Source: Nitrosospira multiformis ATCC 25196 (GTDB lineage: Bacteria > Pseudomonadota > Gammaproteobacteria > Burkholderiales > Nitrosomonadaceae). From it: a stretch of DNA of 32,000 nucleotides. Below are positions 1-32,000 of the stretch, in pieces. The DNA is taken from the NCBI RefSeq assembly GCF_000196355.1, contig NC_007614.1, forward strand, positions 2,700,001-2,732,000, given 5' to 3'. The position numbers and the translations under genes were made by a program. The notes beneath the pieces are model-generated. The model worked only from the letters and a program-made list of their open reading frames with translations. It had not been told where the DNA came from and did no database searches. The stretch's first letter is position 1; each line of letters opens with the position of its first letter.

Positions 1-151
1 GCCTGTCACCCAGTTTGCCGTGTCCGTAATGACGGTCGCGCGTCAACCCCGGCAGGTCGGCCACCAGCGCGTCGCGGCTGCGTGTCAAACGGTTAAAGAG
101 CGTGGACTTGCCGACGTTGGATCGCCCTACCAGTACGAGGGTGGGTTTCAT
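1..151 (-). CDS. der: GTPase Der (EngA), N-terminal ~50 codons only; the gene runs off the window edge
   Basis: The reverse complement from the ATG at 151-149 reads [45 protein letters not shown]. It has the P-loop GRSNVGKS. It lies next to bamB as in E. coli. It is missing from the ORF track because it is truncated. Confidence 0.9.
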
Positions 152-289
152 GATTTCAGCTTTCGTCTAAAACAGGGCTGGGCTGCGGCATAAGGTACGG
201 AATTGAAGCGCTGGACAGCGAATTCCCGGATTACCGAGGTATTCCCCAGAAGGTGAATTTTCAAAAACGAAAAACGCGCGCCCGCACGA

Positions 290-1549
290 CTAGGCACCAA
301 AGGCAAAAACTCCGCCTTTCCGGGTTTGTACCGCAATACCATTGGGCAAGGATATGGGACGGGCGGTAATAGCACTTTCGTCGGTTCCGGACCGCGCAAT
401 AATGGCGCCATTGTCCTTCCTGATGAAATTTACATAACCTTGGGAATCTCCTACCACGATACGAGCGCCGTGCACCAGCGGAGCGGATAACTTGAGTCCG
501 TTGAGCAGATCCTGGGCCCATATGCTGGTGCCATCCCTTTTGTCGTAAGCCACTATTCCGCCCCTGTTCTCGCTCACATAAACGTAATTGTCATCCATGG
601 CCAGACCGGCATTGCTGGATACATCACGGGTCCAGATCTGGTTACCGGCTGTGATATCGAAGCAGGCGATACGCCCCTGGTAGGCAACGGCGCACACCTG
701 CTGCTCATCCAGAACGGGCAAACTGGTGACATCCGAAATTCGCTCAAGTTCGGTGGCGCCTCTCGGCCGTGATACCATTGCTTCCCAAACCAGACTGCCA
801 TTCGAAAGATTCAGGGCCACGAGCCTGCCCCCGGCAAAACCGGCATATACCCTATCATCGGCAATCAGCGCGCCAGCGAAACTCCGTACCGTCAGCGATG
901 GGGTAGCGCCCTGATAAACCCACTTGCGCTTGCCGCTCTCGCTATCCAGCCCGTATATACGGCCGTCTCCCGTGCGAACGACTACCACGCCCATTCCGGC
1001 ATGCGGGGGACTCAACACTTCCGTTGAAAGATTCGCAGTCCACTTCGGTTTGCCGCTTTTCTCGTCAAAAGCCAGCACCTCGCCCTTGAAAGTGCCCACC
1101 AGCAGCATACCATCTCCCGTGCCAATTCCACCCGCGAGAGGATGCTTGGTGTCGATGACGCCCGAAGCCTTGCCAGAAGCCGGGTCGAAACGCACAAGAC
1201 GACCATCCGGTCCCCCTGCGTAGACAGCGCCATCGCCGAAAACCGGCAGAAATACAGCCGCCGGACTTTCCTCGACACTCGCCTCCCAACCGGGGCGCGT
1301 GCTGGGGATCACCTCCAGCTGTGCGATCTGCTCCGGGCTCATTTGAACCTCACCTGATCCGAAAAGATCCGTAATACCGGATACATCGATATCAGCAAGA
1401 CTGCGGGTCACATCGCGCACCATATCTACCATGCCTGCACATCCGGAAAGCGTCAAGGACGATACGAACAGCAGAACATAGGGCCAGAATGCACTATTCG
1501 CCAAGTGAAACGGACGCGCTTCTCCCGGGAGTGATATTTCCTTGGGCAC
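290..1549 (-). CDS. bamB: Outer-membrane protein assembly factor BamB (PQQ-like beta-propeller lipoprotein)
   Basis: The ORF 290-1693 has repeated beta-propeller blades (e.g. VYAGGPDGRLVRFD, VLAFDEKSGKPKW, RIYGLDSESGKRKW, LVALNLSNGSLVW). It has the lipobox LTLSGC after a hydrophobic stretch. The annotated M at 1693 gives an implausible ~85-aa leader. In-frame GTG 1549 or TTG 1504 just upstream of the signal peptide are more likely starts. Synteny between yfgM and der supports the call. Confidence 0.85.
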   Translation of the reverse strand: MPKEISLPGEARPFHLANSAFWPYVLLFVSSLTLSGCAGMVDMVRDVTRSLADIDVSGITDLFGSGEVQMSPEQIAQLEVIPSTRPGWEASVEESPAAVFLPVFGDGAVYAGGPDGRLVRFDPASGKASGVIDTKHPLAGGIGTGDGMLLVGTFKGEVLAFDEKSGKPKWTANLSTEVLSPPHAGMGVVVVRTGDGRIYGLDSESGKRKWVYQGATPSLTVRSFAGALIADDRVYAGFAGGRLVALNLSNGSLVWEAMVSRPRGATELERISDVTSLPVLDEQQVCAVAYQGRIACFDITAGNQIWTRDVSSNAGLAMDDNYVYVSENRGGIVAYDKRDGTSIWAQDLLNGLKLSAPLVHGARIVVGDSQGYVNFIRKDNGAIIARSGTDESAITARPISLPNGIAVQTRKGGVFAFGA

Positions 1550-1796
1550 GCCATTGGCCCCGGCAATAGGGCTTCCAGGCGAATCCGCAGGCACGGGAAA
1601 CACATTCAGCGACTCATCGGCTGAAGCTTTGCTTGCGCGCATTTTCCTGTTTATGAGAAGGAGTAGTTGCGAAAAAATCAACGAGCCGATCAAGGCATAT
1701 CAGGTTAAGGGAGCGGCTTCCAGAGTGGACCGGCTGCACAGCCGCCAGGAGTGGCGGCTCGCGCTGGAGTTTATCCGGTTTATATCGAAACTGTAA

Positions 1797-2435
1797 CTAT
1801 TTGGCGCTTGGCAGCGCATCCAGCTTCATCTGCACGATATCATAGTAAGTGCTGCCGGGACTTATCCTGGCAAGCGCCATTTGATAAGCTGCCCGGGCTT
1901 CCCCAAATTTCCCGGTGGCCGTCAGCACATCGCCCCGGCGATCGGCATAAAGTCCGTCGAAGGATTCCCCGTGCTTGACCTCAAGCAAGCGCAGCGCCTC
2001 GTCGTATTTTTCCTCATCCAGCAATACGCCCGTCAAACGTAACCGGGCCATGTCTTTCAGCTCTTCTTCTCCGGAATTGTCGAGTACCCATTGCAGACGG
2101 TTTTTCGTGTTCTGCAAATCTCCGGCGTTGAAGCTGGCTTGAGCCGATATCAAGGCGGCACGGGACGCGTAACCGCTGCTCGGAAAGCTTTCCATCACCA
2201 AACCGGCAGCGTCGCTGATTTTTTTTGCATCGCCGCTCCCCTGAACCTGTAGCACGGAATCATACAATTCCAGGGCCTGCTCGGTTTTCTGCTTCTTGTA
2301 GTAATTCCATGCCTGTGCGCCGGCGATACCCGCGATGAAAACTGCGACGATCACAATCACCAGCGTGCCGTACGTGTTCCACCACGATTTCAACTGGTCT
2401 ATATTTTCCTGTTCTTCCGGATTATATGCTGCCAT
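1797..2435 (-). CDS. yfgM: YfgM-family membrane-anchored TPR-like protein
   Basis: 212 aa with an acidic N-terminus, one TM helix (LVIVIVAVFIAGIAGAQAW), then a helical TPR-like region. Its position between hisS and bamB matches E. coli yfgM. Confidence 0.75.
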   Translation of the reverse strand: MAAYNPEEQENIDQLKSWWNTYGTLVIVIVAVFIAGIAGAQAWNYYKKQKTEQALELYDSVLQVQGSGDAKKISDAAGLVMESFPSSGYASRAALISAQASFNAGDLQNTKNRLQWVLDNSGEEELKDMARLRLTGVLLDEEKYDEALRLLEVKHGESFDGLYADRRGDVLTATGKFGEARAAYQMALARISPGSTYYDIVQMKLDALPSAK

Positions 2436-2468
2436 TTATCTTCCCGAGTTGAATTGAATTCTTCTGAT

Positions 2469-3728
2469 TCAGGCCCTTTTCAGCAGGTCGGCAGCTTCCG
2501 CAAGGCCTACCCGGACCTGCTCCGCCGCTTCCCGCAGCGGCTTGATGCTTATTTCGCCGGCTTGCGCTTCATCATCTCCGATGATGATCGCAAAACGCGC
2601 TCCGCTGGCGTCGGCTTTTCTCATCTGCGCCTTGAAGCTGCCCTCTCCGCAATGCAGAATTGCCTGGAACCCACGATCCCGCAAGTGTCTTGCCGTTTTC
2701 CAGGCAAACCCGGCCGCGGCATCGCCCTTGTGAACCACATAGACATCAGGAGGAGCCTGAGGGATGATACTGTCCATCACCAGTGCCAGCACTCGTTCCA
2801 CGCCCAGGGCAAATCCGCATGCGGGGGTAGCCTTGCCGCCAACCTGTTCTACCAGTCCGTCATAACGTCCACCTGCGCAGACGGTTCCCTGCGCCCCCAG
2901 CTTGTCGGTAACCCACTCGAATACGGTGCGATTATAATAATCCAGCCCCCGTACCAGCCGCGGGTTGATCTCGAAGTCGACCCCCTGCTCGCGCAGGATT
3001 TGCTGCAAGCGTTCAAAATGAATGAGAGAGTCCTCGTCCAGGTCATCCAGTAACCGCGGAGCGCCCTCGATAATCTCTCTCATCCCCGCATTCTTGCTGT
3101 CGAGTATGCGTAGGGGATTGCTGTGCAGGCGCCTGGATGCATCTTCATCCAGCTTGCATAGATGCCGCTGCAGGTAATCGATCAGGCGGGTACGGTGCAC
3201 CGAGCGCGACTCCGCACTGCCAAGCGTCCCGATTTCGAGCCGCACCCCGGAAACGCCGAGCCGCTTCCACAAGTCGGCGCCCATGATGATGAGCTCGGCA
3301 TCGATGTCGGGTCCGCCATACCCCAGAGCTTCGGCGCCGACCTGATGGAATTGCCGGTAACGTCCTTTTTGCGGACGCTCGTGGCGGAACATCGCACCCG
3401 AATAATATAGCCGTTGCGGGCCGGAATAGAGCAGATTATGCTCAAGCACCGCACGCACGCAGGACGCGGTTCCTTCCGGCCGCAGTGTCAGGCTCTCGCC
3501 GTTGAGATGATCCACGAAGGTGTACATCTCTTTCTCGACGATATCTGTGACCGCACCGATGGAACGCACAAACAGGTCGGTCTGCTCGACTATCGGCATA
3601 CGGATATTGCGGTAGCCATAAGCCGCCATCCAGTCGCGGACACTTTGCTCGAAGAACTCCCACCGGTCAATCTGATCGGGCAGGATGTCGTTCATCCCGC
3701 GTACAGCCTGAATCCCCCTAGTGGGCAT
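2469..3728 (-). CDS. hisS: Histidine--tRNA ligase
   Basis: 419 aa. The N-terminus [17 protein letters not shown] parallels E. coli HisS MAKNIQAIRGMNDYLP. Class II motifs are present ([23 protein letters not shown]). It overlaps the ispG stop by 11 nt. Confidence 0.95.
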
Positions 3729-4968
3729 CGACTGCTTTCTTGGGGTATTTCATCTGCACATATTCATCGACTATCTGGCGAAACTCTCCTGCAATATTAT
3801 CGCCCTTCAGCGTTACAGCCTTCTGGCCATCCACAAATACCGGCGCCACAGGCCGTTCCCCCGAGCCCGGCAGGCTGATGCCGATATTGGCATGCTTGCT
3901 TTCGCCGGGACCATTGACCACGCACCCCATCACAGCGAGGGTCATATTTTCCACACCTTCGTATTCCTCGCGCCATACCAGCATCTGCTCGCGCACGTAG
4001 CCCTGGATGCTTTCCGCCAGCTCCTGAAAATAGGTGCTGGTGGTACGGCCGCAGCCGGGACAGGCGGCAACCAGAGGCACAAAAGCGCGCAAACCGGTGG
4101 TTTGCAGTATCTCCTGGGCCACGACCACTTCGCGCGCGCGGTCTCCGCCTGGTTCGGGCGTCAACGATATCCGTATCGTATCGCCGATACCTTCGAGAAG
4201 CAGTACCGACAATGCCGCCGTGGAAGCAACAATCCCCTTCGAACCCATGCCCGCCTCGGTGAGCCCCAGGTGCAGCGCATAATCGCAGCGGGCCGCAAGG
4301 GCGCGATAAACGGTAATGAGGTCTCTCACGCCGCTCATCTTGCATGACAATATGATTCTGTCACGCCCCAGCCCGATCTCCTCCGCACGCTCAGCGCTTT
4401 GAAGCGCAGAGGTAATCAAGGCTTCGTACATTACCGCGGAGGCATCCCTCGGGTCCCCGGAGCGGGCATTCTCGTCCATCATGCGCGCCAGCAGCTCTGG
4501 ATCGAGGCTTCCCCAGTTGACCCCGATGCGCACCGGTTTTTCATACTTGCAGGCCGCTTCGATCAGAATGGAAAACTGTTCGTCACGTTTCTTTCCGTGC
4601 CCGACATTACCGGGATTGATACGGTATTTCGCCAGCGCACGGGCGCAACCGGGATACTCAGTCACGAGTTTATGGCCATTGAAGTGAAAATCGCCTATCA
4701 GGGGAACTTGGCAACCCATATCGTCGAGTCGCGCCCTGATACCCGGCACCGCCCTGGCTGCTTCGGCCGTATTGACGGTGATGCGCACGAGTTCGGATCC
4801 GGCACGCGCAAGCTGGGCCACTTGCACGGTGGTAGCGATTTCATCTTCCGTATCGGTATTGGTCATGGACTGCACTACGATGGGCGCGCCCCCGCCGATC
4901 CGGATCGAACCTACCTGAACGCCCACGCTGTTCCGGCGTGGGGGAAAAGCACTTTGAACCATAGACAT
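3718..4968 (-). CDS. ispG: 4-hydroxy-3-methylbut-2-en-1-yl diphosphate synthase (IspG/GcpE)
   Basis: 416 aa with the typical IspG sequence ([42 protein letters not shown] Fe-S cysteines). Conserved position upstream of hisS. Confidence 0.95.
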
Positions 4969-5001
4969 GATGAATATGAGATGTCGTGTTGAAATTGAAA
5001 T

Positions 5002-6366
5002 CTATTGGAGCACGAGATGTGCCATTCCACCGGGAAGTTTGGCGAAAATCGAGAGATCGACTGGTTTGCTATTGTAGACAAGCTTGACCTGCCCCGGGTT
5101 TCCGATCATGAGAGAATAGGGCGGCTTACCACGCAGCACCTGCTCGCTGCCAGGAGGATTGACTCTTGAGAGAAGCAATTTCCCGTTGCCATCCTTGACT
5201 TGCACCCATGACTCGCCGGCAAACGTCAGACGAATTCCAGCTTTTGCAGGAGGTGGCTTCGGAGTAGCGGCGACCTGGGGCGGCTTCGGGGTAACTGCGC
5301 TCTCAGATGGCTTCGAAGTAGCTGCGCCCTCAGATGGCTTCGGAGCAACTGCGACCTGAGGCGGCTTCGAAGTAACTGCGCTCTCAGATGGCTGCGAAGT
5401 AACTGGGCCCTCAAGTGGCTTCGGAGCAACTGCGACCTGAGGCGGCTTCGGGGTAACTGCGCTCCCAGATGGCTTCGAAGTAACTGGGCCCTCAGATGGC
5501 TTTGGAGCAACTGTAACCTGGGGCGGCTTCGGAGCCACTGGGACATTGGCGGGCTCCCCCCCTGGAACTGCCGGTGCTGTGGGAGCGGTCTGGACCGCCG
5601 GTGGCGGCGCAAGAGGCAGGGTGAGAGGCTCTCCAGCGGAAGCTTCGGCACCGCTCCCAGCGGCCGCGTCTTTAGGAGCGGACGCCACGGTGTCCTGCTC
5701 TCTGCCTGTATCCGCGGAAGGTGCTGTCTCCTCGAGGGCGGCAATACCCGGCTCTCGCTGGGAAGCCATATCGGGAACAAGCGCGGAAGGTGCGGGAGCC
5801 TGAGATTCCGGCACTTCCGCTGGGGGCGCCTGCGATGGAAACGGGAATGAAAGAGTCGGTTGCCCGGTGTCTTTCTCCGATTCCATTGCCATGTCGGGCT
5901 GATTGGCAACGGAAGCCTTGTCACCACTATAGATCGCGTACCCCAGCAGAGTGATGGCCAGGACAATTCCTCCGCCGAGGACCACGTTGCGTTTCAGATA
6001 CTCCTGCCCGGAGGGAAAGGGAATCTCCTCACTTGGAGGCCGCCCCACGTGCGTCGTCGGAGGAGGAACCGACTGTTCAAGCAACTTCAATAACGGCGCT
6101 TCATCCAGTTGCAGCAATTTGGCATAGTTGCGCACGAATCCGCGCAGGAAGGGGCCGCCCGCAAGCTTATCGTATTCATCCTCTTCGAGTGCCGTCACCT
6201 GCCGGGCTGCAAAGCGTAACTGGCGCGCAACGTCCTCAATATCCAGGCCGCGTTCCAGCCGCGCAGCGCGCAGCACCTGGCCGACCTGCTCTCCGGTTTT
6301 TTTTGGTTCCTCATGCTGCTCGATGTCGCTACTTTCAGGAGCTTCCATTCCCTCACCCCATCTCAT
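5002..6366 (-). CDS. rodZ: RodZ-like cytoskeleton/shape protein: N-terminal XRE-type HTH, TM helix, long Pro-rich repeat linker, C-terminal DUF4115-like domain
   Basis: HTH: GQVLRAARLERGLDIEDVARQLRFAARQVTALEEDE. TM: VVLGGGIVLAITLLGYAIY. C-terminal beta domain: IRLTFAGESWVQVKDGNGKLL...VKLVYNSKPVDL. Position between ispG and rlmN matches E. coli. The start could be M1 (6366) or M7 (6348). Confidence 0.8.
   Translation of the reverse strand: MRWGEGMEAPESSDIEQHEEPKKTGEQVGQVLRAARLERGLDIEDVARQLRFAARQVTALEEDEYDKLAGGPFLRGFVRNYAKLLQLDEAPLLKLLEQSVPPPTTHVGRPPSEEIPFPSGQEYLKRNVVLGGGIVLAITLLGYAIYSGDKASVANQPDMAMESEKDTGQPTLSFPFPSQAPPAEVPESQAPAPSALVPDMASQREPGIAALEETAPSADTGREQDTVASAPKDAAAGSGAEASAGEPLTLPLAPPPAVQTAPTAPAVPGGEPANVPVAPKPPQVTVAPKPSEGPVTSKPSGSAVTPKPPQVAVAPKPLEGPVTSQPSESAVTSKPPQVAVAPKPSEGAATSKPSESAVTPKPPQVAATPKPPPAKAGIRLTFAGESWVQVKDGNGKLLLSRVNPPGSEQVLRGKPPYSLMIGNPGQVKLVYNSKPVDLSIFAKLPGGMAHLVLQ
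5253..5549. repeat. Tandem repeat inside rodZ: about 11 copies of a 27-nt unit (consensus approx. RYGGCTTCGRRGYAACTGCGMYCTSAG), organised as roughly 81-nt super-repeats
   Basis: I counted units directly from the sequence starting at 5253, 5280, 5307, 5334, 5361, 5388, 5415, 5442, 5469, 5496 and 5523. They encode 9-aa units (PKPPQVAVA / PKPSEGPVT / SKPSESAVT). Confidence 0.9.
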
Positions 6367-6454
6367 GTTACCTGACGCTTCATATCCGCAATCGCTTTTA
6401 CGCCTTCACGCCTTCAGGTGCAGTTGCCGACCGGGAAAATACGCCCCAACCTGC

Positions 6455-7552
6455 TCATCCAGCTGCTTCCGCAATGTTGCGGGGGACGCGGCGTGTCTTG
6501 TCGAGGACTTTTCCCGCGAGCTGGCCGCAGGCCGCGGCAATATCATCTCCCCGCGTCTTGCGTACCGTAGTCACCAATCCTGCCTCCATCAACACATCGC
6601 GAAAGCGGGATACGGCGTTTGCGGAAGAACGCCTGAAACCTGAATCAGGAAAAGGATTGAACGGAATCAGGTTTAACTTGCAGGGAATGTCCCTTACCAG
6701 TTGCACCAATTCACGCGCTTGCGCCACGCTGTCATTCACGCCATCCAGCATGACATATTCAAAAGTGATGAAATCTCGGGGTGCGGATTGAAGATAGCGC
6801 TCGCATGCGCCCAGCAGTTCCCTGATCGGGTATTTCCTGTTGATCGGCACCAATTGATCGCGCAACGCGTCGTTGGGAGCATGCAGGGATACCGCCAGCG
6901 CGACGGGGCAACGCTCGCGGAGACGGTCCATGGCCGGGATTATTCCCGACGTGCTCACGGTCACCCGGCGCCGTGATAAGCCATAAGCATTGTCGTCCAG
7001 CATCAGGTCGAGCGAGGTCACTACATTTTCGAAATTCGTCAGCGGCTCTCCCATCCCCATCATGACTATATTGGTGATGGGACGCTCGCGTCCCGCCTCG
7101 CTCGTGAACGTTTCCGTCAGCGCTTTATTCGCCCACCACAATTGGCCGATGATTTCCGCCACCGTCAGATTACGGTTGAACCCTTGCCTCCCGGTGGAAC
7201 AAAATGCGCATGCGAGCGCACACCCTACCTGGCTGGAAATACACAGCGTCCCCCGGCTCGTTTCCGGTATGTAGACTGTTTCGATTCCATTACCCGCGCC
7301 GACCGACAGCAGCCATTTGCGAGTACCATCGGAAGCGGTATGATCGCTGATGACTTTCGGCGGTTCTATCACGGCGGCAGCCGCCAGCTTTTCCCGCAAT
7401 CCTTTCGCGAGGTCGCTCATGGCATCGAAATCGGCTTCACCGGTCCGGTGTATCCAGCGCAGCAGTTGACGGGCGCGGAACGGCTTCTCACCGATTTCCG
7501 CACAGAAACCGGTAAGCCCTTTCGCATCAAAATCCAGAAGATTGATGCTCAT
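6455..7552 (-). CDS. rlmN: 23S rRNA/tRNA m2A methyltransferase RlmN (radical SAM)
   Basis: Radical-SAM motif [11 protein letters not shown] and the C-terminal [11 protein letters not shown] motif. The start is taken at ATG 7552 ([13 protein letters not shown]...) because the longer ORF (to 7678) would overlap the ndk coding region, which ends at 7572. Confidence 0.93.
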
Positions 7553-7571
7553 ACCTGAGCCGTGATCCCCC

Positions 7572-7997
7572 TTATCGCGTATAAATGTTGAGTTCCGGAA
7601 AAAAATAGGCGATCTCAACCGCCGCTGTTTCAGGTGCATCCGAGCCATGCACAGCGTTTGCATCGATACTCTCGGCAAAATCTGCCCGAATCGTCCCCTT
7701 TTCGGCCTTCCTCGGATCGGTCGCCCCCATCAGATCCCGGTTTTTTCTGATGGCATCCTCACCTTCCAGTACCTGTACCATGACGGGACCGGAAATCATG
7801 AATTTCACCAGATCATTGAAGAACGGCCGTTCCCGGTGGACTGCATAAAAACCCTCAGCATCAGCCTGGGATAGACGCACCATCCGTGATGCGACTATTT
7901 TCAGTCCGTTCCGTTCAAAGCGGGAGTAAATTTCTCCTATTATATTTTTTGCCACTGCATCCGGCTTGATGATAGACAGGGTTCGTTCGACAGCCAT
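7572..7997 (-). CDS. ndk: Nucleoside diphosphate kinase
   Basis: [15 protein letters not shown]... parallels E. coli Ndk MAIERTFSIIKPNAV. Active-site region NAVHGSD. GGAG SD upstream of ATG 7997. Confidence 0.95.
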
Positions 7998-8163
7998 CAA
8001 ATACTCCAAGTAATTATGTAAATCTTTATTATTCTAACAAGAACCAGCTTTAAAGTCCCTAAATTGGACCGATATGCTGGCGGTGGAGGACGCGCTCCTG
8101 TTCATTTGGGATGCCAAGGTAAAACGAAAAAAAACCTGCCAAAGAGGAAATCCTCCCACTCTC

Positions 8164-10314
8164 TCAATCGAGTTTCACCGCCTGTGGACGGGTAGGCCAT
8201 GTGCCGCGGTGGACCGCTTTCGCACCCTCGAACACGACGTAGCTCTGGCGGCCATAGTGTGGCAGTGGCCGGGTCAACGCAGCCAGGGATTCGATGTCGC
8301 GTGCGGAAACGACCGCAAGCGTGGTACCGTCGGAAAGGCGTGTAGTCCAGGCTTGGGCCGAGCCTTTACCCTTCATATCCTCCGGCCTGTGCAGCTCGTG
8401 CCGCGCAAGCCACGCATCCACCTGGTCTTGCAGGCCTATCACCAGAGTCGGCGTGGCCGGCATGTTGTCCGTACCCGGGATCAGTTTTGGCGCACGATGT
8501 TGAAGCTTGGTCGCCAGAATCTCCGCGGCGTCGCGGGCAGGTCCGCTTTCCGGCAGCAAAACGGTTACCGTTGTCTTGTTCACCATCACCTGACGCAGGA
8601 TCGGCGTCGCCTCCTGTGGCATTAAATGCCGGAACAGGCGGAGATCGGGATCGAGTATCACTTCCAGCGGAGGGACGCCAGTTTCGATGGAAAACACTTG
8701 CTGCGTGTTCTCGAGATCGACAGTATGAATTTCTTCGCCTTGCTGGGTACGGACAGCAATCGGTACCCGCAGCCGATACGCGGGTTCCGGTTGTTCGAGC
8801 GTGACCGAAACATGATGGCTTCCCCCCACTCCCTTCGTTCGCACCGCTTTCGTCAATCGCACGACGGGCGCACCGGGGCGAGTGAGCCATTGATCGAAGA
8901 ATATGTGCAGCTTCCTGCCGGAAGCAGTCTCAAAGGCGCGCTGTAGATCCTCCCACGAGGCAACGCGGAAGCGCTGTTCGCGCCAGAATGTCTGGAGTGC
9001 CCGATCGAAAGTTTCCCGCCCGAGCAGGTCGCGCAGCATCAAAAACACCATGGCAGCCTTGTTGTAGCCGACGATTTGCGAAGCTCCGTGCGTGCGCGAG
9101 GTAAAGCTTGTCAGCGGCGCATACTGGCTGGGTGATAAGGCGGCAAAATCGCGCAGCCAGCCCTGCCGCATTTCCCGCGCCGCTGAATCGCTCTCCCGCT
9201 CTTTATAGGCATAATCGGCCATAAAGGTGGTCAATCCTTCCGACCAGTTGCCTTTTGCATAATCGGGATACACGCCGTTTCCCCACCAGTTGTGCAGTAC
9301 CTCGTGACCCAGGGAGGTTGCGCGAATGAAAGGCAGTCGCAGCACCTCCAAACCGAGATAGGTGAGCGTGGGCATGCCAAAACCTGTCGGTGTCGGGCTT
9401 GAGACGATGCTGAACTCTGTGAATGGATAAGCGCCGATCCAGGATTCATAAAGATCGATATATCCCTTGACCGAATCGAGGTACTCTCCTGCAAGGTCCG
9501 CGACTTCCCGGTGGAAATAGGTTCTCAGCACGATCGGCTTGCCCCCCGCGCTGCGGATCGTCCGGGTTTCGACAATGTAGGGGCCGGCCATGAGATCGAT
9601 TCCGCCGGTGGGAGCGGGAAATTCAAAACGTGCCCGAAATCCCTGCGGCGATTCCGATTCCTCCGCAAGCCGTCCGGCGACCACCCCCCGCTGCCCGACC
9701 GGGAGTTCCATGCTCAAGTCATAGCTGGCGAGCTCGCCTGCAAGATAGGGATACCAGCCGCTCGAATCCGGCAGGAACGTACCCGATTCGCCACTGACTG
9801 GCTCGTTCTGCCCCAGCGTCTGGCGGTGATCGAGCGAGGTATCCAGCGGAGACAGTTCCCCCCGCCACTCTATTTCTATGCGACGGGGAAGCTTCTCTTC
9901 CGGCGGAATACGCCACGCCCGCATCGCTCCCACGGTCGCAGAGGGGCCGATCGACTCGCCATCCACCCGCCCCTTCAGCACTTCGAAACGGCGGCCTATC
10001 ACAAGTGTCAGTTCCTCCCGAGTATTCGCGGTGATCACGCTGCGCCCCTTGAGAGTGCGCTCCAGCGGATCGATGTGAACGCGGATGTCATAATGGACCG
10101 GGGAATCGACGCGAGAGACCTCCTGAGCGGAACTCGATTTCGCCGCTTCCGCGGCAAATGCAGCAGGGAAAAACAAAATTGCCGTTATGCCAGCAATCAG
10201 GAGAGGCGCATGCGAAACAATCCTGGCAGCCTTTCCGGAATCGGGAATGCAACTATTTCGCATCCCTTTCATTATCAGCCTCGTTGCAGACATTATTACT
10301 TGCATCATGTTCAT
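8164..10314 (-). CDS. Exported M1-family zinc metallopeptidase (aminopeptidase N-like)
   Basis: 716 aa with an N-terminal signal/TM (LLIAGITAILFFPAAFAAEA). It has the gluzincin motif HEVLHNWWG followed by WSEGLTTFMADY. The start ATG overlaps the upstream stop codon (ATGA at 10311-10314). Confidence 0.8.
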   Translation of the reverse strand: MNMMQVIMSATRLIMKGMRNSCIPDSGKAARIVSHAPLLIAGITAILFFPAAFAAEAAKSSSAQEVSRVDSPVHYDIRVHIDPLERTLKGRSVITANTREELTLVIGRRFEVLKGRVDGESIGPSATVGAMRAWRIPPEEKLPRRIEIEWRGELSPLDTSLDHRQTLGQNEPVSGESGTFLPDSSGWYPYLAGELASYDLSMELPVGQRGVVAGRLAEESESPQGFRARFEFPAPTGGIDLMAGPYIVETRTIRSAGGKPIVLRTYFHREVADLAGEYLDSVKGYIDLYESWIGAYPFTEFSIVSSPTPTGFGMPTLTYLGLEVLRLPFIRATSLGHEVLHNWWGNGVYPDYAKGNWSEGLTTFMADYAYKERESDSAAREMRQGWLRDFAALSPSQYAPLTSFTSRTHGASQIVGYNKAAMVFLMLRDLLGRETFDRALQTFWREQRFRVASWEDLQRAFETASGRKLHIFFDQWLTRPGAPVVRLTKAVRTKGVGGSHHVSVTLEQPEPAYRLRVPIAVRTQQGEEIHTVDLENTQQVFSIETGVPPLEVILDPDLRLFRHLMPQEATPILRQVMVNKTTVTVLLPESGPARDAAEILATKLQHRAPKLIPGTDNMPATPTLVIGLQDQVDAWLARHELHRPEDMKGKGSAQAWTTRLSDGTTLAVVSARDIESLAALTRPLPHYGRQSYVVFEGAKAVHRGTWPTRPQAVKLD

Positions 10315-11621
10315 CGTTTGGACATCGGAGAAAACTTTGCGACAGACTCCATCGTATCACTGCCCCGCTTGAGTTTCAGCGGGAGCCATGTCCCTGGCGC
10401 CTGCCGTTTGACGATTTCCACGATATCGTTGAGCTGCTTGACAGGCAGCCCCGCGGCCTCGATGATCAAATCACTTTCACGTATATCCGCTTTCTCGGCG
10501 ATACTGCCCTTCTCCACTTGCAGCACGCGCGCACCCCCACCGTCCTGTGCCATCTCGAAGCGGATCCCCAGGCGCTGCCGGGGACGCTCATCCGCCGCCA
10601 GTGGCGGCAACGCCGTCCCGAATATCGCATCTGCTATGTCCGCTGTAAGCAGATCACATGAAGTACCGCTGTTCCAGGGGAGCAGCATTCCCGCATCCGT
10701 CACCCCCAGGTGCTTCAACTGGTGCGGAACACCGTAGCCATATTTGATATGCCCTGACCCCATGATCCCCACCACCAGGGGACGCTGAGGCCGGTCCAAT
10801 GCGGAATGAATGCCTTGCGCCATCGCCCGGTCCCACAGTTGCTGGCCTTCCACGAAGCGGCGAAAATCCGGATCGTCACGACCCGCACTGGCGCCCGCCT
10901 TTTTCTTGCCTGCGCGATCATGCTCGCCGTAGATCGGGAGCAGATAGTCAAGGTATGCATTGCTCGGTTCAGCGGGCGCCGTTACGCCTTCTCGTTCATT
11001 CTCCGGCACTCCCGCGAATCCCTTTGTCGCAACCGATCGCCTCAGGCGCGTATCGATGTTCAATGCCACCATCGGCACGCGATTCATGCGTGCGAAGTGG
11101 AACAGGGGCATATACATGGCTGCATCGGTGCTCCAGACCGTATTCCACTCGGAAGCAGCGAGAAACTGGGCTTCGGTAAGCTCGCCTGCCACCCACTGGT
11201 CGAGCGCCTTTTGCACCCTGCGCGGAAACATCTCGAAGCCGATCACCATGTCCGGCCGCTCCGCATGCAACGCGGCCAGCGTCTGCAACTGCCAGCGATG
11301 GTGCTCGGGATTATCGTGCGCTTCTCCCAGCAACACCACCGCCTGCCGGGCAGCTCGCCCGACAACATCGGTAATGGATATTTTCCCTGAACCGGAAACA
11401 GAACCGGGAACAGTCCATACTCCGACAGGGGCGCATTCACCGCCTTTCGCTTCCTTGTTGGCTTCCTTGCTCGTCTCTTTGTTGACTCCTCCATCCTCCT
11501 TGTACTTTTCCGTAGACGGTTTGGTCTGCGCGAAGGCAGTATCCGGGAAAATCCCCACGAATAACGTGGAAACGAGAAACACGAAAAGAGGCGCAACCGG
11601 TACAGCCTTAAAAATTTTCAA
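10311..11621 (-). CDS. Exported ChaN-like (haem-binding uptake / Tiki superfamily) protein with a C-terminal PDZ domain
   Basis: Signal peptide MKIFKAVPVAPLFVFLVSTLFVGIFPDTAFA. ChaN-type core VVLLGEAHDNPEHHRWQ...GFEMFPRR...GSGHIKYGYGVP. C-terminal PDZ-like LGIRFEMAQDGGGARVLQVEKGSIAEKADIRESDLIIEAAG. Confidence 0.72.
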   Translation of the reverse strand: MKIFKAVPVAPLFVFLVSTLFVGIFPDTAFAQTKPSTEKYKEDGGVNKETSKEANKEAKGGECAPVGVWTVPGSVSGSGKISITDVVGRAARQAVVLLGEAHDNPEHHRWQLQTLAALHAERPDMVIGFEMFPRRVQKALDQWVAGELTEAQFLAASEWNTVWSTDAAMYMPLFHFARMNRVPMVALNIDTRLRRSVATKGFAGVPENEREGVTAPAEPSNAYLDYLLPIYGEHDRAGKKKAGASAGRDDPDFRRFVEGQQLWDRAMAQGIHSALDRPQRPLVVGIMGSGHIKYGYGVPHQLKHLGVTDAGMLLPWNSGTSCDLLTADIADAIFGTALPPLAADERPRQRLGIRFEMAQDGGGARVLQVEKGSIAEKADIRESDLIIEAAGLPVKQLNDIVEIVKRQAPGTWLPLKLKRGSDTMESVAKFSPMSKR

Positions 11622-11698
11622 CAGATACTCCTTATCAGATATCGATCCCGCAGCCCCACATGTGCCGCCGTGGCCGCGCTACAGGCGCTGCATCCGGG

Positions 11699-11730
11699 CA
11701 AAGGAATCCCGGATTAAGAACCGGGATTCC
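11699..11730 (-). terminator. Candidate intrinsic terminator after purL
   Basis: Perfect 10-bp stem GGAATCCCGG / CCGGGATTCC (11703-11712 and 11721-11730) with an 8-nt loop, 7 nt past the purL stop. On the minus strand only a short TTTG follows. Confidence 0.5.
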
Positions 11731-11736
11731 TGCGGG

Positions 11737-14700
11737 TTAACCTACCCACTTGCGCGCATTGCGGAACATTCTCATCCACGGCGTATCCTCGCGCCAGCCG
11801 GGATGCCATGACTGCTGCACTGCCCGAAAGCCGCGCTCCGGATGCGGCATGAAAACGCTGAATCTTCCATCGGCGGTTGTCATGCCGGCGATACCTTGTG
11901 GAGAGCCGTTGGGATTCAAGGGATAGACCTCGGTCGGCTTACCCCGATGATCCACATAACGCAATGCCACCAGGGATGAAACTGCTGAGGCAGCATTCTC
12001 ATCCGCAAATTCCGCATAGCCTTCTCCATGCGCAACAGCGATGGGCATGCGGCTGCCCGCCATGGCATCGAAAAACAGGGATGGACCGTGCTGCGCTTCG
12101 ACCATGACAAACCGTGCCTCGAATTGCTCCGATCTGTTTCTTACAAATCTGGGCCAATGCTCTGCGCCCGGAATAATCTGACGCAGATTGCTCATCATCT
12201 GGCAGCCATTGCATACACCAAGGGCAAAGGTGTCAGCACGCCCGAAAAAAGCCTCAAACTCATCACGGGCGCGCGCGTTGAACAGGATCGAATTAGCCCA
12301 GCCTTCCCCTGCTCCGAGCACATCCCCATAAGAAAACCCCCCGCACGCGGTGAAGCCCTTGTAATCCCTGAGGGTGACACGCCCATCGATGATATCGCTC
12401 ATATGCACGTCGATTACGGCAAATCCTGCGCGATCGAAAGCAGCTGCCATTTCCACGTGACCGTTCACACCCTGTTCGCGCAGCACCGCTATTTTTGGTT
12501 TCGCCCCTGCCTGAATGTAAGCTGCGCAGATGTCCTCATCCACATCAAAGGTGAGTTCCGCATGCAGCCCGGGGTCATGCAGATCGAGAATGCGGTCATA
12601 CTCCTGCTGCGCGCATTCCGGATTGTCGCGAAGCTTCTGCATGTGATAAGTGGTCTCCGACCAGGCGCGATGCAGGTCAATGCGCTTCTCCGAGAAGACC
12701 GCCTTATTATTGCGCAGAAACCGGATCTCATCCCCCTCATTGACACTGCCGATAACAAAACTCGCCTCGCCCAGGCCCGCTTCCGCCAAAACATTCAGCA
12801 CTTCCCGGCGGTGCTCTGTTCTTGTCTGAATGACAGCCCCCAGCTCTTCATTGAACAGGACTGCCATGAGGCTGGCCGTGAATCTTCCACCCAGCGCCTC
12901 AGGCTGCATCTCGCTGCCATCGATATCGTTGGCGATCGAATCAAAGCACAACTGATCCAGGTTGATGACCATGCCGGCATGCCCGGCAAAGGCCATTTCG
13001 CACAGCGTGGCAAGCATGCCTCCGTCGGAGCGATCGTGGTAGGCAATGATCCTGCCCTCACGGTTCAGGCGCTGTATAGCGGCAAAGAAACCTTTGAGCC
13101 GCACTGAACCCTCAACGCCTGCTATATCGGGGGCGACATCCCCTACCTGCTTGTAAACCTGGGCAAGGGCAGATCCCCCCAGACGATTGCGTCCCTCTCC
13201 CAGATCGATCAGGATGAGTTCTGTCTCCCCGCAGTCCGTGCGCAACTGAGGCGTCAGTGTCCTGCGCACATCCGTTACTCTCGCAAACGCGGAAACAATC
13301 AAGGAGAGGGGCGCAATCACTTCTTTTCGTACCGATTGGCCGAAACCGGCCTCAGTCTCCCAGACAGTCTTCATCGACATCGAATCCTTCCCCACGGGGA
13401 TGCTGATTCCCAAGTGAGGGCAGAATTCCATTCCCACGGCCTGCACTGCATCATACAGGGCAGCATCCTCCCCAGGATGTCCTGCTGCTGCCATCCAGTT
13501 GGCGGAAAGCTTGATTTCTCCAATGTGCTCGATCTGCGCCGCGGCAATGTTGGTTATGGCTTCTCCCACTGCCATGCGTGCCGAAGCAGCCGAGTCGATC
13601 AATGCCAAGGGTGTACGTTCACCCACCGCGAAAGCTTCGCCCAGATAGGTGTTGTAACCCATCACGGTAACCGCCACATCCGCTACCGGCACCTGCCAGG
13701 GTCCCACCATCTGATCACGCGCAGTCATGCCGCCGACGGTACGGTCCCCGATACTGATCAGAAAAGTCTTGTCCGCCACCGCAGGCAGTCGCAGCACGCG
13801 GTATGCCGCTTCCCGGAGATTCATTTCCGCCGCATCGAACGACGGCAACGCTTTCCTGATGTGCGTAACATCGCGCGTCATCTTCGGCGGCTTGCCCAGC
13901 AGTACCGAAAGATCCATGTCGACCGGCCGATTGCCGAACAACGGATCGGCGACAACAAGCTGGTCTTCCAGGGTCGCGGTGCCGACTACGGCGAAGGGGC
14001 AGCGCTCACGCTCGCAAATGGCCCGGAACAATTCCAGCGCATCCGGCCTGATGGCAAGCACATAACGCTCCTGAGCCTCATTGCTCCAGATCTGCATGGG
14101 CGACATGCCCGGCTCCTCCGACGGAATCGCCCGCAGATCAATACACCCACCGCGGCCGGAACCATGCAACAGTTCGGGCAGGGCGTTCGACAGCCCCCCC
14201 GCGCCGACGTCGTGAATCGACAGGATCGGGTTCGGTTCGCCGCGCCTTTCCATCTGCCAGCAACGATCGACGACCTCCTGCGCGCGCCGCTCCATTTCGG
14301 GGTTGCCACGCTGGACGGAATCAAAATCAAGGGCCTCCGCGTTTATTCCCGTATCCATGCTGGAAGCGGCGCCTCCCCCAAGCCCGATCAGCATTCCCGG
14401 TCCGCCCAGTTGAACCAGCAGAGCGCCCGATGCAAATTCCTGCTTGAGTGCATGCCTGCCGCTGATGTGGCCTATCCCGCCCGCCAGCATGATGGGTTTA
14501 TGGTAACCGCGCATTGCGCCTGCCACACGTTCTTCAAAGGTGCGGAAATAGCCGGCCAGGTTTGGACGCCCGAATTCATTATTGAATGCCGCGCCGCCGA
14601 TGGGTCCTTCCAGCATGATCTGCAGGGCGGAGGCGATGCGCTCCGGTTTACCGTAGGTTTGTTCCTCCGGTGCAGCCCCTTGCAATTCCCAAGGTTGAAT

Positions 14701-15783
14701 AAATTCAGGGATATTCAGATTGGAAACGGAGAAACCGCTAAGACCCGCTCTCGGCTTGGCCCCCCGCCCAGTAGCCCCCTCATCCCGAATTTCGCCCCCC
14801 ACGCCGGTCGCTGCGCCCGGATAGGGTGAGATCGCAGTCGGATGGTTATGGGTTTCCACTTTCATCAGGATATGGGTCTGCTCCTGCGCGTAATCATAGC
14901 AATTGTCTTTACCGGGATAGAAACGGGCAATTTCAGCGCCCTCGATGATGGCGGAATTATCAGCGTAAGCAACCACGGTTCCGCCCGGATGCTGCCGGTG
15001 GGTATTGCGTATCATCGAAAACAGGGAAGCTTCCCGCGGCACACCGTCGATGACCCAGTCCGCGTTGAAAATCTTGTGACGGCAATGCTCAGAATTTGCC
15101 TGCGCGAACATCATCAGTTCGACATCTGTCGGATTACGCCCGATCTGCAGGAAGTAGTCCGCAAAATAGTCGATTTCATCCGGCGACAACGCCAGTCCCA
15201 TTTTGCTGTTTACTTTCAGCAACGCGTCCCGCCCCCCTTCCAGCACATCCACTGCTTTGAATGGCAGGGGTTCGAAATGCCTGAACAACCGCTCCGCGTC
15301 GTCGAATGAATTGAATACTGCCTCGGTCATACGGTCGTGTATCAGTCCAAGCAATGACTGCCTGAGGGTAGCGGAAAGTTCGCCGGAAACCTTTTCCCTG
15401 ACTTCGACGTAATAAACCACTCCTCGTTCCAGTCGCGCCACGGCAGCCAGTCCGCAGTTGTGGGCGATATCGGTCGCCTTTGTGGACCATGGGGAGATGG
15501 TGCCCGGTCTTGGCACGACCAGAAACAATTCGCCTTGCGATGACGCCCGCGGCCTCCGGCTCGAACCGATACTTGTACCGCTTAATGAGATATCTTCAGG
15601 TACGGCCTTGAGCAGCCTGGCCAGAATGGAGATTTCGTTTTCCTGCAATGCACGCACCCCTGAGCAAAAATACCAATACTCGGCGCAAATATGGGAAACT
15701 TGGGGAACCGAAACCTTGAGAGCGGCGGTCAGTTTTTTCTGCCGGAAAGAGGAAAGCGCATTGCCGCCACGAAGTCTGAACAT
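11737..15783 (-). CDS. purL: Phosphoribosylformylglycinamidine synthase, single-chain large form
   Basis: About 1348 aa. The N-terminus [18 protein letters not shown] parallels E. coli PurL (MMEILRGSPALSAFRINKL). It has a C-terminal glutamine amidotransferase domain ([12 protein letters not shown]). The start is set at ATG 15783; the ORF-track extension to 15852 adds 23 non-homologous residues. Confidence 0.95.
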
Positions 15784-15870
15784 CCGGAAGATAAAGATGA
15801 TGGGAAAGAACGTGATTTTACACGAGAAGCCCGGCTGCCCCCAGTCCGGCAAGACGTAGAGGCGGATCGG

Positions 15871-17439
15871 ATGAACGCGCTCAAGAACAATCTATCCACT
15901 GCCATTTACTCCACGGCTGAGATCAGAGAAATCGAACACCTGGCGGCCGGCCTGCCGGGCCGGCCTCAATTGATGGAAGCAGCCGGGCTCGCCGCCGCTG
16001 AAATTGCCCGTGACCGGCTGCTCTCCCCCCATAAACCCCGCTTGCTGGTACTGGCGGGGCCCGGGAACAACGGGGGCGATGCCTTTGTCGCGGCGCGCCA
16101 CCTGCGGGAGTGGGGGTTCAAGGTAACGCTGGTGTTTACCGGCGAGCAGGCAAAGTTATCGGCGGATGCGCTGCGGGCGCTGAATGCCTGGGTTGCCACC
16201 GGCGCTGGGATGGTCTCCGAAATTCCGGAAAATGAAACATGGGATGCCGTGATCGACGGCTTGTTCGGTATTGGTCTGGACCAGCAAGGCGGACGAGAAC
16301 TGGGCGGCAAATATCTGGCTATGGTGAATACCGTTAACGCCATGATGCTGCCGGTGCTGTCCATCGATATTCCCAGCGGTCTGGGCAGCGATACCGGCGC
16401 TGTGTGCGGCGCGGCTATCATCGCGACCATGACGGCGACATTCATTGGCCTGAAACCCGGCCTCTTCACGAATGAGGGCCCCGATTATTGCGGGAAAGTT
16501 TTTTTGCACGACCTTGATCTCGATGTCTCATCCCTGAAGAAACCCGATGCGTGGCTGATGGACCAGATGCACATCCGGCGGCTCCTGCCCCCTCCCCGGC
16601 GGGCTAACAGTCACAAGGGCATGTTCGGCAGTATCGGGGTAATCGGAGGAACAGCCGGCATGGTCGGGGCTGCGCTTCTGGCGGGTACAGCGGCGCTGAA
16701 ACTGGGTGCCGGACGCGTTTACCTGGGATTGATGGCGCCGGACGCGCCAGCGGTCGACACCTTCCAGCCGGAACTGATGCTGCGCCCTATCCAGGATCTG
16801 TTCAAGCTGGAGCAGCTGAACTGTCTGGTGGTTGGTCCGGGTTTGGGAACGGAAACCGCCGCATACTTCTGGCTCAAGTGCGCGCTGCAAACCACTCTAC
16901 CACTGGTTCTCGATGCAGATGGCTTGAATCTCGTTGCCTCGCATTCCGAAATAGCGGGATTGCTGCGGGAACGGTTGCGCGAACGCCATGCGCCTTCCAT
17001 TCTCACTCCTCATCCGGCCGAAGCCGCCCGCCTCCTGAAAAGCACCACGACTTCCGTACAACAGGACCGGATGGCAGCCGCTGCGGAGCTGGCCCAGCGT
17101 TTTAACTGCTGGATTGTGTTGAAAGGCGCAGGCAGCGTGTGCGCGATGCCGGAGGGCAGACGCTTCATCAACACAAGTGGAAATCCCGGCTTAAGCAGCG
17201 CAGGAACGGGCGATATCCTCTCCGGGATGATTGGCGCCTTTCTGGCACAGCGATCGAGCCCGGAAAACGCGCTGCTCGCTGCTGTATACCTGCACGGAGC
17301 GGCTGCCGACGTATTGCAGAAGCAGTATGGCGGCGGCATTGGAATGACCGCCTCCGAAATTCCCAACGTCGCCCGTAACCTGTTGAACCAATGGATTGCC
17401 GTTAATTCTGCCCCGGCCCCTCACCAGCAAGAAGGCTGA
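15871..17439 (+). CDS. nnr: Bifunctional NAD(P)H-hydrate repair enzyme Nnr (YjeF_N epimerase + ADP-dependent dehydratase)
   Basis: The N-terminal domain has [16 protein letters not shown]. The C-terminal carbohydrate-kinase domain has [13 protein letters not shown] and [20 protein letters not shown]. The start is at ATG 15871 (MNALKNN...) after GAGG; the ORF-track start at 15691 would overlap purL. Confidence 0.9.
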
Positions 17440-17610
17440 AGAGTCCAAAAGGGTCACCAAAAGATCCGAGAAATCCCAAAGGCCGTGATTCAAGGCGCCT
17501 TTCCGCCTGCATTGCGAAATGCCGGGATTACCTCAGCCTGCCGCCTCTTCAGTTGTCATTGCTCATTGCTATTCGCCACGGTTTCAGAGGTAGTACGTGG
17601 CGCGAATGTA

Positions 17611-18024
17611 TTATGGCATTTCGCTGATGGTCCAATATGCATCGATTGACCTTATGACCTCGACGAATTGCCAGTAGTCAACCGGCTTCGACATATATCC
17701 AGCCACGCCGAAATCGAAACTGTTTACCTTGTCCTGCTGTTCATCCGATGTCGTCAGAACCACTACCGGGATACGCCTAAACCTGTCATCGCTCTTTACC
17801 GCTTCCAGGAATTCGATGCCGTTCATGATGGGCATGTTCAAATCCAGCAGAATGATGCAGGGTTTATCATTGGTTTCATCCTGAAGGTAGTTCAATCCGT
17901 CTTCGCCGTTCTCCCGGTGCACGATCTTATTGCTAACGTGAATCTGCTTGAGAGCGCGGGTCACGGACATCATGTCCACCTGGTCATCTTCGACCAGAAG
18001 AATTGGCCTGTTGGTTACCTTCAT
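17611..18024 (-). CDS. Single-domain (CheY/Rcp1-like) response regulator with no output domain
   Basis: ILLVEDDQVD (DD pair), IILLDLNMPIMNG (phospho-acceptor Asp), PVVVLTTS, and GYMSKP (conserved Lys). AGGA SD lies 8 nt before ATG 18024; GTG 18027 is an alternative start. No histidine kinase is found in the window. Confidence 0.85.
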   Translation of the reverse strand: MKVTNRPILLVEDDQVDMMSVTRALKQIHVSNKIVHRENGEDGLNYLQDETNDKPCIILLDLNMPIMNGIEFLEAVKSDDRFRRIPVVVLTTSDEQQDKVNSFDFGVAGYMSKPVDYWQFVEVIRSIDAYWTISEMP

Positions 18025-18383
18025 CACAGTTTTCCTGGTTTTATCCTCTGGTTTTATCCAGGAGATGTTCTCTCAGCTAATGCAAACTGAGGCACTTGGG
18101 TATGATTTATTACTTATCCCGCTCCATTCTGTTCGTTTTCCCACATAGCCCGCCTGAAACAGTCAAAGCAGGGTAAGAATGAAAGTTAAAGGCTGAGGTA
18201 ATAAACAAAAACCACAAGCCTTCACTTCCTATCGCCCCCCGGCTTTTCCCCGCACTTTTCGGACGCTTGCACAATTAATGAACTGAGTCCCAGGAATCGG
18301 GGCCTCGCCCTTGCGTATCGAGGGGGCTCGAGGTGTACTTCAGTCCAATGGAGAAAAGTGAGGAAAAAGAAATAATATGCCGC

Positions 18384-19154
18384 ATGTTCAATTCTCCCCT
18401 ACCCCACCCAAGCCAGAACCATCTCCTTGCCGCTTTGCCGGCAATGGAACTGGGCGATTTAATACCGCATCTGGAGCTGATTCATATGCGGGCTGGAGAT
18501 ATTCTCTGCGAAGCAGGGGATCAGCTTCCTTATGCCTACTTTCCCGCTTCTGCCATTATTTCCCTCCATTACATTCTGGAAAATGGCGCCTCGTCGGAAA
18601 TCGCAAACGTAGGAAGGGAAGGTATGCTTGGAGTCTCGTTGTTCATGGGGGGCGAGACTAGCAGCAACTGGGCAACAGTTCAAATCCCGGGCTTCGCCTA
18701 CCGCCTGAAGGCCGCATTTCTGTCACAGGAACTCAAGAGGGGCGGACAGCTACAATGGATATTGCTGCGTTACAGCCAGGCGCTTATTACACAGATCGCC
18801 CAGATCGGGGTGTGTAACCGATATCATACAATCGAGCAGCAGTTATGCCGTTGGTTCCTGTTAACGTTGGATCGCCTTGACTCCAGTGAACTGAGCATGA
18901 CCCAGGAATTGATCGCCAATGCCCTTGGGGTAAGCCGGGAAAGCGTTGCAGGAGTTGCGGGAAAATTACAAGGAAGGGGAATCATTCGCTACCAGCGCGG
19001 CCATATTACGGTACTTAACCGTACCGGGCTGGAAACAGGAGCGTGCGAATGCTATGAAACGATAAAGAAGGAATTTGACGACGCGCTTGATGACGTCCGG
19101 AAGCCCACGTTACATCAAGGCGATCAGTCATCCAAGACACTGCCACTCCTGTAG
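18384..19154 (+). CDS. Crp/Fnr-family transcriptional regulator (cNMP-binding-like domain + C-terminal HTH)
   Basis: QNHLLAALPAMELGDLIPHLELIHMRAGDILCEAGDQLPYAYFPASAIISL is the typical N-terminus of this Crp subfamily. C-terminal HTH: MTQELIANALGVSRESVAGVAGKLQGRGII. The start is chosen at ATG 18384; the ORF extends to GTG 18333. Confidence 0.8.
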   Translation: MFNSPLPHPSQNHLLAALPAMELGDLIPHLELIHMRAGDILCEAGDQLPYAYFPASAIISLHYILENGASSEIANVGREGMLGVSLFMGGETSSNWATVQIPGFAYRLKAAFLSQELKRGGQLQWILLRYSQALITQIAQIGVCNRYHTIEQQLCRWFLLTLDRLDSSELSMTQELIANALGVSRESVAGVAGKLQGRGIIRYQRGHITVLNRTGLETGACECYETIKKEFDDALDDVRKPTLHQGDQSSKTLPLL

Positions 19155-19690
19155 TATCCCTATCCGTATTTCGCTCGCCCCGCTCTGTAAGTTTCCACAG
19201 GCAGTTCCATGGGAGGGCCTTCTCATCTCCTCACCTCCACGCAGTCCCAAGCGGCGACCAAGTCGATATATCAGGTGGCTTGTTTCACCCATGAACGTGC
19301 GGCTTTTTCTTCCTTACTGTCATGGAGAATTTGGTGTATGCGGGCTGCCGCACAGAAAGAAAATTGAAACAGAGCTATAAAGGGTGCGTTGATCCCGATT
19401 GATAAGGGGAAGGGGATAGAGGCGCTCAGATCGATCTCAGGTCGATCGCCTGGATAGAAATGGAATTTATGGCAACACTGTCCCATTAGCCGAATTGGCA
19501 CTCTGTCCCCCAATCTCGGGTCTTTCTTTTTTGCCGCAGCGCCTTATCGTTACTCCTATCTACTACTGCTGTTCTGCTTCCCTCTTCAAAAGCAGAAGCA
19601 ACAGCAGGAAGGTGGCATATCCAGGATGCAACGAAATGTGGCGGAAGATGTGGCAGTTTTCATGGTTCATGATGAATAAGGAGATTCAAG

Positions 19691-20293
19691 ATGGCAGTGC
19701 TTGTTACACACCCTGCACCCGATTTCACAAAACCTGCTGTTCTGGCAGATGGCACCTTCAATGACAACTTCAACTTTCATGCGCAAATTGCTGGTAAATA
19801 TGCCGTATTGTTCTTTTATCCTCTGGATTTCACCTTTGTCTGTCCCTCCGAAATCATTGCGCACTCGCATCGCATAGAGGAGTTTCGCAAGCGCAACGTG
19901 GAAGTGATTGGAGTCTCGGTGGATTCCCAGTTCACCCACTACGCGTGGCGCAACACCCCTGTCGACAAAGGCGGCATTGGTCCGGTGGGAATCACGCTGG
20001 TATCCGACGTAGGGGGAGACATCATGCACGCTTACGGCATTGCCCACCCGGACCACGTTGCCCTGCGCGCCTCTTTCCTGATAGATAAAAACACCATCGT
20101 GCGCCACGAAGTCGTTAACGACCTGCCCCTGGGGCGGGATGTAGACGAAATGCTGCGCATGGTCGATGCCCTGCAATTTCACGAAAGCCATGGAGAGGTG
20201 TGCCCGGCCGGGTGGAAAGCAGGTGAACCCGGAATGAAAGCCAGTCCCGAGGGTGTGGCGGAATATCTGGAAAGTCATGGCGAAGCGCTCTGA
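19691..20293 (+). CDS. Typical 2-Cys peroxiredoxin (AhpC/TSA family)
   Basis: Peroxidatic Cys motif FYPLDFTFVCPSEI and resolving Cys EVCPAGW. AAGGAG SD lies 7 nt upstream of the ATG. Confidence 0.9.
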   Translation: MAVLVTHPAPDFTKPAVLADGTFNDNFNFHAQIAGKYAVLFFYPLDFTFVCPSEIIAHSHRIEEFRKRNVEVIGVSVDSQFTHYAWRNTPVDKGGIGPVGITLVSDVGGDIMHAYGIAHPDHVALRASFLIDKNTIVRHEVVNDLPLGRDVDEMLRMVDALQFHESHGEVCPAGWKAGEPGMKASPEGVAEYLESHGEAL

Positions 20294-20349
20294 CGCAACG
20301 AACCTGCACCTCCTTGAACTCCTCTCCTGTAACCATAAGGGTGAAACAC

Positions 20350-20811
20350 ATGGATTTCGATAAAGACAAGGCGATCGCGCTGCTGAACCGAATCATGGAA
20401 CTCGAGCTTGCCGGAGTAGTGCGATACACGCATTATTCATTGATGGTCTTCGGCTACAACCGGATTCCAGTGGTGGAATGGCTCAAGAAGCAGGCTGAAG
20501 AAGGATTGCTCCACGCGCATAGAGCCGGAGAACTCGTCACGTTACTGGGAGGCTATCCTTCGCTTGGGATCGGATCTCTGCTGGAAACGCACGTGCATGA
20601 CATCGGCGATATTCTGCGGGAATCGCTGGAGCATGAGAACAAGTCGCTTACTGCCTACTACGAGCTGCTGGAGCTGACCCAGGGCAAGTCAGTGCTGCTG
20701 GAGGATTATGCGCGTGGCCTTGTCGTCGAAGAGGAAATGCATGCGGACGAAGTCAACAAGATGTTGCGGAGAACGGGAAAAACAGGCGTGTACGAAACGT
20801 CGAAGAGTTAG
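20350..20811 (+). CDS. Ferritin-like di-iron protein (bacterioferritin/Dps superfamily)
   Basis: Four-helix ferritin-like pattern with two E-x-x-H motifs (QAEEGLLHA, EEEMHADE). The start is at ATG 20350 (MDFDKDKAIALLN...) preceded by AAGGGTG; the ORF-track TTG at 20314 is less likely. It sits 56 bp after the peroxiredoxin gene. Confidence 0.72.
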   Translation: MDFDKDKAIALLNRIMELELAGVVRYTHYSLMVFGYNRIPVVEWLKKQAEEGLLHAHRAGELVTLLGGYPSLGIGSLLETHVHDIGDILRESLEHENKSLTAYYELLELTQGKSVLLEDYARGLVVEEEMHADEVNKMLRRTGKTGVYETSKS

Positions 20812-20869
20812 GTATGCAGGAATTGATCCCTCCTGGAATCATTGCCGGTTGAAAGCGATGCAGATTGCC

Positions 20870-21070
20870 TTAGTCCTCGCCTGTCTTAGGGCTGTAAACC
20901 ATTCCGCTTAACTGAATCATCAGGTCAATTTCACTTTCGTCCTCATCCAGGTCCTGATCGCCTTGATCGAATTCGTAGAATTCGGTCAACGAAGAAAGTG
21001 GATCGTGCTCCGCGACATCGGCGGATCTCAGGGAAAGGAATGGTTGCAACATTACATCCGCCAGGCTCAT
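20870..21070 (-). CDS. Hypothetical small, highly acidic protein (66 aa)
   Basis: Canonical SD CAGGAGGAGCGT-ATG. The start overlaps the upstream ORF stop (ATGA, 21067-21070). The sequence has a D/E-rich core (EFDQGDQDLDEDESEID). I recognise no family. Confidence 0.5.
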   Translation of the reverse strand: MSLADVMLQPFLSLRSADVAEHDPLSSLTEFYEFDQGDQDLDEDESEIDLMIQLSGMVYSPKTGED

Positions 21071-21300
21071 ACGCTCCTCCTGGATCCGGATAGACGTGTA
21101 AACACGGGGAGCAAGAGAGCTTCAAAGCTGGGCAAGGTAGCCGGGACACCGGTAGCAACATACTCTGTCTCTCCGGTGGGAGCTATATAAGCAGCAGAAC
21201 CTTCACCGATCAGCGGGGAGATTCCCTTCCAAACACGATTCATGATGACCGCGCTTGAGGGTGAGATTGCGATCACTAATGCAGGTAGCCGGAATTTCAT
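21067..21300 (-). CDS. Hypothetical small protein (77 aa) with a possible N-terminal signal peptide
   Basis: Very strong SD AAAGGAGGCAAATC-ATG. The N-terminus MKFRLPALVIAISPSSA is signal-like. It is translationally coupled to the downstream 66-aa ORF. I recognise no family. Confidence 0.5.
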   Translation of the reverse strand: MKFRLPALVIAISPSSAVIMNRVWKGISPLIGEGSAAYIAPTGETEYVATGVPATLPSFEALLLPVFTRLSGSRRSV

Positions 21301-21463
21301 GATTTGCCTCCTTTGAGCAATCCAGTCAATATCATTTGAAACCTTTGTCAGCTTGTACAGGCTACCTGCGACAGATGGCAGTACGATGAAAGTTTTATGA
21401 AGTATTAAATTCCTCGAAAGCCTTTGCCCCCTTCCCCTGTTCTATCGGCAGTCCATCCGTATT

Positions 21464-21913
21464 TCATCCCCTTCCCGAATACTCAAACGTAACCGGCTCG
21501 AATGGAAGTCGCTGGCAATCGTCCTGCATCAATGCGGCAGTTTCTCCCAAGGCGATTTCACGCAGTCTGCACCGCATGGTCAGAACACCATTACCCGACT
21601 CGAATACACCGCAGGTATGCATCGTGCTGCAAGCCGATTCGTTCTCTGAAGCCGCGTCTGGTCCGACGTTATTCATGACCGCTACCGGCAAATGAGGATA
21701 GCGCCGTCTGGCTTCCCGCACCCATTGCACCAGGTTCACCTGCTGGGTGCAATCGTCTACTGCGCCGTCGACCAGGACCATGTCATAGGCCTCGAGGTCC
21801 GGCTCCGGGAAGCTGTCCAGTGTTTTTCGCTCCAGCCTGTGCTTGGATTTTTCAAGCAGCAGTTGCAGGAGCTGGCGGGTATCTTGTCTCTCTCCAACCA
21901 GTAGAATATTCAT
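21464..21913 (-). CDS. Hypothetical protein with a degenerate receiver (CheY-like) N-terminal half and a Cys-containing C-terminal tail
   Basis: The start ATG 21913 overlaps the luxI stop (ATGA) and is preceded by AAGGAAGG. The beta-alpha pattern is NILLVGERQD / YDMVLVDGAVDD / LPVAVMNN. It keeps one candidate Asp but lacks the DD pair, the T/S and the K of true receivers. The ORF-track start at 21991 lies inside luxI. Confidence 0.6.
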   Translation of the reverse strand: MNILLVGERQDTRQLLQLLLEKSKHRLERKTLDSFPEPDLEAYDMVLVDGAVDDCTQQVNLVQWVREARRRYPHLPVAVMNNVGPDAASENESACSTMHTCGVFESGNGVLTMRCRLREIALGETAALMQDDCQRLPFEPVTFEYSGRG

Positions 21914-22533
21914 GCGGCCTTCCTTTGCGCGTTTTCCGGGAGTATCCCAAAAAGGGCGAATTCGGTGATTGCATCGATTTCGATATAGCATGCGACCGTC
22001 AAAACCCGCCCGATTTTGACCGGTGCCCCCAACCTGGAAACGTTCACGCCAAGCTTGCGTATCAGTCTCTCCACTGCGACGGTGGTAACGGTTACATAGC
22101 GCTTTATCTTGTTGTGGCGCGCGAAGAGAAAAAGGGTTTGCATCATTTTTACCGGAATCTCGCTAAAACCGAAACCGGCACTCTCATATTTGGGGACCAT
22201 GACGGCAAAACGGCTCAATTCCCAGACATCCGATTGCTGCGGCGCGGGCTGTCCGTGCAGAAGTTGCGGAAAAGTATCCTTCAACATGTAGGGTCCCTGG
22301 GTGGGAAGCAGTCGCCAGCAACCGAGCACCTCGTCTTCATCCCCCTCATCCCCTTTTGCCAGAACATATACGGGATCTGCCAGATCGAACTCGTCATGCT
22401 CCATCCCGTTATCCGTGGTTACTTCCCAGCCGAGCCTGTCGTGAAAAACTTCGTGCCTCAGCCGATACATTCCCATTGCGGCCCGTTTATCGAGAGAACC
22501 ATTGCCATGTTGTGCAAGCATAATCTGTCCCAT
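21910..22533 (-). CDS. luxI: Acyl-homoserine-lactone synthase (LuxI family)
   Basis: 207 aa with LuxI-family hallmarks: MYRLRHEVFHDRLGWEV (compare LuxI KLRKKTFSDRLGWEV), CWRLLPT, and WELSRFAV. There is a lux-box palindrome about 70 bp upstream. Confidence 0.9.
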   Translation of the reverse strand: MGQIMLAQHGNGSLDKRAAMGMYRLRHEVFHDRLGWEVTTDNGMEHDEFDLADPVYVLAKGDEGDEDEVLGCWRLLPTQGPYMLKDTFPQLLHGQPAPQQSDVWELSRFAVMVPKYESAGFGFSEIPVKMMQTLFLFARHNKIKRYVTVTTVAVERLIRKLGVNVSRLGAPVKIGRVLTVACYIEIDAITEFALFGILPENAQRKAA

Positions 22534-22593
22534 TTTTTCACTCGTCGTTGGTTGATGACGACGTTATGAAACAACGGAACCGGATCTCCGAAT

Positions 22594-22613
22594 AGCTGTA
22601 AAATCTTACAGGA
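22594..22613 (-). promoter_or_regulatory. lux-box-like LuxR-type operator upstream of luxI
   Basis: AGCTGTAAAATCTTACAGGA contains a perfect inverted repeat CTGTAA-N4-TTACAG (22596-22611), i.e. the CTG-N10-CAG architecture. Compare the V. fischeri lux box ACCTGTAGGATCGTACAGGT. Its centre is about 70 bp from the luxI ATG. Confidence 0.65.
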
Positions 22614-23215
22614 CCAGACGGGGTATACTGGCTGCAATCCTTTCCTGACGCGGGTTTCGGCGGGTAGGAGAGAATGCGTGCAGAGCAGGTTTTTTACGGA
22701 AAAACGAGCAGAAAATGCAGCATTCTGTCGCGGTGGCCGTGCGAGTCCACCCCCCCTCAATGGCTGGGCTGCAATGACAAATCATAAAACGAAACTTTGC
22801 GCGGTCGCGAAGACTGTTCCTCAGCAGGGAAGCAAGAGAAACGGGTATACGGAGGGTGACAGAGGATGGATCTCCCATCTTTCCATCGGTCCGAAGACTG
22901 GATTAGCTGTTATAGAGTACTTGGAGACCCATGCCGATGGCACTCGCCAACGCTTGGGCCGATGGGTACAGCGAGGTCTCTCAGAACCTCGGACCGCATG
23001 TCCGCTCACATCCTCGGGACGTTGTGGTAAGCAGGATGAGACGGGGTGATCTCAGGTTCTGGAGTGAGAATACGGCTGTGCTGGGGAGCCCTCACCGGAA
23101 GCAAGGACTGGCTGAAGGAGTTGTTATAGAAGCATGTTCAAGCGAAAAGATGTTTTTTCCCCAGCAAGGATGATTCCCTGCAGGGGAGCTGAACCTCTTC
23201 TACCATCAGTTGAAA

Positions 23216-25504
23216 TCAGTTGAAATTGAATCGGATGGAACCGAAGGCGCTGAGAGGGTTTCCAGGCAATGCGCCCGCGAATGTCGGATTGGTATAGTAG
23301 GTTTTATCCGTGAGGTTCTTTATGTTGACTGCGAGATCAACTTTTTTGATGCGATAAGATGCGGCTGCGTCAAACACGACATAAGATGGCACCTTGAGAA
23401 GATTCAGCGAGTCGGCATAGGAATCTCCCTTATAGGTGACCCCGAACCCGAACATCAATCCACGGGCCAGGCCGCTCTGTATCTCGTACGTCATCCACAG
23501 ATTGCCCATGGTGGTCGCGACCCCGACGGGCCGAGTTCCAAAGACACTTCTCGTAATGCCAAGCACAGAGTTGGTGGCAACATTGCCTGCTCGTGTTTCC
23601 GGGTCCATCACCACACCATTACCGATGATGCTCCATCCGGCAACTGGACGAAAGCCAAGCGATACCTCCACTCCGCGCGTGCGATCCTTCCCATCCGGAG
23701 TCGGGATGTTGCCGGAACCGGGCAAGGTGACGAAATAATTATTGCGGCTGGATTGAAACAGCGCCACATTGAGATCGGCCTTTCCGTCGAAAAGCATCAT
23801 TTTTGCCCCCACTTCAACCTGATCCGACGTCTCGGGTGCTGTGGAGAGCGCCTGCGGCTCGGTGGACAGATTGATGAAGGCGCCGGTGCTGTAACCTGCG
23901 TAAAATGCCAGATTCTGGGTGGGCTGATACACACCGCCCGTGGAGTAGGTGGTCATGGACTTCGTTTGCACTATTTCACGATATCGGATGGGTGATCCGT
24001 GCGCTGTCGGGTTTGCTCTTTGCAAGCCTTTATCGCTGTATTTCACCAGGTCGTTGCGGATTCCAAGGCGAAGCTTGAACTGCTCGGTCAAGTCGATCTG
24101 GTCCTGGGCATAAAACGAGACTTGGTCACTGCCAATATGGCGGTCAAAAGTCAGGGAACCGCCATTAACTTTAGGGTCGTTCAGTGAAGTTTCCACTACC
24201 GGGTTAAAGATGTTTATGCGGTCCAGAGTGTAAGTCGAGCGGGCCGCGTTGATGTCTACATTCTTGTATTCGAAACCTCCCAGAAAAGTATGCTTGACAG
24301 GCCCCGTGCTCGTTTTCCAAACGAACTCATTTTGCAGGGTGGTGTAACCGGCATTATCGAACTGCTGGTACGCGGTGCGTCCCGTGCTAAACCCGGCCGC
24401 ATTACCCTGATTGCCGCCGGCATTGCGCAATAGCTCGAGCGTTCGCGCATCGTAGACGAACGCGGTGCGCATGCTCAAAGTGTCCGATAGGGTCCAGTGG
24501 TGCGTCAGGCCAAGGCGGTTGATGGTATGGTCTGTCTTGTTGAACCGGCTGTAATAGCGCGTGTCGCGGGATACGTTGGCGATATTAGAGTTAGCATCAA
24601 AGAGTATTCCGTAATTATCGGGCTTGATTTTGAGCTCGCGGTGATCGTAATCGACATGGAGCGTCTTATCGTCCGCCAGTCTCCAGGTGAAGCTGGGGGA
24701 AGCCTCCACAATATTGCGCTCCAGGCCACGAAACCCGTCCGTGTGCTCCATATCCGCGATGAGACGTCCCGCTACATTCGGCAGATAAGGGATGGCACCT
24801 GTCACGTCCACATAGCCGTTGCGTGTACCGAAACTGCCCAGCATGGTGCCTGCGGACAGTCCGAAACTATACCGCGGCTGCTTCGTCACCAGGTTGAGGC
24901 TGCCCCCGGGACCGGCAACTCCGAATAGCGCGGAGCCGGGGCCCTTCAGCACTTCAATACGCTCGATGTCGTACATCGTGCGGAAATAGTTGTTCTGGAG
25001 GTTCCCATCCGGAATATAGTCACGGAAAAAACTGAGCGCCAGGCCGCGCGATGTAAAGCTGTTGGCAAATCCGTAACCACCCCCCATGAGTGGCTGCACG
25101 CTGCTGACATTGCGCATGGCGTCATTCATCTCGATGACACCCTGCTCCTTAAGAGTGGACGCCGGCACGACATTGACTGTCGCAGGGATGTCACGCAAGG
25201 GAGTATCTGTCTTGCTGCCGGTGCGGGCAACGTCCTCGATCGTTCCTGGACGGACCCGCCCGGTAGTCACCTTGATCTCCGGCAGGGTCGCATTTTTTTC
25301 CTTCTCTTTCCCTGCATCTTGAGTCGCCACTGCATCTTGAGCCGTGGCTGCGTCTGGAGACGTCCCACCTTGGGATATCACTGTATCTGGAGATGTCGCT
25401 GCATCTTGAGCGGCTGCAGGCACCGGTATCAATGACCATGAACAAAACAGGGTTATAGGGACCAAAAAACGGGATATGGGCTTGAATCTGGATAACTGTT
25501 TCAC
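23216..25504 (-). CDS. TonB-dependent outer-membrane receptor (siderophore/iron class)
   Basis: 762 aa with a signal peptide and a plug domain (DTPLRDIPATVNVVPASTLKEQG, IERIEVLKGPGSALFG). A long beta-barrel ends in ...GSIRFNFN. Confidence 0.9.
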   Translation of the reverse strand: MKQLSRFKPISRFLVPITLFCSWSLIPVPAAAQDAATSPDTVISQGGTSPDAATAQDAVATQDAGKEKEKNATLPEIKVTTGRVRPGTIEDVARTGSKTDTPLRDIPATVNVVPASTLKEQGVIEMNDAMRNVSSVQPLMGGGYGFANSFTSRGLALSFFRDYIPDGNLQNNYFRTMYDIERIEVLKGPGSALFGVAGPGGSLNLVTKQPRYSFGLSAGTMLGSFGTRNGYVDVTGAIPYLPNVAGRLIADMEHTDGFRGLERNIVEASPSFTWRLADDKTLHVDYDHRELKIKPDNYGILFDANSNIANVSRDTRYYSRFNKTDHTINRLGLTHHWTLSDTLSMRTAFVYDARTLELLRNAGGNQGNAAGFSTGRTAYQQFDNAGYTTLQNEFVWKTSTGPVKHTFLGGFEYKNVDINAARSTYTLDRINIFNPVVETSLNDPKVNGGSLTFDRHIGSDQVSFYAQDQIDLTEQFKLRLGIRNDLVKYSDKGLQRANPTAHGSPIRYREIVQTKSMTTYSTGGVYQPTQNLAFYAGYSTGAFINLSTEPQALSTAPETSDQVEVGAKMMLFDGKADLNVALFQSSRNNYFVTLPGSGNIPTPDGKDRTRGVEVSLGFRPVAGWSIIGNGVVMDPETRAGNVATNSVLGITRSVFGTRPVGVATTMGNLWMTYEIQSGLARGLMFGFGVTYKGDSYADSLNLLKVPSYVVFDAAASYRIKKVDLAVNIKNLTDKTYYTNPTFAGALPGNPLSAFGSIRFNFN

Positions 25505-25596
25505 TTATAGCCTCTTTTAATTTTTTTACTACTGGCTGGCTACAAGCACGAAGGCGTTGGCTGGCTGTGGATTCTTTTTCCCACCGAAACTGGGCG

Positions 25597-25615
25597 GGAA
25601 ATTATAATCAATTGG
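25597..25615 (-). promoter_or_regulatory. Fur-box-like site overlapping a TATAAT -10 upstream of the TonB-dependent receptor
   Basis: GGAAATTATAATCAATTGG matches the 19-bp Fur consensus GATAATGATAATCATTATC at about 12/19 by manual alignment, with the core ATAATCA. On the minus strand a perfect TATAAT (25606-25601) lies about 95 bp before ATG 25504. Confidence 0.35.
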
Positions 25616-25660
25616 ACATTCTTTTATCGAAGTTCAGGGGAACTTTTTCAAAAATAACGA

Positions 25661-26437
25661 TCATCCCAGCGATAGCGTCGTCAACATGAGAATCGCAGCA
25701 GTTGTCAGGGTCGTCCCAATCAACCCGGCTGCCATCAAGCGGGGACCATGCAAGCGGCTCCACAACAGCGTGCCTGTGATGGCCAGCACCAGCAGGCCGC
25801 CTGCCAGCGTATCTGTGAGCAATATCCAGACATTGGACATCCCGCTTCCCTTGTGAAAGTTTGCCAGAGTCGCCCAGACATTGGCCTCTTTCCGCTCGAT
25901 ATGCGTCTCGGCATCTCCTTTCCAGTATTCCGCGGTCACGCTATGATTGGGCGCAAGGAGCGTAATACGCCAGTTTTCCGGCTGTATGACCTGCCCCCCT
26001 CCCCATGGCACCGGTCCCGCCGGTTTTTTCTGCGTGCGCGATTTTGCATCGGGCATTTTGAATTTTTCGCGCAGCCAGGATTCCAGCGCCTCCGGTGACT
26101 CAACGCTGTTGGCAGGCGGAGTGAGTATTTCGCGGGTTTCATGCTGCGCCGCGAGGGGAATTTTCATTTCGCTGCGGTGATTCAGCAGAATCCCGGATAC
26201 CCCGAACAGCAGGCCAAGCGCCGCGCCCCACAATCCCATCCAGGCATGAGTGCGACGCAGCCAGACCAGAAAGCGGCCGCGCTTCATCCCCTGTGATAAA
26301 AAGAGGTAACCGCGTGGCTCCGTCACCACGGGACGCGCCCCCTGGCCTGCAACGTGAGGCTGTCCCATGCTCTGTGCAGTTGCTGAAGTTACAGAAGATT
26401 TGGGTGCTGCTTGCGCGCCGGATTGAACAGTGCTCAT
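25661..26437 (-). CDS. PepSY-associated TM-helix protein (FoxB-like putative ferric-siderophore reductase family)
   Basis: Characteristic RRTHAWMGLWGAALGLLFGVSGILLNH, plus later TM helices and ANFHKGSG. The start ATG overlaps the DUF4198 stop (ATGA 26434-26437). The first ~50 aa are low-complexity, so an internal start (MKRGRF...) is possible. Confidence 0.78.
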   Translation of the reverse strand: MSTVQSGAQAAPKSSVTSATAQSMGQPHVAGQGARPVVTEPRGYLFLSQGMKRGRFLVWLRRTHAWMGLWGAALGLLFGVSGILLNHRSEMKIPLAAQHETREILTPPANSVESPEALESWLREKFKMPDAKSRTQKKPAGPVPWGGGQVIQPENWRITLLAPNHSVTAEYWKGDAETHIERKEANVWATLANFHKGSGMSNVWILLTDTLAGGLLVLAITGTLLWSRLHGPRLMAAGLIGTTLTTAAILMLTTLSLG

Positions 26438-27093
26438 TTGTACAGGCTGCGTGTGATCTTGTGGCTCTCGACCGCGTATGCCTTGCCTTCGAACTCGCCG
26501 GGTTTGTGCATCTCGTATTTCGCTTCGATCACATACAGGCCCGGCTCAAGCAACGAGTAGGTCACCTCCCCTTTCTCATCCGTCTGCAGATGTTTCTCCC
26601 AGCCATTGGGTGCGATGACCACGATTTCGACCTTGGGGACAGGCTTTCCCAAATAGGTCAGGCGCAACGTATTACCGGATTCCTGGATATCGAGCGGCAG
26701 GCTGCCTCCGCTACCGAGGCGCGTATAGAGAAATCTTCTGTAGGTAGGAGACGGAATTTGCCCTTGCGGCTCGCGTATGGATTGCTTAAGCGCCTGCACC
26801 AGTACAGCGCCGTCCTGATCATTACCTGCCGGTATCGCGAAATAATTATTCTCGCGCCTGGCTTCGACAGGCTTTTCAACGCCTTTGGCGTTTACCATCG
26901 TCACCTTCGGTTCGATAATGCTATCGAGCCTGCCCGGCGAAGGCTCACGCAGATTTTCCGCGTATTCACCGAAATAAAGCCGGATTGCTCCGGCTTCTTT
27001 CTCAAGCCACAGCGCATGAGCTGCAACATCCAGGCTGAGCACACAGCCGATAATACCCATACCTGTTGCATGGATAAATTGCGGGAGTTTCAT
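26434..27093 (-). CDS. DUF4198-family periplasmic protein (metal-uptake associated)
   Basis: 219 aa with a signal peptide ending AAHALW. The all-beta sequence has the typical C-terminus GLYVIEAKYE...KITRSLY of DUF4198 / NikK-like proteins. It is classically clustered with PepSY_TM and TonB receptors. Confidence 0.75.
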   Translation of the reverse strand: MKLPQFIHATGMGIIGCVLSLDVAAHALWLEKEAGAIRLYFGEYAENLREPSPGRLDSIIEPKVTMVNAKGVEKPVEARRENNYFAIPAGNDQDGAVLVQALKQSIREPQGQIPSPTYRRFLYTRLGSGGSLPLDIQESGNTLRLTYLGKPVPKVEIVVIAPNGWEKHLQTDEKGEVTYSLLEPGLYVIEAKYEMHKPGEFEGKAYAVESHKITRSLYK

Positions 27094-27163
27094 CGAGCTT
27101 TTCCTTTTCTATTATTTATCAGGGAGTGGAAATGATTGGGCTGTTATAAGTATTTGTTTTCCA

Positions 27164-28162
27164 TTACTTTGCCGGCGCTACGTTCCATCGGGTAGACATC
27201 CCGGCCATCATGTGATCGTCGACGTGGCAGTGCAATAGCCAGTTACCGGGTGAACGCGGAACCATGTCGACCGAGGTCATACTTGCGGGAAGCACTTCCA
27301 CCACATCCGTGCGGCGTCCATGATCGAGTACTGTCTGGGCATGCCAGTGCACGGTATGGTTATCCGTCTCGTTACCGAGTGCCACGACGTGCCAGCGCAC
27401 GCGCTTTCCAATACCTGTATCGTAACCCTTGAGGTTACCGAAAATGCGACCGTTGATGGTGTGCTTCATTCCGCTTTCTTCCCCGTTCTCCTCATTGAAG
27501 ATCATGAACAAGGTGATGAATTCCTGATCCACATCATTCGGCGATGGATCGCGAGTCGATCTTGCCACGCCCTGCCGGGTCACAATGATGGCACCGACCA
27601 GGCCGAGATTCGCTTCTTCCTCTTCCATTACATGCGAGTGATACAGCCAGACGATCGAGGAAGGATCAGTTGGTCCGGGACCGGAAGCCTCATCCACAAC
27701 CCAGGTATAAGTGAAGGACTTCCCCGGCGGCACTGCGGCCCCGATACCTGCTCCCGTGCTGGCGGCATCCGCGCCCTCGCTTTTCTTATCATAAAATACG
27801 CCGTGCGGGTGCATGGAAAGCGCCCGGTCGGTCTTGTTCAGAAAATGAACCTTGAGGGTGTCGCCCACTTCTGCCCGAAGCTGGGGGCCCAGAATTCCTG
27901 CCCACTCCGGCTGCACCAATCGCTCCTTGTAGCGCCCATCCTTGTAGCCAAAATAGCGGTACTTAGGGTATGTCAGCGTTTTGCCCCACACTCCCAATCC
28001 ATCATCTGGCTTGATCAGATTCTTGCCGGACGGCGCATAGTTCCAGGTAACTTTTTCCGCCGCAACCCAGTACTCCCTTTCCGCGGCCATTGCCTGCCCC
28101 ATACCAAAAAGCGCAAGAAGACCAAGCAGCACCATAATCCGGCCAGCATTGCAAATATTCAT
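27164..28162 (-). CDS. Two-domain multicopper oxidase (cupredoxin x2), exported
   Basis: All four copper motifs are present: HPHG, WLYHSHV, HTVHWHA, and HCHVDDHMMAGM (type-1 Cu Cys/His/Met). Signal peptide MNICNAGRIMVLLGLLALFGMGQAMA. The start is uncertain: ATG 28162 is chosen; the ORF track has ATG 28201, and ATG 28135 is also possible. Confidence 0.85.
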   Translation of the reverse strand: MNICNAGRIMVLLGLLALFGMGQAMAAEREYWVAAEKVTWNYAPSGKNLIKPDDGLGVWGKTLTYPKYRYFGYKDGRYKERLVQPEWAGILGPQLRAEVGDTLKVHFLNKTDRALSMHPHGVFYDKKSEGADAASTGAGIGAAVPPGKSFTYTWVVDEASGPGPTDPSSIVWLYHSHVMEEEEANLGLVGAIIVTRQGVARSTRDPSPNDVDQEFITLFMIFNEENGEESGMKHTINGRIFGNLKGYDTGIGKRVRWHVVALGNETDNHTVHWHAQTVLDHGRRTDVVEVLPASMTSVDMVPRSPGNWLLHCHVDDHMMAGMSTRWNVAPAK

Positions 28163-28173
28163 GTTTTTATAAT

Positions 28174-28192
28174 ACGAATGATAATCACTGCA
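28174..28192 (-). promoter_or_regulatory. Fur-box-like site at the 5-prime end of the multicopper oxidase gene
   Basis: ACGAATGATAATCACTGCA matches the Fur consensus at about 12/19 by manual alignment, with an 11-nt contiguous core AATGATAATCA. On the minus strand it is embedded in TTGCAG-N16-TATAAA, a promoter-like arrangement. Confidence 0.55.
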
Positions 28193-28253
28193 AGATATCA
28201 TAAAATCCTGACCCCACCTCCACCGATTTCTACACCGTTAGATCTGAATGTCC

Positions 28254-29015
28254 TTAATAATCCTTGAACTGCCCCTCTTCGGGAGAAGCTGGGCAACGCC
28301 TCTTTGATTGATCGGATCTAGCCGGTGCGGGTGAGGTATACAATCCCGCCAGAGTAGCGATACCTTTACAAAAGGTTGAAAGGTTTGAGCGATCCAACAA
28401 GACGCAGGGCTTGCCGGAACGTCGGCAGTAACGCTTGACGGTGAAAAAAGCGGTATGGTTTACGCAATCCAGGGGGCAGACGACCATGTCTGCCTGGTCC
28501 AACAATACGGGCAAGTGATGTCCCGGTTCCTGAGGCAGGTTTCTGTAGATGACCAGCTTACCCCCGGAAGCCTCCACTACACGGCGATATTCCGGGTACA
28601 GCACGGCGCGCCCCCCCACGCACAGAACGCAGCGCCCCCCGATACCGGATCCCTTGCATGCGCCGTTTCCTTCTTCACCAAAAGCGGGGGAAGGTGATTG
28701 TTCGACAAAAAACGACGCAGGCGGAGCGGACTCCTTGACCAGTGGAAATCTATCCGTTTCGGCGACTTCCAGCCTGGCATGATTTTCGGGGTCGACCCGA
28801 TCGGGTGGGAGTGAATGAACAGGCTTGCTACCAGTCGGCCGCTTGCCGGCAGGTACAGGTTTCGATTTCCCGATCAGAACCGCTGATCGACCCAGTCGCG
28901 CTATCCGCGTCAATCCTGCAGGGGTAAAAAAAGGATTGCTGTCCCGCGCGCTGAAAAATTGCCTGGCAATCTCAACCAGATTTTTTCCGAGCAGCGCTAG
29001 CAATATCTGCGGCAT
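28254..29015 (-). CDS. DUF2325 domain protein (the domain is in the C-terminal ~100 aa); the true start is uncertain
   Basis: The C-terminus GGRCVLCVGGRAVLYPEYRRVVEASGGKLVIYR...MVVCPLDCVNHTAFFTVKRYCRRSGKPCVLLDRSNLSTF fits DUF2325. The ORF is open up to GTG 29279, but that start lies inside the bfr terminator hairpin. The first in-frame ATG is at 29015, with no obvious SD. Confidence 0.55.
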   Translation of the reverse strand: MPQILLALLGKNLVEIARQFFSARDSNPFFTPAGLTRIARLGRSAVLIGKSKPVPAGKRPTGSKPVHSLPPDRVDPENHARLEVAETDRFPLVKESAPPASFFVEQSPSPAFGEEGNGACKGSGIGGRCVLCVGGRAVLYPEYRRVVEASGGKLVIYRNLPQEPGHHLPVLLDQADMVVCPLDCVNHTAFFTVKRYCRRSGKPCVLLDRSNLSTFCKGIATLAGLYTSPAPARSDQSKRRCPASPEEGQFKDY

Positions 29016-29251
29016 CTGCCTAGGGTGGATGAATAAATTCGGGGAAGGAGAGAATTTACCCTGTCTGGAGGTTGCGGAATCGCGGTGCTCCGGTTCGAGC
29101 AGGGCAGATGCGGGAACACAGAGATTAGCCAGCGATGTTGCCTTAAGCTGTTGCACAGCCCACTCCGGACAGGTCAGAAAGCTGGCTTGCCCTGTAGGGG
29201 CTGGCTGGCTGAAAACCAAAAAAGTAAAAAGGTGAACAAACTCGAACAAGG

Positions 29252-29277
29252 GCCGCTGGAAAAAGAAATCCAGCGGC
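29252..29277 (-). terminator. Candidate intrinsic terminator after bfr
   Basis: Perfect 9-bp stem GCCGCTGGA / TCCAGCGGC with an 8-nt loop, starting 12 nt after the bfr stop. On the minus strand it is followed by the moderately U-rich CCUUGUUCGAGUUUGUU. Confidence 0.55.
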
Positions 29278-29289
29278 ACATAAACAAGT

Positions 29290-29754
29290 CTACATCTGGC
29301 TCTGCAGCCAGTTCTGGATACCCACTTTCTGCATCACATCCAGCTGCGTTTCCAGCCAGTCGATATGGCCTTCGGTATCTTCCAGGATTTCTTTCAGAAG
29401 CTCCCGCGAAACATAATCCTTCGCCGCTTCACACGCAGCGATGCCGCCAAGCAGCGTTTCGCGTGAAATCATTTCAAGCCTGAGGTCGCAGTCAACGCAT
29501 TCCTCCGCTTTCTCACCAATCAGAAGCTTGCCCAGTTCCTGCAGGTTGGGCAACCCTTCCAGAAACAGGATACGCTTGATGAGCATATCGGCATGCTTCA
29601 TCTCTTCTATGGATTCCTCATATTCCAGCTTGCCAAGCTTGTCGAAGCCCCAGTTTTCGTACATGCGGGCATGAAGGAAATACTGATTGATGGCCGTCAA
29701 TTCATGCTGCAATTGGCGGTTAAGCCACTGGATAATGTCTGCGTTGCTCTTCAT
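29290..29754 (-). CDS. bfr: Bacterioferritin
   Basis: 154 aa, collinear with E. coli Bfr (AINQYFLHARM, EESIEEMKHAD with the haem-ligand Met, RILFLEGLPNLQ, EGHIDWLETQL). AGGAGG SD lies 6 nt upstream. Confidence 0.95.
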   Translation of the reverse strand: MKSNADIIQWLNRQLQHELTAINQYFLHARMYENWGFDKLGKLEYEESIEEMKHADMLIKRILFLEGLPNLQELGKLLIGEKAEECVDCDLRLEMISRETLLGGIAACEAAKDYVSRELLKEILEDTEGHIDWLETQLDVMQKVGIQNWLQSQM

Positions 29755-29794
29755 GTATGCCTCCTCAGGCGAGATCTCGAATGAACGAGTGGGT

Positions 29795-29992
29795 TTATGT
29801 GGAATGGTGTTGAACCAGGTTTTTCTGCATCAGTGCCTTTTCCAGGACCTCCTTCGCGTGGCACGCGCATATTCCGCACTGCTCGCTCACACCCAGGCAA
29901 GTCTTTAAGTCCCGCATCCGGTCGGCCCCTCGATGAATGACGGCCTCCCGGATGGCGGTATCGGTTACACCTTTGCAGACACAAATATACAT
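29795..29992 (-). CDS. bfd: Bacterioferritin-associated ferredoxin (BFD-like [2Fe-2S])
   Basis: 65 aa MYICVCKGVTDTAIREA...CLGVSEQCGICACHAKE, showing the C-x-C ... C-x-x-C BFD pattern. It sits immediately upstream of bfr. Confidence 0.9.
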   Translation of the reverse strand: MYICVCKGVTDTAIREAVIHRGADRMRDLKTCLGVSEQCGICACHAKEVLEKALMQKNLVQHHST

Positions 29993-30040
29993 GATGAGCG
30001 CCCTAAGTCTACTATTCCTGCTATTCGTCCAGTATTTCTG

Positions 30041-30226
30041 CTATTTGGTTAAAATGAGCTTACCGTTACGGGTACGCCGCAAGCGATATTGTTCGCCCTG
30101 ATGCTGGATAAACACCTCATCACCGTGGGAAAACAGCGCATCGCTATAGATGCATCGAGTCCGATCCAGCATGACGAACTTTTGTTTATCCGCGTTGGTT
30201 TCAGGAACTGTGAGTAACTTATCCAT
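30041..30226 (-). CDS. hemP: Hemin-uptake protein HemP-like small protein
   Basis: 61 aa from ATG 30226. The C-terminus HQGEQYRLRRTRNGKLILTK matches the HemP signature (...GKLILTK). The ORF-track extension to 30325 would run through the promoter and Fur box. Confidence 0.8.
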   Translation of the reverse strand: MDKLLTVPETNADKQKFVMLDRTRCIYSDALFSHGDEVFIQHQGEQYRLRRTRNGKLILTK

Positions 30227-30244
30227 GGCGCCGCTTCCGCAGTT

Positions 30245-30270
30245 ATTAATGAGAATGATTCGTATTATAG
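30245..30270 (-). promoter_or_regulatory. Fur-box-like site overlapping the -10 (TATAAT) of the hemP-bfd-bfr promoter
   Basis: ATTAATGAGAATGATTCGT (30245-30263) matches the Fur consensus at about 12/19 by manual alignment. The minus strand reads TTGCAT-N16-TATAAT (the -10 is at 30269-30264), 38 nt upstream of the hemP ATG. Confidence 0.6.
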
Positions 30271-30544
30271 GCGACTTTGGGTGAAATGCAAGAAGTGAAT
30301 AAAAAATTTTCTTGATATTTTTCAACAGATCGGTCGAAGGATCGCAAGTGATTTGCGTTGACCCCAGGTGTAGAATCAGATACTCCTATCCGGTAGGGTT
30401 ATCGTCGGTATAATATCCTCGGTCAGCATATGATTTATTTTCGCATCACACCCTGCAACATCACCATTATTCGCATCCTGCAGGCTCGCATGGATACTTC
30501 CCGTCATCTGTAGAACACCCGCGCAAAGCTGTCCTGTGCGCTAA

Positions 30545-31366
30545 ATGCAAAATTTTTCCATTCTTCCACATGAAATGGCCGCAAGTCTCTGGCGCAACAG
30601 AGATTTGATTGTCGCGCTTACCAAACGTGAAGTCATCGGGCGCTACCGCGGCTCTGTCATGGGCATGGCGTGGTCCTTCTTCAACCCATTGCTCATGCTC
30701 GTGATTTATACGTTCGTATTTTCAGTGGTGTTCAAGGCGCGCTGGGGAGTGGGTGGAGAAGAAAGCAAAGCAGATTTCGCGATTATTCTTTTTGTCGGCA
30801 TGATCGTGCATGGCCTGTTCGCCGAGTGCATCAACCGCGCACCCGCCTTGATCCTGTCGAACGTCAATTACGTGAAAAAAGTCATTTTCCCGCTGGAAAT
30901 ACTCCCTTGGGTAGCATTCGGCTCCGCGCTGTTTCACACGGTTATCAGCGTTGGCGTGCTGTTGCTGGCACAGCTCCTTATCAGCCATCAACTGCCCTGG
31001 ACTGTGATCCTTTTTCCCTTGGTCCTGCTTCCGCTCATTTTTATTTCGATGGGCTTTGCCTGGTTCCTGGCAGCCTTTGGCGTATTCGTGCGCGATATCG
31101 GACAGCTCACGGGAATGTTCACCACCGTGCTATTGTTTCTTTCCCCCGTGTTTTACCCCTTGAGCATCCTGCCTGAAAAATACCAGGGTTTATTACAGCT
31201 TAACCCGCTTGCGTTCATCATCGAGGAAGGAAGAAAGGTGCTCGTCTTCGGACAACTGCCGGACTTCGGTCACTGGAGCACCATGATGATTGCCTCCTTG
31301 CTGATGGCATGGGCAGGATTCGCCTGGTTTCAGAAAACCCGCAAGGGATTTGCCGATGTTCTCTGA
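30545..31366 (+). CDS. wzm: ABC-2 type polysaccharide/O-antigen/teichoic-acid exporter permease (Wzm/TagG-like)
   Basis: 273 aa with six predicted TM helices and the typical N-terminus RNRDLIVALTKREVIGRYRGSVMGMAWSFFNPLLM. It overlaps the downstream ATPase gene by 11 nt. Confidence 0.85.
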   Translation: MQNFSILPHEMAASLWRNRDLIVALTKREVIGRYRGSVMGMAWSFFNPLLMLVIYTFVFSVVFKARWGVGGEESKADFAIILFVGMIVHGLFAECINRAPALILSNVNYVKKVIFPLEILPWVAFGSALFHTVISVGVLLLAQLLISHQLPWTVILFPLVLLPLIFISMGFAWFLAAFGVFVRDIGQLTGMFTTVLLFLSPVFYPLSILPEKYQGLLQLNPLAFIIEEGRKVLVFGQLPDFGHWSTMMIASLLMAWAGFAWFQKTRKGFADVL

Positions 31367-32000
31367 AGGAGAAAACGTCGCCAAAGCGACAATCCCGCTC
31401 GCTCTTGAATCAGCGGAGAAGAATCTCGAAACGAGCAACGAAAATGAAAAGGCAAGGAGAAGTTCCAGTGATACCGCCATCAGTGTTCGTGGCATTTCAA
31501 AATGCTACCAAATCTATGACGCACCTCGCGATCGGCTAAAGCAATTCATCATCCCGCGTCTTCGCCTGGCGAGACAACAGTCTCGCCAGTATTTCCGCGA
31601 GTTCTGGGCGCTCAAGGGTATCTCCTTTGAAGTAAGGAAAGGTGAAACGGTAGGCATCATTGGCCGTAATGGATCAGGCAAATCTACGCTATTGCAGATA
31701 ATCTGCGGCACCCTGACGCCGACGGCGGGAAGCGTAGAAACGAGGGGGCGCATTGCCGCCTTGCTGGAGTTAGGCTCCGGCTTCAATCCCGAATTTACGG
31801 GACGTGAAAACATCTACATGAATGGCGCAGTACTTGGATTGACTCGCGAGGAAATCGACGACCGCTTTGACTCGATCGTATCGTTTGCAGACATTGGGCA
31901 GTTCATCGACCAGCCAGTCAAGACCTATTCGAGCGGCATGTCCGTGCGCCTTGCTTTTGCGGTGCAGGCTCAGGTTGATCCGGATATCCTGATCGTGGAC
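31356..32000 (+). CDS. wzt: ABC transporter ATP-binding protein (Wzt/TagH-like), N-terminal 215 codons; continues past the window end
   Basis: My own translation from ATG 31356 gives MFSEGENVAK...ISVRGISKCYQIYDAPRDRLKQF...GETVGIIGRNGSGKSTLLQII (Walker A)...ELGSGFNPEFTGRENIY...YSSGMSVRLAFAVQAQVDPDILIVD (signature + Walker B). There are no in-frame stops to position 32000. It is absent from the ORF track because it is truncated. Confidence 0.9.
   Translation, partial: MFSEGENVAKATIPLALESAEKNLETSNENEKARRSSSDTAISVRGISKCYQIYDAPRDRLKQFIIPRLRLARQQSRQYFREFWALKGISFEVRKGETVGIIGRNGSGKSTLLQIICGTLTPTAGSVETRGRIAALLELGSGFNPEFTGRENIYMNGAVLGLTREEIDDRFDSIVSFADIGQFIDQPVKTYSSGMSVRLAFAVQAQVDPDILIVD

Follow-up and report, generated by a model that had tools for sequence, protein, structure and literature searches.

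Directly downstream of the luxI gene of a Nitrosospira multiformis-like ammonia oxidiser lies a gene for a 149-aa protein, here called X, whose homologues form a small, unannotated family that is strictly linked to luxI. X probably represents an accessory regulator, new to bacterial cell-to-cell signalling. The cassette made up of a lux box, luxI and X is the autoinduction unit of an acyl-homoserine-lactone (AHL) quorum-sensing system. Coordinates refer to the window, that is, the whole 32-kb stretch of DNA analysed, and all features of the cassette and of its possible operon tail are on the minus strand.

The luxI gene (21910–22533) encodes a protein of 207 aa, of which residues 20–188 are covered by the Pfam model Autoind_synth (PF00765) with an E-value of 6.2e-35 and 120.8 bits. 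This score is above the gathering cutoff of 24 and, by this membership test, the product is a LuxI-family AHL synthase, for which AHL production is predicted. The NCBIfam models for AHL synthases gave E-values of 1e-34 to 7e-36, yet under their equivalog cutoffs. The clade of this LuxI is related to the AbaI/AnoI-type synthases, and the dN/dS values of luxI were 0.06–0.09. The protein is 99% identical to its counterpart of N. multiformis Nl7, and we take it to be the orthologue of the synthase called NmuI. In work of 2014 attributed to Gao and colleagues, NmuI of N. multiformis reportedly yields AHLs in E. coli on its own. If so, X would be dispensable for catalysis, which fits a modulator and lends this role no support.

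Ahead of luxI there is a lux box, which consists of a conserved 20-mer, CCTGTAAGATTTTACAGCT (22594–22613), with a 16-bp core, CTGTAAGATTTTACAG (22596–22611), that is an exact palindrome. It has the CTG-N10-CAG dyad, its centre is placed about 70 bp before the luxI ATG, where it would overlap the predicted -35 region of the luxI promoter, and it is the sole exact match to CTGTAA-N4-TTACAG across the 32 kb. When up to two mismatches were allowed, shuffled sequence gave a mean of 0.45 matches; a second site at 19185–19200 with two mismatches is within chance and was rejected as evidence of a local regulon. In about 60 related loci, both those in which luxR is linked and those in which it is unlinked, the box keeps a fixed position 75–83 bp before the luxI ATG, a conservation of spacing far beyond chance. 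In nearly all of the loci, each of approximately 12 kb, it is the sole lux box, the exceptions being a few N. lacus-type loci with a second, weaker box and one locus (L058) with a distal one. Binding of LuxR and AHL to this element is predicted.

The X gene (21464–21913, 149 codons plus stop) starts within the end of luxI. The luxI TGA overlaps the X ATG in the sequence ATGA (21910–21913), an arrangement for translational coupling, and the Shine-Dalgarno sequence of X, AAGGAAGG (21918–21925), is found inside the last luxI codons. A purine-rich AGGnnG element was present 6–13 nt ahead of the X start in all junctions. The (A/G)TGA overlap was seen outright in 64 junctions and, with an alignment offset, in two more (L071 and L072), which gives about 66 of 69 across lineages only 35% identical; it was absent from L062, L069 and the truncated L039. 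In addition, luxI was directly upstream of X in all 58 genome loci with enough sequence and in the six testable distant metagenome loci, where X is 34–42% identical. This linkage holds with or without an adjacent luxR and whatever gene comes downstream, and it is stricter than in the accessory systems compared below. A sequence-only reading of this DNA had pointed out the LuxI-family synthase behind a near-perfect lux box and the ATGA overlap with its Shine-Dalgarno sequence, and had proposed surveying the neighbourhoods of luxI homologues for a coupled partner. The elements that it described are all present and the coupled partner proved to be conserved.

The same reading had found no luxR in the 32 kb. 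Neither the Pfam scan of the 27 ORFs of the window (about two dozen likely genes) nor tblastn of three LuxR proteins against all six frames detected one, and tblastn also gave no sign of a degraded luxR in the stretch from luxI to the TonB receptor gene. Furthermore, no gene with Autoind_bind plus GerE domains lies within 6 kb of luxI in any locus of the Nitrosospira clade. The order luxR-luxI-X, with luxR directly upstream, was found in Nitrotoga, in Gallionellaceae, in other Nitrosomonadaceae and in distant metagenome lineages. In Nitrosospira and Nitrosovibrio genomes, an orthologue of this luxR with about 60% identity occupies a separate, conserved site, as had been anticipated when a LuxR-type activator was expected from the lux box. 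In Nitrosovibrio Nv4 one contig carries both genes, with this orthologue about 29 kb upstream of luxI, a distance that would reach beyond a 32-kb window. The region upstream of the unlinked luxR in one locus (L074) contains no lux box. Because luxR is adjacent in the sister lineages and an unlinked orthologue exists in Nitrosospira, X accompanies a LuxR system and is not a substitute for LuxR. The earlier proposal of a solo luxI, paired with X instead of luxR, must consequently be abandoned.

Homologues of X numbered 126, every one annotated as hypothetical, and about 30 full-length clusters at 50% identity were recovered among 1.84 billion representative proteins; the cluster look-up for the distant members returned no informative names. 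The hosts are nitrifiers (Nitrosospira, Nitrosovibrio and Nitrotoga) and iron-oxidiser relatives. X matched no Pfam or NCBIfam family at threshold (48 members were compared with Pfam), and only sub-threshold matches to the receiver clan and to flavodoxin folds were obtained. The dN/dS of X was 0.10–0.13 in unsaturated comparisons, indicating purifying selection, and these values and the conservation of the gene rule out a chance or decaying ORF. Keyword and locus-tag searches of the searchable literature, a scope outside which the main Nitrosospira quorum-sensing papers fall, gave no description of X. The suggestion that X is an undescribed luxI-linked factor has thus gained weight.

Residues 1–85 of X (21659–21913) form a degenerate receiver (REC-like) domain with the topology beta1-alpha1-beta2-beta3-alpha3-beta4, modelled by AF2 with a pLDDT of 81–92 from an alignment of 48 sequences. 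A previous alignment of 26 sequences had left the C-terminal half of X unmodelled, and the addition of distant members improved the model. The family profile matched receiver domains of the PDB over residues 1–92, the best being the RpfC REC 3m6m (E=7.8e-7), and Foldseek searches with both AF2 models retrieved receivers and pseudo-receivers (probability 1.0, TM about 0.4–0.5). The Pfam model Response_reg (PF00072) reached at best E=0.003, appeared in 5 of 48 members only and was never at threshold, the closest Pfam models being those of phosphorylation-independent atypical receivers, GlnR_1st and FleQ. X is without the alpha4-beta5-alpha5 portion of the (beta-alpha)5 fold and has other sequence in its place. 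The acidic pair that holds Mg2+ (D12/D13 of CheY) is replaced by G7/E8 in the X of the window and by G-G in distant members; across the family, position 7 is G in 40/48, and position 8 is E in 25, G in 11 and D in 8. The position equivalent to T87 is N81 (N in 29, S in 15 and T in 1 of the 48), and no beta5 Lys can be aligned, the region being occupied by a Cys hairpin. The phospho-acceptor Asp is kept: D49 aligns with the acceptor of the RpfC REC and is present in 44/48 members, the remaining four having E, I or M. On these sequence features, the N-terminus of X is a REC remnant and not a canonical receiver. The receiver-like character of this half had been recognised from the letters, together with the loss of the acidic pair, the T/S and the Lys, which is correct; the retained acceptor Asp is an addition to that account.

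The C-terminal module (residues 100–149; 21467–21616) is specific to the family. A beta-hairpin with C101 and C115 at its two limits is followed by a helix (116–134) and by the end EPVTFEYSG, for which the family motif is EPxTFEY(S/Q)G. AF2 placed strands at 101–105 and 111–115 and the helix with a pLDDT of approximately 63–67, and the C-terminal half as a whole has moderate confidence (51–67). The tail contains four Cys (95, 101, 115 and 133), as had been counted before, and only C101 (47/48) and C115 (48/48) are conserved family-wide, along with G109 (47/48), F143 (46/48) and Y145 (48/48). The module gave no PDB or Pfam match and, among the 1.84 billion representative proteins, it is confined to this family of about 140–160 aa.

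The gene that follows X differs between lineages. In 8/9 non-Nitrosospira loci tested, the next gene on the same strand encodes a GGDEF-EAL protein, the sensor domains of which vary (PAS, MASE1, REC+GAF, PAS-GAF or none). In L073, the most distant locus, this gene begins only a few nt past X, and in one further locus a HAMP histidine kinase gene is found after X instead of the GGDEF-EAL gene. The Nitrosospira/Nitrosovibrio clade, including the window, has no adjacent GGDEF-EAL gene. The position of the GGDEF-EAL gene fits an output relay at least as well as control of the synthase.

Taking all this into account, a LuxR-type activator whose gene lies at another genomic site would bind the lux box and drive a single transcript of luxI and X, and each firing of the circuit would yield X and LuxI in a fixed ratio. 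As X would be unable to accept phosphate in the normal way and has no DNA-binding or enzymatic domain, we infer that it acts via protein-protein contact, and the fixed ratio, together with a divergence of X that tracks LuxI and not LuxR, would make the synthase the most likely partner. In 21 luxR-luxI-X loci, pairwise distances of X correlated with those of LuxI at r=0.84 and with those of LuxR at r=0.76, and the partial correlations were 0.54 for X-LuxI given LuxR and -0.08 for X-LuxR given LuxI, although such a distance correlation is weak as evidence of partnership because overlapping genes share their recombination and transfer history more tightly than they do with luxR. X might attach to LuxI as a feedback or gating subunit that adjusts AHL output after translation, in the way that the receiver domain of RpfC sequesters the DSF synthase RpfF independently of a phosphorelay, and the C101/C115 pair may render this control sensitive to redox state or metals. 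CinS and BCAM1871 are further precedents, as modulators of quorum sensing whose genes follow a luxI gene in one transcript (PMC5977203; PMC3356288). We tentatively lean towards X being a phosphorylation-independent adaptor that tunes the circuit by protein contact, most likely with LuxI, without giving this reading an even chance. Its more specific form, in which X would be a co-translated regulatory subunit of LuxI whose Cys101 and Cys115 sense redox state or metal and gate AHL synthesis, is unlikely. If true, X would be the first bespoke partner to control a LuxI enzyme at the protein level, and the quorum signal of nitrifiers would be linked with their oxidative or iron status; in most lineages it would also be linked with a co-transcribed c-di-GMP enzyme.

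Other explanations were considered. X could be an output relay of quorum sensing, similar to CinS, which binds a non-LuxR signalling protein and leaves the synthase untouched. The c-di-GMP enzyme whose gene follows X in most lineages would be the most obvious target, and a partner that is a histidine kinase or a receiver is also possible. The genes found after X outside Nitrosospira favour this relay, as does the single lux box per locus, since transcription of the downstream genes would then start at the luxI promoter, and docking onto signalling proteins is common for receiver-like domains. Precedents are CinS itself (PMC5977203) and a LuxR-controlled GGDEF/EAL gene in Nitrospira (PMC8553950). 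However, X is still under purifying selection in the Nitrosospira/Nitrosovibrio clade, where the GGDEF-EAL neighbour is missing, it follows LuxI in every context, and the adjacency of the c-di-GMP gene could merely reflect a shared quorum-sensing regulon. We consider a relay rather unlikely. The improbable view that X is an anti-activator or modulator of LuxR like TraM, QslA or RsaM, giving negative feedback once the luxI operon is induced, takes its strength from the frequency of negative-feedback accessory proteins in luxI/R loci, from a chimeric RsaM-LuxR protein that points to contact with LuxR (reviewed in PMC10710839), from the lux-box control of X and from the orthologous LuxR that genomes with X also have. 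Against it, X stayed with luxI when luxR moved off in Nitrosospira (which the overlapping frames alone may explain), the partial correlation of X with LuxR is about zero, and X is not homologous to any known anti-activator.

The retained D49 and the S or T found at the T87 position in 16/48 members raise the question of whether X might work as a plain single-domain response regulator that a kinase phosphorylates on this Asp, and some loci do have a histidine kinase or a REC-containing protein encoded downstream. This is very unlikely, given the replaced Mg2+ pair, the lack of an alignable Lys and beta5-alpha5, the substitution of the acceptor itself in four members and the failure of Response_reg to reach threshold throughout. 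As for luxI being a true solo whose X replaces LuxR as the signal-transduction partner, the absence of luxR from the window and from 6 kb around luxI in the Nitrosospira clade speaks for it. Nevertheless, this option is scarcely credible and is already contradicted by the evidence, since luxR orthologues exist in Nitrosospira and Nitrosovibrio (on the luxI contig itself in Nv4), the clade with an unlinked luxR has kept its LuxR-type lux box, an adjacent luxR accompanies X in all other lineages and X has no ligand-binding or DNA-binding domain.

X was also compared with the accessory proteins described for other quorum-sensing loci. RsaM proteins are small (140–170 aa) cytoplasmic quorum-sensing regulators of beta- and gamma-proteobacteria which have no DNA-binding domain and are always encoded beside luxI and/or luxR, usually between both and as their own transcription unit; Nitrosomonadales are not among the genera named, in a list that is explicitly partial (PMC10710839). 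Loci with AbaI/AnoI-type synthases carry a member of this family, AbaM (PMC6050957; PMC8088503). X resembles RsaM in being small, luxI-adjacent and without a DNA-binding domain, but RsaM has a novel fold and X a REC-like one, and the overlap of X with the luxI stop leaves no space for a promoter. None of the 48 X members matched the RsaM/TofM/AbaM model (PF16245, DUF4902) at E<=1, hhalign of the family profile against the DUF4902 protein of B. glumae (L077:1101-1553) gave a probability of 0.35%, and structures of the 4O2H type were absent from the best 50 matches listed in each Foldseek search with the X models. X is not RsaL either, a small HTH repressor divergent from luxI, as X is downstream of luxI on the same strand; the Pfam matches of the 48 members included no HTH family except a sub-threshold Xre-like match in a single member. 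The distinction of X from both RsaL and RsaM/TofM made by the sequence-only reading is therefore sustained.

CinS, of approximately 67 aa, is also small and encoded directly downstream of an AHL synthase gene. It is set apart from X by its description as an alphaproteobacterial anti-repressor of PraR, much smaller and with no receiver-like domain. In the cinIS operon of Rhizobium leguminosarum, cinS is co-transcribed with the synthase gene, the CinS level reports autoinduction, and CinS works by binding to another protein, with no need for AHL (PMC5977203; PMC4149787). BCAM1871 of Burkholderia cenocepacia, known from one genus, is co-transcribed downstream of cepI from a LuxR-dependent promoter and modulates AHL activity (PMC3356288). 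X is likewise downstream of a luxI gene, but it has 149 aa and overlaps luxI, whereas BCAM1871 has 254 aa and is 52 bp from cepI, and hhalign against the 254-aa protein (L078:3145-3909) gave a probability of only 0.16%. In Xanthomonas, the REC of RpfC attaches to the DSF synthase RpfF and holds back signal synthesis with no phosphorelay involved (PMC4504480), and no other PDB sequence matched the X profile as well as this REC. However, it is a canonical, phosphorylatable REC within a hybrid kinase, whereas X stands alone as a truncated receiver whose C-terminal module is unrelated, and RpfF is a crotonase-type enzyme with another signal chemistry, LuxI belonging to a different synthase family. 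The match to RpfC is generic for REC domains, the analogy is one of concept, and the functional parallel of X with RpfC-RpfF is put forward as a hypothesis. Finally, pseudo-receivers such as CikA PsR, the N-terminal domain of TadZ/CpaE, FleQ and GlnR have the receiver fold, which X matches over beta1 to beta4, share with X a degenerate phosphorylation site and act through protein-protein contact, as X would, and pseudo- or atypical receivers appear among the near-matches to X in both Foldseek and Pfam. They differ in being complete (beta-alpha)5 domains on other output domains, in place of which X has the Cys hairpin and the EPxTFEY(S/Q)G module.

Accessory proteins of luxI/luxR loci set the timing and strength of quorum sensing. 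RsaL, RsaM, CinS and BCAM1871 each belong to another protein family, with the mechanisms of RsaM and BCAM1871 being poorly understood, and X would be a fifth, structurally distinct type made of a truncated receiver and a Cys-pair module. Links of quorum sensing with N-oxide fluxes and with biofilm or granule formation have been described in nitrifiers and their iron-oxidiser relatives, organisms in which genetics is hard. A small protein that is tractable in heterologous hosts is thus a practical entry point into their quorum sensing. If X acts on the synthase it would add a new layer to the regulation of LuxI enzymes, and if it relays to the adjoining GGDEF-EAL proteins it would be a direct coupler of quorum sensing to c-di-GMP.

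Further features lie in and around the cassette. Downstream of X, a poorly conserved 77-aa ORF (21067–21300) and a 66-aa acidic ORF with the motif ESEIDLMIQLSGMVY (20870–21070), which overlap by 4 nt, may tentatively be regarded as an operon tail. Neither had a Pfam or NCBIfam match, a terminator scan showed no terminator-like site between X and these ORFs, and the 66-aa ORF is kept downstream of X in about 26–30 loci of the Nitrosospira clade. Upstream of luxI, phylogenetic footprinting on an alignment of 16 upstream regions revealed the motif GTTGTTTCATAAC (22563–22575), a candidate -10 region that lies between the lux box and the luxI start codon. A simple sigma-70 scan called no promoter for luxI, as would happen with a promoter that depends on an activator. 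A conserved stem-loop (22538–22564) with arms ACGTCGTC and GACGAGTGA is placed where the luxI mRNA is predicted to begin, or close to it. Rfam had no match in 20500–23500, this element included, and RNAalifold returned no structure for the luxI leader owing to indels. When the structure was given explicitly for 27 distinct sequences, pairing was kept in 78.6% of cells versus 33–55% with the partners slid, and the covariation score was 0.354 versus at most 0.18 when slid, with double changes in 5/8 pairs. In Nitrotoga-type loci, the Shine-Dalgarno sequence lies inside the 3' arm of this stem-loop.

The luxI gene (21910-22533, minus strand) encodes a 207-aa protein matching Pfam Autoind_synth (6.2e-35) and also the NCBIfam AHL-synthase models, and it is followed by the 149-aa ORF X (21464-21913, minus strand), whose ATG shares bases with the luxI TGA in an ATGA overlap (21910-21913, minus strand). 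The X Shine-Dalgarno, AAGGAAGG, lies 5 nt 5' of its start codon, and the lux box (22596-22611, minus strand; CTGTAAGATTTTACAG) is located 63-78 bp 5' of the luxI ATG. All these elements had been described in the sequence-only reading of 21464-22613 (minus strand), and they were found as described. The genomic context of X is the strongest result of this analysis. A scan of 185,579 species, each represented by one genome, yielded 58 X loci, and X begins exactly where luxI ends in every one of them with upstream sequence. The luxI-then-X order was also present in all six testable loci of eight metagenome loci whose X is only 34-42% identical to that of the window; X is thus conserved beside luxI in related genomes. 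About 66 of 69 junctions were (A/G)TGA, 64 outright and two with an alignment offset. The exceptions were a truncated contig and two loci, one (L062) with TAA, 4 nt and then the ATG of X, and the other (L069) with a 112-nt spacer carrying its own GGAGG Shine-Dalgarno. These two loci indicate that luxI-X coupling is strongly preferred, not absolutely required.

A search of 5.8 billion proteins recovered 126 X homologues, all of about 146-165 aa and all unnamed, from Nitrosospira, Nitrosovibrio, Ca. Nitrotoga, Gallionellaceae and unclassified Nitrosomonadaceae. When 1.84 billion 50%-identity representatives were searched exhaustively with a profile, only 45 matched; about 30 of these were full-length clusters (125-162 aa), and a few others matched weakly, through the N-terminus alone, the receiver domains of long signalling proteins. 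Against close relatives, dN/dS was 0.10-0.13 for X and 0.06-0.09 for luxI. Across 48 diverse members, C115 and Y145 are kept in all, C101 and G109 in 47, H25 and F143 in 46 and D49 in 44, and the terminal motif is EPxTFEY(S/Q)G. None of the members reached Pfam or NCBIfam thresholds; the sub-threshold matches were to atypical receivers (GlnR_1st, FleQ and Response_reg) and to one flavodoxin-fold model. Judged from its sequence, X is a real gene representing a distinct family.

In the PDB, the X family profile matched receiver domains over residues 1-92, the RpfC REC chain (3m6m, E=7.8e-7) being the top match, with many response regulators behind it. The AF2 model from the 48-sequence alignment placed residues 1-80 (pLDDT 81-92) in a beta1-alpha1-beta2-beta3-alpha3-beta4 arrangement, and after a variable, disordered linker (88-100) gave a hairpin (101-105/111-115) and a helix (116-134) with pLDDT of about 63-67. 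From the modelled strand boundaries, C101 and C115 would lie opposite each other at the hairpin base. Foldseek related the N-terminal ~90 residues to receivers and pseudo-receivers and found no matches for the remainder. The receiver-like N-terminus noticed previously was recovered, and the acceptor Asp of CheY is retained as D49. The protein is degenerate, as had been proposed: G7/E8 stand in place of the Mg2+-binding acidic pair of CheY, N81 occupies the Thr position (16 of 48 members, mostly distant ones, have S or T there) and the Lys/beta5-alpha5 region is replaced, so that phosphotransfer of the normal type by X is unlikely. The analysis showed X to be a cytoplasmic, receiver-derived protein that lacks an output domain and has an incomplete phosphorylation site; its C-terminal module, with the Cys pair, is unique.

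RsaL is one of the known third genes of luxI/R loci; X, which has no HTH and the wrong position, was rejected as an RsaL. Other third genes inside these loci are RsaM/TofM/AbaM (PMC10710839, PMC8088503), CinS (PMC5977203) and BCAM1871 (PMC3356288). As anticipated, X is not an RsaM: 0/48 members matched by Pfam, hhalign against a B. glumae DUF4902 protein gave a probability of 0.35%, and RsaM, unlike X, is an independent transcription unit. BCAM1871 was likewise rejected (hhalign probability 0.16%). The A. ferrooxidans orf3, between afeI and afeR (PMC3759942), is probably RsaM-type rather than X-type, since Acidithiobacillus is among the RsaM-bearing genera (PMC10710839). X is best described as a new protein family in a known regulatory niche, the family tests having covered RsaM, BCAM1871 and RsaL. 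Conservation, synteny and the negative family tests support the earlier suggestion that X may be an undescribed accessory factor.

The reported lack of a LuxR-type protein in the window was confirmed: 27 ORFs, roughly two dozen probable genes, contained no Autoind_bind/GerE protein by Pfam, and tblastn with three LuxR queries in all frames found none either. The view of luxI as standing alone in place of a luxR pairing did not hold. The gene directly 5' of luxI, on the same strand, is luxR in Nitrotoga, in Gallionellaceae, in a second Nitrosomonadaceae group and in the distant GC-rich contigs. In the Nitrosospira/Nitrosovibrio clade, that of the window, no luxR was found within 6 kb of luxI, and a 244-aa LuxR, ~60% identical to the luxI-adjacent LuxRs of sister lineages, is encoded at a separate site of conserved order (PmbA, hypothetical gene, luxR, exo/endo-phosphatase gene, GTP cyclohydrolase I), in line with the expectation of a cognate luxR elsewhere. 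In Nitrosovibrio Nv4, luxR (L074) is ~29 kb upstream of luxI (L016) on the same contig, a spacing at which a comparable luxR would fall past the end of the window. The unlinked orthologue and the conserved lux box indicate that the solitary luxI reflects window size and a lineage-specific relocation of luxR; by these sequence comparisons it is no mark of a LuxR-less system. An extra ~186-aa LuxR paralogue with Autoind_bind only and no HTH was observed directly 5' of full-length luxR in a Gallionellaceae MAG (L005/L061, 3485-4045) and a metagenome contig (L068, ~272-781), possibly as a dominant-negative receptor resembling TrlR.

The lux box is the single exact CTGTAA-N4-TTACAG of the window and unique of its kind in nearly every ~12-kb locus, and its sequence and position (75-83 bp before the ATG) are kept whether luxR is linked or unlinked. 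A lux-box-like site with two mismatches at 19185-19200 (plus strand; CTGTAAGTTTCCACAG), between the Crp/Fnr-family regulator and peroxiredoxin genes, is no more than chance would give (a mean of 0.45 per window). N. lacus-type loci (L001-L003, L026-L028) bear a second, weaker dyad, e.g. CTGTAATCCGCTACAG, ~129-130 bp 5' of luxI and ~50 bp 5' of the main box. In Nitrosovibrio sp. Nv17 (L053) the lux box is shifted to ~360 bp 5' of luxI and the usual promoter footprint is absent, which suggests an insertion or rearrangement in the promoter; X starts with GTG in this locus. Between promoter and luxI start, a stem-loop (22538-22564, minus strand) has equivalents in loci L001-L073 and is supported by covariation; Rfam gave no match for it. 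If -42.5 is taken as the centre of the lux box, the stem-loop would stand at the predicted mRNA 5' end. The luxI Shine-Dalgarno of Nitrotoga-type loci falls within its 3' arm (e.g. CCTCCTGTC...GACAGGAGG), and this suggests that translation or mRNA stability is controlled there.

A GGDEF-EAL gene comes next after X on the same strand in 8 of 9 tested non-Nitrosospira loci, with varying sensor domains (PAS, MASE1, REC+GAF, PAS-GAF or none); in L073, the most distant locus, only a few nt separate it from X. In one further locus its place is taken by a HAMP histidine kinase. Lineages with adjacent luxR almost always have such a gene after X (L038, L042, L048, L049, L050, L058, L059 and L073; also L004, L005 and L006). 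As the GGDEF-EAL gene has no separate lux box, a luxI-X-GGDEF/EAL operon is implied, which would tie AHL quorum sensing to c-di-GMP in these lineages. Nitrosospira has two small ORFs at this place, a poorly conserved proximal one of 77 aa with a strong Shine-Dalgarno (21067-21300, minus strand) and a distal acidic one of 66 aa with the motif ESEIDLMIQLSGMVY (20870-21070, minus strand), overlapping by 4 nt. About 26-30 Nitrosospira-clade loci keep the acidic ORF 3' of X, and Nitrotoga-type loci lack it; neither ORF had a family match.

In the mechanism proposed, the predicted lux-box promoter would drive luxI-X as one translationally coupled unit, the amount of X would be locked to that of LuxI, and X would work through protein-protein contact. 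The receiver domain of RpfC is known to restrain the autoinducer synthase RpfF independently of phosphorelay (PMC4504480). We tentatively prefer X as a synthase modulator, possibly redox- or metal-gated through C101/C115, while giving this reading somewhat less than even chances. Over 21 luxR-luxI-X loci, X distances correlated with those of LuxI at r=0.84 versus 0.76 for LuxR (partial correlations 0.54 for X-LuxI given LuxR and -0.08 for X-LuxR given LuxI), weak evidence because X and luxI physically overlap. A CinS-like output relay to c-di-GMP or other signalling proteins would suit the GGDEF-EAL neighbours, which Nitrosospira does not have there, and is rather unlikely. Action as a LuxR anti-activator would not agree with the partial correlation and seems improbable. 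The conserved D49 would fit a canonical response regulator, the lost acidic pair would not, and this is very doubtful; least credible is X as a substitute for LuxR, given the relocated luxR of the clade.

The remainder of the window holds housekeeping, iron and oxidative-stress genes, and its proteins are 96-99% identical to those of Nitrosospira multiformis strains. One flank of luxI-X (19691-20811) carries a 1-Cys/AhpC peroxiredoxin and a Dps/ferritin-like gene, and the other (23216-29754) an iron- and copper-related block with TonB-dependent receptor, PepSY_TM, DUF4198, two-domain multicopper oxidase, DUF2325 and ferritin genes, a synteny common to the Nitrosospira window and N. lacus. A true single-domain response regulator of the CheY type (17611-18027, minus strand; Pfam Response_reg 2.6e-19) and the Crp/Fnr-family regulator (18333-19154, plus strand) lie 3-4 kb from luxI-X, and in N. 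lacus their place is occupied by another gene (PP-binding/AMP-binding/acyltransferase).
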